A stretch of 64,000 nt of DNA, taken from the NCBI GenBank assembly GCA_019057475.1, contig DXJO01000038.1, positions 59,725 to 123,724 of the forward strand, written 5' to 3'. Made by a program: the position numbers and the translations under genes. This stretch comes from Candidatus Thorarchaeota archaeon (lineage in GTDB: Archaea > Asgardarchaeota > Thorarchaeia > Thorarchaeales > Thorarchaeaceae). Under the pieces are notes generated by a model. That model had not been told where the DNA came from. It saw nothing but the letters and a program-made list of their open reading frames with translations, and did not search any database. This document shows, piece by piece, positions 1 through 64,000 of this stretch. Every line of letters begins with the position of its first letter. The stretch's first letter is position 1.

Positions 1-894
1 AGTTGCCAAGTACCTCCTGATATCAGAGAGCACTGTATTGACCTCGTTGCTGACTTCCCCTAGGTGTTTCCTCTTCTCCTCATCGAGCACCTTGTGAATA
101 TAATATTGAGGAGCAAGAAAGAACACGCAGATCGTTCCCACAGCCATGATGAGTCCTAACGCGGGTATGAAAGCTGTTAACGGGTTCGCTTGACCCACTG
201 TATGAACAACATAGACAAGAAGCGGCATTATCAACAGCAGCAGCGTGGAATACATGAACACACCTTGGAGGAGCACTTCAGAGAAGGTAACAAGTCCGCC
301 GGCTCGATCGGGTGATATTGGTTCCACGGAGATTTTCAAAGTTCTCCCAATCTCTTTTGAAACCGAAATAATTACGAGGCCTATCCAGATTGCTATTCCA
401 AACATTGGCAGCATGACCAGGCTGAACTCCACAATTGCAAGGTACAACCATGGAAACGAGAATGGAGGAAAGGGAAGAAGACCGTTAGGCATGGTCGGCA
501 TGACAAAGAGAAAAATCGAAGCGATCGCGAGAATGACGAAAGGTATCCCGGGCAAAATACCCCTTGGGCTGCTCAACCGTTTGAATATACCATTGAGATA
601 TTCTTCGAATTCATCATCCTCAATCACAAAGACATACCTAATCTCTCTAATTTTCATCTCTAATGTCCTGTAGTAGCTATCTAGGAAATACAGACCCACT
701 GCTATAATCAATGAAAAATCCAACTGGGCAAGATGGATAAACGAGAAGAATATGTCTGCCAGATTTCCTGTAGATGCAGCCACTACCAAGAAGATTAGGT
801 ACGTTGTAGCCCAGACCACCAAGATAGATTGTCTGAGTGTAAATGGGCCCTTCGAAAGAACCGCAATTATTGGGTGCGCTCTATTTTGATTCAC
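1..894 (-). CDS. Multi-pass membrane protein, hypothetical; 3'-truncated by window edge
   Basis: Not in ORF track because no stop is in the window. Hand translation from GTG at 894 (MNQNRAHPIIAVLSKGPFTLRQSILVVWATTYLIFLVVAAS...) is in frame with the left end (...IMAVGTICVFFLAPQYYIHKVLDEEKRKHLGEV...); several hydrophobic segments. Confidence 0.75.
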   Translation of the reverse strand, partial: MNQNRAHPIIAVLSKGPFTLRQSILVVWATTYLIFLVVAASTGNLADIFFSFIHLAQLDFSLIIAVGLYFLDSYYRTLEMKIREIRYVFVIEDDEFEEYLNGIFKRLSSPRGILPGIPFVILAIASIFLFVMPTMPNGLLPFPPFSFPWLYLAIVEFSLVMLPMFGIAIWIGLVIISVSKEIGRTLKISVEPISPDRAGGLVTFSEVLLQGVFMYSTLLLLIMPLLVYVVHTVGQANPLTAFIPALGLIMAVGTICVFFLAPQYYIHKVLDEEKRKHLGEVSNEVNTVLSDIRRYLAT

Positions 895-1360
895 AGACGA
901 CCCCAATTGCACACGATTCCGCTCCCGGATATTCATTGATACCGCCCCTTTTGTATCTCACGTTCCATGGTAGTTGGCCAGTGAAATCGTGTCACATGCC
1001 CAGAATCCACCTCAAGTGTATTCGGAAAGGCGAAGAAAAGTACTACGAGCAAGCTGTTTCTATAAACAAATGGCCAATATAATAAAAATACTAAACGCTA
1101 CCTTTTCTTGAGAAACACTACGGCAATGATGACGATTGGCAGCATGAAGAAGGCAACCCTGGAGAGGGGCCAGGATTGAATCCACTACATAGGGCAAGTG
1201 ATTTATTACAAAGATGGCGTATTGTTATTTCGCGTTTTGGATTCATGAAAAGCCTCAAGTTCTTGGACGGCATTCGCTGCCAGTAGAAACCTAGTATCAG
1301 TCGAAACAAGCCATGTCAATCCAATGATAGATTATAGCGAAGCACAATTAATGGTCCAGG

Positions 1361-2590
1361 TCATTTCTTGCGAGTCGGATGCGACTTTGCTGATATAATG
1401 CAAATAACGTCTCGATCCTTGAGAGCGTGCTTGTCACTGATTTGCATCTTTGTCCGTGCATCGATGGCATGTATGAAGCTATCCATTAGATCTGTATGAA
1501 TGACGCCAGCGAATTCCTTAGCTGTTATTCCTTTGGGCACCAAAAAGACATCTGGCAAGACGTTTCCATCCCCATCCGCAAGGGCATTGGCATCGTGCAC
1601 GGGGTAGACAGTTATCATATCTAGGAAATCGAAAACGGCTTTGTTCAACAGGTTCTGTACACCAGTGCCTCCATGCTTCTTGAGAATCTCTTCTCTTATC
1701 TTCTCCAGCTGAGCCAGCTCGGCCTCATTGAGCACATCGGCTTTCGTTATCTCGAAATCATCATCGCCGGGGATGTAGCGAATCACACCTTTCTTGTCCA
1801 AATCCTTGAGCGCCTTTTCAGCCAGAGCGCTCACGGGAACGACCAGTAGCTCGGGAAAGGTCTCCTGCAGGCGCTTGAAGTTCTTTTCAGAAGTGGGCCT
1901 GTCAATCTTGTTGGCCGCTATGATTATCGGCTTTGCTATCCTCTGCAGAGTCCTGACGAATTCCTTTATCTCTTCTTCAGTCCAGTTATCTGCAGCTTCG
2001 GCCTTCAGTCCTGTGTCCCGAACTGCCTTGAGTATGTGTCCTCTGGATATCTTGAGCCCCGAGAGTTTCTCCAGAAGTAACTCATCGAGTTTCGCTCCTT
2101 CAGCTCTAACCCGCCCAACGATTCTCTTCCAGTCTTTCTGGACAATGGCTAGTGTCCACGCAGTAATCTCTTCCTCCAAGAACTTCACATCTTCAACGGG
2201 ATCATGACTGCCTGCATCCATCTCTTGGCCCTCGGCGTCCAAGGCCCCGCTAGCGTCAACAATATGAATCAGAACATCTGCCTGTCTAAGGTCGTCCAGA
2301 AACTGATTACCCATCCCCCTCCCCGCATGAGCACCTGGTACTAAGCCTGGCACGTCAATCATCTTGATGGGTACAAGCCTGATGCCATCAATACAGATCG
2401 AATTCTGTGGGTTATCTGTCACATCGAAGTCTCTACATGCGCACTGCGTTCGGACATGGGTCACGCCCAAATTAGCCTCGATTGTTGTGAATGGATAACT
2501 CCCTACCTTGAAATCGGTCATACAGGCTGCATTTGTGAAAGATGTCTTGCCACATGAAGGCTTGCCAACTATACCAACACTGAATCCCAT
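1361..2590 (-). CDS. ychF: YchF/Obg-family ATPase/GTPase (archaeal), C-terminal TGS domain
   Basis: GIVGKPSCGKTS P-loop, YPFTTIEAN, DVPGLVPGAHAGRGMGNQFL, ANKID, C-terminal TGS-like IHTDL. Confidence 0.93.
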   Translation of the reverse strand: MGFSVGIVGKPSCGKTSFTNAACMTDFKVGSYPFTTIEANLGVTHVRTQCACRDFDVTDNPQNSICIDGIRLVPIKMIDVPGLVPGAHAGRGMGNQFLDDLRQADVLIHIVDASGALDAEGQEMDAGSHDPVEDVKFLEEEITAWTLAIVQKDWKRIVGRVRAEGAKLDELLLEKLSGLKISRGHILKAVRDTGLKAEAADNWTEEEIKEFVRTLQRIAKPIIIAANKIDRPTSEKNFKRLQETFPELLVVPVSALAEKALKDLDKKGVIRYIPGDDDFEITKADVLNEAELAQLEKIREEILKKHGGTGVQNLLNKAVFDFLDMITVYPVHDANALADGDGNVLPDVFLVPKGITAKEFAGVIHTDLMDSFIHAIDARTKMQISDKHALKDRDVICIISAKSHPTRKK

Positions 2591-2722
2591 CGTGACTCAC
2601 TTCCCTTGTACATTACTAGATTGCTCACCCTACATGATAAATCATTACTCTAACGTCTAGATAACACGTTCTCCTCTCTCGGCAGTCTAAGCGCTTCTCT
2701 CGTTCCATACCGATGAGTTTTT

Positions 2723-2762
2723 ATGAATCCAGATTCACAACCTAGTATGAATCCAGATTCAT
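2723..2762. promoter_or_regulatory. Tandem palindromic operator pair TGAATC-N2-GATTCA
   Basis: ATGAATCCAGATTCA occurs identically at 2723-2737 and 2747-2761 (24-bp spacing), just upstream of the ATG at 2780. Confidence 0.75.
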
Positions 2763-2779
2763 TATACAGGGTGTGAAAA

Positions 2780-3253
2780 ATGGCGAAAATTTGTGTAACC
2801 TCTCAAGGTAACGACCTAGCTGCTCCTATCGATCCTCGGTTTGGTAGATGCGCTTACTTTATTATAGCCGACTCAGAAACCATGCAATTCGAGGCTATCT
2901 CTAACTCGGCCATGCGTGCCTCTGGCGGTGCCGGTATCCAAGCCGCACAGACGGTTGCATCAATGGGTGTGGAAGCCGTGATTACTGGTAGTGTTGGCCC
3001 AAACGCCTATCCCGCACTTCAGAATGCTGGCATTGAAATCATGACTGGCGTATCAGGCACAGTTAAGGATGCAATCGAGAGCTTCAAGCAGGGATCACTG
3101 ACCAAGCTTGCTACTCCCGGACCGACCCAAAAGGGTTACGGAGTTGGAATGGGTGGCGGCATGGGTGGCGGTATGGGCCGTGGTGGCGGGCGTGGTCGCG
3201 GCGGAGGACGTGGTGGAGGACGTGGCGGCGGTGGAGGTCGCGGTAGGTGGTAG
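2780..3253 (+). CDS. NifB/NifX-family (MTH1175/orange-protein-like) protein with Gly/Arg-rich tail
   Basis: IDPRFGRCAYFII, GGAGIQAAQ, VITGSVGPNA; C-terminal GGGMGRGGGRGRGGG tail. Confidence 0.9.
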   Translation: MAKICVTSQGNDLAAPIDPRFGRCAYFIIADSETMQFEAISNSAMRASGGAGIQAAQTVASMGVEAVITGSVGPNAYPALQNAGIEIMTGVSGTVKDAIESFKQGSLTKLATPGPTQKGYGVGMGGGMGGGMGRGGGRGRGGGRGGGRGGGGGRGRW

Positions 3254-3255
3254 AA

Positions 3256-3624
3256 ATGACGAGTAAAGTCTTAATCCCAACTGATGATTCAGAAGGAAAA
3301 GTGGTTGCTGCGCATTTCGGTCGCGCTCAATACTTCACGGTATTTGATTTAAACGACGATGGTTCGGTTTCTGCTAAAACGGTTCATGCCAGTACTAGCG
3401 AACACTCAGGCGGTAGGGGACATGCGCACGATAATGTGCTGAACTACCAGCCTAACGTCATTATCGTAAGCGGGATGGGCCCCCGAGGAATTAGAAGTTT
3501 CGAGAGTCAGAATATTGCTGTCCTTAGGGCAAACAGCCACTCAGTCGATGACGTCGTAGCCTCTTTTGTCAAGCGAGAGCTTGAAGAGCTCACGGAAGGC
3601 TGTGCAGACGCACATCACAAGTAG
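3256..3624 (+). CDS. NifB/NifX-family protein
   Basis: AHFGRAQYFTVFD, IIVSGMGPRG, His-rich EHSGGRGHAH. Confidence 0.88.
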   Translation: MTSKVLIPTDDSEGKVVAAHFGRAQYFTVFDLNDDGSVSAKTVHASTSEHSGGRGHAHDNVLNYQPNVIIVSGMGPRGIRSFESQNIAVLRANSHSVDDVVASFVKRELEELTEGCADAHHK

Positions 3625-3638
3625 ACAGCAATCAAATC

Positions 3639-4487
3639 GTGGAGAAGTGCATCCTGTTGATTGTTGCAGTGGCTAGTGGAAAGGGTGGTACAGGCAAGAC
3701 CACCGTGGCAGTAAATCTTGCTCTTTCAATCGGAAGTGCAAGGCTGCTTGATTGCGATGTTGAGGAACCGAATGCGCATACTCTGCTTCATCCTGCAGAC
3801 ATAGAATCAGTTCCCGTACTATCTCCAACCCCAGTGATTGATTCTGAGAAGTGCACATTATGTGGCAAATGCGCTGAATTCTGCGAGTTCAACGCACTCT
3901 TTGTAGGAAAAACAGACGTTCTTGTCTATGAGGAACTCTGTCATTCTTGCGGTGGCTGCACACTTGTTTGCCCTGAGAAGGCTATCACCGAAGTCGGAAG
4001 GCAGGTCGGTGAAGTACACTCAGCTGACATTGGCGATATTAAGTTGGTCTATGGCGCCTTGAAGGTGGGAGAACCCATCGCTACCACTTTGATTAAGGCA
4101 GTGAAGAATGAGATAGATCCAAAGGCTATCAATATCCTAGATGCTCCACCAGGAACTGCCTGCCCTGTGATCGAGGTCATGAGGGAGAGCGACTACGTGA
4201 TCCTCGTTACAGAACCAACGCCCTTCGGACTTCACGATCTCGCGATGACTGTCGATGTAATTCAGAAACTGGGAATTCCATACGGTTTGATAGTGAATAG
4301 AGCTGGCATTGGCGACGATAAGGTTCGCGCGTACTGTGCAGAACAAAATATACCAATACTTCTTGAGATTCCCTTTGACAGGAAGATTGCCGAGTTGTAC
4401 TCCAGAGGAGTGCCTTTTGTTCTGGAGATGCCCGAATGGCCAGAGAGATTCAGGGCTGTATTCGAAGATATCAAGGAGGCGCTCTAA
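3639..4487 (+). CDS. MinD/Mrp-type P-loop ATPase with inserted 2x[4Fe-4S] ferredoxin domain
   Basis: SGKGGTGKTT, DCDVEEPN, CTLCGKC...C and CHSCGGC...CP, DAPPGTACPV, EPTPFGLHDL. Confidence 0.92.
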   Translation: MEKCILLIVAVASGKGGTGKTTVAVNLALSIGSARLLDCDVEEPNAHTLLHPADIESVPVLSPTPVIDSEKCTLCGKCAEFCEFNALFVGKTDVLVYEELCHSCGGCTLVCPEKAITEVGRQVGEVHSADIGDIKLVYGALKVGEPIATTLIKAVKNEIDPKAINILDAPPGTACPVIEVMRESDYVILVTEPTPFGLHDLAMTVDVIQKLGIPYGLIVNRAGIGDDKVRAYCAEQNIPILLEIPFDRKIAELYSRGVPFVLEMPEWPERFRAVFEDIKEAL

Positions 4488-4488
4488 G

Positions 4489-5355
4489 ATGGTCGTTGAG
4501 ATTGCCATCATAAGTGGGAAGGGCGGCACGGGGAAAACAACGATAGCTGCTGCTTTCGCAGCCATTGCAGGCAACCTAATACTGGCGGACTGCGATGTCG
4601 ATGCGCCCGATCTACACATTCTCCTTCATCCAGAAATTGTGACCAAGACGGATTTTGTGGGCTCCAAAGTCGCCTACATAGACCCAGAACTATGCACTGA
4701 ATGTGGGCTCTGTTCGGAGCATTGTCGCTTTGAGGCTGCACACCCTCCAGAGATTGACCGAATGGCATGTGAAGGCTGTAGTGTCTGCGCCTTTGTATGT
4801 CCTGAGCATGCAGTAGAGATGAAAGACCGCGTGTCTGGACATCTATTCGAGTCAACTACGCGCTTCGGACCGATGTCTCATGCAAAGCTGCTGCCTGGTG
4901 AAGGCAACTCAGGAAAGCTAGTCACAGATGTGAGACAGCTTGGCATGAAGCTCGCTTCGGCCGCTGGAAAGACGCGAATCCTTATCGATGGATCTCCGGG
5001 AATTGGATGCCCAGTAATCGCAACAGTCACTGGACTTACCATGGGGGTTGTCGTCACTGAGCCTACACTCAGTGGGGTTCACGATATGGAGCGCATTCTT
5101 TCTTTGCTGCAGCGCTTCAACGTGAAATCCGGAGTGATAATCAACAAGTACGACATTAACATAGAAAATACAGAGCAGATTGAGAAGTACTGTGCAAGCA
5201 TTGGGGTCACAGTTCTCGGTCGAGTTCCATTCGACCGAACCATGACAAAATCAATGGTCGCCGCAAAGACGGTACCTGAGTTCGCACCCAAGCACGAACT
5301 CACAGAAATCTTGACTAAGATCTGGGGTAGAATTGAAAAGAACCTACCCAAATAA
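4489..5355 (+). CDS. Second MinD/Mrp-type P-loop ATPase with ferredoxin insert
   Basis: ATG at 4489 just after previous stop; SGKGGTGKTT, DCDVDAPDL, CTECGLC, CEGCSVC, NSGKLV, DGSPGIGCPVIA. Confidence 0.92.
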   Translation: MVVEIAIISGKGGTGKTTIAAAFAAIAGNLILADCDVDAPDLHILLHPEIVTKTDFVGSKVAYIDPELCTECGLCSEHCRFEAAHPPEIDRMACEGCSVCAFVCPEHAVEMKDRVSGHLFESTTRFGPMSHAKLLPGEGNSGKLVTDVRQLGMKLASAAGKTRILIDGSPGIGCPVIATVTGLTMGVVVTEPTLSGVHDMERILSLLQRFNVKSGVIINKYDINIENTEQIEKYCASIGVTVLGRVPFDRTMTKSMVAAKTVPEFAPKHELTEILTKIWGRIEKNLPK

Positions 5356-5364
5356 GAAGCGGGA

Positions 5365-5398
5365 GCGAAGGTGGGACTAGTCCCACTCCGCCTTTCGC
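5365..5398. terminator. Hairpin between convergent genes
   Basis: Perfect palindrome GTGGGACTAGTCCCAC (5371-5386) inside an imperfect GCGAAG...TTTCGC outer stem. Confidence 0.5.
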
Positions 5399-5707
5399 CT
5401 ATTGCTGCTCTAGTTCCTTCATTCTCTCTTCTATTCGAGAGAGGGTTTCCTGCAACGACTTTAGCTGGGCTTCCATCATGTCCTTCTGTTGCTGCAGTGT
5501 CTGAATGTTACTAGCAACAACTGGTCGCGCAGCTGCACTGCTTCCTACAGCTGGATTCCAGTAACCTAGACTCCAGCAGGAGCCCGGCCCATAGAGCCAG
5601 CCCGGTCTCTCCCATGGGGGGAGATGACTGAACGGTCCATTGCCTGGCCAACGGCCTCTACCGCCGCCACCACGACCGCCTCTGCGACCATAACCACCAT
5701 ATGCCAT
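5399..5707 (-). CDS. DUF5320-like protein (Gly/Arg-rich N-terminus, C-terminal coiled coil)
   Basis: GYGRRGGRGGGGRGRW, GPFSHLPPWERPGWLYG, heptad C-terminus; typical neighbour of NifX/DUF134 clusters. Confidence 0.75.
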   Translation of the reverse strand: MAYGGYGRRGGRGGGGRGRWPGNGPFSHLPPWERPGWLYGPGSCWSLGYWNPAVGSSAAARPVVASNIQTLQQQKDMMEAQLKSLQETLSRIEERMKELEQQ

Positions 5708-5736
5708 TTTTCCAATTCACCTTCAAGTTCCTATTT

Positions 5737-5752
5737 TTGTGCATATACACAA
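5737..5752. promoter_or_regulatory. Near-palindromic operator TTGTGCATATACACAA between DUF5320 and DUF134 genes
   Basis: 16-bp inverted repeat with one mismatched pair; half-site TGTGCATA repeated at 5762-5769. Confidence 0.6.
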
Positions 5753-5851
5753 CATTATTTCTGTGCATAGGAACGAATTTAAGTATGTCGCTTATGATGA
5801 CTAACGGCGCGGCGACTCATGCAAATCGAGCACCGCATGTGGGTGAACTCA

Positions 5852-6166
5852 ATGCATAGAAGACGAAGGGGTCAAAGAGGTAGATTTCCAATTCAACCTA
5901 ACATCAAAGAACATCCTATGGCACGCCGGTTGATTCCTGAACCCTTAGTAGATGATAGAGCACTATACCTAGATCTTGCGGAAGCTGAAACTCTCAGGTT
6001 AGTCGATTTGGAAGGACTGTACCAGGAGCAAGCCGGAGCGGTCATGGGTGTATCCAGGGGCACAATATGGCGGCTTCTCTTCAGCGCGCGGCAGAAGGTG
6101 GTGCGGTCAATCTATGAGGGGCGCCCATTGGTGATTGGACTTCCTGATAGTCCCGATGAGAACTGA
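5852..6166 (+). CDS. DUF134 (UPF0251) HTH DNA-binding protein
   Basis: LDLAEAETLRLVDLEGLYQEQAGAVMGVSRGTIWRLL..ARQKV..SIYEG. Confidence 0.9.
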   Translation: MHRRRRGQRGRFPIQPNIKEHPMARRLIPEPLVDDRALYLDLAEAETLRLVDLEGLYQEQAGAVMGVSRGTIWRLLFSARQKVVRSIYEGRPLVIGLPDSPDEN

Positions 6167-6427
6167 GCGGCGCTCTTGCAGCCGCGGAATAGTATTCAAT
6201 CTGTCCTGTCCGTTTGTTAAGTACCAGTAGTAAAATCGTTACCGTTGAGCGGCACGTTTCGACAGTCGAGATACCTTGCTCCCTCTTGCTTTTGCTAGGC
6301 CGCGTTGGAACACCACTAGAACGCATCCTTGAAGCACTCTGTCGTGCTACACTGGCTTATATGTAAGATTTCAAAGTTGATATTGGAGAGGAACGTGATT
6401 CAGTCAAGTGTGTCTAGCCATCCGGTA

Positions 6428-6832
6428 ATGGTCGATGAGTTTGTTCTACTGCGCAGGCCAGCCGTTCCTCGCTTTTGGGATTCTGATGCAAGGCCGCATG
6501 TTGCTGCCATACTGGATGATCCTGTGACTGGAAAGAAGATGCGGTACTATCTGTCTACATTTCCTCAGGGCAATGTCACAGGTCGCATACCGCTTGAGGT
6601 AGTTGATATAGACGCACTTGGGCTTACAGAAGGCACCGGCCTTGAGGTGCGATTTGATGACATGAGATCCAATCTATACAAGCTGGAGCTTGTCGAGAAT
6701 GTGCCATGCTGGCGATGGGTAGGCCGCAGTAGAGGACTGCAGGATGTCGAATACCCGCCGTCCATTGAAAGAGCGTGGGGGAATCTCGTGTACGATGCCA
6801 CAGCTGGAGCAGACGAGCTCGTGAAAAAATAG
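6428..6832 (+). CDS. Hypothetical protein
   Basis: Protein-like 134-aa ORF (ATG 6428; track start 6329); no recognised motif. Confidence 0.6.
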   Translation: MVDEFVLLRRPAVPRFWDSDARPHVAAILDDPVTGKKMRYYLSTFPQGNVTGRIPLEVVDIDALGLTEGTGLEVRFDDMRSNLYKLELVENVPCWRWVGRSRGLQDVEYPPSIERAWGNLVYDATAGADELVKK

Positions 6833-6902
6833 ACCGTTCTCTCACTTGACCAGCTTTTTCGTAGGATAGAAAAACATTGACCTCATTGCTACAGAGGAAG
6901 TG

Positions 6903-7190
6903 CTAATGGACAACTTCCAATTGCTCCTTCTCAATCCCCTTGACAATCTCAAGGATTCGTCTTCCTCTGGCACTTATCCTGTAGAAGTCACCCGCTTCAG
7001 TGAATACATGATCTACAAGTGCAAGTCTGTCCAGGTTTGCAACTGCTCTTGAAACCTGCGGATTGTGTGAAACTCTCAACGCTTTTTTCAAACTTGTGAA
7101 CGTCATCTCACTCTCACCTAATGATTCCAAGATTTTCAATGACCATTTATGATTCAATACTTCTTTCAATATATCAACAGTATTAGTCAT
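6903..7190 (-). CDS. HxlR-like winged-helix transcriptional regulator
   Basis: LNHKWSLKILESLGESEMTFTSLKKAL...VSRAVANLDRLALVDH...YRISARGRRI; start placed at ATG 7190 because the region upstream holds operators. Confidence 0.8.
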   Translation of the reverse strand: MTNTVDILKEVLNHKWSLKILESLGESEMTFTSLKKALRVSHNPQVSRAVANLDRLALVDHVFTEAGDFYRISARGRRILEIVKGIEKEQLEVVH

Positions 7191-7206
7191 TTCAACCACA
7201 CAACCA

Positions 7207-7243
7207 GTAACATTAGCGTTACCATCAGTAACAATAACGTTAC
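7207..7243. promoter_or_regulatory. Tandem palindromic operators GTAAC-N6-GTTAC
   Basis: GTAACATTAGCGTTAC (7207-7222) and GTAACAATAACGTTAC (7228-7243), 21-bp spacing, beside the AT-rich TATA-like TTTAAGTATA (7251-7260). Confidence 0.75.
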
Positions 7244-7286
7244 TTGGCGATTTAAGTATATCCATTGATTCATACAAGGTTGTAGC

Positions 7287-7889
7287 GTGGTAAGAGCGAT
7301 GTTTCGTGAGGAACTCAGTGAACAAGGCAAAGCAGAAGATCAAAACATCGCCCTCTGGAAACGTGATCACGTTGTCTTTCTTCTTGGCTCCGGTTTTCCC
7401 CCAGAAGCCTTGGAATTCAGGAAGAAAGCAGGGAAGGCGCTCAAGGACCGTGGATACGATATTCTTGTGATGGGGGAGCTAGATGGGGCTCCGACTGAAG
7501 ATGACAGCAAGGAGCTTGCAAATGAGAAGTTTCGGCGAATATTGAAGAACTATAGACCGAACTTGTTTCTAATTCTGGTCAGTCAGAGTCTGCCAGCTGC
7601 CAATGGGGTGACCTACGAGATTGCCACACTTATTGAAAGACATGGAATCAAGAAGGCAAGTAGTATGATTCGTATGTGTGCCAAGAAGATAAAATCTGAT
7701 GGGGACTCGGATCAGAGCGTGATTAATGAATTGATTTCAGCTGTAATTCATTACATGATGTACCTACAACTACTCAATCAGGCTGGCTTCAAACTGGATG
7801 TCATTGAAGAGGATTTCTTGTGGACCGCAACCCTTGAGATAACTAAGGAACCAGATGAACAGCTCTTCGATATTCTCATCCCGTCCTAG
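7287..7889 (+). CDS. Hypothetical protein, putative nucleoside 2-deoxyribosyltransferase/TIR-like alpha/beta fold
   Basis: VFLLGSG...R...LKDRGYDILVMGE...LFLILV...GVTYEIA pattern recalls NDT-like folds; fold call is inference. Confidence 0.55.
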   Translation: MVRAMFREELSEQGKAEDQNIALWKRDHVVFLLGSGFPPEALEFRKKAGKALKDRGYDILVMGELDGAPTEDDSKELANEKFRRILKNYRPNLFLILVSQSLPAANGVTYEIATLIERHGIKKASSMIRMCAKKIKSDGDSDQSVINELISAVIHYMMYLQLLNQAGFKLDVIEEDFLWTATLEITKEPDEQLFDILIPS

Positions 7890-8048
7890 TCTGGAACTCT
7901 CGTGTTCCTTGGCAGGTCAAGATTATTACTAGTCTGGTTGATTTATGTAATCAGACTGTGAACGCCCTTCTGATATCAGCAGGCTGTGTTTGGCAAGTAT
8001 TAAAACCAAGCTCATCAATAGGTTATGCTCACTCAAGGAGGTGAAAGA

Positions 8049-8342
8049 ATGCCTATCTTTGTAATCCTTGCAAAGTTCACAACTGAAGGTATCAAGGGAA
8101 TAAAGAAAGCCCCAGAGCGGCTTAAGGCTGCTCAAGAGATTGTCAAATCTGTTGGTTTTGAGATTAAGGGCGCTTACTATACGATGGGCCGATACGACTA
8201 TGTTGCCATTGTCGAGGGACCATCTGTCGAAGCCGCGATGAAAGGTCTGTTCATGCTTGGTACTGGAGGAGTAGTTAAGACCGAAACTCTTGTTGGACTC
8301 TCAATGGAAGAAGCTTTGAAGGTCATTTCAGAGCTACCTTAG
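8049..8342 (+). CDS. GYD domain-containing protein
   Basis: FVILAKFTTEGIKGI...YYTMGRYDYVAIVEGPS...VKTETL; RBS GGAGGTGA upstream. Confidence 0.9.
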   Translation: MPIFVILAKFTTEGIKGIKKAPERLKAAQEIVKSVGFEIKGAYYTMGRYDYVAIVEGPSVEAAMKGLFMLGTGGVVKTETLVGLSMEEALKVISELP

Positions 8343-8571
8343 TGAGTCCTCCCTGGTATATGTCAATTAGCACTGGCACCGCATCAAGTAGAATGCACCA
8401 TAGTCCACCCGCCAGTTGAACATTCCTGTGTCGTCAATTTTCCGGTGTGCAATTCACCATCAGCCATTTTTAGTCTCTTTTGTTTCATGGAGTATGCACC
8501 TATTTGGTGGCTTGTTACAAACTGAGCGAGATCCAGAATGCAATCCACAGTATCATCATCGGCGGGTTTGG

Positions 8572-8633
8572 AGAAATGGTGGCGGGTGGTCGATTCGGAT
8601 GGCCAATCTCGAGGCTATGGGCCCTACGGGATA
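8572..8633 (-). repeat. Degenerate intron-less copy of the 3' two-thirds of tRNA-iMet (att-like pseudo-tRNA)
   Basis: 8577-8633 aligns ungapped to the spliced tRNA at 42/57 nt, CAT anticodon retained; the flanking AGAAA is also shared. Confidence 0.8.
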
Positions 8634-8795
8634 CGAAGGTATGCGAACGCCCTTCTGGGCAACATTCATCTCCTTATGATACGACGTAGTTATGGACCCG
8701 ATTGGGCGTCACACAATCGCCTGGTATGATTCTGTTCGCCCTGCTGCTTCGAGTTCGAAATCTGTGAACGCATCGACACGGCATCAAGAGCGGAG

Positions 8796-9581
8796 ATGAA
8801 GGTCATGAAGATACCATGGGACTGGGACTCCAAGGAGATACAGATAGTCACTTTGCTCGTGATAGTACTCCTCCTGTTTGCGCCGTTATTCTTTGGTCTG
8901 TACATAATCTACGTGAATCCTCCTCTGGCAAGTGTAGAATATGGTGGTGAAGACACGTTCGTCAGCTCTCTAGACTCTAGTGAACATTCGACAGACCCAA
9001 TTATCAGAATCAGCAATTATACTGATGACGGTCATGAAACAGTCGAGATTGGCTTCTTTGAATTCGACTATGTACCTTTGCCAGGTGGCGGAGAGGTCGT
9101 TGCCGTGTACTTCAGTTTCTCTTGCGACGAGGTATTATCAGGTGGTTTGGTCCTATTCCACACCATAGAAAATGAGAGCCTGTGGAGCCCTTTCGTCACC
9201 GATCTTGAGAATCTGACCTACGCGAGCATGCCTTCGTATCACTCAACGCCATTTACCACGACTGATGTGGCAGCAAACGGAACCTACACAGTCAAGCTCT
9301 CTTCGCCTGGCGGACCTGCTGAGAATCATCTTTCCGCAGTTGTAGTGGTTGTAATTACTGCTGAACAAGGAGTTCGGCTTCTGCTAGATTCCCTTGAATC
9401 GTCTGTGGTATCACGTGTACCGCGGATGATTGTGTACCAAACAATCGGATTCATGATCCGGAATCCTTTGGTATACTACCTACATCCTTTGTCCTTAGTG
9501 CCTGTGCTCGCCGCAGCCATCTTGTTGAAAGTTCTCTATCAAAAGGTCAGAGCCCAGAAAACCGCTTTCACACCCGGCTAG
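8796..9581 (+). CDS. Membrane-anchored surface protein, DNRLRE/CBM96-like domain between N- and C-terminal TM helices
   Basis: N-terminal TM (IVTLLVIVLLLFAPLFFGLYIIYV), EDTFVSS...GFFEFDYVPLPGGGEVVAVYFSF pattern, C-terminal TM followed by basic residues. Confidence 0.6.
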   Translation: MKVMKIPWDWDSKEIQIVTLLVIVLLLFAPLFFGLYIIYVNPPLASVEYGGEDTFVSSLDSSEHSTDPIIRISNYTDDGHETVEIGFFEFDYVPLPGGGEVVAVYFSFSCDEVLSGGLVLFHTIENESLWSPFVTDLENLTYASMPSYHSTPFTTTDVAANGTYTVKLSSPGGPAENHLSAVVVVVITAEQGVRLLLDSLESSVVSRVPRMIVYQTIGFMIRNPLVYYLHPLSLVPVLAAAILLKVLYQKVRAQKTAFTPG

Positions 9582-9680
9582 TTGCTGGACATTGTAGCGA
9601 TATTGACCGGTTTGAGGCTGAGCTGTCTGAACGTGAAGCTGTGAGCATGGGGAAATGGCTTCTGTCAACCTCATCTGGGT

Positions 9681-9700
9681 AGAAGAAATGGTAGCGGGTG
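9681..9700 (-). repeat. 20-bp exact copy of tRNA-iMet 3' end plus flank (att-like)
   Basis: AGAAGAAATGGTAGCGGGTG identical to 11414-11433. Confidence 0.85.
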
Positions 9701-9756
9701 GTGACTTCTGAGAGCATTTATGAGCGGTCTGGAATATGGTATAGCGGGTATGAACT

Positions 9757-10245
9757 GTGCGATATGGCTTGGAAGCAGCAGGAGTGATCATTCTGGCCCT
9801 TTTAGTAGCTACATCCTTGTACTGGTCATATCAATCATATCTATCATATCGATTCAGTGTGGTCGAATTCGAGAAAACATACTTCGAAGGAGAAATGTAT
9901 TCGGGCCCAAACAGTGAAGGTAGATGGAGTGTTCACTTTCCTGCTCAATCAATCAACTGGACCATTGAGATCGACATAATGTTTCTGGAAGACAGCTTTG
10001 ACCTTGTAGTCGTTTTTGGCTTCCTCTCTTGGGACGAATATCAGAGTAGGAGAGAAGACGACCCCAGTGTCATCTATCTAGAGAAAATCAATGTATCAGA
10101 AATCACGGAAACAATTACGATGGACCTTCAGGCACATCAAAGCACAATTCGAATCCTGCTAAATCATGAGAGCAGCTTAACCCTGACAGGGCACATTGTG
10201 GCACGATGTCTTGCCCCCAGATGGGCACGTTGGGATCCCCAGTAG
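9757..10245 (+). CDS. N-terminally membrane-anchored hypothetical protein
   Basis: Hydrophobic N-terminus (AAGVIILALLVATSLYWSY) then beta-rich soluble domain. Confidence 0.7.
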   Translation: MRYGLEAAGVIILALLVATSLYWSYQSYLSYRFSVVEFEKTYFEGEMYSGPNSEGRWSVHFPAQSINWTIEIDIMFLEDSFDLVVVFGFLSWDEYQSRREDDPSVIYLEKINVSEITETITMDLQAHQSTIRILLNHESSLTLTGHIVARCLAPRWARWDPQ

Positions 10246-10328
10246 CACTGATTCATTCGCTGACCTGCGTTGAGCAAACTGTGTAACCGCTAATGGTAAG
10301 GCCATGATGCCAATGAGTCACATAGAAG

Positions 10329-10345
10329 AGAAACGGTGGCGGGTG
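10329..10345 (-). repeat. Degenerate copy of tRNA-iMet 3' end (att-like)
   Basis: AGAAACGGTGGCGGGTG, 15/17 to 11417-11433; abuts the TPR gene stop codon. Confidence 0.7.
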
Positions 10346-10346
10346 G

Positions 10347-11249
10347 TCACGCATCCTTGACCTTTGCTTTATTCCGTGGTATGAGAAAACCATTCTCATC
10401 GCGCATAGCATCCGGATTGATCCTGAAAAGCTCGCTCAAAGCAAACCTCGTACTCGATGCATCTTTCTCGCGACCCATCTCATTGTAGATTTCGACTAGT
10501 TGCTCCCATCCATCTACGAAGTCAGGCCTGAGATTCAAGGACCTCTGTATTGCATACTCAGCTTGTTTCAGATACCCCCCTTCCATATACATCTGGGATA
10601 GCCGCCACCAATGGTCCATCTCATTATTCCCTAATTCTACAACTCGTTCCTGTGCTCTAATCCCCTCTCTAAGCCGCGCCTGCGCATACAGGGTCCTTGC
10701 GAGTAAGGCCCAAGCTCTCAAATCGCTCTGATTATTCTCGATAATGGAGCGCGTTAAGTTCTCAGCTTCTTGATATCTTTCCACATGAACCAACATTATC
10801 GCAAAGAAGAGGCGACTGTTCCTATCTTCGGAATCAATCTCCAGGGCTCTCCTAAAGGCCGATTCGGCTTCTTCATTTATCACGTCAGTGAACAGTACTC
10901 CGAGTGTACACCACACCTTCACATTGTCAGGCTGCAGTTTCACTGCTTTCTGTAGAAACATCTCAGCTTCATTCCATCGATCATCTATGGTCATGAGATA
11001 AGCTGCATAAGCTGTCATGGCCCACCAGTGATCTGGATCTATGCGAAGAGCAGTAAGATAGCAGGTTTCTGCATTCTCATAATTCCCTGTGCTGGCTAGT
11101 AGCCTTCCAAGATTCGCCCATGGCTCCACGAAGACTGGGTCGTACCCGATTGATTTCTTGTAAGCTTCAAGGGCTTCTTGGTGTTTGCCGTTCTCTGCAA
11201 GTCTATTTGCCCTCTTGTTCCATTCATATGCATCCTTACTCGCTGTCAT
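10347..11249 (-). CDS. Tetratricopeptide repeat (TPR) protein
   Basis: Repeated TPR units (W..LG...A...Y..AL..DP). Track start 11447 lies inside the tRNA, so ATG 11249 (or 11279) is preferred. Confidence 0.88.
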   Translation of the reverse strand: MTASKDAYEWNKRANRLAENGKHQEALEAYKKSIGYDPVFVEPWANLGRLLASTGNYENAETCYLTALRIDPDHWWAMTAYAAYLMTIDDRWNEAEMFLQKAVKLQPDNVKVWCTLGVLFTDVINEEAESAFRRALEIDSEDRNSRLFFAIMLVHVERYQEAENLTRSIIENNQSDLRAWALLARTLYAQARLREGIRAQERVVELGNNEMDHWWRLSQMYMEGGYLKQAEYAIQRSLNLRPDFVDGWEQLVEIYNEMGREKDASSTRFALSELFRINPDAMRDENGFLIPRNKAKVKDA

Positions 11250-11421
11250 TATTTCTCTCAATTGCTGATGAATCGCCATTCCTATTGAAGTCCTATTGGC
11301 CACAGAATCCAAGTTGCTGCACTTTGACCAAGCGCTCTGGTGCAAGAAACCTCTCGAGCCAATCTTGCCAGCGCTATCTTGATGTTCAATATGATGAGCA
11401 ATTTGGAATGAAGAGAAGAAA

Positions 11422-11535
11422 TGGTAGCGGGTGAATGATTCGAACATTCGATCTCAGGGTTCCTCAAATGCCCGTTTCTTAAAAAACAGGCTTAATATGA
11501 GCCCTGCGGGATAGGCCTGGCTTCCCCAACCCGCT
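11422..11535 (-). tRNA. Initiator tRNA-Met(CAT) with 35-nt intron at 37/38 (11461-11495), CCA encoded
   Basis: AGCGGGT acceptor (A1-U72), CAGGG-CTCATA[intron]A-CCCTG with three G-C pairs, TTCGAAT loop; BHB helix CTCA/TGAG. Confidence 0.95.
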
Positions 11536-11771
11536 ATTTGAACAAACAGGTGCCAGAATGAAAACATTCTCGCTGCTTGCATCTCTCGAATCACGTCACG
11601 CGGGTTTTAAGGGTTTTCATAGGCCGAGTCAAGAAGCTTTCTTTCGTTTCTGTCTTCGCCGTTCTCTCGCCTCGTCTTCCTTCAGTGGGGTGTATAAGAC
11701 CTATCAATGCATCCAGAACTGACAAATGCTATCCTACATGATGAGAAGCTACAATCATCCGGTGAGGGACA

Positions 11772-12029
11772 ATGATTTTCGAGTTGGCGCTACTTGCAGT
11801 TATCTACACAATCTGGATCGTTCTGCTAGTCAACGCCATGGTTTCAAGCGAGGAGGTATCACTCACCATTGCTACCTTGCCCTTCATAGTGACTTTCCCA
11901 CTCGCCCTGCTCCTGGCAGCGTCAGCGGAGGTCACTATGCCAGGGGTCTTCGCAATCGATGTCCTACTCACGTTGGTCGTTGGGGTATTACTCTTCGTGA
12001 GATGGGTTATGGCCATAGTTGGCGAATAG
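11772..12029 (+). CDS. Small three-TM membrane protein
   Basis: 85 aa, three hydrophobic segments, RBS-like GGTGAGG upstream. Confidence 0.7.
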   Translation: MIFELALLAVIYTIWIVLLVNAMVSSEEVSLTIATLPFIVTFPLALLLAASAEVTMPGVFAIDVLLTLVVGVLLFVRWVMAIVGE

Positions 12030-12068
12030 ACTCACAGAAGAAGGATGCAGAAATAGAATTACACGGGC

Positions 12069-12230
12069 TTACTTGCCCTTGCGCTTGAACTCGGTATAGC
12101 CACAGCGCCCGCAGGCGAACCGGTCATAGTGTTCGGCCATGAATGTGCCTTTCTCGCATCGCGGGCACGTTCTCTTGGTCGATGTGACCTCTCCAGTCTT
12201 GGTGTCGACTTTGTACATCTTGTGACCCAC
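12069..12230 (-). CDS. rps27ae: 30S ribosomal protein S27ae (eS31)
   Basis: Missed by track. Hand translation: MGHKMYKVDTKTGEVTSTKRTCPRCEKGTFMAEHYDRFACGRCGYTEFKRKGK. Confidence 0.95.
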   Translation of the reverse strand: MGHKMYKVDTKTGEVTSTKRTCPRCEKGTFMAEHYDRFACGRCGYTEFKRKGK

Positions 12231-12527
12231 TTACTTGCCCTCCTCTTTCTTCGCTTCATTCCTTTTGATCATATAGGCCAGCTCGATTCTCTTCATCTGC
12301 TCTGGGTCTGAGTAGATTCTAGCAGTGCCCTCGGTGATACCAACGCCAAACTTCGTTGTGAGTGTTTCTATAGCAACAGCCAATGGGTCTGCATCAAACT
12401 GTGCGACAATCTTGGACTTGATGTCCGCCCTGCTTGGAGTTGTGCCTCCAACATGATCAACTCTGAAGTCGATCTCTCTCCTAGCGAGGGGCTTGTTGTC
12501 TTTTTCGCGAAGAATTTCAATCTTCAT
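12231..12527 (-). CDS. rps24e: 30S ribosomal protein S24e
   Basis: KDNKPLARREI...TPSRADIK...TKFGVG.TEGTARIY. Confidence 0.95.
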   Translation of the reverse strand: MKIEILREKDNKPLARREIDFRVDHVGGTTPSRADIKSKIVAQFDADPLAVAIETLTTKFGVGITEGTARIYSDPEQMKRIELAYMIKRNEAKKEEGK

Positions 12528-12637
12528 CGGCATCACTTCTAGTTCTATGACCTCCCCTGAGGCCAGTCAGCCCTCCCACCAGGGGTTGTCTAATAAAGCT
12601 TTCACCATCAACAACGTAAACGCGATGTCTGTTCGTC

Positions 12638-12850
12638 TTACCGAACCTTCAGAGCGTACTTACCCGGCTTCTCGATGTTGAGACGTTCTGCGATATACGA
12701 TGTCTTCCGTGGGTCATCTTTTGGATTTCTACCTGGCAGAATCACAACAATGCCTGTGTATGACGTAGACAGACTCGTACTCTTACAATTTGGACACTGA
12801 GTTTCGTTAGTCAAGTAGTGACAATCTCTGCACGCCTTTAGTTTTGCCAC
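12638..12850 (-). CDS. spt4: Transcription elongation factor Spt4 (RpoE'')
   Basis: ACRDCHYL...CPNC, YTGIVVI, PGKYALKVR. Confidence 0.95.
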   Translation of the reverse strand: MAKLKACRDCHYLTNETQCPNCKSTSLSTSYTGIVVILPGRNPKDDPRKTSYIAERLNIEKPGKYALKVR

Positions 12851-12866
12851 GTGATTTCCCTCTCAG

Positions 12867-13469
12867 CTATTTCTTCTTCTTTTTCTTGTCCTTCTTCCCT
12901 GTTTCGCCCCTTGCAGCCCTAACATCATCCTCGACCCACGAGAGCTGAGGCCCTATTTTACCGAGGAAGGGTTGGCGCATGGTTAGACCCAGTTTGCCTG
13001 ACCGAGATCCAGACTCGAAGCTTATGGAAGTTATTCGGGCACGAACTTGGTCGCCCTCCGAGAGGGTTCTGCCAGTTTCCTTGCCAAGCAGAGCACTTCC
13101 TTTCGTGTCCTGCGTAATGAAGTCATCACAAATTTGACTCACGTGGCAGAGACCGTCAAGTGGTCCCATTCGGATGAACGCACCGAAGTCCATCAGCTCA
13201 ACCACGTTGCCCTCCACAATCTCTTGTCTGATTGGCTTGAAGACTAGGACTTTGTATGCGACGCTGTGGTATGTCGCACCGTCACCGGGCATCAGACGAC
13301 CTTGGCCAATATCGTCAATATCTATGACTGCAATCACGAGACCTATGTCTCTATCCAGTACGTTCTCGTGGTTCTTCCTTAGGTGGTTCATGGCCGCCGC
13401 TTCCATGGGCTGACCAAACTCCTTCGGGGGAATCCGTACGATGTCTCTCACCGTGACAATGCTGTACAT
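12867..13469 (-). CDS. rpoE1: DNA-directed RNA polymerase subunit E' (Rpo7)
   Basis: VRIPPKEFG, GDGATYH, EIVEG.VVELMDFGAFIRMGPLDGLCHVSQI, LTMRQPFLGK. Confidence 0.96.
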   Translation of the reverse strand: MYSIVTVRDIVRIPPKEFGQPMEAAAMNHLRKNHENVLDRDIGLVIAVIDIDDIGQGRLMPGDGATYHSVAYKVLVFKPIRQEIVEGNVVELMDFGAFIRMGPLDGLCHVSQICDDFITQDTKGSALLGKETGRTLSEGDQVRARITSISFESGSRSGKLGLTMRQPFLGKIGPQLSWVEDDVRAARGETGKKDKKKKKK

Positions 13470-13600
13470 TTACAGACGCACCTCATATACATGACAACTT
13501 CTCGTAGAACAATCAGACCCTAGTCGCAACCACAGTGGTCCGGACCCTACGGCTCAGCGATGCATCAATTTGGTGCGAATAAAAACGTTGTGACATTGAC

Positions 13601-14017
13601 TCAAAAAACGGACCCTTCAAGGACCACTCTTTTCTTGCCTCTAAGCAATAACACTGGTATTCTGCGTTCTCGGGCTTTCCTTCTGAGTTCTCTATCGTTT
13701 GTGGCCAGTGCGCCCTTGACTAAAATTGCATACTCGAGAAGCTGGTCATCGACTGGCATTGCTGTTAGCGATTCTGGGACCTTGACCACCTTACATCTTT
13801 GGATGAGATCCCTGGCAATTTTGAAAACATACCTATCTGTTTTCCCAGCGCCTAGTCCCCCTTTCAATTCGATTTCTTTGACAGTTGACTCCAGCAGCAC
13901 GAACTCCACTCGCCTCTCTAGCACTCGCTCAATTTCAGAGAATATGTCTACTCCGAACTGTGCAGGCACTGCTAGGAAGTTTGTATCCAGTATAACTTGG
14001 TATGCCACTTTACTCAC
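13601..14017 (-). CDS. PIN-domain ribonuclease (Fcf1/Utp24-like)
   Basis: VILDTNFL, VDDQLL, ATNDRELRRKA; conserved position between aIF2g and rpoE'. Confidence 0.88.
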   Translation of the reverse strand: MSKVAYQVILDTNFLAVPAQFGVDIFSEIERVLERRVEFVLLESTVKEIELKGGLGAGKTDRYVFKIARDLIQRCKVVKVPESLTAMPVDDQLLEYAILVKGALATNDRELRRKARERRIPVLLLRGKKRVVLEGSVF

Positions 14018-14025
14018 AGGACCAA

Positions 14026-15267
14026 TCAGACGACTGCATGACCTATCAATCGCCACTTATTCTCGACTCTTCGACCGATTGCGATACGCTGTCCCTTCTT
14101 GACACACACTGGCCGTTTCAGTTCGAGCTCGACTTCATCTCCATGAAGCTTGGTAATGATTCCCACTGTGGGTGCGGTTCCAACAACGAGCATCAGAGGT
14201 TCCTTTAGTCTTAGATTGTCAACCTCTTTCTTTGATTCCATTCCCACAACTCTTTCCATAAGCTCGGGCTTAATCATGAGTTTGTACACTGCTTTTGGCG
14301 TTTTTCCTGCTTTGCCAACAATGTTGCCTACAAGCCTATCAGCGCGTGTGAAGGCTGGGTCCAAACCTGTACCGACACCAATCAATCCCCCAGGGTAAGC
14401 CTCTTCCAGCTGATTTCCGCTGCCCGAGAGCAGACTTGTAATCTTAGCCTTGATGGGTTTGAATCCCTTCTCAGTCTTTGCGCCAGGAGAAATCTCTATC
14501 TCATCACCAATCTTGAGTTTTCCCTGGATGATCGAGCCGCCAACTACTCCTCCCTGCAAATCAGCTGGTAGTGTGCCCGGTTTGTTGATATCAAAGGATC
14601 TGGCAACATACATCTTCGAATCGGCTTCATCATCTCTCTCTGGAGTTGGAATGACCTCCTCTACGGTTTGGATGAGGATATCTGCATTTGATCCGAAAAC
14701 GGCCGATATCGGTATTATTGGAGCATTTTCCGCGACTGTTCCCTTGACGAACTCCTTTATTTGCTGATAGTGCTTCAAGGCCTGCTCCTTGGAAACAAGC
14801 TCAATCTTATTCTGCACGATTATAATATTCCTGACTCCAGTGATATCTAGTGCGTGAAGATGCTCAGAGGTCTGTGGCATAGGGCATGGCTCATCTGCAG
14901 CTATCACCAGAATGGCGCCGTCCATCAGGCTAGCTCCACTAAGGCAGGTAGCCATCAGTGACTCGTGGCCAGGACTGTCTACAAATGATATCTCTCTGAG
15001 TGTTTCGAGCTTGCCGCCGCATTTCGCACACTTTCCTTCCTTTGCCATGTGCGACGTCGTGTACGCGTCGGGTTCGGGGCATTTTGTGCACTTCATTATA
15101 GTGGTAGCAGCATAGCCGAGTCGGATAGATATGCCACGTCTGACCTCATCAGAGTGACGATCAGTCCACTCTCCCGTGATGAGCTCCACCATCGTTGTCT
15201 TGCCGTGGTCGACATGGCCCAATGCGCCTATATTGACTTCAGACTGTCCCTCGTATTTCCTAGTCAC
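14026..15267 (-). CDS. eif2g: Translation initiation factor aIF-2 gamma
   Basis: [43 protein letters not shown]. Confidence 0.97.
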
Positions 15268-15405
15268 CTAGTCTTCACTTCCGGCTGCGCCTTGTTCGTT
15301 ATGGTCGTCAAACTCATCTGGACCTCTTATGAAGTCTATGGTTTAAATGGAGAGATATCGCGTTAAGGCCTGCTATAGTGGCTCCTCCAAAATAGCACTC
15401 AGAAA

Positions 15406-15789
15406 CTATGCAGCTTTCATAACCAGCTCTTTTAGCGGAGCTGCACCTTTCTCTTCGACCCGCATATTTACTTGTGCGATATCAGGGCCAAGCTCTCCAC
15501 CTCGTACTGTCTTGCGCTTGGCAATCCCCTTCCTCTGGGGCCGAAATCCCGGTGGTCCTCGTATCAACACCCTCTTCTTTCCGCTACCATGAACGCCAGG
15601 TCGTATTGGAAAACCAGAAGAGTCGCTGCCGCCGGTAATCTTAAGCTTGTATCCTGGCAGGCCAATTACATCCCCCTCAATTATCTCTCCCACCGTTTTG
15701 CCAACCAGAGCATTTGTTTTTGCATCATCTAATTCATACTGGATGGCCTTTCCCGATTCGGGATCGCTGATTACTAGTTTGAATGGCAC
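15406..15789 (-). CDS. rps6e: 30S ribosomal protein S6e
   Basis: FKLVISDP, GYKLKITGGSDSSGFP, RKTVRG. Confidence 0.96.
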   Translation of the reverse strand: MPFKLVISDPESGKAIQYELDDAKTNALVGKTVGEIIEGDVIGLPGYKLKITGGSDSSGFPIRPGVHGSGKKRVLIRGPPGFRPQRKGIAKRKTVRGGELGPDIAQVNMRVEEKGAAPLKELVMKAA

Positions 15790-15977
15790 TTATCGATTCG
15801 CCTACCTGATGATATAGGGATGTCCGAAGTGGACTCCAACGGTAGCGAAAGTTGGTCACTTTATGAGGATTGTGGTCAGGCCGGACGGAAACGCAGGTCA
15901 CATCCCTGACACAAGCATTATAACAATCACAGGCTTTGCCCCGCAATCGGCACGTGCTCCGCCAGAAGTGATATCTT

Positions 15978-17153
15978 ATGGACCCAATGATTGTGCTCTT
16001 TATTATCGCAGCTATCTACATTGTGCTCTACATTGTCGGCAAAGCGATTGGAGTCAAAAAGCTGAGCGAGAGAGGTCTTGAGATCGGCACACCCTTCTTC
16101 TTGATGTTCAAGACGGAGCGATTGAACGCATTTCTTACGAAAATGGGTAAGAAGTTTCCAAAGGCATTCTTCAACCTGGGCATAATCGTTGCCTTTGGTG
16201 GGATGGCATTTGGCTTCTGGATGTTCGCAGAGAATCTGCTCAAGTTCTTCATTCAGCCTGCTACGGCTGGTGGCGTGGTTCCGATAATCCCGGGAGTCAC
16301 CATAACCGGCCTGCCACTATACTACATGATAATTGCTCTCGCAGTCACTCTTCTAACTCATGAGTTTGCGCACGGGTTAGCTTCATCCCGAGATGACATT
16401 CCCATTAAGAGTTCAGGTCTCATCTCCTTTTTCGTACTCTTCGGCGCCTTTGTAGAGCCCGATGAGGAATACTTCGAGAAGGAAGCAAGTCCAAGAGCAC
16501 GCATGCGTCTTCTTGCTGCTGGTTCATATGCCAACCTAATCTGGGGACTCATTTTCCTTCTCATCATCGCCAACTTTACTCCTATGATGTCTATTGCGTT
16601 CAACTCTCCCAGTGGAGCATACATTTACGATGTTTCTTCAGGAACGCCTGCCGCCGACGCAACTCTGCAAATAGGCGACGTCATTATTGGACTCAACGAT
16701 ACAACAATTGAAAGCTGGAGCGATGTCGGCTTGTATATGACTGATACCGAGTCGGGAGCCACGCTCACAATACATCGCTTGAGCAACTACTCCCTCACAG
16801 TAACGCTTGCAGCGCACAAAGACAACGCATCCAGAGGCTACATAGGTGTGTATGGTGCTGACTACTGGGAACCAAAGACTGGTTGGGGCTGGATTCCTGG
16901 AGGCCCGATGTTCGCGTTCCACATGCAGCAGATACTACAGTGGTGTTTCCTAATCCTGATTTCAGTTGCTCTCTTCAATCTCCTTCCAATACCAATGCTG
17001 GATGGTGACAAACTGCTGTCTAATGGATTGAGCCTATTCATTGATGATGAGAAGACAATCAAACTGATCATGTGGCCTATGAGAATCTTATCATTATCCA
17101 TAGTGCTTCTTAGCATCGGCCTCTCTCTATGGTTTGGAAAGGGTCTATTCTAG
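15978..17153 (+). CDS. Site-2 protease (M50 family) with PDZ domain
   Basis: HEFAH, GAFVEPDE, PDZ-like GDVIIGLN, FNLLPIPMLDGD. Confidence 0.93.
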   Translation: MDPMIVLFIIAAIYIVLYIVGKAIGVKKLSERGLEIGTPFFLMFKTERLNAFLTKMGKKFPKAFFNLGIIVAFGGMAFGFWMFAENLLKFFIQPATAGGVVPIIPGVTITGLPLYYMIIALAVTLLTHEFAHGLASSRDDIPIKSSGLISFFVLFGAFVEPDEEYFEKEASPRARMRLLAAGSYANLIWGLIFLLIIANFTPMMSIAFNSPSGAYIYDVSSGTPAADATLQIGDVIIGLNDTTIESWSDVGLYMTDTESGATLTIHRLSNYSLTVTLAAHKDNASRGYIGVYGADYWEPKTGWGWIPGGPMFAFHMQQILQWCFLILISVALFNLLPIPMLDGDKLLSNGLSLFIDDEKTIKLIMWPMRILSLSIVLLSIGLSLWFGKGLF

Positions 17154-17270
17154 CTGCGCCATGGCTCAGTTGGAAACAGAGCGGTACTCAGTATATTATC
17201 ACGCCATTCCATCTAGCTTGGGATTCTCGGACCTAAAAAGGAACTATAGGGACATTCCGAATGATACAAA

Positions 17271-17693
17271 ATGATAAGCACTCAGATTGGGACAGTATCT
17301 GATGTCCGTGAAAAAACCAGAAAGGCGCTTACCGACTATCTTACAATGTTTCTACCTGGATCGTGGCAAGAACCACTTGCAAAGCTGAAACTGATACTTC
17401 AGCTAAATGAAGCGATTGACTGGGAGGCCCTGAAGGGACACACTCTGTTATTCTTTGATGAGATGCGTCTCTCCGATGATCGTGTAGAAGCATTGGCTCG
17501 TATCGAACGCGTTGCTGAGGCCTTCAAGGGGATCCATAGCACCCTGTCACCTGCAGATTGGCACAGAACGGTAGATGATATCATCCAAGCTGCGAACTTC
17601 CGTGCGTCAAAGGTTGCAGTTCAGGCTAGACAGGTCCGGCCGTTAGTCAAGGAGAAGGATGAATCACCTAAAGAACTGCGTTCCAAAAAATAG
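17271..17693 (+). CDS. Hypothetical helical protein
   Basis: 140-aa ORF filling the intergenic gap, protein-like composition. Confidence 0.7.
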   Translation: MISTQIGTVSDVREKTRKALTDYLTMFLPGSWQEPLAKLKLILQLNEAIDWEALKGHTLLFFDEMRLSDDRVEALARIERVAEAFKGIHSTLSPADWHRTVDDIIQAANFRASKVAVQARQVRPLVKEKDESPKELRSKK

Positions 17694-17773
17694 CACCTTG
17701 TTTCCTCCATCCTCTATCAGATGTAAACAAGCAGTTTTAACGAGACTGCTACAGAGGTCTGTCGGAGTGTCCG

Positions 17774-18718
17774 ATGTCCCAGAAATGCTCGAAGTGTGAT
17801 TCCCCTGCCGTGTACTTGCGGCGATACACGTCGGAAGCACTTTGCAAGTCATGTCTAATCAAGACAACACTAAGCCGCGTTAGACGCACAATTAACCGCA
17901 AGAAGATGCTCCAAAGGGATGATCGAGTAGCGGTGGCCATCTCTGGTGGGAAAGATAGCGCAGTCTTACTGGACGTGCTTCACCGGATTGAAAGCAACTT
18001 TCCCGATTCAGAGCTTATTCCAGTAACAATTGATGAGGGCATTAAGGGATACAGGGACGAGGCGCTGGAATCAGCAAAGACACTTACGCATTCATTGGGA
18101 CTGAAGCTCGAGATCCGATCGTTTGAGGACATATTCGGGCTTTCACTGGATGAGATAGTGCAACTTCGCAGCGACATCACTGTTGGTGCTTGTTCATACT
18201 GTGGTGTCTTAAGGCGGAGAGCGCTAAACATTGCAGCTTTCGATATCGGTGCTGATGTCATAGCCACCGGTCATAATCTTGATGACGAAGCACAGACAAT
18301 CATGATGAACATGATGCGCGGTGATAGTCAGCGAATTGTGCGAACTAATCGCCCTCGGGACAAGCCTGTTGAGGGGCTAGTTTCCCGTATCAAGCCCATA
18401 CTAGAGTTATCCGAGCGTGATGTTGTCGCGTATTCCCATCATCTTGAACTGCCCTACCATGATGTGCCATGCCCCTACTACAGGGAGGCAATGCGCAACG
18501 ATTTGAGGGATTTCTTAAATGAGATGGAGCACAAACGTCCGGGAACTCTTCTTGCGATTCTTCGTTCGGGTGAGGCAATTACTGCATCTTTAGAAGCGAA
18601 TTCACACGCACTCCAATCTGAAAGGTGCGAGAAGTGTGGAGAGGTTACTTCTGGCCGGATCTGCAAGGTATGCAGATTGATGGATGAATTGCCAAAAAAG
18701 AAGAGGATAGCTGGTTAG
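17774..18718 (+). CDS. tRNA 2-thiolation protein TtuA/Ncs6 family
   Basis: N-terminal CxxC..CxxC, SGGKDS, CSYCGVLRR, ATGHNLDD, C-terminal CEKC..CKVC. Confidence 0.92.
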   Translation: MSQKCSKCDSPAVYLRRYTSEALCKSCLIKTTLSRVRRTINRKKMLQRDDRVAVAISGGKDSAVLLDVLHRIESNFPDSELIPVTIDEGIKGYRDEALESAKTLTHSLGLKLEIRSFEDIFGLSLDEIVQLRSDITVGACSYCGVLRRRALNIAAFDIGADVIATGHNLDDEAQTIMMNMMRGDSQRIVRTNRPRDKPVEGLVSRIKPILELSERDVVAYSHHLELPYHDVPCPYYREAMRNDLRDFLNEMEHKRPGTLLAILRSGEAITASLEANSHALQSERCEKCGEVTSGRICKVCRLMDELPKKKRIAG

Positions 18719-18719
18719 T

Positions 18720-19421
18720 ATGTCCAAGAAGCCTGAAACTCTTCATGACAGTCGCATATTCACCTATGATGATTCCCACTGGGAACTCCTGAACGAGCTA
18801 AGAGAGAGAGCACTTGAGGTGATGCAGGCACTACAGGACAATGGTGTCACTTCGTTTGTGTACGGCTCAGTCGCCAGAGGGGATGTCAGCAAATTATCTG
18901 ATATCGATATCATCATTCCCTATACGATGTCCAGCTACAAGCTCGAGATTGCAATTGGCTCGGGCATTAGGAGAGAGCTTGTTCAAGCAACTCCTTCTAT
19001 GGTCCTAAAGGGGCACATCTGTCTTGAGAATGACATTGTAGTCACTTTTCCCCTCTTCAAGTTCAAGTCGCGGGAGGAGGAGTTCTACCGATGGGGTGGA
19101 CAAATGAGCACCAGCCAACTCATCGAAAGAATCCGTGTTCCTGGTGTTGACAAGAGATTGATTCTGATTGAGCCTAGCGAAACGGGACATGTGGAACGCG
19201 GCGTCATTGGCTACGAACATATGGCAGCGAAGAAGGTGGGTGTAAGCATTGATATCGCAAAGGATAGGGTACGAGTGCTCACTCGTCGTGATAGTGTTGG
19301 TCGCACAGGTGTCTACTTAACCAGAAACCTCTCTCCGGATGAGAGCTTCGAGGCTGTTGCTAAGGACCTAATGGACAGTGACCCAGCTCTGCGACGCACA
19401 ATTAAAAGACGTGAGAAATAG
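18720..19421 (+). CDS. Pol-beta-superfamily nucleotidyltransferase (archaeal COG2413-like)
   Basis: YGSVARGDV...SDIDI, EFY.WGG, RVPGVDKRL, GRTGV. Confidence 0.88.
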   Translation: MSKKPETLHDSRIFTYDDSHWELLNELRERALEVMQALQDNGVTSFVYGSVARGDVSKLSDIDIIIPYTMSSYKLEIAIGSGIRRELVQATPSMVLKGHICLENDIVVTFPLFKFKSREEEFYRWGGQMSTSQLIERIRVPGVDKRLILIEPSETGHVERGVIGYEHMAAKKVGVSIDIAKDRVRVLTRRDSVGRTGVYLTRNLSPDESFEAVAKDLMDSDPALRRTIKRREK

Positions 19422-19424
19422 GGG

Positions 19425-20549
19425 GTGTGCGAAATGACTCGTTCAGTCCGTTCAATCAGTGGTGATTCACTTCTCGTTGGTGAGCTACCTCGGGGGTGTT
19501 CGCTCTGTACTAAGGGCTCAAAGATGGTCCTCTTTGTTACTGGTCTGTGCAACAGCTCGTGTTACTACTGCCCGCTGTCAAAAGACAAGGTAGGCAAGGA
19601 TGTTGTATTCGCTGATGAGATGCCGGTTTCTGACGATAGTGACATGTTGTACGAGATTGAGGCAATCGGTGGTGAGGGGGCTGGCATCAGTGGAGGCGAC
19701 CCTTTCTGCAGCATCGAGAGAACCCTGTACTACATCTCCCTTCTAAAGACCCGTCAGGGTGATGATTTTCACATTCACCTCTATACGAGCCAAGCCAACG
19801 CTAATGAGAGTGTACTTCAGAGGTTGCGAGATGCTGGTCTCGACGAGATCCGATTCCACCCCCAAAGTAAGGACTGGTCTGGGATTTCATCTGCACTCAG
19901 AATAGGGCTGGATGTGGGGATAGAGGTGCCGGCACTGCCAGGCAAGGCGGAACAACTGAAGAATGTGGCTCGTAGAGCGGAGAAGATGGGCGTAGCGTTC
20001 ATGAACATCAACGAACTGGAATCCAGTGAAACCAACTTCCAGCGCCTTGTGGCCCGCGGGATGCGACTCACAGACTTGGAGAGTGCAAGCATCGATGGCA
20101 GTGCAGATGTAGCAAGGGAGGTACTAGAGTGGACCTCCTCTAACTTGAAAACGCTCTCTGTTCACTATTGCTCCTCCCGATTCAAGGATTCCGTACAGAT
20201 GCGTAACAGGCTTGAAAGGAGGCTGGTGCGTACAATGCGCGAGTTTGAGGAACGTGACGAGGATGAGCCTCTGCTCATGTTGGGAATCATCCGGGGACAT
20301 CTTAGTGAGAAACTAGATCAAAAACATCTGGATACTATTCAGCACATTCTGACATCTGAGTTCGAAGTTCCGATCCGTCTGATGAATGTTGACACAATTC
20401 GCATGCGAGTAGAGATTGCGCCATGGGTCCTGGAACAGATTGCTGATGAGCTCAAGCGCCTGCTGCCTCAAGATGTTGCAATGGAAATTGGCATCGCTCT
20501 CGAGTATCCATCTTGGGATCGACTTCAAACAATGTTCAGTCCGCTCTAA
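19425..20549 (+). CDS. Radical SAM protein (COG2108-like)
   Basis: GCSLC..G.KMVLFVTGLCNSSCYYCPLS, LDEIRFHP, NINELE. Confidence 0.9.
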   Translation: MCEMTRSVRSISGDSLLVGELPRGCSLCTKGSKMVLFVTGLCNSSCYYCPLSKDKVGKDVVFADEMPVSDDSDMLYEIEAIGGEGAGISGGDPFCSIERTLYYISLLKTRQGDDFHIHLYTSQANANESVLQRLRDAGLDEIRFHPQSKDWSGISSALRIGLDVGIEVPALPGKAEQLKNVARRAEKMGVAFMNINELESSETNFQRLVARGMRLTDLESASIDGSADVAREVLEWTSSNLKTLSVHYCSSRFKDSVQMRNRLERRLVRTMREFEERDEDEPLLMLGIIRGHLSEKLDQKHLDTIQHILTSEFEVPIRLMNVDTIRMRVEIAPWVLEQIADELKRLLPQDVAMEIGIALEYPSWDRLQTMFSPL

Positions 20550-21638
20550 TCACTGCTTCATTTTAAATCTCAGAATCGCAGCGATACCGCTTAGGTTATG
20601 CAATTGGTTTCCTGCTGGATGATCTGTTGAAACAATATGGAACTCTGCACGAATCTTCTCAACATCACGAATGAGCCGGTCCATCTTGCGCCTTTGCTCG
20701 TCAGTGCCCTCTCTAAGCTTCTTATCCGTAATAAGCAGGGTTTCTACTGCCCCGAACTGCACAGCCTTCTTCACTTCATCATCGCCATACGCAGCTAAAC
20801 CGTTATCTTTTGTAAGGTATTCTATCAGCTTCTCGATAAGCTGAGTTTCAGCCTCCAGCTTCAATCCCTTAATCGCCTTGCCGATAATGCCACGAAATAG
20901 AATCTCCTTTGCCCCTGGAATCCCTATTGAGTTAGCACTCTCAGCGACAACTGAAGGAAGGTCTTTCACTCCTGCTGATATCAGATGATTCTTGAAATGG
21001 TCTTTGACGAAGCCAGGACCGGCAATGACAATCAATCCGATATCATTCTGTTCAATCTGCGAACGCACAGCAAGAGTTACACTCGAAAAGAATTCCTTCA
21101 TGGTCTTATCGTGTGATTTCTGATCTCCTCGTTTCCGAGATATGGTAGTCCTAACCCGGACGCCCTTACTCAGTCCGAAGTCAGCAGCCAGGAAGAGCTC
21201 AGCCATACCATCCTCAATAGTTACTATCAGACAGACAGGGGTTCCTTGCGACTTCTCAGCTTGCCTCAGTCGCGTTAGTAGATATCCTGGCCAGTGGTCC
21301 TTAATGATTGTCAATGTCCTCCCTGGCTCCACGTTGATGGTGTGATGAGATCCTATGTTCACCAAGTCATCGGGGCCTTCAAGAACGGTACCAAGTATTC
21401 TCACTCTATTGCTGAATGTATGAAATGACACATCCTCCACGCTTATCTTGAGAGTCATGGGTTTCCGGACGCTATCCTGTTTTCTACCATCCTCATCACC
21501 CACTCTCACTCGCCGCATAGTCCGAGAAATAACTTGGTCTCCAGGGCCTACTACGTTGTAGAGATGCCAGAGATCATCGAGGGTATCAACCTTTAGTTTG
21601 ATTTTGCCCTCCTTCAGGATTCTTTTCAGGACCTTCAA
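20550..21638 (-). CDS. pelA: Pelota / Dom34 ribosome-rescue factor
   Basis: LDDLWHLYN, GSHHTINVE, AGPGFVK, AYG..EV..A...GAVETLL, GIAAILRF. Confidence 0.95.
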   Translation of the reverse strand: MKVLKRILKEGKIKLKVDTLDDLWHLYNVVGPGDQVISRTMRRVRVGDEDGRKQDSVRKPMTLKISVEDVSFHTFSNRVRILGTVLEGPDDLVNIGSHHTINVEPGRTLTIIKDHWPGYLLTRLRQAEKSQGTPVCLIVTIEDGMAELFLAADFGLSKGVRVRTTISRKRGDQKSHDKTMKEFFSSVTLAVRSQIEQNDIGLIVIAGPGFVKDHFKNHLISAGVKDLPSVVAESANSIGIPGAKEILFRGIIGKAIKGLKLEAETQLIEKLIEYLTKDNGLAAYGDDEVKKAVQFGAVETLLITDKKLREGTDEQRRKMDRLIRDVEKIRAEFHIVSTDHPAGNQLHNLSGIAAILRFKMKQ

Positions 21639-21666
21639 AGCGACACCGCCAGTCTGCGAATGGGCT

Positions 21667-23109
21667 CTAGAAGAAATAGTCTCCGTAGCTCTCGTGTGAT
21701 TTCTCTGTTTGCTTCATGTAAAGACCATGAATTGAATTGGCATCAAATCCTTTGGTCACTTCCTTTGCCCGCTCAACTTGCTCTTTGTAGACTGCATCGT
21801 GCCCCTCATGTACAGCAAGATCTCCTGCTACCCTGACAAGGCCACCCAATTCGCGTAATCGCAGTGTGAGAGCCTCTCTTTGTCCATCAAGTCGAAACGC
21901 TATCTTCTCAGCAGTTTCCAGAACGGAATGAACTGCATCAACTGTGAGGTGCGGGACTCTCCCGTCTTCCACAACTGTTTGTGCAATGAATCGCACTAAC
22001 GAGTCCAAGTTCTCGGTGTTTTTCTTCATCCATGAGGAGAGCATGATTTCATAGCCATAGCCGCGAATTCTTGACCTGAGGGGTGGTAAAATGCTGGGCA
22101 GATCCTCTACATTGCATGCTGCGAAAAGAACGAAATCACATGGTACATCATCGACTCGCACGGCGGCCCCCGAACTCTGTGGGTTATGTCCTGTAATTGG
22201 ATACTTCTTGTCTTGCATGGCGGTGAGAAGATGCTTCTGAAGTTGTCCTAATGCATTCAACTCGTCAATGTATAAGATACCCTCATGCGCTTCGTGAATG
22301 GCCCCTGGCACAACTCTAAGGTGAGCAGGCTTACCCATTGGTTCTGCAGTTCCATAGGGGTCATGCTTAACATCTCCAAGGAGTTCAACAGGGCTGGCGC
22401 CACTTACCCGGATAAACCGCGTTGAGCTTCCGGGAATCAAGACTCGCCAATCATTGTCCTCCACATTGCTTTGTTGACGATGCTGAATATTCTGCCTGAA
22501 TCTAGTTACTCTGATAGTGTCCGAATCTGTTCTTTCATAGACGATTTCATACCCGACTCCATTCACGGATTCTTGATGAGTGACCTCGTTCAATGCAGGG
22601 GCTCTCACAACGTCCAGCATTCTAAAGAGCCCGTGGAACGATGCGCCACAGTCCATATCAGCCCTCTTTGCGGCTCCACATTCCATGCAGGTACTGTGAC
22701 TAGGTAGTGAGAAGCTCCCACATTTGGAGCATCTGTACCCCATCTCTGCAGCAACTTCGAAGGGGATCTCATGCGGCCGCATGTACACTGTATCACTGGG
22801 CTGTTCTCGAACATCCGATGGGACACAATCCTCGTTAGCCCTTACAACTATGACCTCTGGCCTGTCGACTTGGTTTGGGTTATGACGAAGCACAATCTCC
22901 TCTGCTGGTGGTGGAAGCAGAGAATGCGCGGCTTTGGCAAGCATCGACTTCCCTACGCCGGGTGCTCCACAGAGCAGAACGTGTCTGTGTTGGGTTACTG
23001 CGGAGCGAACTAGAGTGACAGCGTGCTCCTGACCTACTATCATCTCAAACAGATCGTTGCCTACTGGTATTCCCTCTGTGGTCTCCAGTCCGTCGAGTAG
23101 AGATGTCAA
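21667..23109 (-). CDS. LonB-related AAA+ ATPase lacking the protease domain, with Zn-ribbon insert
   Basis: IVGQEHAV, GAPGVGKS, LLGDVKHDPY, PGAIHEAHEGILYIDE, LRSRIRGYGYE, LTLRLRELGGLVR; ends shortly after the AAA lid; CSKC...CMEC insert. Confidence 0.85.
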   Translation of the reverse strand: MTSLLDGLETTEGIPVGNDLFEMIVGQEHAVTLVRSAVTQHRHVLLCGAPGVGKSMLAKAAHSLLPPPAEEIVLRHNPNQVDRPEVIVVRANEDCVPSDVREQPSDTVYMRPHEIPFEVAAEMGYRCSKCGSFSLPSHSTCMECGAAKRADMDCGASFHGLFRMLDVVRAPALNEVTHQESVNGVGYEIVYERTDSDTIRVTRFRQNIQHRQQSNVEDNDWRVLIPGSSTRFIRVSGASPVELLGDVKHDPYGTAEPMGKPAHLRVVPGAIHEAHEGILYIDELNALGQLQKHLLTAMQDKKYPITGHNPQSSGAAVRVDDVPCDFVLFAACNVEDLPSILPPLRSRIRGYGYEIMLSSWMKKNTENLDSLVRFIAQTVVEDGRVPHLTVDAVHSVLETAEKIAFRLDGQREALTLRLRELGGLVRVAGDLAVHEGHDAVYKEQVERAKEVTKGFDANSIHGLYMKQTEKSHESYGDYFF

Positions 23110-23215
23110 GTCATAAAGCCTCGGCCTTCTCTTGCCGATGGAACATGCTGTGATTCGTGAGATAATTCCTTGTAATACATCAGGGCTGCGTTGAGCTGAG
23201 TGGCATATTTATGGG

Positions 23216-25732
23216 CTATTCATCTGATTCTGCCACTTTCACGGTAGGTATGAGGCCCTTCCTCCTGAGTGGCGCCTCAATCCTCTTCCTCGCCTTTTCA
23301 TTCTCTTCTTTGATCTTATCAATTCCAATGTCTTCAAGCTGCTGAGACATCTCCTTTATAGTGTTCACAAAGATGAGGCCCTCTGCAGCGGAGATTTCTT
23401 TCCAGCGGAGTCTCTCAGGGCTAATCCCGGCTCCCTCTACCACTTTGGCGTATCTCTCGATGCGCTCCTTGGCAACCCAGTTTCCGGAGATGTAATGACA
23501 ATCTGTGGGTAAGTGACAGCCACCGACTAGCACCATGCCTGCACCCAGCCTGTAGGCCTCAGCCACGAAGTCCGTGTCCACTCGTCCAGAGCACATCACC
23601 CGGATGATTCTGGCTGTCGGCGGGTACTCGAAACGACTCGTTCCTGCTAGGTCTGAGCCACTGTAGCAGCACCAGTTGCAGGCGAAGACCAGTATCTTCT
23701 CCTCTGCTTTGTCTTCAAGTGCCGCTCTGATCTGAGCCATTATTTGTTCATCTGTGAAGTGCATCTGAGTTATGGCGTCTTGTGGGCAAGATGCAACACA
23801 AGTTCCACAGCCGTGGCAGTTGGCGACGTTGACTACTGCAGCCTTGCCTTCAAGGGCGTTTATGGCCCCATATGGGCACTTGTCAACACAGATACCACAT
23901 TTCCTATCCGTGTTTACGCACGTTTCTGGGTCAATTACTGCAACAATGGGCTCGATTTCCACGGTTTTCTTGGACAGTACAGTCGCAGCCCTTGCTGCGG
24001 CCCCACTGCCCTGAGCAACTGAATATGGAATATCCTTGAGACCCTGACATGCACCAGCCAGGTATATTCCATCAACAGGCGTGTCTAGGGGTTTAAGCTT
24101 CGGATGTGATTCCATGAAGAACCCATCCCCGCTTCGAGTGATGTGCAGTTTACTGCCAAGTTCGTTAGTACCCTCGCTGGGCTCGCCAGCCGTCGAGAGT
24201 ATTAGCAGATCTACCTCAACCTCGATAGGCTCACCCAGAAGGGCATCTTCTGTCCTGATGATGAGGTTCTTTGTGTCCGGGTCTTCGATGACCTCGTAGG
24301 GTCTGCCCTTGATGAATGTGAATCCTGACTCTCTTCCTCGTCTGTAGAAGTCCTCGTAGCCCTTTCCAGAGGTCCGCATGTCAATGTAGAAGATGTAAAT
24401 TTCCGTGTCTGGTTCATGCTCCTTGATTAGAACTGAATTTTTGATCGTATACATGCAGCAGAAGTTCGAACAGTACTCGTACTTGTTAATGTCCCTTGAG
24501 CCAACACACTGAATGAACCCGACCCTCTTCGGGTGCTTTCCATCCGACCTGCGGATGACCTCCCCCCCGGTTGGTCCACCTGCGCACACAAGTCGCTCTA
24601 CCTCAAGCGCGGTAAGCACGTTGTCAAACTTACCATAGCCATAATATCCCTTTTCCGCTGGCTTGCTCTCTGACCCAGGTATTGGTTCATACATTGAGTG
24701 GAAACCAGTCGCTACGACTATGGTGCCAACCTCTACCTCAATCTCCTCGGGCTCTTGGGAGAAGTTTATGGCTTGCCTATCGCCGCAGGCGTCAATACAC
24801 ATGAAACACTCAATACAGTGATCCATGTTTATCGTGAAGACAAGTGGAACTGCTTGGGGAAATGGAATTGATATCGCCTTTCGCGTTCCGAGGTTCTGCT
24901 CCCAGCTGTTTGGATATTCTATTGGACAACTCTCGACACACTCGCCACAGCCTGTGCATTCTGACTGTATCACGTATCTTGCTTTCTTCAGAATCTTGAC
25001 CCTGAAGTTGCCAATGTAGCCATCAACACTGAGTATGTCTGCGTACGAGATAATCTCGATGTTCGGGTTTCTGGAACATTCGACCATCTTCGGTCCTTCG
25101 ATGCAAATCGAGCAGTCTAACGTTGGGAATGTCTTGTCGAGTTGAGCCATGTGGCCTCCAATGCTCTCGTCGCGCTCCACAAGATAGGTCTTGAATCCCA
25201 TGTTCGCTAGGTCCAGAGCGGAATGGATTCCAGTAACTCCGCCGCCTATTACCATGGCTTTCGGGGTGACTGGGACCTCAAACTTCTGGAGTGGTGCCAA
25301 GAGTCGAGCTTTAGCCACCGCCATCTTGATGATCTCTTTTGCCTTCTCTTGTGTAGCCTCTCCCTTGGGGTGGCACCATGAACAGTGCTCCCTTATGTTT
25401 GCCATTTCAAAATAGAACTCATTGAGACCTGCATCTTTGACAGTGGTCCTGAAGGTTGGCTCATGCATTCTCGGAGAACAAGCCGCCACCACAACTCTAG
25501 TGAGGTCGTGCTCTGCTATTGCCTTTCTAATTTCATCTTGTCCTGGGTCAGCACAAGTATAGCGATTCTGCTTAACGAAAACAACATCTGCCAGTTTCTT
25601 GGAGTACTCTTCGAGGTCGTCCATGTCAAGAGTTCCAGCGATATTCAAGCCACAGTGGCAGAGGAACACACCTACGCGGGGCTCCCTGAAATCTACTACC
25701 TTGGTAGCGGTATCTGTCTTTGACTCTGTCAT
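23216..25732 (-). CDS. hdrA: Heterodisulfide reductase subunit A fused to MvhD
   Basis: VFLCHCG, NIREHCSW, IGGGVTG FAD site, DKTFPTLDCSIC, QCVGSR, ferredoxin motifs, C-terminal CNWCCY...RVMCSGRVD...DCHY (MvhD). Confidence 0.95.
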   Translation of the reverse strand: MTESKTDTATKVVDFREPRVGVFLCHCGLNIAGTLDMDDLEEYSKKLADVVFVKQNRYTCADPGQDEIRKAIAEHDLTRVVVAACSPRMHEPTFRTTVKDAGLNEFYFEMANIREHCSWCHPKGEATQEKAKEIIKMAVAKARLLAPLQKFEVPVTPKAMVIGGGVTGIHSALDLANMGFKTYLVERDESIGGHMAQLDKTFPTLDCSICIEGPKMVECSRNPNIEIISYADILSVDGYIGNFRVKILKKARYVIQSECTGCGECVESCPIEYPNSWEQNLGTRKAISIPFPQAVPLVFTINMDHCIECFMCIDACGDRQAINFSQEPEEIEVEVGTIVVATGFHSMYEPIPGSESKPAEKGYYGYGKFDNVLTALEVERLVCAGGPTGGEVIRRSDGKHPKRVGFIQCVGSRDINKYEYCSNFCCMYTIKNSVLIKEHEPDTEIYIFYIDMRTSGKGYEDFYRRGRESGFTFIKGRPYEVIEDPDTKNLIIRTEDALLGEPIEVEVDLLILSTAGEPSEGTNELGSKLHITRSGDGFFMESHPKLKPLDTPVDGIYLAGACQGLKDIPYSVAQGSGAAARAATVLSKKTVEIEPIVAVIDPETCVNTDRKCGICVDKCPYGAINALEGKAAVVNVANCHGCGTCVASCPQDAITQMHFTDEQIMAQIRAALEDKAEEKILVFACNWCCYSGSDLAGTSRFEYPPTARIIRVMCSGRVDTDFVAEAYRLGAGMVLVGGCHLPTDCHYISGNWVAKERIERYAKVVEGAGISPERLRWKEISAAEGLIFVNTIKEMSQQLEDIGIDKIKEENEKARKRIEAPLRRKGLIPTVKVAESDE

Positions 25733-25734
25733 TG

Positions 25735-26628
25735 TTAGTCACCGCCAGCTCCAATCACTTGTCTCCTCGCCATGGACTCGGCTATCTTGGAGGTTCTCTT
25801 TGTTTGCATCTCCTGTTCCAATGCTGTGCCTGTGGTCAACTTCTCCAATGTTTTGTTCCACGCCCCGGACTTCACCTGAGTGTGACGGATTGAGGTACGG
25901 GTCACTGTCAATGCTTCTGGTTCTGGACAGACCTTGACACACGCTTCACAATAGACGCAGAATTTGTCTATTGGGTAGACCTTTCCATCGTCCCTGAGCC
26001 CCAAGGCATCCACTGGGCACACATCGAAGCAGTTCTGGCAACCCTCAGGACACCGCTCCTGTTCTATCTTGATTGACCCATGGAAGATCTTACGGACTTT
26101 GATTGCACCATCCGTCTTGTCTTCGCAGACTCTGCAACACGGACAGGACTTCCCATCGATTGAAATTTCACCATCTTCGACGGAGATGAGCCCTAGTGGA
26201 CAGAGTGTTTCTGCTCTTTTAATATAGGGCGCAATCTTCGACTCGTCTATGACAATCTCACGGATATACTCGGGGAAGGCCTCGATTTGGTGTACACAGA
26301 CTATAGGCTCCCCATTGATGGTGTGTGTTATCGCTGCGAAGGGACAGGTCGCCTCACAGATACCACAATGATCGCACAAGTGTGGGTCAATGTCAATCTG
26401 GGCTCTCACAGCTCTTTCTTTGCCATCAATGACTTCCTTAGGTCGTTCGTGAAGAGATATTGCGCTTGTGTGGCAGACTCTCTCACAAATACCACACCCC
26501 CTGCACGTTTCTCTATCAACAATCAGAAGGAATCGCTTAGTATAGAGCCCACGCTCGATTGTCAGAGTGCGGTCGTCTTCAGTTCTGATGAGTTTTAGCG
26601 GCACTATTCTTCCTCCAAGGACGAACAC
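25735..26628 (-). CDS. Polyferredoxin (FwdF-like multi-[4Fe-4S] protein)
   Basis: Multiple CxxCxxCxxxC(P) motifs. Confidence 0.85.
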   Translation of the reverse strand: MFVLGGRIVPLKLIRTEDDRTLTIERGLYTKRFLLIVDRETCRGCGICERVCHTSAISLHERPKEVIDGKERAVRAQIDIDPHLCDHCGICEATCPFAAITHTINGEPIVCVHQIEAFPEYIREIVIDESKIAPYIKRAETLCPLGLISVEDGEISIDGKSCPCCRVCEDKTDGAIKVRKIFHGSIKIEQERCPEGCQNCFDVCPVDALGLRDDGKVYPIDKFCVYCEACVKVCPEPEALTVTRTSIRHTQVKSGAWNKTLEKLTTGTALEQEMQTKRTSKIAESMARRQVIGAGGD

Positions 26629-26893
26629 TTAGTCCTAGTTCCGTCCAACACTCCTGTCCATCGGGCGATGCATGGCATGTGCTATTCAAATCTGTTTTGC
26701 AGACTTAGACCTGCCAATGGGTTTACTTCGGTTTTGAGTTCTCCTTCTTAAATACTAGGAAATAGCGCACACTCAGATGACGATATGGTTCATTCATCTA
26801 CCGAATAACCCTTCCCGATACCTATAATTATAGCAGTGCAGGGCTAATCGAATCAGTCTTGTGACACATGAAGAACTGAGAGAGTGTTTCGTA

Positions 26894-28774
26894 TTGGATG
26901 GATATGCAGGAAAGATACTCTATGTTGACTTGACATCTGGTGTGTCCAGAACCGAGCCGCTTCCCGAGAAGATGGCTGAGGACTTTCTGGGAGGCGCCGG
27001 ATTTGGAATCAAGATGATAACTGACCTTCAGCGGCCAGGAGCTGATGCCTTTGACCCTGAGAACCCTATTGTCTTTTCACTGGGTACCTTCTGTGGCGTG
27101 ATGGTTCCGGCGGCAAGCAGCAAGTGGGGGGTTGCGGCCAAGTCACCTCAATCAAACGCCCTTGGAGAGGCCTACTCAACAGGATTCTTTGGATCCGAGA
27201 TGAGGCGGGCAGGCTACGATATCGTAGTGATAACGGGCAAGGCGAAGAGCCCCGTTTACCTCTACATCGAGAATGAATCAGTACAGTTGATGGATGCCTC
27301 ACATCTCTGGGGGAAGGACAACTGGGAAACTGAAGACATGATAAAGGAGGAGCTAGGCGACCCGGACGTTCGAGTGGCATCCATAGGACCGGCCGGGGAA
27401 AAGCTAGTACGATTCGCATGCATCATCAATGACAGACTGCGCGCAGCAGGACGGACCGGAATGGGCGCAGTCATGGGTTCGAAGCTGCTCAAGGCAGTCG
27501 CTGTGAGAGGCACCGCAGATATCACTGTGGCTGACGTTGAGAAGTTCAAGGAGCTGTCCTTTGAGATGTACAATCGTGCCAAAGGGCCTGCGACTGAGAA
27601 GTATCGAGGGCTTGGCACGGCAGGCAACGTGCTAGTGCTCAATAAGGCCGCAGCCATGCCGACAAGGAACTGGCAGGACGCAGTCTTTGAGGGCGCCGAA
27701 ACAATAAGTGGGGAGTATGTGAATGAGCATTATGTCACAAAGATTCAGGGATGCGATGGCTGTGGAAGCAGATGCGAACATGTGGCCACTGTAAATGAGG
27801 GACCATACAAAGGAGCCATTGGGCGAGTCGAATACGAACCAATCTACTCTCTTGGTTCCTGCACAGGCATTGACCGGCTAGATGCAATTATCAGATCAGT
27901 ACAGCTATGTGATCTCTACGGGCTGGATGCATTGTCTGCAGGGGTTGCCGTTGCTTTCGGTATGGAGCTTTTTGAGAAGGGTTTAATCACTGAGAAAGAC
28001 ACTGGCGGAATTGACCTTCACTTTGGGAACGCAGAAGCGCAGACTGAGATGCTTCGGAAGATTGCCTTCAGAGAGGACATAGGAGATATCCTAGCTGAAG
28101 GCGTGAAGAGGGCATCAGAGAAGATTGGTAAAGGCTCAAAGGCCTTTGCTATGCACATCAAGGGTGTCGAGATGACTGGTTATGATGTCCGGGGTCTCAA
28201 GACAGCTGCTCTGGGCTACGCTGTTTCCCGAAGGGGTGCTGACCATCAGCGTCATGGAGCATACGGTCCAGACCTAAAGGGTACAGTAGACCGTTTCAAG
28301 GCTGACAAGGATCGTGGACCCCTTGTTGTAGATGGAGAAGATCTGTACAGTGTGATGGACTCACTCATCCTTTGCAAGTTCAACAGAGGAATCTGGAACT
28401 ACGATGAGATGGCCCAGATGTACACTTACGTCACCGGGCTTCCAATGACTGGGAAAAAGATACGCCAAGCCGGAGAGAGAATCAGCAACCTAGCTAGGAT
28501 ATACAATATCCGTGAGGGCCTTGGCAGAGCTGATGATAACTTGCCCATACGGTGCATGAAGGACCCCATCAAGTCTGGGGTAGCAAAAGGCAGTCTTGTG
28601 ACACAAAAGGATCTGGATATTCTACTCGATGGCTACTATGAAGCACGTGGTTGGACCAACAAAGGCGTCCCGACAAAGGCGAAAATCGACGAACTGGGTC
28701 TGAGTGAATACTACCAGTACCTCAAGGGATTGGCCAAGACACCGAAAGCCGAAAAGGCTGAGAAGGAGGGTTAG
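26894..28774 (+). CDS. aor: Tungsten aldehyde:ferredoxin oxidoreductase family protein
   Basis: GYAGKILYVDL, KSPQS, IGPAGE, AGRTGMGAVMGSK, EYE, D.YGLD, YY..RGW...G.P; track start 26861. Confidence 0.93.
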   Translation: MDGYAGKILYVDLTSGVSRTEPLPEKMAEDFLGGAGFGIKMITDLQRPGADAFDPENPIVFSLGTFCGVMVPAASSKWGVAAKSPQSNALGEAYSTGFFGSEMRRAGYDIVVITGKAKSPVYLYIENESVQLMDASHLWGKDNWETEDMIKEELGDPDVRVASIGPAGEKLVRFACIINDRLRAAGRTGMGAVMGSKLLKAVAVRGTADITVADVEKFKELSFEMYNRAKGPATEKYRGLGTAGNVLVLNKAAAMPTRNWQDAVFEGAETISGEYVNEHYVTKIQGCDGCGSRCEHVATVNEGPYKGAIGRVEYEPIYSLGSCTGIDRLDAIIRSVQLCDLYGLDALSAGVAVAFGMELFEKGLITEKDTGGIDLHFGNAEAQTEMLRKIAFREDIGDILAEGVKRASEKIGKGSKAFAMHIKGVEMTGYDVRGLKTAALGYAVSRRGADHQRHGAYGPDLKGTVDRFKADKDRGPLVVDGEDLYSVMDSLILCKFNRGIWNYDEMAQMYTYVTGLPMTGKKIRQAGERISNLARIYNIREGLGRADDNLPIRCMKDPIKSGVAKGSLVTQKDLDILLDGYYEARGWTNKGVPTKAKIDELGLSEYYQYLKGLAKTPKAEKAEKEG

Positions 28775-29269
28775 ATGATGTTACCGAGAGAACACAAGTT
28801 TGTGTCTGCAGACCCCAATCTGTGTACTGGGTGTAATGTTTGTGTGTATGCTTGTGCCCTTGAGAAGGATGGCGTGTTCAATCCATTGAGATCAAGGATT
28901 CGGGCGGTCAGGCTCTATCCAAGCGGCAACATTGCAATCACATGTAGACTCTGTGAGAGTGCACCCTGTGTCATTGCATGTCCAAGAGATGCGCTTACAC
29001 AATCAGAAGAGAATGGTATAATCCTAGTAGATGATGACAAGTGTGATGGCTGTGGATGGTGCCTTGAAGCATGCGACTTCGGTGCAATCACTATCCATCC
29101 TGTGACAAAGAAGGCAATAGTGTGCGATCTTTGCGATGGAGAACCCAAGTGCATCGAGATCTGCCCCGTGGAGGCTCTTTCCCTCGCTAGTCGGGACACT
29201 CATGCCACAATATCTCGGATAGAAGCCTCAAGGAAGCTCCTGAAGGCCCAAGAAGAATCAGAACTCTAG
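28775..29269 (+). CDS. 4Fe-4S dicluster electron-transfer subunit (AOR partner)
   Basis: Four Cys clusters CTGCNVC, CRLCESAPC, CDGCGWC, CDLC..C..CP. Confidence 0.9.
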   Translation: MMLPREHKFVSADPNLCTGCNVCVYACALEKDGVFNPLRSRIRAVRLYPSGNIAITCRLCESAPCVIACPRDALTQSEENGIILVDDDKCDGCGWCLEACDFGAITIHPVTKKAIVCDLCDGEPKCIEICPVEALSLASRDTHATISRIEASRKLLKAQEESEL

Positions 29270-29281
29270 AGTTGGCCGAAC

Positions 29282-29806
29282 TCACGTTCGGTCCTTCTCT
29301 TTCCTTTTTCTCTCAGCTATTTCACGAATAAGCTGCTTCACTGCACTCTGTTCTCCATGAATCACCACAAGTTTCGGTGACTCCTCCTTCATAGTGAGTC
29401 CTTGGTGCGTCGCAGTTTCTCTCAGCTCGTCAATGGTCACTGTATCGCCAATCTCAACTCGAATCCAATAGTCGCCCCTAGGTATTCCCGCTGGAAACCC
29501 TCTCTTTGCATCCACAGGCTCTGGTTTGCTGTGCCTGGCTTTGCCTATCTTCTGAAGCCAGTCATTGGAATATTCCTTACCAACCTCCTTCTCGGCCAGG
29601 TTGAGTAGTTCTGACTCCAAATCAACGAGATAAGCCTCGATTGTCGTAATTGTATCCTCATAGGTCGGATCGGCATCGTATATTGCAATGGTCGCGCGCG
29701 TAGAACGAAGTTTCTTTGCTATGTGGTCTGGAATGCTCACCCCCTTGGCTTTCAGCGCAGGCACAAGCTCTTCAAGGACTTTCCAGACAGCAGAATAATT
29801 CTCCAT
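29282..29806 (-). CDS. DUF2096-like protein
   Basis: W.VL.EL...L..KG..IP...L...R; LES.L..LA...G.EY...WL; F..G.PRGD.W.RV. Confidence 0.7.
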   Translation of the reverse strand: MENYSAVWKVLEELVPALKAKGVSIPDHIAKKLRSTRATIAIYDADPTYEDTITTIEAYLVDLESELLNLAEKEVGKEYSNDWLQKIGKARHSKPEPVDAKRGFPAGIPRGDYWIRVEIGDTVTIDELRETATHQGLTMKEESPKLVVIHGEQSAVKQLIREIAERKRKEKDRT

Positions 29807-29845
29807 CCTTCTTCAGCTCCATGCTTTCCTCACAGACTGACCAAC

Positions 29846-30778
29846 TCACGCCGCCTGCGCCATTGCGGTCAGGAACCCTTCGGGTTTCACCTTTAGCCCA
29901 TCCAAAGCCAGTTCTTCAGCCGGTATTCCCATTGCCAGACCTAGTAGCTGAGTGAAATGTAGTACTGGTATGTTGTAGGTTTCGTCAAACATCTTCTCAG
30001 CGGAGGACTGATATTGATCATACATCAAGTGACAACTGGGACATATGGTAGTCATTGCGTCAGCTTGGGCATTTTTGACGTTGCGGAATTTGTCTGCGAT
30101 TAAATTCAAAGGTAAATCAAGATTGACACCTGCTATCACTGCACCACAGCATTCCTTCTCGTCTGCATACCTCACAGGCTCAGCACCCAGCAGTGCAATG
30201 AACTCTCGAAGGAATTCGGGGTCCTCAAAGTCGTCAAATTCTAGATACTTGGAGGGCATCAAGAGGTGACAACCATAATGGGCGGCTATTCTCATACCGC
30301 TGAGAGGGCGCTTGATGTAGGTCTTGAGTTTCTCAAATCCAATGTCTTCGACAAGGACTCTAAGCAGATGCTTGACTTCTATGGTTCCCTGGAACTTTGC
30401 ACGAATGGTCTTGAGGTATCTGTTGACGCGCTCTCTACTCCCTCTGTTTCCCTTCAGATGTTTATTCGTCTTCATTAGCTGTCCTGTACAACCAGAACAG
30501 AGTGTGAGTATGTCTAGACCTTTCTTCTCTGCGATGGCTAGGTTTCGCGCAGACAGAGCAAGAGTCATCTCGTGGTTGACTGCATCAATCGGAAGGCCGC
30601 AGCAATTGGCTCCCTTCATCTCCACGAGTTTTACTCCAAGCTCTTTCAGGACTCTCCTTGCAGATATCTCGTAGGCACGCTCACGTAAGGGGGTCGCACA
30701 GCCCAGATAGAATGCATATTTTAAAACAGCGTCCTTCTTCGGCTCTGAATTTCCCGCGCTCTCTGACTTGCCACTCAT
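29846..30778 (-). CDS. hdrB: Heterodisulfide reductase subunit B
   Basis: YAFYLGC, NCCG, TLCSGC, HYGCH, ECCG, CPSCH (two CCG domains). Confidence 0.94.
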   Translation of the reverse strand: MSGKSESAGNSEPKKDAVLKYAFYLGCATPLRERAYEISARRVLKELGVKLVEMKGANCCGLPIDAVNHEMTLALSARNLAIAEKKGLDILTLCSGCTGQLMKTNKHLKGNRGSRERVNRYLKTIRAKFQGTIEVKHLLRVLVEDIGFEKLKTYIKRPLSGMRIAAHYGCHLLMPSKYLEFDDFEDPEFLREFIALLGAEPVRYADEKECCGAVIAGVNLDLPLNLIADKFRNVKNAQADAMTTICPSCHLMYDQYQSSAEKMFDETYNIPVLHFTQLLGLAMGIPAEELALDGLKVKPEGFLTAMAQAA

Positions 30779-31329
30779 TCTTTGTCCTCCTTCTCGGCGA
30801 TTGTTTCATGAAATCCTGTGGCTTTAGCCAGCTTTTCCATGTGTGCTGGCGGTGTTTCGGAAAGTGGCGGGAGTCCTATCGCTATTCTCTTTTTCATCTT
30901 AAATTTCGAGATTTTATGCGCATAGCCAGCGTTTAGGATGTTCTTCCCGACTTCTCTATAGACCCTCGGTATGTAGCCCTTTTTCACTGCCAGATTCTGG
31001 AACACGCGAAGCACATCCTTGACTTCTACCCCCTGGGGGCAATGATCGGTACATGTGTAGCAGGCGGCACACAACCATAGTGTATCGCTGGATAGAAGCC
31101 TCTCCTCAAGTCCCAGTTGGGCCAGCCGTATTGCTGTACGAGGGCGGTACGAGTCTGTGATGTCAGCTATCGGGCAGCAGGAAGTACAGGTCCCACATTG
31201 GAAGCAGTACTTGAGGGTTTCTCCACCAGGCATGCTCAACACCTCATGCTTGAACTCTGGATCGACCCTTGAGGGTGTCTGCAGTTTCACTCCTTCAGAT
31301 TCTACAGCATTATCGGTCATATCATCCAC
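30775..31329 (-). CDS. hdrC: Heterodisulfide reductase subunit C
   Basis: CFQCGTCTSCCP, LWLCAACYTCTDHCPQGV. Confidence 0.94.
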   Translation of the reverse strand: MDDMTDNAVESEGVKLQTPSRVDPEFKHEVLSMPGGETLKYCFQCGTCTSCCPIADITDSYRPRTAIRLAQLGLEERLLSSDTLWLCAACYTCTDHCPQGVEVKDVLRVFQNLAVKKGYIPRVYREVGKNILNAGYAHKISKFKMKKRIAIGLPPLSETPPAHMEKLAKATGFHETIAEKEDKE

Positions 31330-31486
31330 TCGCTTCCGCTTCGTGAGTCAGAGAATGCATTGCTCTCGGAGCCAAGATGCAAGTATTAACGTTTGCGAAG
31401 TGTGAGCTTCAACTCTGAAAAAAAAATAGTGGCATATGGAGCCCCGAATGGAGCTCTTATCTGCCTGTGATGCAACTAGTGGCGGT

Positions 31487-31930
31487 CTACCTGTGAATGA
31501 TTTCTAGGTTCTCAATTATCTTTACACAGCTGCCTTCAAGACACTGCCCAATCGGGCACGTGTTGACCGCAATCTCGAAGAGTCTCTGAACCTTCTTGTC
31601 AGCCACACCTTCCGGCACGGTCACCTTCGTGTTGATGTAGATGTCGGTGAAGGAGCTTAGTTGAGTTTCCCCATTGGTTTCATAGGTGCCTGTGATATCA
31701 GACGTCAGGTCTAGGACCTCAATTCGACCCTTGCCACACGCAATCTCGAAAATGATGTTGACACAGGAACCGATGGATGCAAGGAACAACTTGTGAGGGG
31801 TTGTTGTTCCGGGGTGGTTCGTCAGATTCGGTGGTGCACACACAGCGGCGCTCTGGTAGCCGCCAAGTGTGATGTGATGAATCTCAGGAACTGAGGTTCT
31901 TTCCAGTTTAGCTTTGAACATCTTTACCAT
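31487..31930 (-). CDS. OsmC/Ohr-family protein
   Basis: TTPHKLFLASIGSC ... A.NTCPI. Confidence 0.8.
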   Translation of the reverse strand: MVKMFKAKLERTSVPEIHHITLGGYQSAAVCAPPNLTNHPGTTTPHKLFLASIGSCVNIIFEIACGKGRIEVLDLTSDITGTYETNGETQLSSFTDIYINTKVTVPEGVADKKVQRLFEIAVNTCPIGQCLEGSCVKIIENLEIIHR

Positions 31931-32091
31931 TGCATTTCCACTCTGTCAGATAAAACTGGCGGCAAGTGGTGTCACATTGACGCCTCGTTACCTGTTGGCC
32001 CAATTCCTTTGCCATTTAAACTTGCAGTTACCACCCAAATACCCAATGAACGGCCATATTCTGTAACCAATTGGCTCCATTGAGTTTCCAT

Positions 32092-33423
32092 TCACTGTTC
32101 TACGTCATCAAAGGTAGCAACTCGCATGGTCGCAGGTTTCTTCTCGATGTCAGCCTTCGCAGCTCCAATCAGCAGTTTTACCTTCTTGCTGTTCGCCACG
32201 TCAACTAGGCGTTGCGTAACAACACCATCGAAAATCACGGCATCAACGGAGTCCTGTGACTCCAATGTCCTGGCTAAGTCAGCAACCCCGCATTCAACTA
32301 GGACTTTCTGATCGCTGCCAAACAGAACAGCTTTGAACGATTCCTTGACATCGGTCACCGCCTTAATGTAAGCCGCATCTACATTCTCAGTCGACAGTCT
32401 GGGTGTTCTACCTCTTCTCGGTGTTTCAGCACGTTTAGTCGTAGTTCTCTTAGGCGCCCGAGCGTGCATAGTCCGAGTTTTATCCGGCGTCCTAGTGCGT
32501 GTGATTCTAGTCCTCCCGGTCTTTCGAAACGCCTCCTCTCTCCTGGGCTGGCGTCTTATCTTTGCAGGTGCCTTTACCTTTCGACTACTAACAAGAGCCA
32601 AAGCTTGGTCCGCCGGTATCCTAGTCTGCAAAGCCTTAGTCACTTGACGACGTGAGAGTTCTTCGACCTCCTTTCCCTCAGGAGCCCTTGCGATGTAGTC
32701 TACATTAGCTACTTGCATTAGCTCACGAAGGATTAGATCCCCACCACGGTCCCCATCGAGGAACGCGATTGTTGTCATTCCTCTCTTCTTTGTCAAGTCG
32801 ATGACTGTTTTGGGCACACGTGTTCCCTCAACGGCGATTGTGTTGTTGATTCCCATCTTCATCAGGTTGATTATATCCGCTCTGCCCTCAACAATGATAA
32901 TCTCCTTGCTGCCAGCAAGTTCTGGACCTGCTGGAAGCTTATCCAGCCCATACTTGGCGACGTTCCTCTTGCTGGCCTTCGTGACAGCAGACGTTATCTC
33001 ATCCGACCCGGGGGCTATGTCCTCTTCCCATCCTTTGAGTATGCTAATTGCCCGGCTTACAACCTTTCTACGCTTGGCACCTCGGATATCCTCAAGCTTC
33101 AACAATGTAACCTTGGCCACACAAGGGCCTACCCGATCGACGGTTTCTAGGGACGCTGCCAAGATTGCTGTGGCTGTCTTATTGAGTGATACTGGAATCA
33201 CTACTTCGCCTTTACTCTTGCCGCCTTGGGATCTGATGACAATCTGAATTCTTCCAATTCTACCTGTTCGCTGAAGTTCTCTTAGGTCAAGATCCTCTCC
33301 AAGAAGTCCCTCTGTCTGTCCGAATACTGCCCCAACGACATCCGGCTTGTCGACTACCCCATCTATTTCGATCTTTGCTCTAATGACATATTTTGCCGTA
33401 GAGCTATCGAAGTCTGTACCCAT
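32092..33423 (-). CDS. dnaG: Archaeal DnaG (exosome-associated, TOPRIM)
   Basis: KYVIRAKIEIDGVVDKPDVVGAVFGQTEGLLG, IIVEGRADI, FLDGDRGG, FDGVVTQRL. Confidence 0.96.
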   Translation of the reverse strand: MGTDFDSSTAKYVIRAKIEIDGVVDKPDVVGAVFGQTEGLLGEDLDLRELQRTGRIGRIQIVIRSQGGKSKGEVVIPVSLNKTATAILAASLETVDRVGPCVAKVTLLKLEDIRGAKRRKVVSRAISILKGWEEDIAPGSDEITSAVTKASKRNVAKYGLDKLPAGPELAGSKEIIIVEGRADIINLMKMGINNTIAVEGTRVPKTVIDLTKKRGMTTIAFLDGDRGGDLILRELMQVANVDYIARAPEGKEVEELSRRQVTKALQTRIPADQALALVSSRKVKAPAKIRRQPRREEAFRKTGRTRITRTRTPDKTRTMHARAPKRTTTKRAETPRRGRTPRLSTENVDAAYIKAVTDVKESFKAVLFGSDQKVLVECGVADLARTLESQDSVDAVIFDGVVTQRLVDVANSKKVKLLIGAAKADIEKKPATMRVATFDDVEQ

Positions 33424-33890
33424 CTATTTTCTACTCCTATTGTCTTCTCATATGATACTGCCATGTGTACGCCTCCGACTGACCGAGTCTCCGCCTAGAT
33501 GGCTCGTCACAGCCTATGCTATCTCTTCACATTCCGTTTGGAATGAACTACCAACTACCGCGGCAATGATTCATGACATTTGTGAAATGATGATTGTGAT
33601 ATGATAATCCCGTGAATGATGATGGTCCTTAGACCAGCGTAATGGTTTCTTACGGCTCGCTCTTGAGCCAGAGGAACCACATGGCATTTGTAATATGATG
33701 ATTTTATGATATGCAAAGTTTCACTGGAACATGTCCAGCAGTACTCTACACATAAAAAAAGGGAATGTATCTATTTGAAGCTGTCGCTGTTAACATATGG
33801 TCTTGCAATTCAAAAGCTTCCGCTTCGCCAATCGATTGCAGTTCGCGCCAATTAGCAATGCTAATAACAATCCATGTTTAGGTTCTCAAG

Positions 33891-34140
33891 TCCGGATTTA
33901 ACACGCCCGGCCGCGAGGGCGCACTGAGATTTGCTCGATGATGTGTTGCGCAAAGGCTGGGAAACAGTCTGGATTCAGCCTGTTGAATACCATTTGGACG
34001 AGCCACAACGGACTCGTATGATAGGGATGTAAATCCTCAGATGAATCATGGGTCACCCTGGTTTCGTACATTGACAGGCCGGTCAGTGCCATAATGTCCC
34101 GGCACGAGACAGCTCAGTGGAGCCGGAGGTAACCTCTGAC
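33891..34140. ncRNA. Candidate structured non-coding RNA of unknown family
   Basis: Long-range helix CACTGAG/CTCAGTG enclosing several hairpins, including GGAT-GTAA-ATCC; no convincing ORF. Confidence 0.45.
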
Positions 34141-34194
34141 GCTGTGATACTGGGAGTTAGTGTGATGGGACACAGGCATTGACCACCATCGTAG

Positions 34195-34869
34195 TTAGAC
34201 TTCTACAGACTCGCCGGGCTTGACAATCTCAACCTTTACTTCTGGAACTTGCTTGTTCACAAGACGCTTGAACTCCGCAGGGTCTGCCTGGATGACCGGG
34301 AAGGTGTCGTAGTGCATCGGAATCACAACGCGTGGCTTGATTAGCTCAGTAGCCGCGGCGGCCTGGTGGACATCCATAACATAGTATGATCCAATAGGCG
34401 CAAAGAATACGTCGGGTTCATAGAGCTGTCCGAACAGCTTCATACTGGCAAACACACTAGTATCCCCTGGATGATAGAAAGTGCCACTGGGAAATCTGAC
34501 GATGAAACCAGTAGGCGCTCCCACTCCACATGAATGAAACGCCTGCACCAGTGTCACGATTACACCATCAATATCCACACTACCGCCAATGTTCAGAGTG
34601 TGAACGTTCTTGGCACCCCCCTGCTCTCGTGCTTGGATTGCCAGCTCGTTTATTGCTACGAAGTAGGCTCTGGTCTTCTTGCAGATCTCGAGCGCTTCTG
34701 AATAGCCATGGTCCCCGTGATCATGAGTGACAAGCACAATGTCCGCTTTATCTACATCTTTGACCTTCATCGGTGAGGTTGGACCATTCAACCAAGGGTC
34801 AACATATACAGTCTTGCCATCTGCTTCAACCTTGAATGAAGCGTGACCGAGATATGTAATCTTCATCAT
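34195..34869 (-). CDS. Metallo-beta-lactamase-fold hydrolase (UPF0173)
   Basis: ITYLGHASF, VDPW, THDHGDH, YHPGDT, IPMHY. Confidence 0.92.
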   Translation of the reverse strand: MMKITYLGHASFKVEADGKTVYVDPWLNGPTSPMKVKDVDKADIVLVTHDHGDHGYSEALEICKKTRAYFVAINELAIQAREQGGAKNVHTLNIGGSVDIDGVIVTLVQAFHSCGVGAPTGFIVRFPSGTFYHPGDTSVFASMKLFGQLYEPDVFFAPIGSYYVMDVHQAAAATELIKPRVVIPMHYDTFPVIQADPAEFKRLVNKQVPEVKVEIVKPGESVEV

Positions 34870-35026
34870 ATCATTCCCTGAATTATTCTAGGTCCATACT
34901 TGAGCAGTTTCTTACTTCAATGCTTTGGCTTGTTCGATACGTTGCGCAAGTGTTGATGGCGTGCGTCATTTGCGGCCATCAAGCAGCTTTAAGACCGCGC
35001 CTGAGGCCGGCTGCATGATTATTCAC

Positions 35027-35923
35027 ATGACAATTCGTCCGACTCCAGATTTCATTAAGGCTGGAGCTATTGCCGCAAGGGTTCTGAGTGAAGTCGTTAA
35101 AGAAGTCCGACCGGGTGTGAAGGTCATTAGGATTTGCCAGCTGGCTGAACATAAGATAGCAGAGTATGGGGGCAAACCAGCCTTTCCCTGCAATGTTTCG
35201 ATAGATGATGAGGCTGCTCATTACACCAGTCCCCATGGGGACAAGAAGGTGTTTCCGGACAAAGGGCTCGTCAAGGTGGACCTAGGGGCGCACGTGAATG
35301 GTCATCTATCTGATACAGCAATAACAGTAGACCTAGATGGATCTTACGAGAAATTTGTCACAGCAGCCAAAAATGCTCTTGAGAGGGCAATCGAGGTGAT
35401 TGAACCTGGTGTGAAGCTTGGAGAGGTAGGCGCAGTCATCGAGAGAGAGATAAAGAAACATGGTCTACGTCCGGTCCACCAACTCTCAGGACATCAACTG
35501 AAGCCTTGGATGCTTCACGCAGGAAAAACTGTGCCAAATGTTGGCATGCGAAGAAGCGAGAGGATGAACCTTGGCGAAACCTTCGCAATCGAACCCTTCT
35601 CCACCGACGGCAATGGAACAGTCAAGGGCAGTAAGGATGCATACATCTTTTCGAATATCATGTCCAGCAAGAAGAAGCTGGACCGCCTGTCTGCACAGAT
35701 TTGTACCATAGCTCGGCGCAAATTCGGAACACTACCCTGGGCAGTAAGATGGCTAAACGACAAAAAGATAGACGTCACAGCAGCTCTTCACTCCCTCCTA
35801 AAGGCTGGTGTCATCAGAGCCTATCCTGTCCTGCTCGAAGGCAAGAGCGGCATGGTCGCCCAGTTCGAACACACGATTTTTGTCGCGGAGGAAGGGGCGA
35901 TTGTTACAACTCTGCCCAATTGA
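35027..35923 (+). CDS. map: Methionine aminopeptidase type II, paralog 1
   Basis: AFPCN, AAHYT, KVDLG...DTA, GHQL, AIEPF, QFEHT. Confidence 0.93.
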   Translation: MTIRPTPDFIKAGAIAARVLSEVVKEVRPGVKVIRICQLAEHKIAEYGGKPAFPCNVSIDDEAAHYTSPHGDKKVFPDKGLVKVDLGAHVNGHLSDTAITVDLDGSYEKFVTAAKNALERAIEVIEPGVKLGEVGAVIEREIKKHGLRPVHQLSGHQLKPWMLHAGKTVPNVGMRRSERMNLGETFAIEPFSTDGNGTVKGSKDAYIFSNIMSSKKKLDRLSAQICTIARRKFGTLPWAVRWLNDKKIDVTAALHSLLKAGVIRAYPVLLEGKSGMVAQFEHTIFVAEEGAIVTTLPN

Positions 35924-35988
35924 CAGTAGATAGCGTGTTCAAAGAACTTCTTAAGAGCGCGACACGAACCACTTCTGCGTGCACATCA

Positions 35989-36888
35989 ATGAATGCAAGA
36001 CCTAGTCCTGCTCAAGTGAAGGCGGGCAAGATCGCAGCCAGGGTCCTTCAAGAAGCCTGTCATGAGGTGAAGCCGGGGGCTTTGGTCCGCACAATCTGCA
36101 GCACTGCAGAGAAGAAGATAATCAAATATGGCGGCAGCCCTGCCTTCCCATGTAATATTTGCATAGACCAGATCGCTGCACACTACACATCACCCAAAGA
36201 TGATCGGGTCAAAATCCCTGATTCTGGTCTAGTGAAGGTTGACATCGGCGTGCACGTCGATGGATACATCGCCGATACTGCACGAACTCTCGATGTAGAC
36301 GGCACTTTGGAGGGTTTCGTGGCAGCAACAGAGGACGCACTGGAAGAGGCAATCAATCTACTCAAACCCGGACTACCCCTTGGAGATGTGGGCAAGCTGA
36401 TTGAGAAAATAATCAAGGCATATGGCCTCCGTCCTATCAAGAACCTCTCTGGCCACAGTCTGAAGCGGTACAGACTACATGCAGGGAAGACAATACCAAA
36501 TGTCAAACGGCGAGGGACTGAGAAAGTGGAGATTGGCGACTGCTATGCCATTGAGCCTTTCGCTACAAATGGGACCGGTACTGTGATAGACAGTGATTAT
36601 GTCTACATATTCGCAAATACGGGTATTGACGACCCCCTTGAGGGGTTGACAGAGAAGCTTAGGCTGCATCTCCGAGAGCGCTACGGCCCGTTTCCTTTTG
36701 CATCACGCTGGATAGGAACTGCTGGCACGCAGCTTGACATAGGTGATGGACTCAAGGATCTGCTGAAGACCAAAGCAATCCAGGGCTATCCTGTGCAGGT
36801 TGAGAAGAAGGGTCGCCTAGTAGCCCAGTCTGAACACACCGTCTTCATTTCAAGTGAAGGCCCGATGATACTGACCAAACCAGATTAG
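35989..36888 (+). CDS. map: Methionine aminopeptidase type II, paralog 2
   Basis: AFPCN, AAHYT, KVDIG...DTA, GHSL, AIEPF, QSEHT; ATG at 35989. Confidence 0.93.
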   Translation: MNARPSPAQVKAGKIAARVLQEACHEVKPGALVRTICSTAEKKIIKYGGSPAFPCNICIDQIAAHYTSPKDDRVKIPDSGLVKVDIGVHVDGYIADTARTLDVDGTLEGFVAATEDALEEAINLLKPGLPLGDVGKLIEKIIKAYGLRPIKNLSGHSLKRYRLHAGKTIPNVKRRGTEKVEIGDCYAIEPFATNGTGTVIDSDYVYIFANTGIDDPLEGLTEKLRLHLRERYGPFPFASRWIGTAGTQLDIGDGLKDLLKTKAIQGYPVQVEKKGRLVAQSEHTVFISSEGPMILTKPD

Positions 36889-37247
36889 AACCTGTCCTTC
36901 TCCGGCTCTTCTCTGACGACATAAACGCCCTCTATAGTCATCTTTCCACTACACTTGGGGCAGTTCGCCTCCAAGGGCTTGAGAATATAATCGCCTTTCT
37001 CGTAATCACGTATCTCCTTGAAGTCGCACCCGTTACACCTGATCTCAGTGACTGTCGGAAGTGTTGGTTTTACTTCCTTCTTTTTTCGGCCTGCAGTTAG
37101 CAGGCTGAATCCTACTGACATTACTACAAGGCCAACGATGAATAGAATGAACGATAGGCTTCCCGCATTAGGGTCCATCCCGTAGGTCAGAATCAGAGCA
37201 CCACCGGCTGTCAAGACCACGCCAAGTATCTTAGAAATAGTTCCCAT
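36885..37247 (-). CDS. Two-TM membrane protein with C-terminal Zn ribbon
   Basis: Two TM helices then CNGC...GDYI...CPKC. Confidence 0.75.
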   Translation of the reverse strand: MGTISKILGVVLTAGGALILTYGMDPNAGSLSFILFIVGLVVMSVGFSLLTAGRKKKEVKPTLPTVTEIRCNGCDFKEIRDYEKGDYILKPLEANCPKCSGKMTIEGVYVVREEPEKDRF

Positions 37248-37256
37248 GTAAACACC

Positions 37257-38375
37257 TCAGAGGCCTATGCCAATTGTATTCCCAATGCCTGCAAGGATAA
37301 TCTTGTCGCCTGGCTTGGTTCTCTTTGCAATCGCAATCTTGATTCGCTCGATGACCTCAGGCACAGAATCAAGTACTCGTTTGTCCATTACTCCAACAGC
37401 TGCGGCTTCATCTTCCTTTATCACTATTGCCTCGATGCCAATTCCGTACTCGGTTGCAGCCTGTTCAATTGCATATTTCTCCGGCCCTAGGTCGCCGATT
37501 GCCGCTCCAGTTCCCTCTGAAACACGACCCATCTCCTCGCCCTCAAGCTTGAGAGCCGCATCCACTGTGATTATTCGAGCTATCTTTCCCTTGTTGTCTG
37601 CAACAATCTTCTTCACTGCAAAGCCGGGCTTGCCCACCGTTCCGCCCGGACCAGTTGCTCTCAAGGCATAGACGGTGCGTCCCTCAACTTTAATGGGGTA
37701 GTAGCCCACCTCTTTGGTGACCTCGTGAACATAGGTTTCAGGAGTTGCATCATATTCCCTCGCTAGCTTGGTGACGACAAGTGGGCCGATGCCGTCCCCA
37801 ATTGGTTTTCCTTGAGCGAATGCTTCCATTGCGTCGGAGTATGCTTTGGCAAGACGCAGTAGCTCCGGCATTATCATCTGAACCTGCATTACCATAATTG
37901 TACTGCCAGTCTTCTTGCCAAGCAGATAGAAGTGACGGACAATCCGGAAGATTAGACTCAGTACTTGGGTCACTTCCAGAGTGTTCTCGAGATTCATTCT
38001 TTCACTGTTACTGGCATCTGGAGTTAGATCAGTGACGAACTCTTGGAAGCGGTCTCTGCGTTGATCAAGAAGGTGGTCTAGACGCTTCAAGATTCCTGCT
38101 GGGTCCAAATCCACTGGCATGATTGTAAAATAGTCCAGCCATCGGTCAATTTCCTTGGCGACTTCCTCCTCTTCTGTGCCATGCTCTTTGAATACATCAA
38201 TGGCAGATTGCCTAGACTCGATTGCCATGCGCTTTAGCTCTATCAGACCAGCTTCAATCTGCTTGAGCCATTGCCACATCTGTATTTTCGTCCCATAAAG
38301 GCTCATTGTAATGATGAAGGCAAAGAATACGAGGTTGAGTATCCAGCTATAATCGCCTTCCAGATTGATTTGCAT
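37257..38375 (-). CDS. DUF1512-family protein
   Basis: PVDLDPAGI, PIGDGIGPLV, GPGGTVGKPG, ITVDAALKLEGE, GIGNTIGIG. Confidence 0.85.
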   Translation of the reverse strand: MQINLEGDYSWILNLVFFAFIITMSLYGTKIQMWQWLKQIEAGLIELKRMAIESRQSAIDVFKEHGTEEEEVAKEIDRWLDYFTIMPVDLDPAGILKRLDHLLDQRRDRFQEFVTDLTPDASNSERMNLENTLEVTQVLSLIFRIVRHFYLLGKKTGSTIMVMQVQMIMPELLRLAKAYSDAMEAFAQGKPIGDGIGPLVVTKLAREYDATPETYVHEVTKEVGYYPIKVEGRTVYALRATGPGGTVGKPGFAVKKIVADNKGKIARIITVDAALKLEGEEMGRVSEGTGAAIGDLGPEKYAIEQAATEYGIGIEAIVIKEDEAAAVGVMDKRVLDSVPEVIERIKIAIAKRTKPGDKIILAGIGNTIGIGL

Positions 38376-38518
38376 GCTCGGTCTGACTAAGAGTTGTCCT
38401 TTAATCCTTGTGAACGATGCAAGATAACGGGTAATGTGCAGGACCAGTCAGATTGTTCCCTCGACGATATCGAACTGTGAATAAAGGAATTATTGAAGTG
38501 ATTAGAAAAGGGAAAAAT

Positions 38519-38636
38519 GTGCCAGCTCAAGGGCTTGTCACGGGCTCGCGCACCGCACATTTCCCTTGACGGACATCGGGCTTAACTTCTGAGATCGGAA
38601 CGAGATCAGGTGAACCCCGACGCCTTTGGCCGGCAT
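38519..38636 (-). rRNA. rrf: 5S rRNA (stand-alone)
   Basis: Reverse complement TGCCGGCCAAAGGCGTCGGGGTTCACCTGATCTCGTTCCGATCTCAGAAGTTAAGCCCGA...GCTGGCA; conserved CCGA..CAGAAGTTAAGC core and terminal helix. Confidence 0.93.
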
Positions 38637-38765
38637 CGTCCTCTGTCCGGTTACATTGTGTTTTAAACCTTACCTTGCGTCAGCTATGGGCGCCTTGAGG
38701 ATTCCAACCACCACAGTCATGGAACAACTGGATCTGGAATTTGAACTGGAAAAGGAACCTATGGA

Positions 38766-38876
38766 TGGTGGGGCGAGTGGGATTCGAACCCACGATCGAC
38801 GAGTGACTCTTCGTTATGACCCCTTAGTTTCATAAGATCTGGAGCCCGTCGCCATACCGGGCTAGGCCACCGCCCC
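38766..38876 (-). tRNA. tRNA-Trp(CCA) with 34-nt intron at 37/38 (38805-38838)
   Basis: GGGGCGG/TCGCCCC acceptor, ACGGG-CTCCAG[intron]A-CTCGT, GTGGG-TTCGAAT-CCCAC, CCA. Confidence 0.93.
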
Positions 38877-39007
38877 GAATGCTGGTATAGAGGGTCTAGA
38901 TGCTATCGACCCGAAATGGCGTGAAGTTCGACATTGATAAGAACCTTTCGCCAACAATAGCCGTGCAGACAGATTTGATAATAAGCGGGAGTCATTCTTG
39001 CATTGTT

Positions 39008-39694
39008 ATGAGCCCCAGCGATAGTGAACTTCGCGGCGTTGCCGGGATTGATGAGGCCGGCCGCGGTCCATTAATCGGCCCTCTTGTTGTTTGTGGAACA
39101 CTTTTCGAGCAAGAAATGATTCACGATTTGAATGATTTGAGAGTGAAGGACTCAAAGAAGTTGACTCCAAGGCGCCGAACGCAGCTATTGGAACCAATCA
39201 AAAGGCTTGCCAGCAAGATTGAATTGCGGTCCATATCGGCGTCTGAAATCGACAGGCTGAGAGGGCAAAAAGTGAATCTGAATGAGATTGAAGTCCGTGC
39301 GTTTGTTTCCATAGCCCAAGCTCTGAAACCCTCCTTGCTATATTTGGATGCCGTAGACGTAAAGGCGCAAAGATTCGGAACAGCGGTTTCCGAGCGAAGC
39401 GGTCTGTCGACGTTGGGGTGCAAAGTCGTGTCAGAACACAAAGCCGATTCGAAGTACCCTGTTGTTTCTGCAGCTTCTATCGTGGCCAAGGTAGAGCGCG
39501 ATACAGCTATCAAGCTTCTTCATGAGGAGTTTGGAGATTTCGGCTCTGGCTATCCGTCAGATCCAAAGACTATCGAGTTCGTCCGGGGTTTCCTGTCCGA
39601 TACAGGGGAACTACCAAGCATAATCCGGCACAGCTGGGAATCAGTCAACAGAATACGAGATGAATTAAGGGCCAAGCAGTTGAGCCTTGGCTAG
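39008..39694 (+). CDS. rnhB: Ribonuclease HII
   Basis: GIDEAGRGPLIGPLV, VKDSKKL, HKAD.KYPVVSAASIVAKV.RD, GSGYPSDP. Confidence 0.96.
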   Translation: MSPSDSELRGVAGIDEAGRGPLIGPLVVCGTLFEQEMIHDLNDLRVKDSKKLTPRRRTQLLEPIKRLASKIELRSISASEIDRLRGQKVNLNEIEVRAFVSIAQALKPSLLYLDAVDVKAQRFGTAVSERSGLSTLGCKVVSEHKADSKYPVVSAASIVAKVERDTAIKLLHEEFGDFGSGYPSDPKTIEFVRGFLSDTGELPSIIRHSWESVNRIRDELRAKQLSLG

Positions 39695-39701
39695 CCTCAG
39701 T

Positions 39702-40664
39702 CTATGTGCTTGATCTCTCATCTAGTATCTTCTTGAGATCACGTGGCTTTTCAATGTCATCTAGTTCATGTTGTCTAATCACTGGCAAATCTGATACGCT
39801 CTCTTGTGCGCGACCTTCTTCCACAATGATGAGTGCGTCAGACTCCGTGACGCTGGAAAGGCTCTTCAGAATCCCAACGCGTTTCTGCAGTCCCCCGCTC
39901 TTTAGTGAGCCAACTCCGGATATCAGCGGAGGTCCTTTCTCCTTTGCTGCCACGTTGAACGGAGCACGGTCAGTCCAAAGCACCTTCATACCTAATCGGT
40001 CGAAGAATTCATTCACCTTTATCTCAAGATTGGGTATTTGCATTGGCTTTCCTGGCTCGGTGAGATGCTCTCGTGCCCAGGGCTCACTAAAGACATCAAT
40101 GGGTATCACAAGATCAGTTTCAAGTACTTTCTCTAAGCAATCAGCCACGTTGGTGCTAATATCCATCTCATCCTTCTCATATGCCAAGATAGCTCGGGCT
40201 GAAACTTCAACACATTCAGCTAGTTCCTCCTTGGTCATGCTCTGGGAGAGCCGCACCTCTCTGAGCTTTGCACCATCGATTGCTACAAACCGCCCACCCC
40301 GCTGGATGAATTCACGAGGCATCTTCCTTTCTGCAATTATGCTACGTAGACTAGTTGGTGCGATGGTGGAAACTCCATATCTCTTGTACACCACGCCAGA
40401 GCTAAGCGCAGCTCTCCGAGTTCTTATTCCTATTATGAGCGGAGTAGCGTTGAAGAAATGAGCAATAAGCTGAAGCGCAATTGCGTCCTCACTGGTCAAG
40501 GAGTCAATGTTGGCCAAGACCTTTACAAGTATGAGTTGGTCTTCCCTACGCGCTACCAAGTCAAAGCAACTCGGACGCACATCACATTGTGATGACGGAC
40601 TAAACCCAGCTTCCTCTAACTGAGTAGTCACATCGCGAATGAGCTTGGTTCTAGCCTTGGTCAA
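39702..40664 (-). CDS. Archaeal HTH transcriptional regulator (COG1395-like)
   Basis: SCFDLVARR, KVLANIDSL, GVVY.RYGV, RGGRFVAIDG..LRE.R, Cro-type HTH. Confidence 0.85.
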   Translation of the reverse strand: MTKARTKLIRDVTTQLEEAGFSPSSQCDVRPSCFDLVARREDQLILVKVLANIDSLTSEDAIALQLIAHFFNATPLIIGIRTRRAALSSGVVYKRYGVSTIAPTSLRSIIAERKMPREFIQRGGRFVAIDGAKLREVRLSQSMTKEELAECVEVSARAILAYEKDEMDISTNVADCLEKVLETDLVIPIDVFSEPWAREHLTEPGKPMQIPNLEIKVNEFFDRLGMKVLWTDRAPFNVAAKEKGPPLISGVGSLKSGGLQKRVGILKSLSSVTESDALIIVEEGRAQESVSDLPVIRQHELDDIEKPRDLKKILDERSST

Positions 40665-40740
40665 AGCAAACGTCTCTCATTCAACCTACGAATGTAACCT
40701 TTTCAGGATTCCTGCTTGTACATGCAAAGGCATGAACCAC

Positions 40741-41202
40741 TCACTCTGGCTTTCCGCGATTCGTTTCAGCAGACATTGTGAATCCTATGCAAGTAGTGGA
40801 TGGCAATTTGCGACGTAGTACTTGCACCTGAGGTCTTACCAGTCGGTCATTTATTTTCCACCCCGGGAGTTTATCCCATTCTAGGTCAACATCTCCTACG
40901 ATAAGATGCTGAATGAGAAACAACTCCACTTTGTTACCTGCAATGGTGTGCATTCCTGGTCCATAGTCGATGCGTCTTAGAATCACTATTGGCAACCATA
41001 TATCGCCATGGAACTTCCGTGGAACTATCTCTCCGAGTTTTGCGATTTCCTCTTTGTGAAAGGCTGAGGTTTCGCCATTGCGAGTAATGTATTGGGGCGA
41101 TTCTGCAGCGATCAACTCTTTGAGAGAAATTCTCCCTCTGGGCAAGTCATCATTAATAGAGTCTATGTCATGTTCCAGCAATTTGTCGATGTTCGAACCC
41201 AC
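40741..41202 (-). CDS. DUF61 (UPF0216)-family protein
   Basis: INDDLP..RISL.EL.....P....RNG....F...E; LPIVI. Confidence 0.75.
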   Translation of the reverse strand: MGSNIDKLLEHDIDSINDDLPRGRISLKELIAAESPQYITRNGETSAFHKEEIAKLGEIVPRKFHGDIWLPIVILRRIDYGPGMHTIAGNKVELFLIQHLIVGDVDLEWDKLPGWKINDRLVRPQVQVLRRKLPSTTCIGFTMSAETNRGKPE

Positions 41203-41215
41203 TTAATGCCCTCCA

Positions 41216-41908
41216 TCATCCTGTTACTCGGACAACTATCATCATGTGATCCTTCTCCAGCGGTTCAAGATCTACCGTTTCCACAATCTCAAGATCGTAG
41301 TTGTCGAGCGTGGATATCTCCTTTTTGTAAACTGTCCTAACATCAGCTGTAGAATCTATGCTGCGCGCCTTGATAGCGATCATACCCCATGCTCCGTCTG
41401 AACAGAATGCACTAAGATTCTCAAAGAAAATTCTCGCTTGATCCGTTTGAGCAACATCTTGGTAGACGACATCAATAGGACCTGCCACTAGAGGGGAATA
41501 TCTGGTTGGGTGTCTGGCATCGCTAACGATTGGGAACACGTTGGTCCTAGTTTCGCTCAGCTGGAGCAGTTTTCTTGCAACTCGTGGTGAGAACTCTACA
41601 GCGTAGATGATGCCCCGCGGGCCTACAATATCAGACACATGACTTACTGTGGTTCCCGAGGCAGCTCCTAGGTAGAGCACTCTGGAACCTGGTTGTATTG
41701 GCATCTCCTTTAGGCCTTTCAGAATGGATGCTGCCAACTTTGATCGTCTTGGCATCCAGAGTCGAAATTCGCCATCTTCTGCTTTAATCAGCTTCTCTCC
41801 GTAAACACTTTCACCCGGAACTAATGAGAGCGTGGCGAGCGATGACCTCTCTCCAGTTTTGATTGTGAAGATCCCCGGTAACCGGTGCTTCTCAACCTTC
41901 GTTATCAC
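41216..41908 (-). CDS. flpA: Fibrillarin (box C/D 2'-O-methyltransferase)
   Basis: VYGEK, RSKLAA, VLYLGAASGTTVSHVSD, DVAQ, IKARSID. Confidence 0.96.
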   Translation of the reverse strand: MITKVEKHRLPGIFTIKTGERSSLATLSLVPGESVYGEKLIKAEDGEFRLWMPRRSKLAASILKGLKEMPIQPGSRVLYLGAASGTTVSHVSDIVGPRGIIYAVEFSPRVARKLLQLSETRTNVFPIVSDARHPTRYSPLVAGPIDVVYQDVAQTDQARIFFENLSAFCSDGAWGMIAIKARSIDSTADVRTVYKKEISTLDNYDLEIVETVDLEPLEKDHMMIVVRVTG

Positions 41909-43162
41909 CTAGTTTCCCCACTTTCTTCTCTTTCCGGATCTGTGATCCCTTCTTCCTCGTTTCTTCTGTGGCCGCCTGTCAGGTTTCTTAGGTGGCTTGG
42001 GTGGAGGTGCCTCTGGATACAGTCGTCGAATCTCTTCAACTCTTTTGTTGAATCGAGCCTTAAGGTCTTCACCAACATCTCTCTCAGAATATGCATCAAT
42101 GCGTGCTGCAATGGATAGCTTGCCTGCCAGTGCTCTAGCAATCTTTCCTCTCTGCCAGTATGGTGCAGTATGTATATCTGCCACCTGGAAAATCACGCCA
42201 TGTTTCGGGGGACTAGCCCCGGTTTTCAGACTTCGGAAGAGTGCCTTCTCGGCGCCAAAGATTTGTACAGCACTTGATGGTTTGCGTGCCAACTCCATGA
42301 GCGAGCCTGCAAGACTGATGAGTCGAGCTCCAACAAGAGGGCCGACGAGTGCAGTGACATTCGGCGCGAGAGTGTCCATGAGACCCGATAAATACTCCTC
42401 CAGTTCATGCCTCATTTCATGGAGGTTTACAATTCTCTCTGCCAATTTCCGGAGGATGACAATGTCTGTATCCCGAAACTCAGCGCCTGTGTCCTTATCC
42501 AAACTCTCCATAATCGACTTGGTCAGCGAGTCCGACAGACCTGAGGCGGTTAGAGCCCCCTTATTGATTTGTGATTTCCCACCACATTCTTTCACAGTTT
42601 GGACGAACTGCTTGTTATCTTCAACCAACCTGCTGAGCGACGGATGATGGAGTGAGTATATTTCCCGAAGCCGCATTGTGAGCACATTGATTGATTTATC
42701 AATCTCGCCAATGGTGTCCACCGCATGTTTCACGAGAATATCCTTCTCTTCGCTGGCCTCAACCACTGTGGCTTTTGCTACGATCAGTGCCACATCTCGT
42801 CTGAAAGAAGAAGCCTCTTCTGCGGAGCCAATCTTTCCACTTTCAACTAGGTACGTATCCTCACCGTTTCTGAATCCAGTCACTACATCAGGCTTCTCGT
42901 CAACTCTCACCGGAATCTTCGTTGCTTGTGAAAGCGCTCGTGCCAGCGTTAACCCATCAACAAGAATCTCGTCGATTTTGAGTTTTTCCAAACTCTTCAA
43001 GACTACTTTCAAAGAATCTGATGAGCTTCCGTCATTGACTGCCATGATGTTCGAGGAAGCGAGCTCAGCATCGGGGTAAGCAATCTGTTCAACAACAATT
43101 TTGCTCTCTGAGTTTAGCACGAAGATCCCGAACGATGTGAGAGTGAGATAGACTGTCACCAT
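41909..43162 (-). CDS. nop5: Nop5 (Nop56/58) box C/D RNP protein
   Basis: APN...LVG..VGARLI..AGSL..LA, GAEKALF, PKHGVIFQ, RGKIARALAGK. Confidence 0.95.
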   Translation of the reverse strand: MVTVYLTLTSFGIFVLNSESKIVVEQIAYPDAELASSNIMAVNDGSSSDSLKVVLKSLEKLKIDEILVDGLTLARALSQATKIPVRVDEKPDVVTGFRNGEDTYLVESGKIGSAEEASSFRRDVALIVAKATVVEASEEKDILVKHAVDTIGEIDKSINVLTMRLREIYSLHHPSLSRLVEDNKQFVQTVKECGGKSQINKGALTASGLSDSLTKSIMESLDKDTGAEFRDTDIVILRKLAERIVNLHEMRHELEEYLSGLMDTLAPNVTALVGPLVGARLISLAGSLMELARKPSSAVQIFGAEKALFRSLKTGASPPKHGVIFQVADIHTAPYWQRGKIARALAGKLSIAARIDAYSERDVGEDLKARFNKRVEEIRRLYPEAPPPKPPKKPDRRPQKKRGRRDHRSGKRRKWGN

Positions 43163-43289
43163 TAATCATCTCTAAGGATGACTCTCCATGCAATACTCGG
43201 ATAAGTGTGACGTTGCATCAGCGGAGCTCCTGAATGACTGCCATTGAGCTTATTACACAACATAGAGCATTATTCTGACAGGTGACCGC

Positions 43290-44159
43290 TTGAAGATACA
43301 AGGCTATTGGTTGGCTTCTGGGATTCTAGGCGTCACAGGTGCAATCATGAAGCGCGTTGGCGTTTCAGGTGCAGACGCGATTGTTACGAAGTCTATTGGG
43401 CTCGCTTCAAGAAGGGGGCATTCTGGCCCAATCTTGGCCACATCGCATGGCGGGCTTCTCAATGCCGTGGGATTGACAAACCCCGGGATTGAGGGTTTCA
43501 AGGACGAGATTTCAATCCTGAGCGACTCTGGGATCCCTGTTGTACTGAGCATCTTTGGGAGCACCATAGACGAAATCACCGAAGTTGCCACCAAAGGCCT
43601 CGAACTGAACCCAGCTGCTTTCGAGCTTAATCTGTCGTGTCCTCATGCAGAGATTGGACAGATAGCCCACGATCCTGACCTAACATTCAGATACGTCAAG
43701 TCTGTGAAGGATGTAGTTGACCGTCCAGTCTTTGCTAAGATTACCCCAAATGCTTCCGATGTTGTTTCTATAGGAGCGGCTGCAGAACGCGCAGGAGCGG
43801 ATGCTGTGGTTGCTATCAACACTGTGCGTGGAATGAAGATCGATATCTATCAGAAGCGCCCGGTGCTTGGCAACAAAGTGGGCGGGCTCTCCGGACCACC
43901 GGTATTCCCGATTGCAGTGAGATGCGTATATGATCTCTACAGAGAGCTCTCAATACCAATAATCGGAGTTGGCGGTGTTACCTCATGGGAGGACGCAGTT
44001 GAGATGCATTTGGCCGGTGCAAGCGCAATCCAAGTGGGTACAGCTGTACTCGACAGTGTCGATGTTTTTAATCACATCAAGCAGGGTGTTGCGAAGTATC
44101 TCCATGATGAGGGAATCTCAAAAATCTCCGAGATCGTCGGGGCAGCTACGAGGTCGTAG
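43290..44159 (+). CDS. pyrD: Dihydroorotate dehydrogenase family 1B catalytic subunit
   Basis: ASG, TKS, NAVGLTNPG, ELNLSCPH, INT, GGLSG. Confidence 0.94.
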   Translation: MKIQGYWLASGILGVTGAIMKRVGVSGADAIVTKSIGLASRRGHSGPILATSHGGLLNAVGLTNPGIEGFKDEISILSDSGIPVVLSIFGSTIDEITEVATKGLELNPAAFELNLSCPHAEIGQIAHDPDLTFRYVKSVKDVVDRPVFAKITPNASDVVSIGAAAERAGADAVVAINTVRGMKIDIYQKRPVLGNKVGGLSGPPVFPIAVRCVYDLYRELSIPIIGVGGVTSWEDAVEMHLAGASAIQVGTAVLDSVDVFNHIKQGVAKYLHDEGISKISEIVGAATRS

Positions 44160-44161
44160 TA

Positions 44162-44986
44162 ATGGATATCGAGAAACTGATGGGAACCCCCACAACAGTC
44201 CAGGTTTCTAAGACAATCAGTGAGAACAAGAAAGCACGTACTCTAGTCTTCGAGCTACCTGAGGCTAATCATCAATTCAAGCCCGGCCAGTTTCTCATGT
44301 GTTGGATTCCAGGAATCGATGAGATTCCAATGAGCATATCGCTATGGAATCCTCCAGAAGTCGGTGTGACAGTGCTTCCGGTGGGTGAAGCAACCAGTGT
44401 GTTCTCAGCTCTCTCCACAGGTCAGAGGTTTGGGGTTAGGGGGCCATTTGGTTCTGGTTTTTCCCTTGAATGTGAGCGGGCTCTAATCATAGGTGGGGGA
44501 ATAGGAATGGCGCCTCTGAGACCGTTGGTGTATCAGTTGCGTGAGCATGGGATTGATGCGACTGCACTCGTGGCAGCTAAGACCAAGAATGAACTCCTGT
44601 ACGTTGATGAACTTGAGGGATTAGTAGGTGATGGCTTCGATGTCCAAGTGGCCACCGATGATGGCTCAGCAGGTTTCAAGGGCATTGCAACAGATGCTGC
44701 TCGTAAGATATTCCAGAATGCACGCTACGACACCATTTACACCTGTGGACCCGAACCGATGATGGCTAAACTCCACATGATTGCCAAAGAGATGGATATC
44801 ACGATTCAAGCATCATTGGAGAGGTTCATGAAGTGCGGATGCGGAATATGCGGCACATGCGCTCTGGACCCAACTGGTGACCTAGTCTGCGTGGAAGGTC
44901 CTGTGTTCACTGGAAACAGACTGAATGCCATAGACGAATTCGGAAAATATCATCGTGACTCCACTGGAGTAAAAATACGATTCTAG
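44162..44986 (+). CDS. pyrK: Dihydroorotate dehydrogenase electron-transfer subunit
   Basis: PGQF, RGPFG, GGGIG, CGPEPM, MKCGCGICGTC...C.EGPVF. Confidence 0.94.
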   Translation: MDIEKLMGTPTTVQVSKTISENKKARTLVFELPEANHQFKPGQFLMCWIPGIDEIPMSISLWNPPEVGVTVLPVGEATSVFSALSTGQRFGVRGPFGSGFSLECERALIIGGGIGMAPLRPLVYQLREHGIDATALVAAKTKNELLYVDELEGLVGDGFDVQVATDDGSAGFKGIATDAARKIFQNARYDTIYTCGPEPMMAKLHMIAKEMDITIQASLERFMKCGCGICGTCALDPTGDLVCVEGPVFTGNRLNAIDEFGKYHRDSTGVKIRF

Positions 44987-45025
44987 CAGAGTCGAAGATA
45001 CTGCTCAAGAAGGATGCGCTATCTC

Positions 45026-45187
45026 TTACTTGCGGACTCCGATAACCTGTCCCTTGATGACACGCTTGATGTAGTTCCTCTTGTGGCGGATGCGTGGAAT
45101 GGGTGTGTGACGCTCACGACCCTTTACCTTTGGGGTTGACTCTCTGACTTTGCCCGCCTTTGTTAGGGATCCGTGTGAACCTGGCAT
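45026..45187 (-). CDS. rps30e: 30S ribosomal protein S30e
   Basis: Missed by track. Hand translation: MPGSHGSLTKAGKVRESTPKVKGRERHTPIPRIRHKRNYIKRVIKGQVIGVRK. Confidence 0.95.
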   Translation of the reverse strand: MPGSHGSLTKAGKVRESTPKVKGRERHTPIPRIRHKRNYIKRVIKGQVIGVRK

Positions 45188-45304
45188 CTGTACTACCTCT
45201 TTTCAGTGCTATAGGTGAACCCACAAAGTGCTCATAAAAAGCTATCCAATGGGCGCAACCTAACCACAACATCATTATCACGAATCGGTGATTAACTGTA
45301 CGCC

Positions 45305-46915
45305 ATGCCTATTCATGACGATGACTATGCGCTCCACAGGGAGATTATTGAAGCACTTCTCAGCTCTGATCATCCCTTGGACCGCCGTGTAGTCAATCGT
45401 ATCAAGAATAGAATTTGTGGTAAGTACAGATGTGCAAGAGTCCCATCAAATCCAGACATACTTCAGGCAGCGATTCCTGAGGAAATCGAGGTCCTGAGGC
45501 CATTTCTCCAAAAACGACCAGTGCGCACAATTTCTGGTGTGGCTGTCGTGGCCACAATGACTGAGCCATATGCTTGCCCGCACGGCAAATGCGCATACTG
45601 TCCGGGCGGTCCTGAGGCTGGCGTTCCACAGAGCTACACAGGCCATGAGCCGGCAACGATGAGGGGCCTACAGCACGAGTTTGATCCCTATCGGCAGACC
45701 GAAAGCAGATTGAATCAGTTACACACAATTGGTCACTCAATTGAGAAAGTAGAGCTCATAGTGATGGGTGGTGACTGGTGCTCTAAACCCTCAGAATATC
45801 GTGAATTCTTCGTCAAAGGATGCCTCGACGCAATGAATGGCATACCGAGTAAGAATTTGAGTGAAGCGAAGGCGTTGAACGAGTCTTCAGAAGTTCGCAA
45901 TGTGGGCATTACCTTTGAAACACGCCCCGACTGGGTAACTGAGGCTAGTCTTGACGATATACTGGAAATGGGCGCAACAAGGGTCGAAATCGGTGTGCAA
46001 ACACTCTCTGATGATGTCTTGGAGCTTGTAGAGCGCGGCCATGATGTTGAGGCCACGATACAGGCAACCAAGTTACTTCGAGACAGTGGGCTGAAAGTCG
46101 CTTATCACATGATGCCAGGACTGCCCACAAGCTCCCCCGAAGATGACCTTGTGATGTTTGAAACACTCTTCAAAGACCCACATTTCTGTCCAGATATGCT
46201 GAAAATCTACCCTACAATCGTCACAAAGAACACAAAACTGCATGAATGGTGGGTCAATGGCGACTATAGGCCCTATGCCACTGAACAGACGGTTTCTCTG
46301 ATTGCTGAGGCAGTGAGTAGAATGCCCGAATATGTTCGAATTCAGCGGATGCAGCGTGACATTCCACTTCATCGGATTGAGGCCGGACTAGATGTAGGTA
46401 ATCTTCGGGAATTAGTGAATCAGAGAATGAAATCATTGAATTTAAGGAATCCAACGATAAGATTCAGGGAGATTGGTCATTTCCAAATGAGGAACGATGA
46501 ACATATTGATTTTGATTCCATTCGATTGGTGCGGAGGGATTACGACGCGTCTGAAGGCGTCGAGTCTTTCCTCTCTTTTGAGGAACCTGATTCTGATGTG
46601 ATATTCGCCTTTCTCAGACTCAGGAGGCCTAGCGAAGACGCACATAGACCTGAGATTAGGGATGGGAATTGCGTTATGATTCGAGAACTGCGAGTCTACG
46701 GGCCCGTAGTGAACATCGGAGAACGAGATCCTTACGCTTGGCAACATCAAGGGCTGGGGGAGAAACTGATTGCCGCTGCAGAGCTGATTGGACAAGATGA
46801 ATTCGAAGCTGATAGAATCCTAGTCAATAGCGGCATTGGCGTGAAGCCATACTACCGTGCTCTTGGCTTCACAGATACTGGTCCGTACCTCAGCAAGAAC
46901 CTGCAGAAGAAGTAA
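45305..46915 (+). CDS. elp3: Elp3 tRNA U34 acetyltransferase (radical SAM + GNAT)
   Basis: RTISGVAVVA, CPHGKCAYCPGG, QSYTGHEPA, ETRPD, RELRVYG, QHQGLG. Confidence 0.95.
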   Translation: MPIHDDDYALHREIIEALLSSDHPLDRRVVNRIKNRICGKYRCARVPSNPDILQAAIPEEIEVLRPFLQKRPVRTISGVAVVATMTEPYACPHGKCAYCPGGPEAGVPQSYTGHEPATMRGLQHEFDPYRQTESRLNQLHTIGHSIEKVELIVMGGDWCSKPSEYREFFVKGCLDAMNGIPSKNLSEAKALNESSEVRNVGITFETRPDWVTEASLDDILEMGATRVEIGVQTLSDDVLELVERGHDVEATIQATKLLRDSGLKVAYHMMPGLPTSSPEDDLVMFETLFKDPHFCPDMLKIYPTIVTKNTKLHEWWVNGDYRPYATEQTVSLIAEAVSRMPEYVRIQRMQRDIPLHRIEAGLDVGNLRELVNQRMKSLNLRNPTIRFREIGHFQMRNDEHIDFDSIRLVRRDYDASEGVESFLSFEEPDSDVIFAFLRLRRPSEDAHRPEIRDGNCVMIRELRVYGPVVNIGERDPYAWQHQGLGEKLIAAAELIGQDEFEADRILVNSGIGVKPYYRALGFTDTGPYLSKNLQKK

Positions 46916-47002
46916 TGGCGCTGAGGATGAGATTCGTCGAAATAGTCAAATGCTGCTGGAATTGTTAGTACAGTGTGAGAGTGAGTAGAGATATCTGATC
47001 AA

Positions 47003-48031
47003 TTGACTAAAGCACTTGATGCAACTATTCAGAAACGGGTTGATGAAGGAATAGAGAAATATCTTATTTCTAGAGGTATTGAAATCCCAAAGAAAAAGGA
47101 TGATAAAGCAATCACCAAGAAGAAAGTTTTGGATAATACAATCGCATCCGGTTTTCTATTAGAGGTTGAAATTCATCAGCAACTTTGGTCTAGAAGTGAA
47201 AAATGGTATGCTGAAGTACAACGCCCTTTTTGGGATATAGATTACAAAATCCCTAGACATAAACAGACAGAACAATATCGAGATCAAGGTGAATCAGCTC
47301 CTGTTGGAGCTAAAGTTCGCCTTATGGATATAGTTGCAAGTAGATCTCAAAATCTCGCAAAGGATTCAATCTTTAGGAGTAATACGATTTCCGTTGTTAT
47401 TGAATGTAAACGTCACACGAAACAAAATCTTGTCTTCTATGATGAAGAATGGTCTAAAGTGGAAATCGATAATTTGCTCTTAGGTATTGATGAGAAATCC
47501 ACGGATAAATATATACTTGCAATAACGAAAGAAGATATTTCGGTATCACGAAAATTATACAATTGCATAGGTAAAACTGATTCAGATCATCATCATAGTT
47601 CTTCAAATTTATCTAGAATTGGACTTTCAGGTACTGGTTTATCTGGAAAAGAGCAAACAAATTCGCTAAGAGAAGCATGCGCAGCAGTTACTGATGCAGC
47701 TGATTACTTTGCACTATATTATCAGAAAATGACCGACTATCATACTGGATCTTTCAGGCTGGACCAAAAGCCTGATTATTGGAGATTGTATCCAGTTCTC
47801 GTCTATGATGGCCCAATGTGGACCGTATCCAAATCAGATAGAGGCGAATTGGATATTGACCAAGCATCATCTGTAACTTATTGTTTCATGAAAGGAAATA
47901 GACCACATTTGATTGATATTGTGCATCGTAATGAATTCGGCAATTATCTAACTATTCTCGACGAAGAATTAGAAGGAACAAGCAAAATACTAAACGACAT
48001 TAAGCAAAGTGATGAAATGGGTTTCGACTAA
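47003..48031 (+). CDS. Putative PD-(D/E)XK (restriction endonuclease-like) nuclease
   Basis: SGFLLE (motif I Glu), MDIVA (motif II), VVIECK (motif III). Confidence 0.7.
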   Translation: MTKALDATIQKRVDEGIEKYLISRGIEIPKKKDDKAITKKKVLDNTIASGFLLEVEIHQQLWSRSEKWYAEVQRPFWDIDYKIPRHKQTEQYRDQGESAPVGAKVRLMDIVASRSQNLAKDSIFRSNTISVVIECKRHTKQNLVFYDEEWSKVEIDNLLLGIDEKSTDKYILAITKEDISVSRKLYNCIGKTDSDHHHSSSNLSRIGLSGTGLSGKEQTNSLREACAAVTDAADYFALYYQKMTDYHTGSFRLDQKPDYWRLYPVLVYDGPMWTVSKSDRGELDIDQASSVTYCFMKGNRPHLIDIVHRNEFGNYLTILDEELEGTSKILNDIKQSDEMGFD

Positions 48032-49008
48032 TTTTCATTATTCTCAAAGTCATTCCATTCAAGACCCAAATTATCCTCTGCCCAGTGGACATACCGATGA
48101 CATTTTTGGCACAATGCCGTCCACTCATCAGGATCTAGAGATTCAAGATTACCTCTTGACCATAAGACACTAGAAGAATGTGATCTTCCATCTTTCCTAT
48201 GGATGACCAGACTTCGTTCTTCTGAATCATCACATAGACTACACACCTCACCAAAAAGGGATTTGCGTAATTCATTAATACTCTCTCTGGTTTCCTCATA
48301 TTTTTGTGATCGTTTACTGTCCTTAGATATAACAAAAGGTTCTGGACCTTGTGAAATCATTTTCCTTTTTCTCTTGAGATATCGCTCTATATCACTCCAA
48401 TCCGTATTGTATCGTTCTCTCAACCAATGTACTCCTCTATGGCATGCGATACAGAGAGGTGCCCAATCTTCTGGATCTATAGATTCCAAGTTGTTCTTTA
48501 GCCAAAGAGCGTTTTGCTTGTGGTCTTTGAAGTCTTTCCGATGAATTGCTATTGTCTTTTCTTCGTTGTTAGTACCACATATCTTACATTCTGTTCCAAA
48601 AAGTTGCGCTCTCATTTCTTTTTGTCGTTTATCTGATCTCTCTTTGCTAGCAATTTTCCGTTCTTCGTCGGAAGAATAATGTGTTCTGGCTGAACCTTTA
48701 CCCCATCGTCCACGAATTTCCCAGTCATTCTCCTTGAAAACACGCTGAATTGGACTAGTTGAATTTAGTCCAAGTTTTTCAGCTACTTCTCCTTGAGGAA
48801 GGCCTTCCTGAAAATACAGCTTGTAGACATCATCTGGATTAACTTTTTTTCTTCTTGGTGCTGGAGGTCTGGCTTCCCATCCTTTTTCTTTAAACATTGC
48901 AATGATAATGTGTTTCTTAACCTCTAGTTCTTCAGCTATTTCTCTCTGTGTTTTTCCTTCGTCGAAATATAATCGATGCACTTGTTGATGAATAGGACAC
49001 ATTTCCAA
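48028..49008 (-). CDS. Protein with two HTH repeats followed by two HNH-like Zn-finger nuclease repeats
   Basis: LYF.EG..Q.E.AE.L twice; LFG..CxxC...IHRKD...LES.DP..W..LCxxCHR.VHW twice. Confidence 0.8.
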   Translation of the reverse strand: MEMCPIHQQVHRLYFDEGKTQREIAEELEVKKHIIIAMFKEKGWEARPPAPRRKKVNPDDVYKLYFQEGLPQGEVAEKLGLNSTSPIQRVFKENDWEIRGRWGKGSARTHYSSDEERKIASKERSDKRQKEMRAQLFGTECKICGTNNEEKTIAIHRKDFKDHKQNALWLKNNLESIDPEDWAPLCIACHRGVHWLRERYNTDWSDIERYLKRKRKMISQGPEPFVISKDSKRSQKYEETRESINELRKSLFGEVCSLCDDSEERSLVIHRKDGRSHSSSVLWSRGNLESLDPDEWTALCQKCHRYVHWAEDNLGLEWNDFENNEN

Positions 49009-49067
49009 CTATTGTACTCATCTTCCAGCTTTTATTCTCATACTAATATAACAAGCAAAATAGAAAG

Positions 49068-49186
49068 TGGCGCCGAGGATGAGATTTGAACTCATGAGTG
49101 CGAACACACTGATTAACTCGTATACCAGCATCCGAAGATGCAGGTTTTCAAGACCAGCGCCGTAGTCCGGGCTTGGCTACCTCGGC
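49068..49186 (-). tRNA. tRNA-Ser(TGA) with 32-nt intron at 37/38 (49115-49146)
   Basis: GCCGAGG/CCTCGGC acceptor, CTGGT-CTTGAA[intron]A-ATCAG, long variable arm, ATGAG-TTCAAAT-CTCAT, G73-CCA; intron hairpin GCATC-TTCG-GATGC. Confidence 0.93.
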
Positions 49187-49286
49187 TTTTTTGTCTGAGT
49201 ACTGAAATGGCTCAGGCAGCCCCACTTCCATTGGGAACTCCTTTTAAGCTTCATGCAGTCACACGAGCAGAAGGAGTGGTGCAGAT

Positions 49287-49718
49287 TTGGAGCGCGGCTT
49301 CAAATTTCATGAGCACACAGCAGATATCACCATAGAGTGTTGGGCACCAACGCTTGAGGAGGCATTCGAGCAAGCTGCACTTGCGTCCTTCGAGGTGATT
49401 CTTGACACCACGACTGTTAGACCGAATGAGTCAGTTGAAATCTCCGTTGAGGGGATCGACATGAAGGAGCTCTTGGTTGAATGGGTTGGTCGACTCATAT
49501 CTCTTATAGACATTGATTCTCAGTTCTATTCGCATTTCAAGGTGCATGAAATATCAGAGGTTTCTGCTGGATATCAACTCAAAGGAACTGCATTTGGTGA
49601 GCAAATTGACCTGCAGCGCCATGACACTCGAACTGAGGTGAAGGCCATGACATATGCCGACATGAGGATTGACCGTTCTCCAGAGAAGACAGCTCTATGG
49701 TTCACACTTGATCTCTAG
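49287..49718 (+). CDS. Archease (RtcB cofactor)
   Basis: EHTADI, EAF..AA.A, EVKAMTY, LDL C-terminus. Confidence 0.93.
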   Translation: MERGFKFHEHTADITIECWAPTLEEAFEQAALASFEVILDTTTVRPNESVEISVEGIDMKELLVEWVGRLISLIDIDSQFYSHFKVHEISEVSAGYQLKGTAFGEQIDLQRHDTRTEVKAMTYADMRIDRSPEKTALWFTLDL

Positions 49719-49729
49719 GAGGCTTATCA

Positions 49730-50587
49730 TTGGGACTTGATGTAGCGATTCCGGATACAGCACTTCGTGACTGTTCTGATCTCAGGGAAAAAACAATCAG
49801 AATCGGACGTATGGGACGGGCGTTTGCCATTTTCCGCGTGGAGCGCGTATTCGTCTACACAACCGAGATGTTGCCAGCAAGCCAAAAACACGACTCCGCA
49901 CTACTTCTGAAACTGCTGCGATTCATGGATACTCCGCAATACTTGCGCCGACGAGTGTTTCCCCATTCCCCTACACTCAAGTTTGCCGGACTACTTCCCC
50001 CGCTGCGAACTCGCAGTCATCCCTTATCAACTGATTATTCGGATCTATCGGTCGGAGATGTGCGTTGGGGTGCCCAAGCAAAGCCAGGGAAGATTGACTT
50101 GGGTTTGAAGGAATTCGCTAACTATCCACACCGCCTGCAGGGGAAAAGACCTGCATTGTTCCAAGTCGTTAAGACCACTCCTCGACTCCACTTAGAGGTA
50201 GTGGAGAGAGAGGAAATCGAAGAGTACTATGGATTTGAAGCCGAAAAGGTGGGCAGTTTGGTCACGCTTCTCAAAGACTCCGTAGGGGTAACCCGTATTG
50301 CTCTTTCAAGACACGCAACTCCTTACAGCAAACTTGAAAGTGAAATCAAGTCCACAGTTGCCGGGACCAAGTCCCTGCTGGCAATCTTTGGAGGTCCCCG
50401 CCATGGGGTAAGTGAGCTGCTAAGCAAGGAGAAGGGTCCTCTCAAGGAACATATTGATTTCTGGGTCAACACAGTACCTCAACAAGGCACTGAAACCGTA
50501 AGGCTTGAGGAAGCGATACTGACTAGTCTCACACTTTTCAACAATGCTGTAGGTAATCTGGTTGCAAAGCCTGGCTATCATCAATGA
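49730..50587 (+). CDS. SPOUT RNA methyltransferase (COG2106/DUF171)
   Basis: TPQYLRR, AGLLPPL, FGGP..G, NTVPQQGTETVRLEEA; usual neighbour of rpl3. Confidence 0.88.
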   Translation: MGLDVAIPDTALRDCSDLREKTIRIGRMGRAFAIFRVERVFVYTTEMLPASQKHDSALLLKLLRFMDTPQYLRRRVFPHSPTLKFAGLLPPLRTRSHPLSTDYSDLSVGDVRWGAQAKPGKIDLGLKEFANYPHRLQGKRPALFQVVKTTPRLHLEVVEREEIEEYYGFEAEKVGSLVTLLKDSVGVTRIALSRHATPYSKLESEIKSTVAGTKSLLAIFGGPRHGVSELLSKEKGPLKEHIDFWVNTVPQQGTETVRLEEAILTSLTLFNNAVGNLVAKPGYHQ

Positions 50588-50816
50588 AATAGATCGAAAC
50601 CTGCCTTTTGAGAGAACATAATAAGCCACAGCAAAACTGCGGCTAATTGATTTTGAGAGTTTCCAGTAGACTGCTTCCTGTACGGTTTGGTCGGTGGGGA
50701 AGGGTTAAAAACAGACTCTTGTTCTGCGCGCGTTGTAGTAAGAATAGCACAGTCCACAAATTACGATGCTCTTTGTATTGTTGGAGGCTGAGCTGCAAAA
50801 CTACAGGTGATTACAT

Positions 50817-51824
50817 ATGGCTCACAGAAAGAAGCATGCGCCAAGAAGAGGAAGCCTCGCTTTTCTTCCTCGAGGCAGAGCCGCCAAGTTTGTGCCCAGG
50901 ATAAAGAATTGGCCATCGTGGGAAGGTAAAGAACCACGATTGCTGGGTTTTGTTGGCTACAAGGCTGGGATGACTCATGCAGTCTACACCATAGAGCATC
51001 CCGATAGTCCCTACTTAGGCCAAGAGAAGATAATGCCAGTCACGGTGATTGATACCCCGCCCGTTAAGCCCTTCTCAATGCGTGGCTATACTGCTACCCC
51101 CTATGGTCTGAAATTGGACATGGAGGTAATGGCGGACAATCTCTCTGAAGATCTTCGAAAGGCAATGCCTTTGCCGATGAAGTACGATCATAAGACCAAG
51201 ATGAAGGAGTTCGAGTCCAAGCTCGACTCATTTGTTGAGATTCGCATGCTGGTTCATACCCAACCCAGACTTGCGGGAGTATCCAAGAAGAAGCCCGATA
51301 TTATGGAATACAAGGTAGGCGCATCATCTGTGCAGGATGCGTTCGAATACGCAAAGGGCATACTTGGCGCCGACGTACGTGTCGCTGACATCCTGAATGA
51401 GGGAACCTTGATTGATTCTATTGCTGTGACAAAGGGTCATGGATTCCAGGGTCCAGTGCGGCGTTGGGGTGTCAGAATACTCCAGCATAAGTCGCGAAAG
51501 ACGAAGCGTGGTGTGGGTTGCATCGGCCCTTGGACACCCTCCAATATTCGGTACAGTGTTCCACGACCCGGCCAAACAGGTTTTCACTCGCGCACCAGCT
51601 TTAACAACGAAGTTCTAAGGATCGGTGAACGAGGTGAAGAAATCACACCTTCAGGCGGTTTCGTGAACTACGGAATAGTGCGTGGCGATTATGTCATACT
51701 ATGGGGCTCTGTGCCTGGTACGGTGAAAAGACCGATACGGCTCAGATTTGCTATTCGTCCCAAGCCATCACACAAGGGAATGGTAACGCAAGTCAGCTAC
51801 ATCAGCACTGCGTCGAAACAATAG
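50817..51824 (+). CDS. rpl3: 50S ribosomal protein L3
   Basis: PRRGSLAFLPR, GYKAGMTH, KGHGFQGPV.RWG, GSVPG. Confidence 0.97.
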   Translation: MAHRKKHAPRRGSLAFLPRGRAAKFVPRIKNWPSWEGKEPRLLGFVGYKAGMTHAVYTIEHPDSPYLGQEKIMPVTVIDTPPVKPFSMRGYTATPYGLKLDMEVMADNLSEDLRKAMPLPMKYDHKTKMKEFESKLDSFVEIRMLVHTQPRLAGVSKKKPDIMEYKVGASSVQDAFEYAKGILGADVRVADILNEGTLIDSIAVTKGHGFQGPVRRWGVRILQHKSRKTKRGVGCIGPWTPSNIRYSVPRPGQTGFHSRTSFNNEVLRIGERGEEITPSGGFVNYGIVRGDYVILWGSVPGTVKRPIRLRFAIRPKPSHKGMVTQVSYISTASKQ

Positions 51825-51841
51825 CGGGAGGATGACAAGTT

Positions 51842-52630
51842 ATGGCAAGCGCAAAAATATACTCGTTGAAGGGAAAGGGCGGCGAGAAAGTAAAACTTCC
51901 GTCACAGTTTGATACGCCTTACAGACCTGATGTCATCAAGAGGGCCGTGCTCGCTGTTCAATCGCGCAGACGGCAGCCACATGGTGTCGATGAGCTGGCT
52001 GGGAAGAAGAATACAGCCCAGAGTTGGCAGACCGGACATGGCAGGTCAAGAATGCCTCGAGTGAAGGGCAGCGGTACCGGTGCAGCCAACAAGGCCGCAT
52101 TCGCGCCCGGAACTGTTGGTGGACGTGTGGCTCATCCTCCTGAGGCCAGAAAGGTCATCATTGAGCGAATAAATGTGAAGGAGAACAGACTCGCGATACG
52201 GTCAGCTATTGCTGCCACCGCAGTTCGCAAGACTGTTAGCGGTCGAGGTCATAAGGTTGATTCTGTGCCAGAGTTTCCACTGATTGTAAGTGACAAGCTC
52301 GAGTCATTGGAAACCACAAAGGAATTCCGATCAATTGCTTCTGCTCTTGGATTGGGCGAAGATCTCACCCGTGCAGTAAAGGGCCGGGGTATCCGAGCCG
52401 GAAAAGGTAAGATGCGGGGCCGCAAGATGAAGACGCCGAAATCCTTCCTCGTTGTAGTAGGTCGGGATTCGGGGGTTGGCTTGGCAGCACGGAACCTCCC
52501 TGGTGTGGATGCTGTTGAGGTACATGGGCTGAATGCCGATCTTCTGGCTCCAGGAACTCATCCTGGCCGCCTTGTACTCTGGACCAAGTCAGCAATTGAC
52601 CGCTTAGGCGCGGAGGAGCTTTTTCTGTGA
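51842..52630 (+). CDS. rpl4: 50S ribosomal protein L4
   Basis: RPDVIKRAV, GGRVAHPP, RAGKGKMRGR, LAPGTHPGRL. Confidence 0.97.
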   Translation: MASAKIYSLKGKGGEKVKLPSQFDTPYRPDVIKRAVLAVQSRRRQPHGVDELAGKKNTAQSWQTGHGRSRMPRVKGSGTGAANKAAFAPGTVGGRVAHPPEARKVIIERINVKENRLAIRSAIAATAVRKTVSGRGHKVDSVPEFPLIVSDKLESLETTKEFRSIASALGLGEDLTRAVKGRGIRAGKGKMRGRKMKTPKSFLVVVGRDSGVGLAARNLPGVDAVEVHGLNADLLAPGTHPGRLVLWTKSAIDRLGAEELFL

Positions 52631-52641
52631 GGTGATATGAG

Positions 52642-52905
52642 ATGAGAGATCCAAATCAAGTAATCATTCGACCAGTAGTGACTGAAGCATCTCTTGAAGC
52701 AGTCGACTCACACAACAAGCTCGTCTTCTTTGTAAATCGCAAGGCTAACAAGAATACGATAAAGTGGGCTGTAGAATCTCTCTACGATGTCGTTGTAGAG
52801 AAGGTCAACACACTGATTATGATTGACGGAACAAAGAAAGCATTCGTGCGATTGGCACCGGAGTACAGTGCCGCCGATGTCGCAACCCAACTGGGGATAT
52901 TCTAA
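52642..52905 (+). CDS. rpl23: 50S ribosomal protein L23
   Basis: P.VTE, NKLVF.V, KVNTL, KKAFVRL. Confidence 0.96.
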   Translation: MRDPNQVIIRPVVTEASLEAVDSHNKLVFFVNRKANKNTIKWAVESLYDVVVEKVNTLIMIDGTKKAFVRLAPEYSAADVATQLGIF

Positions 52906-52917
52906 GGAGGCCATAAA

Positions 52918-53637
52918 ATGGGTAGAAGAATTCTTGTTCAGCGCAAGGGCAGAGGCACCACTCAGTGGCGATCCCCACGACATCTGAAAATCGCGCCCGC
53001 GAAACACCCCAAGTGGGCTCCTGACAAGACCTACGTAGGTCAAGTCATGGATTTGCTCCACGAATCGGGCAGAGGTGCGCCTCTCGCAAAAATCAAGTAT
53101 GAAGGCGAGTCCAAACTTCATTACATAATGGCCCCAGAGGGCGTTCAAGTAGGTCAAACAATCGTGTGCGGTGAGAATGCCGCTCTTGCCAATGGCAATA
53201 CACTGATGCTGGAATACATTCCTGAAGGCACCCCGATTTACAACATTGAGGGCAGTCCGGGCGATGGTGGCAAATATGTGCGTTCATCAGGTCTGGCTGC
53301 AAGCATAGTTTCCATCGATAAGTCAAAAGCAGTAGTACGTCTGCCAAGCGGCCGCCAGAAGATATTCAGCCCGCGGTGCAGGGCCACGATTGGCATTGTC
53401 GCTGGTGGTGGTCGCCCGGAGAAACCTTTCCTGAAGGCTGGCGCGGTCTTCCATCATGTCCGTGGAAAAGCCCGGAAATGGCCGGTGGTCCGAGGAGCAG
53501 CAATGAACGCTTGCTCTCACCCGCATGGTGGTGGCTCTCATCAATCTCCCGGTAGACCAAGCACTGTGAGTAGACATGCACCTCCTGGCCGGAAGGTCGG
53601 TAACATAGCTGCTAGAAGAACTGGCAGAAAGAAGTAG
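52918..53637 (+). CDS. rpl2: 50S ribosomal protein L2
   Basis: MGRRILVQRKGRG, GRGAPLA, HPHGGG, PPGRKVG.IAARRTG. Confidence 0.97.
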   Translation: MGRRILVQRKGRGTTQWRSPRHLKIAPAKHPKWAPDKTYVGQVMDLLHESGRGAPLAKIKYEGESKLHYIMAPEGVQVGQTIVCGENAALANGNTLMLEYIPEGTPIYNIEGSPGDGGKYVRSSGLAASIVSIDKSKAVVRLPSGRQKIFSPRCRATIGIVAGGGRPEKPFLKAGAVFHHVRGKARKWPVVRGAAMNACSHPHGGGSHQSPGRPSTVSRHAPPGRKVGNIAARRTGRKK

Positions 53638-53765
53638 AACTGAAAACCTCTCTTCTCGTTCTCTTCGCCCTTGCTGTTGAAACAGTACTAGGCCATCCAC
53701 GATGCTGCCCTTGTAATATCCACATTCATATCTCGCGAATATCTCTTCAATCTAGAGGACCTTCT

Positions 53766-53951
53766 ATGCGTTTGATTGCTGTGCATCTCCCTGAACGATA
53801 TGTATCGGATCTTCAGGTTCTGATAGACAAGAACCTCTATCCTAATCGCTCCGAGGTCATCCGTATTGCGATACGTGATTTGCTGAAACGCGAACTCTGG
53901 GAGCACGGTACGATTGGCCGGAAAGAGACAAGCGAGGCAATGGGACAGTGA
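53766..53951 (+). CDS. Ribbon-helix-helix regulator (CdrS-like)
   Basis: IAVHLPE...L..L.....YPNRSEVIR.AIRDLL; overlaps the ftsZ start. Confidence 0.85.
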   Translation: MRLIAVHLPERYVSDLQVLIDKNLYPNRSEVIRIAIRDLLKRELWEHGTIGRKETSEAMGQ

Positions 53952-55240
53952 AATCGTGGATTGACTCTGCACGGGATCACAGTCGCGGAGAGAGGTCATC
54001 ATTAACGACTCGTGATATGGGGCAGGCTCGGATTGTAGTCGTTGGGTGCGGCGGTGCCGGCAACAACACAATCAAGCGCTTGATGACTATTGGGATTCAA
54101 GGCGCGGAATGTGTGGCCATCAACACCGATAAGCAGCATCTCGCAGTCACAACTGCCCACAGGAAACTCCTGATTGGAGAGCGAATTACCCGTGGTCTTG
54201 GTGCAGGTGGTTATCCCCATGTTGGCCAAGCAGCGGCTGAAGAATCAACACATCAAATCACGGAACTTCTTCGCGATGCAGACCTGGTTTTCATAGCTGC
54301 AGGCCTCGGTGGTGGCACGGGTACTGGAAGTGCGCCTGTAGTCGCAGAGATTGCCAAGAACAACGACGCGATAGTCGTTGGTGTTGTCACCATGCCTTTC
54401 AAGCTGGAGCGGACACGTATTGACAAGGCAAATGCGGGATTGGCCAGACTACAAGAGAACGCCGATACAGTAGTCGTTATCGATAATCAGAAGCTGATGG
54501 AACTTGTCCCGGACCTTCCGCTTGAGGAAGCATTCGGAGTTGCTGATGAGGTTTTGGCTGGGATGGTCAAGGGCATAACTGAAACTATCACAATGCCAAG
54601 TCTGATCAATCTTGACTATGCAGATGTTCGCACAATAATCTGTAATGGGGGAGTGGCATTAGTTGGCCTTGGCGAGGCAACAGGCGAGAATAGAGCCGAG
54701 TCTGCAATACGAAATGCACTAACTAGCCCGTTGCTTGAGGTTGAATGGAGCGGAGCTACAGGCGCTCTGATTCATATAACAGGCGGTCCGGATATGTCCC
54801 TTGCTGAGGCGAATAATGTCGGCGAGCTAGTTTCTGAGAAGATGAGTGCGAATGCAAATGTCATCTGGGGCGCTAGGGTAGATCCCCGGCTGAGTGGAGT
54901 ACTTCGCGTAATGCTTATACTCACTGGAGTCAAGAGTCCACAGCTGTTGCCACGTTCGAAAGAGGAGTCTGGAATAGCTACGGCCACCAGGCGTCTGGCA
55001 GAGTTTGGAGTCATTTCAGCACACGAAACCATTCCCGAACCCCGCGGGGTCCGTGCAAAAGTTCATGATATTGGCAAAGCACCATCGCTTTCACGCCGGC
55101 CTTCCTGGGAGGAACGCCTTAAGCCCCTTGAGAAACGACTTGCAGGACGCGCACGCAAGGATAAACTCGAACTACCAAAGAAGAAAGCCGAGGAGTTGGG
55201 CCTTCGAAAAATCTTCGAAAGAAAGCGTGAACCTGTTTGA
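53948..55240 (+). CDS. ftsZ: Cell division protein FtsZ
   Basis: GCGGAGNN, GLGAGG, GLGGGTGTG tubulin signature, NLDYADV. Confidence 0.97.
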   Translation: MKSWIDSARDHSRGERSSLTTRDMGQARIVVVGCGGAGNNTIKRLMTIGIQGAECVAINTDKQHLAVTTAHRKLLIGERITRGLGAGGYPHVGQAAAEESTHQITELLRDADLVFIAAGLGGGTGTGSAPVVAEIAKNNDAIVVGVVTMPFKLERTRIDKANAGLARLQENADTVVVIDNQKLMELVPDLPLEEAFGVADEVLAGMVKGITETITMPSLINLDYADVRTIICNGGVALVGLGEATGENRAESAIRNALTSPLLEVEWSGATGALIHITGGPDMSLAEANNVGELVSEKMSANANVIWGARVDPRLSGVLRVMLILTGVKSPQLLPRSKEESGIATATRRLAEFGVISAHETIPEPRGVRAKVHDIGKAPSLSRRPSWEERLKPLEKRLAGRARKDKLELPKKKAEELGLRKIFERKREPV

Positions 55241-55329
55241 GATGTCTGACGTCAGAGCTGTAGACCTTATTTGGACTAGACTTGGCTGAAGATTTATCGC
55301 ATTGGCATTATCTTGTGCATATCATATAA

Positions 55330-55764
55330 TCATGCAAGACCGTGTTCTTCAAGCCATGAATCTGCGATTTCCTTCACACGCTCGTAGAGCGGTCCTGTTC
55401 CATCGACTCCTTCTGAGGTTATCCTGATCTTGTTCATGACCAGCACCGTGCCAGTGTCTGCATAATAGCGAACGCCACCGGGCGGAAACTGTTTCTCAAG
55501 CTGCCTGGCCAAGCCTTCGAGGCTCACCTCAATCTCAGCAACTGAGAATGACACTATGCTTTTGCCATAGATGAAGATCTTTGGAGTCTTGGATTCATCC
55601 TCATGATCGACAACGTCGGACAGGATTATGCTCAGTGAGTTCTGATCGAACCCCTTCAGAGTGCCTGTGTACTTCTTACCATTGCTCAGCACGACGTCAA
55701 CTGTCGCGCCCATGACCGCTGCGATTTCGCGGTTGAATGCTCTTAACGCTGCAACTTCAGACAT
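55330..55764 (-). CDS. Long Lsm/Sm-like protein (SmAP3-type, Sm fold plus C-terminal domain)
   Basis: V.V.LSNGKKY.G.L.GFD..SL.I.L; extra ~70-aa C-terminal domain. Confidence 0.85.
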   Translation of the reverse strand: MSEVAALRAFNREIAAVMGATVDVVLSNGKKYTGTLKGFDQNSLSIILSDVVDHEDESKTPKIFIYGKSIVSFSVAEIEVSLEGLARQLEKQFPPGGVRYYADTGTVLVMNKIRITSEGVDGTGPLYERVKEIADSWLEEHGLA

Positions 55765-55979
55765 CTAATATCACCTTACAGGTCTAGACTGCTATACTGA
55801 AGGCGGCCGGTCACTGGTTTTAAAACTGTCCATACAGCCGGAGCATTCAGAATCTCCTGTTTCAGAGGATTTGACCATTAGATTGCATTAACTACCGTAG
55901 CTCTAGTATTGCTATTCAACCTCAATCCGGAGTAGAATGAGGTGTCATAGAGAATGGATTATTAGTTTCTTAGTTAGGA

Positions 55980-56834
55980 ATGGGAGGTGTGAGTATTTTG
56001 AATCCGGCTGGAAAGCACTTCGCATTGCAGTACCTGCGTGAGGAAACTCTCCAATCCCCCTTTTGTCCCGGTTGCGGCAACGGGATCATCACGAACTGCT
56101 TCTTCAAAGCTGTGAGCGACCTAGGACACGACGACCTGAGCAAGTTTGCATTTGTGTCCGGTATCGGATGTGGAGCGTGGATTCCATCCCCCCACTTTCG
56201 TGCTGATACGCTGCACACTACTCATGGCCGTGCAATTGCCTTTGCTACCGGTCTCAAGTTCGCTCGTCCGGAGCTAGAGGTTGTGGTAATCAGCGGTGAT
56301 GGCGACCTTGCTGCCATTGGAGGCAACCATCTCATCCACGCGGCACGCAGGAACATTGACCTGACAGTCATCTGCAGTAACAACTTCATCTATGGCATGA
56401 CTGGGGGGCAAGTTGGTCCGACAACATTCTATGGTGATAGGACCAGCACAACGCCATATGGCAATCCAGAACGTCCCTTTGACCTCTCGCGCTTGGTAGC
56501 AGCTGCGGGGGCGAACTACGTGGCAAGATGGACGACAGCCCATCCCAATCAAGCTGCTCGTTCCATGAAGACTGCACTCGAACGAAAAGGGTTCACATTC
56601 ATAGAAATGGTGAGTCAATGTCCCACTGCATATGGACGCAGGGCCAAGACCGGTGACTCTACGGAAATGCTGAAGTGGTTCAAGAATCTTCCAGTCCGAA
56701 AGAAAGGTGAGGCAATAGAACACACAGTTCCGACTCATCAAGGCATGGACCTCGGCGTGTTCGCAGACCGCCATGAGCCAGAATTCACAGAAGCGATGGA
56801 GCAGACGTTTGGACAACTGGGTGAAATCAGATGA
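55980..56834 (+). CDS. 2-oxoacid:ferredoxin oxidoreductase beta subunit
   Basis: FCPGCG, SGIGC, HTTHGRA, GDGD, NN.IYGMTGGQ. Confidence 0.93.
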   Translation: MGGVSILNPAGKHFALQYLREETLQSPFCPGCGNGIITNCFFKAVSDLGHDDLSKFAFVSGIGCGAWIPSPHFRADTLHTTHGRAIAFATGLKFARPELEVVVISGDGDLAAIGGNHLIHAARRNIDLTVICSNNFIYGMTGGQVGPTTFYGDRTSTTPYGNPERPFDLSRLVAAAGANYVARWTTAHPNQAARSMKTALERKGFTFIEMVSQCPTAYGRRAKTGDSTEMLKWFKNLPVRKKGEAIEHTVPTHQGMDLGVFADRHEPEFTEAMEQTFGQLGEIR

Positions 56835-57358
56835 GAACGGAGATTCGCATCGCTGGGACTGGCGGAATGGGAGTAGTACTCGCAGGTGTTATTGTGGGAG
56901 AAGCTGCTGTTGTGCACGGCGGACTCAATGCAGTTCAGAGCCAGAGCTATGGTTCTGAGGCAAGGGGCACTGCAGCGAAGAGCGAGGTAATCGTGAGCGA
57001 CGGGCCAATTAGGTATCCAAAGGTGCGCAAAGCCGATTACACGGTTCTAATGTCACAAAAGGCCCTCGAGATGTACCTTAAGGATGCCAGAGAGGATGGA
57101 GTTCTGATAGTCGACCCCGATCTGGTCAGGACCGATGATATCGAAGGCGCCTACGAGGTTGTCAAAGTACCCGCCATGAGGATTGCCGATAATCTTGGTC
57201 TTCGGCTGATTTCGAATATGGTGATGCTGGGCGCGTTAGTGAAGAAATCAGGGCTCTTCGATTTGGAGGTTCTGGAGAAGGCTGTCGCGGACGTTGTGCC
57301 AGAGAAAACTCTTGATCTGAATCTGCAGGCAATCCGAGCCGGTGCTGACTTAGTTTAA
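56831..57358 (+). CDS. 2-oxoacid:ferredoxin oxidoreductase gamma subunit
   Basis: EIRIAG.GG.GV, QSYG.EARG, NMVMLGA. Confidence 0.93.
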   Translation: MRTEIRIAGTGGMGVVLAGVIVGEAAVVHGGLNAVQSQSYGSEARGTAAKSEVIVSDGPIRYPKVRKADYTVLMSQKALEMYLKDAREDGVLIVDPDLVRTDDIEGAYEVVKVPAMRIADNLGLRLISNMVMLGALVKKSGLFDLEVLEKAVADVVPEKTLDLNLQAIRAGADLV

Positions 57359-57654
57359 CCGCCGTGAACTAAAGGCAGGACGATTATTTCGTCCCCGTCA
57401 CTCAACTCTGTTTCAAGCCCACCAGTAAGCCCAACGTCAACTTCATTCAAGAGAACAAGTGCCTCACTATCAATGGATTCAGGAGTGTTCCATATCTCAC
57501 TGACGTTTTTTTCCTTCTGTAACAACTCCTCAAGCAGATTATGGAGGGTCGCATTCTCTCTTACTTCAACGTGGAAGACCGGTGTTCGCATCCGTTTGCC
57601 TACAGGGCCTCGAAATCTGATTGCCACCCGCATATGCATCTCTTCCACATTCAC
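57355..57654 (-). CDS. Ubiquitin-like sulfur carrier (MoaD/SAMP/Urm1 family)
   Basis: LVLLNEVD...GLET.L.DGDEI..LP.VHGG with C-terminal di-Gly. Confidence 0.9.
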   Translation of the reverse strand: MNVEEMHMRVAIRFRGPVGKRMRTPVFHVEVRENATLHNLLEELLQKEKNVSEIWNTPESIDSEALVLLNEVDVGLTGGLETELSDGDEIIVLPLVHGG

Positions 57655-58604
57655 ATTCTGAATGATTGTTTCAAGACCTCAGGATTGAGGCTACCCGCCT
57701 TGTACGTCTTCCCTGTCTTGATATCATTGATTGTTATCTCAGCCGGGCTGAAGAATAGTGGGTCCACCTTGTAGAAATCGAACCCGAAAGCCTTGAAGAG
57801 GTCATAGAAGGGCTGCCCGTACTGAGAGGATGCAGATGACGGAGCTTTCTCTATTAAATCTGCTAGGTCATCATCATCGTCTGGCTCCACGAAGTAGAAG
57901 GTTTTTCCACCATACAGAATGCAGTCGTTTGTGACACCCATAGCTCTGTTATCGTTCTTGGCCACCGGAGCTATGGGAGCTACTCCGTGTGCAGTCCTAA
58001 TCTTATCAAGATTATAGGCTAACTTGTGAAGCTTGTGTATTCCCACTTCAACAATCCGCGACGATATCTGTACAGAACCTGCTAGGCTAGCAGTTGGAAC
58101 CATGATGCAGAATAAATCCGCAGGAGAGATACCACATTTGCCTGCTATGAACTCTGTGACATTTTCGGAAGGCGCAGTTCTTGTTTCGAGCACTATCACG
58201 CCCCGCTTTGCTCTGTCGCGATATTCCAGCTCATCATACAGCTTTTCTGTTACAGCAAGAGCTCTAGCTGGTCCTGACCCCACTGCGATGTACTTGTCAA
58301 CCTTAATGGTCCATCCCGCGTGCTGTGAGCCCATTGTGGCAATCTTGGGATTATCTGTGTTGACAATGACAGCAGGGAGCGTGAGGTCTCCGATATGTGT
58401 TTCAGTAACTCTGACCGTGCCCAAGCCTCCCAGGCATGTCTCGCCAATGAGCCTACCAGCCTCGACACTCCCGGGGCAATCTATGCCTGCATCAATCAGA
58501 GTTGTTCCGTTGTCGAGCTCACTCACTGAACATTCGAGGTCCTCTTGTCCATCAATAATCTCCTTCACAATCTCAAGGGCCTTCTTGTTCACGCTCAACG
58601 TCAT
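57651..58604 (-). CDS. mch: Methenyltetrahydromethanopterin cyclohydrolase
   Basis: LSVN..A, IDAG, CLGGLG, GSQ.AGW, GSGPARAL, SLAGSVQISSR.VE, ND.ILYGG, DFYKVDP.FFSPA. Confidence 0.94.
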   Translation of the reverse strand: MTLSVNKKALEIVKEIIDGQEDLECSVSELDNGTTLIDAGIDCPGSVEAGRLIGETCLGGLGTVRVTETHIGDLTLPAVIVNTDNPKIATMGSQHAGWTIKVDKYIAVGSGPARALAVTEKLYDELEYRDRAKRGVIVLETRTAPSENVTEFIAGKCGISPADLFCIMVPTASLAGSVQISSRIVEVGIHKLHKLAYNLDKIRTAHGVAPIAPVAKNDNRAMGVTNDCILYGGKTFYFVEPDDDDDLADLIEKAPSSASSQYGQPFYDLFKAFGFDFYKVDPLFFSPAEITINDIKTGKTYKAGSLNPEVLKQSFRM

Positions 58605-58791
58605 TTCAACAACCTCCCAGCATGTGTTCGTTCTTGGATGTACGTATGTATACCTCTTTTCAAGCAACTACGATGGGAAATTGGGCAAGTATCAGATCCA
58701 CCTGCACAGCCTGTTCAAGTGAACCGAAACGCCGTGAGTCGAGCGGTGAGAAAAGTTTATCTCCGTTGTCAGTTGGCACACCGCTAGCAAT

Positions 58792-58899
58792 GCCCCAGTA
58801 GCTCAGCCAGGTTAGATCGCTTCCTTGGTAAGGAAGAAGCCGCGAGATTCCGCTTTGTTTCAAGGCGGGACGCGAATTCAAATCTCGCCTGGGGCTCCA
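58792..58899 (+). tRNA. tRNA-Thr(GGT) with non-canonical 30-nt intron in the T-arm (53/54; 58847-58876)
   Basis: GCCCCAG/CTGGGGC, CTTCC-TTGGTAA-GGAAG; removing 58847-58876 restores GCGAG-TTCAAAT-CTCGC; BHB CGCG-AG^A / CGCG-AA^T. Confidence 0.9.
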
Positions 58900-58924
58900 T
58901 TTCCTTCTGAAACCGCAGATCATT

Positions 58925-59302
58925 CTAGTCTGAGTTGACAGCCGCGTAATCTCTGATGATACACTCAGTATCGAAACACGTTTCTTTCCTTAATCGCTCG
59001 CTTCGCTTGATTCTCACAAGCGACCTGAAGACCAGGTATCCTCCCACAATGACCAAGGCTGTTATCCCTATGACGAGAGCGACAACGAACGACAACACCG
59101 CGTTCACATCATAGTAGTTTGACGTGGCAATGAGGATTGTCATCAGGGACAGCGGAATCGTGAGAATACCAATCCCCGTACGCAGTTCAGCAAGATACGT
59201 GCGTTTCTCAGCCTCAATGGTCCTTATGATGGCAAGTGTGGTTCTGAGGTTTGGCGGTTGCCCGGGCAATTGCATCTCGGTTTTGTCCTGTATGTCTGTC
59301 AC
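58925..59302 (-). CDS. DUF202-like two-TM membrane protein
   Basis: RT..A.KRTYLA.LRTG followed by two TM helices. Confidence 0.7.
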   Translation of the reverse strand: MTDIQDKTEMQLPGQPPNLRTTLAIIRTIEAEKRTYLAELRTGIGILTIPLSLMTILIATSNYYDVNAVLSFVVALVIGITALVIVGGYLVFRSLVRIKRSERLRKETCFDTECIIRDYAAVNSD

Positions 59303-59332
59303 CTTGCTGGCCTCTTCATTCAGTCTAATCTC

Positions 59333-59575
59333 TCATTGGTCTAGGAGATCGCTATCTGACTCTAGTTCTGCTTTTCGTTTGCGGCGTTTTGCGATGAGTA
59401 GACGCGCTTTCTCTGGACCTACCATCTCGGAGATTCTCTTGAATGCCTCAGGGTCGTCCGCCCTGTCCAACCATTTGTCTATGTCCTTCTGCAGCTCCGG
59501 CGACAGATCCTTTGCGAGCTTCTTTTTTCTGCCCTTTTTATCTAGTCCAAAATCGTCGGGACCTAACAGGCTCAT
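59333..59575 (-). CDS. Small hypothetical protein
   Basis: 80-aa charged helical ORF. Confidence 0.6.
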   Translation of the reverse strand: MSLLGPDDFGLDKKGRKKKLAKDLSPELQKDIDKWLDRADDPEAFKRISEMVGPEKARLLIAKRRKRKAELESDSDLLDQ

Positions 59576-59687
59576 TCTTCATACCCGAAACACTCTATGG
59601 CCTGACTCGTTATGACCTTTCGCATAGTTCGCCACAGTCTTGCTCCGCTATTCTTATAACCGCCTGCGAATGACCACGGAATTACAT

Positions 59688-59795
59688 GGGTCGGTGGTCT
59701 AGCTTGGCAACAGGCCGCCATTGTCGGCGACTTGCCAGATTGATTCTTGGTTTGGGTCCAAGGGATCGCGAGTTCGAATCTCGTCCGGCCCACCA
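59688..59795 (+). tRNA. tRNA-Pro(TGG) with non-canonical ~29-nt intron in the D-loop (~59711-59739)
   Basis: GGGTCGG/CCGGCCC, CTTGG-TTTGGGT-CCAAG, GCGAG-TTCGAAT-CTCGT, CCA; BHB TGGC-AA^C / GCCA-GA^T. Confidence 0.88.
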
Positions 59796-59898
59796 TCCTG
59801 CTTCTCATGTCAATCGCGATAGTAATCAGTGTACTGTCGTGCAATAATTCGACAATAGCCGAAATCCTTATCATTATGTCATTGAGGTTAGCCATTTC

Positions 59899-60624
59899 AT
59901 GGCGGAGCCACTGTCTGTCAGGGATCGATTTGCTCGACGCATAGCTGGAGAAATTGCTCTCTCTGAGCATCCAGGACAGGCAATGCGTGTCTGGAGGAAG
60001 AGATTCCGGCTTCCTCAGGTTGTTCTTTCCAAGTACCTAGGCATCAGTCCGAGTGTGATTAGCGACTACGAATCTGGTAGACGGAAGTCCCCTGGAACTG
60101 CAACAATAAGACGCTTTGTCATGGCTCTGTTGGCTCTAGATGAGCGCAATGGTGGGACTGCGATTTCAGCCTTTGTACGCTTGATGGATGTCAACCTTGT
60201 AGATCTGAACGTTGTTCTTGCCATGAATGAGTTCGCCATAGCCATGAAGGCCAGAGAGTTCTGCAATCGGTTGAAATGTGAGGTCCAATCCGGAGAGGAC
60301 CTTCTTGATCGAAACCTCTATGGCTATACTCTTGTTGATGTTGAACGCGCAATAAAGGAGCTCAGCAGTGAGGCATTCATGAAGCTCTTTGGGGCCACGA
60401 CAGAGCGTTGCCTAGTCTTCACTAATGCAAGCAACGGAAGGGCTCCAATGATTGCCATAAAGACCCAAGAATTCAGGCCCTCACTGGTGGTGTTGCATGG
60501 GGTGGGAGAGATTGATTCCCTGACGATCGAGTTGTCAGAACAGATGCGAATACCCCTTGCAGTGAGCAAGATTACATCCGTGGATGCCCTAGTCAAAGAA
60601 CTCCGTAGCATCACACCTGACTAG
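59899..60624 (+). CDS. Archaeal HTH transcriptional regulator (COG1709-like)
   Basis: RIAGEI.LSE.PG, SPSVISDYESGRRKSPG, LYGYT.VD, GRAPMIAIK. Confidence 0.88.
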   Translation: MAEPLSVRDRFARRIAGEIALSEHPGQAMRVWRKRFRLPQVVLSKYLGISPSVISDYESGRRKSPGTATIRRFVMALLALDERNGGTAISAFVRLMDVNLVDLNVVLAMNEFAIAMKAREFCNRLKCEVQSGEDLLDRNLYGYTLVDVERAIKELSSEAFMKLFGATTERCLVFTNASNGRAPMIAIKTQEFRPSLVVLHGVGEIDSLTIELSEQMRIPLAVSKITSVDALVKELRSITPD

Positions 60625-61535
60625 CTGAGTATCATCTTTAGAATCGCCATTCTGGTGACCACTCCACTGTATACTTGGTCAAAGTACTTCGCTTGCGGTG
60701 TGGCATCAACCTCCGAGTCAATCTCGTCCACTCTTGGAAGCGGATGTAAGATGATGCCATCCTCCGGCATCAATGCCACCTCGTCCAATGATATTCGAAA
60801 CTTGCCCCTTACAGCATCATACTCGCTAATGTCAGGGAATCTCTCTTTCTGTATTCGCGTCATGTAAACGACATCAGCATCCTTCATGGCCTCTTCTACA
60901 CTGTCTACTTCCTTCACCTCCAGCCCTGCCTTCTTCATCTCATTCACTATCGCTGGTTTCATTCGGAGTGTTGGAGGTGCTGCCAACTTGATTTTCACGT
61001 CGTAGTGGGACAAGGCCATACCTAACGAGTGCACAGTGCGTCCATACTTCAAGTCCCCACAGAGTGAAACGGATAGACCATCGATATTACCTTTGAACTT
61101 CTTGATTGAATACATATCGAGGAGCCCTTGTGTGGGATGCTCCTCCGATCCACTTCCTGCATTTATGATGGGTATACTTGAGAACTCTGCAGCAACTCTC
61201 GCTGAGCCATCTAGCGGATGGCGCATCACTATGACATCCGCATAGCGCTCCACGGTACGTATTGTGTCCGCGAGGGTTTCACCTTTACCCCCTGCACTTG
61301 ATACTGCAACATCTGCAAAACCAAGGACGCTTCCTCCAAGCCTTAACATGGCGCTCTCGAACGAGAGGCGGGTGCGTGTCGAGGCCTCGAAGAATAGACA
61401 TGCCATTATTTTTGTGCTTAGCTCTTTGCTTCTCTTGATTGCAACGGACTCCATCGCGGCAGCTTGTTCAAGAATTAACTCGATATCGTCCCGTGCTAAA
61501 TCATGGATGCTGATAAGGTTGCGAAGAGTTCCCAT
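60621..61535 (-). CDS. pyrB: Aspartate carbamoyltransferase catalytic subunit
   Basis: FFEASTRTRLSF, KGETL.DT, HPTQ, GDLKYGRTVHSL, HPLPR. Confidence 0.97.
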   Translation of the reverse strand: MGTLRNLISIHDLARDDIELILEQAAAMESVAIKRSKELSTKIMACLFFEASTRTRLSFESAMLRLGGSVLGFADVAVSSAGGKGETLADTIRTVERYADVIVMRHPLDGSARVAAEFSSIPIINAGSGSEEHPTQGLLDMYSIKKFKGNIDGLSVSLCGDLKYGRTVHSLGMALSHYDVKIKLAAPPTLRMKPAIVNEMKKAGLEVKEVDSVEEAMKDADVVYMTRIQKERFPDISEYDAVRGKFRISLDEVALMPEDGIILHPLPRVDEIDSEVDATPQAKYFDQVYSGVVTRMAILKMILS

Positions 61536-61625
61536 CTCGAGTTACACCTCGGTCATCTGGGATAATAGGCACAAGACCATCACACTTTAAGCTTTCCTGA
61601 TGATTAATCAGTTCTTAGTGGAGTT

Positions 61626-62105
61626 TCATGTTCCAGAGGCCGCTTGTCCAAAATTGCGCCTTACATCGATCTTTCGTACAATCATGTTGGCTTCCTTGAA
61701 GAGCTGAGTTGCTAGCTCATCATCATACTCCTCAATGTAGATTACCTCGTGAATGCCTGCGTTGATCAGCATCTTTGTGCAAATGCTGCAAGGTTTAGTC
61801 GTGACATAGATTTTGGCTCCTTTAACAGAAATCCCGTGGTATGATGCTTGAATGATGGCATTCTGCTCAGCATGAAGCCCTCTACACAACTCGTGCCGTT
61901 CCCCAGACTTGTAGCCCTTCACTTGTCGTATGCATCCCACCTCATCGCAATGAGCAAGCCCCTTTGGCGCACCATTGTATCCCGTGCTGAGGATCTGAGA
62001 TTCCTTTACTATGACGGCACCAACTTGGTTTCTTAGGCATGTGCTCCTTGAGGACACCAAGTCTGCAATCTCAGAGAAGTAGACATCCTTGCTTTTTCTA
62101 ACCAA
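61626..62105 (-). CDS. dCMP deaminase family protein
   Basis: RSTC...VGAVIV, STGYNG, HAEQNAI, PCSIC; start placed at TTG 62105. Confidence 0.92.
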
Positions 62106-62268
62106 CAGCAGTTTCGCTCCTATCTTAATCCCAGCGGGCGTGAAACTCGCATTCCTTATGAAGTTCTTTATCCGTCGTGACTGAGTTGAACGACAAAGGT
62201 AAAAAGCGTACCACAAGTCATTGCCACCAATCTCGGGAAAAACCTAGAAGATACGGAAGATTGTCGGC

Positions 62269-62628
62269 ATGAGAAAAAACGACGGAATGGTCATTGTATG
62301 GCCTGCATACCTCGACTCTAAACTCACTCGCACACAGGGTCGGCGTGTTTCCACCAACTTGGCGGCACCGGATGTCACAATCGACATTCTCCAAAAGGCA
62401 GCAGAAATGGCTGGTCTTGAGGCGGAGGCTGCGGCCGACAAGAAGTACCCCCGGGATTGGCAGGGAAATTCTGGTTATCTTCTAGTAGCGAACCCGGATG
62501 GGCACAAGAAGAAGCGACTGCTTCTTATGCTTGCTAAGAGCGTAAGAAGGGTTGTGGCTCGCCGAGAATCAGAACGACAGGCGGCTGCCAAGAAGAAGGG
62601 CAAGAAGCGGAAGGGCGGCAGGAAATAG
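62269..62628 (+). CDS. srp19: Signal recognition particle 19 kDa protein
   Basis: IVWPAYLDS..TR.QGRRV, KKYPR.W. Confidence 0.93.
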   Translation: MRKNDGMVIVWPAYLDSKLTRTQGRRVSTNLAAPDVTIDILQKAAEMAGLEAEAAADKKYPRDWQGNSGYLLVANPDGHKKKRLLLMLAKSVRRVVARRESERQAAAKKKGKKRKGGRK

Positions 62629-62653
62629 CGCTATCAATCATCTGGAGGTTAGA

Positions 62654-62896
62654 TTGAACTTGAGACGACTTGGCAAGGTCATTCACATCTCTAAGAGAGG
62701 GGCTCTCATTCTACGTACCGAGAAGACCCCGCCGTTGGGACATGACGCCATAGTTGTCGATGTGAAGGTGAACAAGGTTGGTACCATTCTCGATGTTTTT
62801 GGTCCTGTGAAGCAGCCGTATGTTGCAATACGTCCATTTCAGAAGAAAAATCTCGAGAAATTCCTCGGACAGGTGCTCTATCTATACAAGAGATGA
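62654..62896 (+). CDS. gar1: H/ACA RNP protein Gar1
   Basis: LGKVIH, VG.I.DVFGPV..PYV; GGAGG RBS upstream. Confidence 0.9.
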   Translation: MNLRRLGKVIHISKRGALILRTEKTPPLGHDAIVVDVKVNKVGTILDVFGPVKQPYVAIRPFQKKNLEKFLGQVLYLYKR

Positions 62897-63028
62897 TGTA
62901 CAAAAGTGTACATTGATGCTTAATCGAATACGACGAAACACGAATTTTTTTGGTATCTTCCGAAATCTACATATCGAACCATGCACAAAGTCTGATGATG
63001 CCATGCGTTAGGCTCAAAGGTATGTACA

Positions 63029-63376
63029 ATGAACGATGTAGTTGACCTAATACTGAGCGCTCTGCGCGCTGCAGGCGACAAGGGTCTTCTCATCGACGAA
63101 CTAGTGACAAACCTCGAAACCAACGCAGAACAAATCGAATCTACAATCGCACAACTGACGTCAGAGGGACTGGTAATGCTAAAACAAGAATTAGACGACA
63201 AGCGATATATTCTCAGTAGTCAAGTGGGCGATGATGTTGAGCTTGGCAGTCTGTCAGATCTCGATGGCTGCCCATGCTTTCACTGTCTGAAAATCGGCAA
63301 GTGTGGAATAAGACAACCTGATTCACCAATCGTGTGTAGGGAATTAGAGGACTGGATGCTCAGCACGGGTTCTTGA
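63029..63376 (+). CDS. TFE-beta / RPC34-like protein (wHTH plus C-terminal Fe-S Cys motif)
   Basis: N-terminal wHTH; CPCFHC....C.......P..C..L..W. Confidence 0.75.
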   Translation: MNDVVDLILSALRAAGDKGLLIDELVTNLETNAEQIESTIAQLTSEGLVMLKQELDDKRYILSSQVGDDVELGSLSDLDGCPCFHCLKIGKCGIRQPDSPIVCRELEDWMLSTGS

Positions 63377-64000
63377 GCGACGGAATTCTTACAGATCTCT
63401 AGTGATTTGAAACACAGAGATGTAAGAAACTTGCAAGACTCTCACAATACATGGGAGTCATCCACATGTGCCTGCATCGAGGGGATCAGTCTGAAAGCCT
63501 CTCTGTGTAGCGTTTCGAACAAACAGGTCCCAGATTGTGTGGGCCTTATCAGTACTGGAGAGCCATTACATACTATGAGAGGACTAGGCAAGTGGGCCAA
63601 TGCTGTTTCACGCAGCACACTCTCGCTCCCGAAAGCCCGAGGGAAGGTCTCTTCTCAAGGGAGGTCCTTACTCTCCATGAAGAGTTGTGTATCGCACTCC
63701 GGGGAGTCCGCGGCTGTTCACCATGCTCAGACGAGCCTTCTCAGTTTCAGTGATGAATCTGGGATGGGTGATAATGACCCCGCCGTGGCAAGAACTGTGA
63801 AGACCATCTCTGTCGCTGGAAGTGATGCACCAGCAGTAGGACAGGAGAAGGAAGCCAGGTCTGTGGAGGGATACCATCTCGATGATGACAGACAAAGCCC
63901 CTGCTGACTCCAGCGGAGAATGGAGGATGGTGACATCTGGCAGGGGAAGGGTGGAACACAGGAGTTTCTTGCAGTTGAGTGTCACTCACATGAAATGTAA

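Follow-up and report, generated by a model that had tools for sequence, protein, structure and literature searches.

A variable array of small gene units behind tRNA-iMet in Candidatus Thorarchaeota, with a LAGLIDADG nuclease module as candidate driver

The window, a stretch of 64,000 nucleotides of Candidatus Thorarchaeota DNA, contains a tRNA-iMet(CAT) gene on the minus strand (11422-11535) that anchors an array of small gene units. The gene carries a 35-nt intron at position 37/38 (11461-11495), and the A1-U72 pair and three G-C pairs of the anticodon stem can be read from its sequence; ARAGORN calls it solely when introns are allowed, and Rfam missed it. Three minus-strand copies of its 3' part follow, namely a short copy with acceptor strand, CCA and T-rich trailer (10329-10348), a second short copy of the 3' end (9681-9703) and a long, degenerate, intron-less copy of the 3' two-thirds (8572-8633), which starts at a common sharp boundary in the D-stem. 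The matches to a 17-mer of the tRNA end that an earlier note had reported were reproduced: 15/17 at 10329, 17/17 at 9684 (20/20 with flank, from 9681) and 16/17 at 8572.

Each of the three intervals between these repeats holds one gene, as that note had claimed. Unit A (10334-11421, minus strand, 1088 bp) contains a TPR gene (10347-11279) whose stop codon, reported to lie at the repeat, overlaps it; this unit is absent from all other loci fetched. Unit B (9689-10333, minus strand, 645 bp), with a plus-strand gene (9757-10245) for a 162-aa N-anchored membrane protein, matches a unit of genome G005 end to end (83% over 1-645/1-631) with different neighbours. Unit C (8577-9688, minus strand, 1112 bp) carries a plus-strand gene (8796-9581) for a 261-aa two-TM protein, which had been called DNRLRE-like but has no Pfam or NCBIfam match; the unit is found again, over its full length, in G001, twice in G005 and in G006, with different neighbours each time. 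The three-unit array is real, but its proposed extent (8572-11535) was too small, and the variable region covers 6862-11535. It continues with a plus-strand piece bearing a GYD-domain gene (7689-8571; gene 8025-8342), which lacks the distal repeat and is found in this genome only among the loci fetched, and with a truncated two-gene unit D (6862-7688; hypothetical gene 7287-7889, plus; HxlR-like HTH gene 6903-7370, minus), which in G005, G006, G081 and L152 is bounded by repeats at one end or at both. Beyond it lies a conserved flank gene (6329-6832, plus strand), which stands 0.2-0.7 kb after tRNA-iMet in genomes with an empty site. A promoter scan of this archaeal DNA with a bacterial model stayed at chance level.

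With regard to the repeat, the 17-mer is not a common genome-wide motif: with up to 2 mismatches it occurs at 7 places in the 3.34-Mb genome, 4 of them here and 3 clustered on contig C24, against a chance expectation of ~0.5 genome-wide and 0.0002 per 3-kb stretch. The GGGTGGT variant of the copies, formerly taken as a donor-type att, proved to be the resident T-stem allele of tRNA-iMet in other Thorarchaeota, so an element-specific att need not be its origin. Copies are degenerate, of mixed length (20-65 bp), and their T-stem alleles assort independently of the unit ends. Long copies start sharply 11 bp 5' of the anticodon loop, with identity rising from 0.23 to 0.9 within 2 nt and little conservation upstream, and this 5' edge is identical among 24 non-orthologous units; other copies begin at the T-loop or the acceptor strand. 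Moreover, long copies bear different introns, and 16 of the 24 intron-less ones have G37 where the tRNA has A37. A weak A/T motif precedes the copies in one genus. A retro-element origin, with the copies as primer-binding sites or cDNA, was ruled out by the introns and genomic trailer that they include.

In Ca. Thorarchaeota, for which all compared genomes are MAGs, tRNA-iMet-anchored units in the 1-kb range (about 1.2 kb) are bounded by tRNA 3' copies, and array size varies by genus: none in several, 4-8 units in the present genus and 15-32 copies in another. Eight genomes have empty tRNA-iMet sites, and others have arrays of 15 and 23+9 copies. The refuting condition of the earlier note, a fixed gene order with repeats that are not breakpoints, does not hold: downstream of tRNA-iMet, relatives differ in both number and order of units, and the breakpoints fall exactly on the repeats. 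Orthologous units match over their full length, from repeat to repeat, but stand in different orders. It is evident that gain, loss, duplication and reordering affect entire units. The genes are in mixed directions in the window, and in 36 units of G068 and G069 24 are antisense and 18 sense. Besides the surface or interaction genes that had been supposed to make up the cargo, units also carry restriction-modification, Argonaute, toxin-antitoxin and transporter genes. A strict 17-mer test had suggested that only tRNA-iMet has copies, but BLAST with longer ends found copies of tRNA-Ala, -Leu, -Tyr and -Thr. Many unrelated anchors (acd, tRNA-Ala and others) occur within one genome, and Thorarchaeota have several additive gene arrays, the present locus among them. 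In addition, close species differ in the D-loop, anticodon and T-loop introns of the tRNA.

On contig C24 of the same genome, a 3.03-kb three-unit block is an exact circular permutation relative to the intact unit H in G081. Its junctions are not at repeats, and an empty site is present on C20. Such a permutation points to a circular intermediate and indicates that at least one block once existed as a circle.

In seven genera, tRNA-iMet is abutted by a module of a HerA-like ATPase, a large protein with a C-terminal double-motif LAGLIDADG domain and a small wHTH-like protein (G005, G013, G020, G063, G069, G070, G072, G086, G092, G098 and G106), and five further database contigs have the module beside tRNA-iMet at the same S24e-MinD locus. 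Pfam misses these nucleases, whose domain sits within a protein of 700-1200 aa. An earlier fold from 4 sequences was poor; the present predicted fold (pLDDT 92) resembles the TliVMA intein endonuclease (Z 16.4, rmsd 3.0, 187 aligned) and PI-PfuI, I-Tsp061I and I-DmoI (Z 13-15). The first acidic motif (D) and the second (D/E-G) are each kept in 39/39 sequences of alignment A3. The predicted LAGLIDADG fold and the catalytic acids are intact, and both features are shared with free-standing homing endonucleases of this family. The nuclease lineage is associated with the anchor tRNA, not with the host or the ATPase: on the nuclease tree the iMet label requires 3 changes, against a mean of 9.8 after shuffling (none of 500 shuffles reached so low a value), and the Asn label 2. 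G086 (iMet) and G025 (Asn) are 77% identical in the ATPase and 32% in the nuclease, whereas G005 and G069 (both iMet) are 40% and 48% identical, respectively.

The window itself contains a scar of this module (11629-11682, minus strand), in which the small wHTH-like gene survives as its final 17 codons with the stop; 15/17 amino acids are identical to the C-terminus in G063, the stop is shared and the DNA is collinear up to the tRNA, while the remaining 6.1 kb of the module are missing. This association suggests that the locus formerly held the module. A D-loop intron is present in 8/10 tRNAs beside the module and 11/27 without it, a weak association (Fisher p 0.06, with kin that are not independent). 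The idea that two nuclease clades make two boundary classes was dropped, as a single clade occurs with both long and short copies. Arrays with no detected nuclease occur in G068, G015, G029 and G088, which are incomplete genomes; iMet arrays are missing from families f9 and f12 alike, although f12, unlike f9, has the nuclease.

On these grounds, the homing-endonuclease module, not an integrase, is the best candidate driver, and we lean towards the explanation that nuclease cuts together with host recombination build the array. The nuclease would cut the tRNA gene of a recipient, and repair from incoming donor DNA would rebuild a whole tRNA, often intron-bearing and presumably a resistant allele. 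The same repair would import the DNA behind the donor tRNA and shift the former 3' end further downstream. Long copies would owe their sharp edge to a cut at a fixed place, and shorter ones would result from resection. Recombination between existing copies may then excise and re-insert circles, shuffling the order. The module would be transient, which would explain why most arrays, including this one, are without it. However, a passenger nuclease could track its site through linkage alone. Moreover, the edge of the long copies lies at a possible start of an integrase core, and the common G37 is what an element-borne att might show; both points count against the nuclease model. The arrays with no detected nuclease, the clade that occurs with both copy lengths, the weak intron association and the 8 tyrosine recombinase matches elsewhere in this genome weigh against it too.

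A visiting tyrosine integrase is a rather unlikely alternative, in which helpers at tRNA-iMet would bring integrase-less, cis-mobilisable units and then excise, the module being cargo or defence. The three start points of the copies are classic sublocations of integrases, and the long-copy edge is presumably also the expected start of a tyrosine-integrase core site. The G37 variant, the A/T motif and the circular intermediate are in its favour, and precedents exist in 15 Dehalococcoides ssrA islands without integration module (PMC3146451) and in transient tycheposons (10.1101/2020.12.28.424599). On the other hand, the search for such enzymes at the arrays was negative. In agreement with the earlier note, no tyrosine recombinase (PF00589) is encoded on the contig of the window. 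The 8 matches elsewhere in this genome are all away from tRNA-iMet, and the proposed trans-acting tyrosine recombinase was not found, with none in or beside the arrays of 86 genomes. Neither integrase nor integrase fragment was found in ~90 units, genomes with 7-32 copies gave zero PF00589 matches, and G068 (32 copies), G015, G029, G088 and G001 have no integrase at all. Units of 6-10 kb that span from tRNA to copy contain nothing but cargo and the ATPase-nuclease module. Large serine recombinases were absent from the 5 genomes tested, where resolvase matches lie on other contigs. IMG/VR gave no exact match to two att-like patterns, and no integrase-bearing helper at the tRNA-iMet site emerged from the 86 MAGs or these scans, though helpers may be transient. 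Finally, many unrelated anchors per genome would demand many unseen integrases.

Host homologous recombination alone, with copies from ancient insertions as short homology arms for uptake and loop-out and no dedicated enzyme today, appears improbable as the full account. The short, degenerate, uneven copies, the independence of T-stem alleles from unit ends, and the many array-bearing genomes with neither integrase nor nuclease agree with it, but it leaves unexplained both the same sharp edge in 24 non-orthologous units and the tracking of site by nuclease. It probably accounts for the shuffling step. False orders by mis-joining of contigs at short repeats are very improbable. All genomes are MAGs, and G063:C286 and G081:C271 resemble contigs of this genus binned elsewhere; yet the copies are divergent, mostly with exact stretches of <30 bp, differences between orthologous units amount to 8-22%, the G005 order across a contig break is repeated by another assembly (L149), and the C24 junctions are away from repeats.

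Thus the observation of the earlier note was confirmed overall, while its interpretation is supported for the variable tRNA-anchored array and the circle, and unsupported for the recombinase, the surface-only cargo and the integron-like sites. The Thorarchaeota array is not an integron. Its three copies in the window fold no better than shuffles (z 0.5-0.9), giving no attC-type hairpin, and the search for IntI and attI gave no PF00589 match, either on the contig or next to the tRNA-iMet genes of the 86 genomes. What it shares with integrons and CALINs, including Asgard ones, is small, mostly one-gene units, up to 23 in a row, with reordering and circular intermediates (10.1101/2022.02.06.479319); integrons rely on IntI, attI and attC hairpins, whereas the array uses tRNA fragments as sites and has genes both ways.

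In fungal mitochondria, LAGLIDADG mobile ORFs supply a gene with a fresh 3' end and move the previous one downstream with no integrase; the nuclease gene then lies behind the rebuilt gene, although these are single insertions without ATPase or accumulating cargo units. Like tRNA-targeted integrative elements and tycheposons, our units lie between a tRNA and a direct repeat of its 3' portion, but have no tyrosine or serine integrase of their own; like cis-mobilisable elements (accretion), they are att-bounded and integrase-less. Dehalococcoides islands also stack behind a tRNA-like gene (ssrA), each closed by a 3'-end copy with one conserved mismatch to the gene, and some are cis-mobilisable without integration module; 16 have a serine integrase module, with a conserved motif upstream of the repeat (PMC3146451), whereas the Thorarchaeota units are ~1.2 kb, reordered and without recombinase in any unit. 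As far as these sources go, the flexible, additive Ca. Methylopumilus island, which has 3' repeats of tRNA-Lys (PMC10872708), and the tycheposon-built islands of Prochlorococcus (10.1101/2020.12.28.424599) likewise have a variable stretch that follows a tRNA and contains partial copies of it, many unknown genes and elements mostly gone; tycheposons encode tyrosine recombinases and leave integrase fragments, unlike our units, and neither source describes a nuclease link or unit-level shuffling. The free-standing homing endonuclease SegB of T-even phages, also encoded beside tRNA genes, cuts in a tRNA motif and spreads together with the DNA that flanks it; through cutting and recombination it can also amplify DNA in tandem, both in cis and in trans (PMC2330249, PMC13096335). 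However, SegB is a GIY-YIG enzyme of a phage genome that transiently amplifies one segment, whereas here a LAGLIDADG domain goes with a HerA-like ATPase, and the arrays, which lie in an archaeal chromosome, are stable and made up of different genes. Literature searches turned up no account of arrays of this kind, or of the module, in Thorarchaeota.

Taken more broadly, there is about an even chance that Thorarchaeota possess an integrase-free cassette system, in which a family of LAGLIDADG nucleases, coupled to ATPases and with a different conserved gene end as the target of each, would repeatedly open these ends, capture donor genes, swap tRNA introns and leave integron-sized arrays of >30 units that host recombination reshuffles via circles. 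If true, the archaeal group closest to eukaryotes would have a second route to integron-like gene libraries, one that works by DNA breakage and needs no recombinase. Rapid gain and loss of tRNA introns would thereby have a concrete mechanism, and the old idea that such introns shield genes from mobile DNA becomes directly testable. The arrays also supply genes for defence and membrane proteins, and in the nucleases nature provides a series of meganucleases with shifted targets.

The array is anchored at a tRNA-iMet(CAT) gene (11422-11535, minus strand) that carries a 35-nt intron at 37/38. The three copies of its 3' end reported in the earlier note, at 10329, 9681 and 8572, were all recovered with the identities claimed for them (15/17, 20/20 and 16/17), and the copy at 8572-8633 corresponds to the 3' two-thirds of the tRNA without the intron. 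That note allowed that the 17-mer might be a common genome-wide motif. A scan of the window's own genome (G000; 3.34 Mb in 56 contigs) with up to two mismatches gave only seven sites versus about 0.5 expected, clustered in the window (four) and on contig C24 (three). The cargo in the window comprises one TPR protein and two membrane proteins. Since neither membrane protein has a match in Pfam or NCBIfam, the DNRLRE label formerly attached to the surface protein is unsupported. Elsewhere in the window, Rfam gives a weak hit to a C/D box sRNA (sR39, E 0.095) at 18865-18920 (minus strand); this stretch shows box-like motifs and lies within an ORF.

When related loci were cut at the repeats, the resulting units aligned from first base to last. 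Outward from the tRNA, the window reads A (10334-11421, the unit with the TPR gene), B (9689-10333), C (8577-9688), a GYD piece (7689-8571) and a truncated D (6862-7688). The order is x, C in the related genome G001; 90-bp unit, Y, C, E, B, D, F, C in G005 (reproduced by a second assembly across the contig break of G005); F, C, D in G006; z, J, D at locus L152; and J, H, D on a contig of G081. Among the compared loci, unit C has four distinct neighbours on its upstream side and four on its downstream side. All the compared arrays terminate at one flank gene (6329-6832; 167 aa, family unknown), which occurs in 69 of 86 Thorarchaeota genomes, mostly in synteny with tRNA-iMet, and directly follows tRNA-iMet at empty sites in eight genomes of four genera. 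The units are discrete, and cassette number and order vary among relatives with breakpoints at the repeat, the pattern that the earlier note proposed to look for. Two contigs (L054 of G063 and L063 of G081) are near-identical to the genus of G000, which may reflect mis-binning or a recent transfer. At L060, L062, L066 and L086 the functional tRNA-iMet gene is preceded by additional 5' copies of it, either full or partial, and an inverted tRNA with a short copy at L067, L068 and L055 suggests inversions at repeats.

A second, displaced tRNA-iMet array lies on C24 (L001:167-3200) as a circularly permuted block of 3.03 kb: it consists of the end of unit H, a copy, unit J, a copy, a 90-bp unit, a copy and the start of H. 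Joining its ends yields a gapless H as found in G081:C271, and its removal gives back, with no gap and no duplication, the sequence in which contig C20 ends. From this permutation we infer a circle; the simplest reading is that three units circularized between two copies, opened within H and inserted elsewhere. Its insertion, some 15-20 bp away from an nrdD-like fragment, is at the margin of a 16-kb element that encodes a tyrosine integrase (C24:18317-19444) besides D5-type primase-helicase, PCNA-like and ParB-like genes.

In another Thorarchaeota genus, g10, arrays reach 15 copies (G069) and 23 + 9 copies (G068), with a median unit of 1187 bp, one gene in 26 of 36 units and genes in both orientations. 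Among the genes carried there and in G063 are those for a type II methyltransferase, an Argonaute, deaminases, antitoxin-like proteins and transporters. Superintegron-sized g10 arrays at tRNA-iMet (L057:1-8700, L056:4700-20000, L058, L070, L076-L078) carry restriction-modification, deaminase, antitoxin-like, transporter and hydrolase genes, and unit B of G063 bears a 4.9-kb insertion (L054:4194-9439) that encodes an Argonaute of 969 aa and also has an antitoxin-like gene. Within G000, the end of an acyl-CoA dehydrogenase gene (its last ~22 codons, stop and hairpin) is repeated in an array of 11 copies with a common 5' edge (C26:102009-133373), with further copies on C8, C22, C28 and C51. A tRNA-Ala(GGC) gene with a D-loop intron is followed by an ATPase-nuclease module and seven 3' copies (C21:65070-83310), three more being on C9. 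These arrays, together with about 20 single 3'-end duplications of other genes, indicate that the process is not bound to one site. On C9 (28657-29523), the last codons and terminator of one gene are present as three downstream copies.

The module recurs beside tRNA-iMet and comprises a HerA-like ATPase (PF01935), a protein of 700-1200 aa and a small wHTH-like gene. In G092, L146 and L148 the tRNA and a 3' copy enclose it as a unit of 6-10 kb, in which no integrase was found; in G005, G020, G063 and G069 it is located just upstream of tRNA-iMet. The large protein has a C-terminal LAGLIDADG domain, whose predicted model (pLDDT 92) has TliVMA intein endonuclease (Z 16.4), PI-PfuI (15.3), I-Tsp061I (14.3) and I-DmoI (13.0) as best structural matches, and both acidic motifs are retained in 39/39 sequences. 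Some 140 copies are spread over 48 of the 86 family genomes and one other Asgard family; most examined copies adjoin a tRNA 3' end (iMet, Asn, Ala, Gly, Trp, Thr), and five more homologues from other databases are all at the tRNA-iMet locus. The tRNA-iMet and tRNA-Asn genes adjoining the nuclease often have 2-4 introns (D-loop, anticodon, variable arm, T-loop; L055, L062, L146, L148, L097-L101, L108, L112). In the nuclease tree, which omits the partial-domain rows L101, L112, L026, L103, L124 and L136, anchor labels cluster irrespective of host genus: the iMet label takes 3 changes where shuffling gives 9.8, and Asn takes 2 where it gives 9.7. Because kin share labels, the decoupling of nuclease from ATPase is the stronger point: ATPases 71-79% identical at different tRNAs accompany nucleases 26-33% identical, and same-tRNA nucleases can be closer to each other than their ATPases are.

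In G000 the module is confined to two places, tRNA-Ala (C21) and a fragment of a mutase gene (C42:398321-406508). The C42 module, with a nuclease protein of 1457 aa, runs directly into this fragment, the 3' portion of a methylmalonyl-CoA mutase-like gene. The window retains a scar at 11629-11682, where the third gene survives as its final 17 residues (15/17 identical to G063) and stop codon; the DNA there is collinear and leads on into the tRNA promoter. G001 bears the same scar, and the related locus L149 has a whole 6.1-kb module at this position. By this sequence comparison, the module was once present at the window's tRNA-iMet and has since been deleted.

On balance we lean towards a nuclease-driven formation of the arrays. 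The nuclease would cut a recipient tRNA gene, repair from donor DNA would rebuild the gene and push the old 3' end away, and recombination between copies would excise circles and re-insert them. As SegB shows, tandem amplification and the spread of flanking DNA can result from a free-standing nuclease that targets tRNA genes (PMC2330249, PMC13096335). Host recombination alone seems improbable as the whole explanation.

Accretion by a visiting tyrosine integrase is the main rival, and a rather unlikely one. It fits the edge at which the long copies start, 11 bp 5' of the anticodon loop, and the G37 found in 16 of 24 intron-less long copies. This edge lies in the D-stem and is sharp: within two positions, identity to the tRNA climbs from 0.23 to 0.9 in 31 copies, and 24 non-orthologous units have little common sequence upstream of it. 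Certain long copies bear differing anticodon introns, other copies start at the T-loop or acceptor strand, and D-loop, anticodon and T-loop introns of resident tRNA-iMet genes vary even among close species. Precedents are the integrase-less ssrA islands of Dehalococcoides (PMC3146451) and tycheposon islands (10.1101/2020.12.28.424599). Against it, no integrase was found in what was searched. PF00589 has eight matches in G000 and none on the window's contig, bearing out the earlier remark that no integrase is nearby; the trans-acting recombinase proposed with it did not emerge, and none of these matches is beside tRNA-iMet. The same holds at tRNA-iMet across 86 family genomes, and several array-rich genomes have no PF00589 match at all. 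A profile of G000's own integrases did not match the arrays, and a search of five genomes yielded no large serine recombinase.

The description as an integron-like array of single-gene cassettes stands in so far as the units are small, mostly one-gene and reordered, but the array departs from integrons on three counts; it therefore works like an integron yet is not one. Copies tested for attC-like folding did not show it. Additive islands anchored at tRNA genes with 3' repeats are already known (PMC10872708, PMC3146451), and the literature, partially covered, gave no report of such arrays or of the ATPase-LAGLIDADG module in Thorarchaeota. The window array is real and is a form of tRNA-anchored accretion, possibly with a new mechanism behind it.

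Follow-up and report, generated by a model that had tools for sequence, protein, structure and literature searches.

A candidate three-hairpin box H/ACA guide sRNA related to HgcG (Pab40) beside dnaG in a Thorarchaeota genome

The locus, its transcription signals and its distribution

The window analysed here, a stretch of 64,000 nucleotides from a Candidatus Thorarchaeota genome, contains a 770-bp intergenic gap between a Toprim/DnaG-type gene (32092-33423) and an MBL-fold hydrolase gene (34195-34869), both carried by the minus strand. Within this gap lies a plus-strand RNA gene of about 300 nt, at approximately 33889-34184. An initial annotation of the same DNA had marked 33891-34190 as a multibranch non-coding RNA of roughly 250-300 nt, probably on the plus strand and devoid of any credible open reading frame. 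The interval proved to be non-coding, and the choice of strand was borne out by folding: for 33885-34195 read on the plus strand, the energy is -120 kcal/mol (z = -3.8) and is equalled by none of 100 dinucleotide shuffles, as against z = -0.24 for the minus strand. The DNA of the locus is retained in all 24 same-family genomes searched with blastn, at identities of 67-98%.

At gathering thresholds, no Rfam family reaches its cutoff at the locus. Below threshold, a full-length plus-strand match to HgcG/Pab40 (RF00064) was obtained at 25 bits (E = 1e-4; threshold 77). Neither RNase P RNA nor SRP RNA, whose motifs had not been recognised in the interval, has a covariance-model match there. The former is encoded elsewhere in the genome, at C42:8090-8434 (171.9 bits), and the latter at C54:119886-120193 with 95 bits, just under the threshold of 96.5 bits. 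Intron-bearing tRNAs and an archaeal 5S rRNA, also present in the Rfam scan, are in keeping with a Thorarchaeota genome.

The RNA is preceded by a candidate TATA box, CTAATAAC, at 33861-33868 on the plus strand, about 25 nt 5' of the first base of the RNA, which is also the first clasp base of the structure described below. Another motif, TTCGCGCCAATT (CGCGCCA), is located within 33843-33868, about 15 nt upstream of the CTAATAAC box. Both show almost no variation in about 30 Thorarchaeota loci aligned on the RNA 5' end, and the near-invariance of CGCGCCA spans Thorarchaeota genera. From its position and conservation, CTAATAAC is a candidate promoter, while the TTCGCGCCAATT motif may extend the promoter or bind a transcription factor. 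In most relatives, the last clasp strand is succeeded by T-rich tracts, which presumably act as a transcription signal.

Since blastn matches are confined to the family, a covariance model of the whole RNA (R1) was needed beyond it. R1 finds one copy each in 71 of the 151 Asgard genomes sampled. Copies adjoin dnaG also in Methanomethylicota and related lineages. Far outside Asgard archaea, either the sRNA or its helix-69 hairpin alone was seen next to dnaG (loci L076-L107), and a match is present at 68 of 77 dnaG loci. In Methanomethylicota, Thermoproteota and Nitrososphaerota MAGs it lies about 1.2 kb upstream of dnaG on the same strand, and in Woesearchaeota, Nanoarchaeota and one Methanosarcinales MAG 200-300 nt upstream.

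A second conserved element occupies 33578-33722 (plus strand) of the window, between dnaG and the RNA gene. It consists of repeated AUGAUGA, GUGA and UGAUAA boxes around a variable hairpin; its box blocks are at least 80% conserved in 26 Thorarchaeota loci, and its plus strand folds into a long hairpin (z = -2.9, compared with -1.3 on the minus strand). Rfam snoRNA models gave only weak matches to this element, and a CUGA D box is absent from it. Possible identities are a K-turn-rich sRNA and an L7Ae-binding element.

Fold and covariation

The structure was read from single strands that remain conserved and paired strands that vary in an alignment of 22 family members. The resulting proposal contains three H/ACA hairpins and 84 pairs; across the alignment 91.5% of positions are paired as proposed and 53 of the 84 pairs are changed on both sides, while sliding the partners by one to three columns leaves 35-40% paired. 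Taken individually, the stems are 82-100% paired in the 22 relatives, with compensatory changes. In 29 distant homologs, none of which entered model building, 87.6% of positions are paired and 80 of 84 pairs are compensatory. This second alignment was fitted to the model structure, and its pair counts are thereby inflated towards the model; nevertheless, slid controls of only 36-45% and the occurrence of up to six pair types per pair argue that the helices are real.

All three hairpins are built alike: above the lower stem (P1) come a pocket, the upper stem (P2), a K-turn and an apical stem, and an ACA box stands 3' of P1. This box is conserved across the 22 family members, apart from AUA in hairpin 3 of two relatives. 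Each K-turn combines tandem GA/GA with a bulge of 3 nt whose last base is U (GAU, GAU and UGU in hairpins 1-3), a feature conserved in all three hairpins, and the tandem G.A pairs are predicted to form sheared K-turn geometry. Between the distal G.A pair and the base of P2 the distance is 9, 10 and 9 nt in hairpins 1-3, which fits the rule of 9-10 nt formulated for such guides (PMC7075261).

In addition, an outer helix, here called a clasp (O1, O2 and O3), encloses each hairpin, with a 3' strand starting at the ACA or one base after it. Because this strand belongs to a helix of 9-10 bp, each ACA lies in an internal loop, adjoining a helix strand instead of a free tail or hinge. In the 29 distant homologs, the clasps are 84% (O1), 88.5% (O2) and 95% (O3) paired.

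Module 1 (33889-33975, plus strand) is closed by O1, in which 33889-33897 pairs with 33967-33975; eight of its nine pairs are changed on both sides in the family alignment, and the helix is also present in distant homologs. Hairpin 1 (33906-33966), recognised by stem covariation and a conserved ACA at 33964-33966, has P1 at 33906-33912 with 33955-33961, the 5' guide GCGAGG at 33913-33918, P2 at 33919-33924 with 33943-33949 (one bulged U) and the 3' guide GCAAA at 33950-33954. Its K-turn is composed of UGA (33925-33927), the bulge GAU (33937-33939) and a second GAU (33940-33942). Module 1 is variable in its occurrence. Several Thorarchaeota genera (L054, L021 and other R1 matches of 266-278 nt) have lost hairpin 1, and in them O1 remains as a small bare hairpin. 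In other Asgard lineages (A2 rows L156, L158, L166, L172 and L175), the O1 clasp has a box C/D-like K-turn, in which, beyond a terminal stem, the 5' strand shows GAUGA and the 3' strand CUGA or CUGG; in Thorarchaeaceae, O1 is a plain helix.

Module 2 (33978-34079, plus strand) is delimited by O2, formed by 33978-33986 and 34071-34079. This clasp is 94% paired in the family, with five of nine pairs changed on both sides, and all its pairs covary in the distant homologs. The enclosed hairpin 2 (33998-34070) comprises P1 at 33998-34004 with 34060-34067, the 5' guide ACAACGG at 34005-34011, P2 at 34012-34019 with 34045-34053 (one bulged C), the K-turn G.A pairs at 34020-34021 with 34043-34044, the bulge GAU at 34040-34042, an apical stem at 34024-34028 with 34033-34037, the 3' guide CACCCU at 34054-34059 and the ACA box at 34068-34070. 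P1 and P2 are 92% and 91% paired, respectively, with compensatory changes in both. Alternative local folds of this region, ACGAG/CUCGU (72% paired only) and GGG/CCC, were considered and set aside, as they fit the covariation worse than the H/ACA fold.

Module 3 (34081-34184, plus strand) is bounded by O3, formed by 34081-34090 and 34175-34184, whose ten pairs are 98% paired in the family, seven of them changed on both sides, and show up to six pair types per pair in the distant homologs. Hairpin 3 (34096-34174) contains P1 at 34096-34105 with 34162-34171 (with an internal mismatch), the 5' guide GAGACAG at 34106-34112, P2 at 34113-34118 with 34149-34154, which is 100% paired, the K-turn G.A pairs at 34120-34121 with 34146-34147, the bulge UGU at 34143-34145, an apical stem at 34122-34129 with 34133-34142, the 3' guide AGUUAGU at 34155-34161 and a conserved ACA at 34172-34174.

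The dense nested pairing noticed in the initial annotation belongs to a structured multibranch RNA, but covariation contradicts the global fold that it had drawn, with its long-range helices between the 5' and 3' parts. The outer helices UCCGG/CCGGA, CACUGAG/CUCAGUG and CUCG/CGAG are 65-80% paired across relatives, and the proposed hairpins CGCCC/GGGCG, AGGCUG/CAGUCU, AUUCAG/UUGAAU, ACGAG/CUCGU and GUGCC/GGCAC are 55-80% paired; in both groups, changes break pairs instead of compensating. The spurious long-range helices arise from the mutual complementarity of the K-turn regions of hairpins 1 and 3. Two of the earlier hairpins are real, namely GGAU-GUAA-AUCC (34025-34036) and CGGAGG-UAA-CCUCUG (34124-34138), which form the apical stem over the K-turn in hairpin 2 and in hairpin 3, respectively.

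Predicted targets in 23S rRNA

The 23S gene of this genome contains a 429-nt group I intron (Rfam Intron_gpI, 113.7 bits) at C46:47946-48374 (L031:1902-2330, minus strand), and target scans were carried out on the organism's own LSU sequence in spliced form, with this insertion removed. The first scans, which assumed contiguous pairing and exactly two unpaired bases, returned the hairpin 1 site only; the sites of hairpins 2 and 3 became clear after intron splicing and the use of covariation-defined pockets and published atypical rules. The matches of these two hairpins are short and could occur by chance in 4.7 kb of rRNA, so the case for them draws on position, homology and covariation.

For hairpin 1, one canonical rRNA match is both the best and unique, namely that to U2625 of the organism's own LSU, in UUGC-UU-CCUCG, with 4 + 5 bp. 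It scores 24, compared with 14 for the runner-up, and is equalled by one of 300 shuffled pockets. The match lengthens to 5 + 6 bp when the pocket is that of the Asgard consensus (UCGAGG and GCAAG). U2625 is equivalent to E. coli 2496 and P. abyssi 2588 and, by a numbering offset of 369, probably to yeast Psi2865. The yeast-to-E. coli offset of 369 is supported for 2826/2457 (PMC11077068). In hairpins 1 and 2 alike, 14 nt separate the ACA from the guide base that pairs next to the target, which corresponds to n+15.

The guides of hairpin 2 pair with GGGU and CCGUUG around UUUAGA, in the stretch GGGU-U-UA-GA-CCGUUG. The intron is inserted between the equivalents of E. coli U2580 and G2581, immediately 5' of this stretch, and splicing and guide binding could therefore interact. 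The pairing amounts to 4 + 6-7 bp at n+15, with mismatches, and is non-canonical, with a conserved C.U mismatch next to the target and, on the 3' side, either an A.A mismatch or extra unpaired bases. Its geometry equals that of the Pyrococcus consensus GGGUAACCCU and of H. volcanii SL1, in which the first two U's are paired by two A's and the third U is modified (PMC7075261). By homology, the predicted target of hairpin 2 is the third U of UUU by the PTC (E. coli 2586, H. volcanii Psi2605). Every family member has CACCC in its 3' guide, where other Asgard lineages and Pyrococcus have AACCC. In Thorarchaeaceae, C and not A faces the second U, and in a run of U's conversion is reported to fall on the most 5' unpaired one (PMC7075261), so that E. 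coli 2585 (2714 in the organism's own spliced numbering) could be the target instead. In other words, the A-to-C change specific to Thorarchaeaceae may shift modification from E. coli 2586 to U2585, a universally conserved PTC residue.

The mapping of these sites onto known guides depends on numbering. Pab40 motif 1 has been assigned to 23S 2588 and motif 3 to 2016 in stem-loop 69 (Muller et al., PMC2377435), and for motif 2 of Pf7/Afu4 it was argued that the true target is the counterpart of Pab 2678, a position modified in haloarchaea, fly and mouse (PMC2377435). An offset of 92 between P. abyssi and E. coli was checked on the statement about RluE, RluC and RluB in the same work (2549, 2697 and 2672 become 2457, 2605 and 2580). 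With this offset, Pab 2588 and 2678 equal E. coli 2496 and 2586, and Pab 2016 falls in helix 69. Consistently, the organism's own targets 2625 and 2715 (spliced numbering) are 90 nt apart, the same distance as between 2496 and 2586.

Hairpin 3 matches helix 69 in ACUAAC-UAUGA-GUCUC, forming 6 bp with ACUAAC and 5 bp with GUCUC. Its predicted target is the helix-69 loop UAUG (E. coli 1915/1917; 2045 and 2047 in the organism's own spliced numbering), in the atypical "UVUN" mode of sR-h45 SL2. Five bases (UAUGA) are left unpaired, one more than in the tested UVUN case, and the spacing of 16 nt from the ACA gives n+17/n+19, exactly the value reported for H. volcanii SL2. As another possible target of hairpin 3, LSU 2309 was rejected, since pairing there would require three G.U pairs and an opened lower stem, and it is no site of the related guides compared.

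Guide and rRNA sequences also change together. The helix-69 segment reads GGGACUAACUAUGAGUCUC in all seven available family LSU genes and GGGAGUAACUAUGACUCUC in other Asgard genomes, including the sister family (G025). In parallel, the 5' guide of hairpin 3 is GAGAC in the family, facing GUCUC, and GAGAG in other Asgard archaea, facing CUCUC; on the sequences compared, this shift is a compensatory guide-target change. For hairpin 2, genome G009 has CCGUC in place of CCGUU in its rRNA and GACGG in place of AACGG in its guide (A to G in the guide against U to C in the rRNA). G027 agrees with this change. An exception is G030, another Asgard genome, which keeps AACGG although its rRNA reads CCGUC. 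In the 23S gene of the sister-family genome G025 (L123, about 1800-1835), helix 69 is directly followed on its 3' strand by some 800 nt of inserted sequence, next to the hairpin 3 target.

Interpretation and known guide systems

The plus strand of approximately 33889-34184 is read here as a three-hairpin box H/ACA guide sRNA, most probably the Asgard ortholog of Pab40/Pf7/Afu4 (HgcG), with a probability of about 0.9. By analogy with established archaeal H/ACA RNPs, L7Ae would bind the K-turn of each hairpin and Cbf5-Nop10-Gar1 would bind the lower stem and ACA box, while the pocket strands would base-pair with the 23S rRNA sequences flanking a uridine, which Cbf5 would isomerise to pseudouridine. 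Genes for such proteins are present in the genome. Nop10 was found at 72.9 bits and Gar1 at 35 bits, the latter in the window at 62666-62884 (plus strand), about 28 kb from the sRNA; a Cbf5-type TruB has its TruB_N domain in a 344-aa frame, with matches at C42:8995-9336, and two L7Ae-family genes occur. The Cbf5-type TruB gene is separated by a few hundred bases from the RNase P RNA gene (C42:8090-8434). Proteins of M. jannaschii or P. furiosus have functioned across species in the papers cited. On this reading, an ACA placed inside an internal loop would have to bind Cbf5, and our guess is that the clasps let each module fold independently and protect the RNA.

The suggestion of the initial annotation that the RNA was either a new family or a very divergent known one holds in its latter half, as a box H/ACA guide sRNA and HgcG counterpart; the former half is given up. 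An unrelated new family of structured RNA, with long-range helices joining its 5' and 3' parts, would be in keeping with the lack of any Rfam family above threshold, with the good fold of the plus strand and with helices that do exist in this single sequence, but these helices break in relatives through A.C and C.A changes, all defining H/ACA features readable from sequence are present and the pockets match three known pseudouridine sites, which makes such a family very improbable. It is scarcely credible that the interval is a short coding gene or serves dnaG or the MBL-fold hydrolase as a cis-regulatory UTR. The minus strand does carry short ORFs of 42 and 64 aa, and relatives show stop-free frames of 48-109 codons; however, the length of these frames varies among relatives, the helix positions show compensatory changes, the structure resides on the plus strand while both neighbours are on the minus strand, and the RNA has its own conserved TATA-like box.

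It also has to be considered that the RNA is a genuine H/ACA RNA of which only some modules still guide; in this family, degeneration or retargeting may have affected hairpin 2 or its exact site. The C that faces U2585 in all family members, where other lineages have A, speaks for this, as do the loss of hairpin 1 altogether in some Thorarchaeota genera and the report that Pab40 motif 2 was retargeted by single-base changes (PMC2377435). Nevertheless, the stems and both guide strands of hairpin 2 are strongly conserved, and one guide change tracks a change in the rRNA, which argues for a working guide; this alternative is regarded as unlikely. The preferred reading remains that of an RNA with three guiding hairpins.

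What is new here is the extra clasp of 9-10 bp closing each module, the kind of guide itself being known. The clasp helices occur also in other Asgard lineages and in Methanomethylicota. A more ambitious proposal, that clasped H/ACA RNAs are a distinct ancient architecture of Asgard archaea and Methanomethylicota, accompanied by a separate shift from 2586 to U2585, is put forward as a tentative and rather doubtful one. Such an architecture, absent from the studied euryarchaeal RNAs, could have a function of its own, in setting the order of assembly, in shielding the RNA from the exosome or in letting modules fold independently.

Asgard archaea are the closest known relatives of eukaryotes, and a previously unrecognised RNA gene of theirs is now annotated, of a kind that current Rfam models miss. 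Three or four pseudouridines are predicted in functional centres of the ribosome, namely in helix 69 and at two sites around the PTC. The Pab40/sR-h45 guide set emerges as ancient, widespread and often linked to dnaG. The clasps and the C opposite U2585 raise the questions of how an ACA outside a free tail is read by Cbf5 and what determines the choice of target uridine. The known picture of H/ACA RNPs stays as before, and nothing in it is overturned.

H/ACA RNAs of archaea are described as containing between one and three hairpins, the ACA being placed in a tail or hinge (PMC7075261, PMC11077068); a literature search on Asgard or Nitrososphaera H/ACA RNAs found no description. The closest known system is Pab40/Pf7/Pho40/Afu4 (HgcG, RF00064) of Thermococcales and Archaeoglobus (PMC2377435), which likewise unites three H/ACA motifs in one RNA. 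The two share the order of targets (E. coli 2496, 2586, the site proposed for Pf7/Afu4, and helix 69), K-turns, ACA boxes and similar pocket sequences, with GCGAGG in motif 1 and GGGU(A/C)ACCCU in motif 2. In the Rfam HgcG consensus the hairpins abut, with ACA followed by the next lower stem, whereas in the present RNA each hairpin has a covarying clasp of 9-10 bp. The base facing U2585 is A in HgcG and C in the present RNA, and the hosts are euryarchaea and an Asgard archaeon, respectively. As the RF00064 threshold is missed, the Asgard RNA is called a distant homolog or ortholog on the grounds of architecture and targets, and not a member of the family as Rfam defines it.

The sR-h45 RNA of Haloferax volcanii (PMC7075261, PMC5029457) has the same targets, order and spacings as hairpins 2 and 3. 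Its SL1, acting at n+15, directs Psi2605, which is the third U in the UUU run that lies between helices 90 and 93, and its SL2 directs both helix-69 uridines from unpaired UAUG at n+17 and n+19, the UVUN mode having been demonstrated experimentally (PMC7075261, PMC5029457). Two A's of SL1 pair with the first two U's, while in hairpin 2 of the present RNA only one does; in helix 69, sR-h45 leaves four bases unpaired and the present RNA five (UAUGA). sR-h45 consists of two stem-loops with a 56-base region between them; it is without the hairpin for E. coli 2496, and clasp helices are not described for it. The two-module RNA of the Thorarchaeota genera that have lost hairpin 1 has the same target set as sR-h45. 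Finally, the atypical H/ACA-like sRNAs of Pyrobaculum and Sulfolobus islandicus (PMC11077068) are also Cbf5-dependent guides with a K-turn, and sR148 of this group likewise targets helix 69 (E. coli 1917). Compared with them, the present RNA possesses an additional basal helix in every module.
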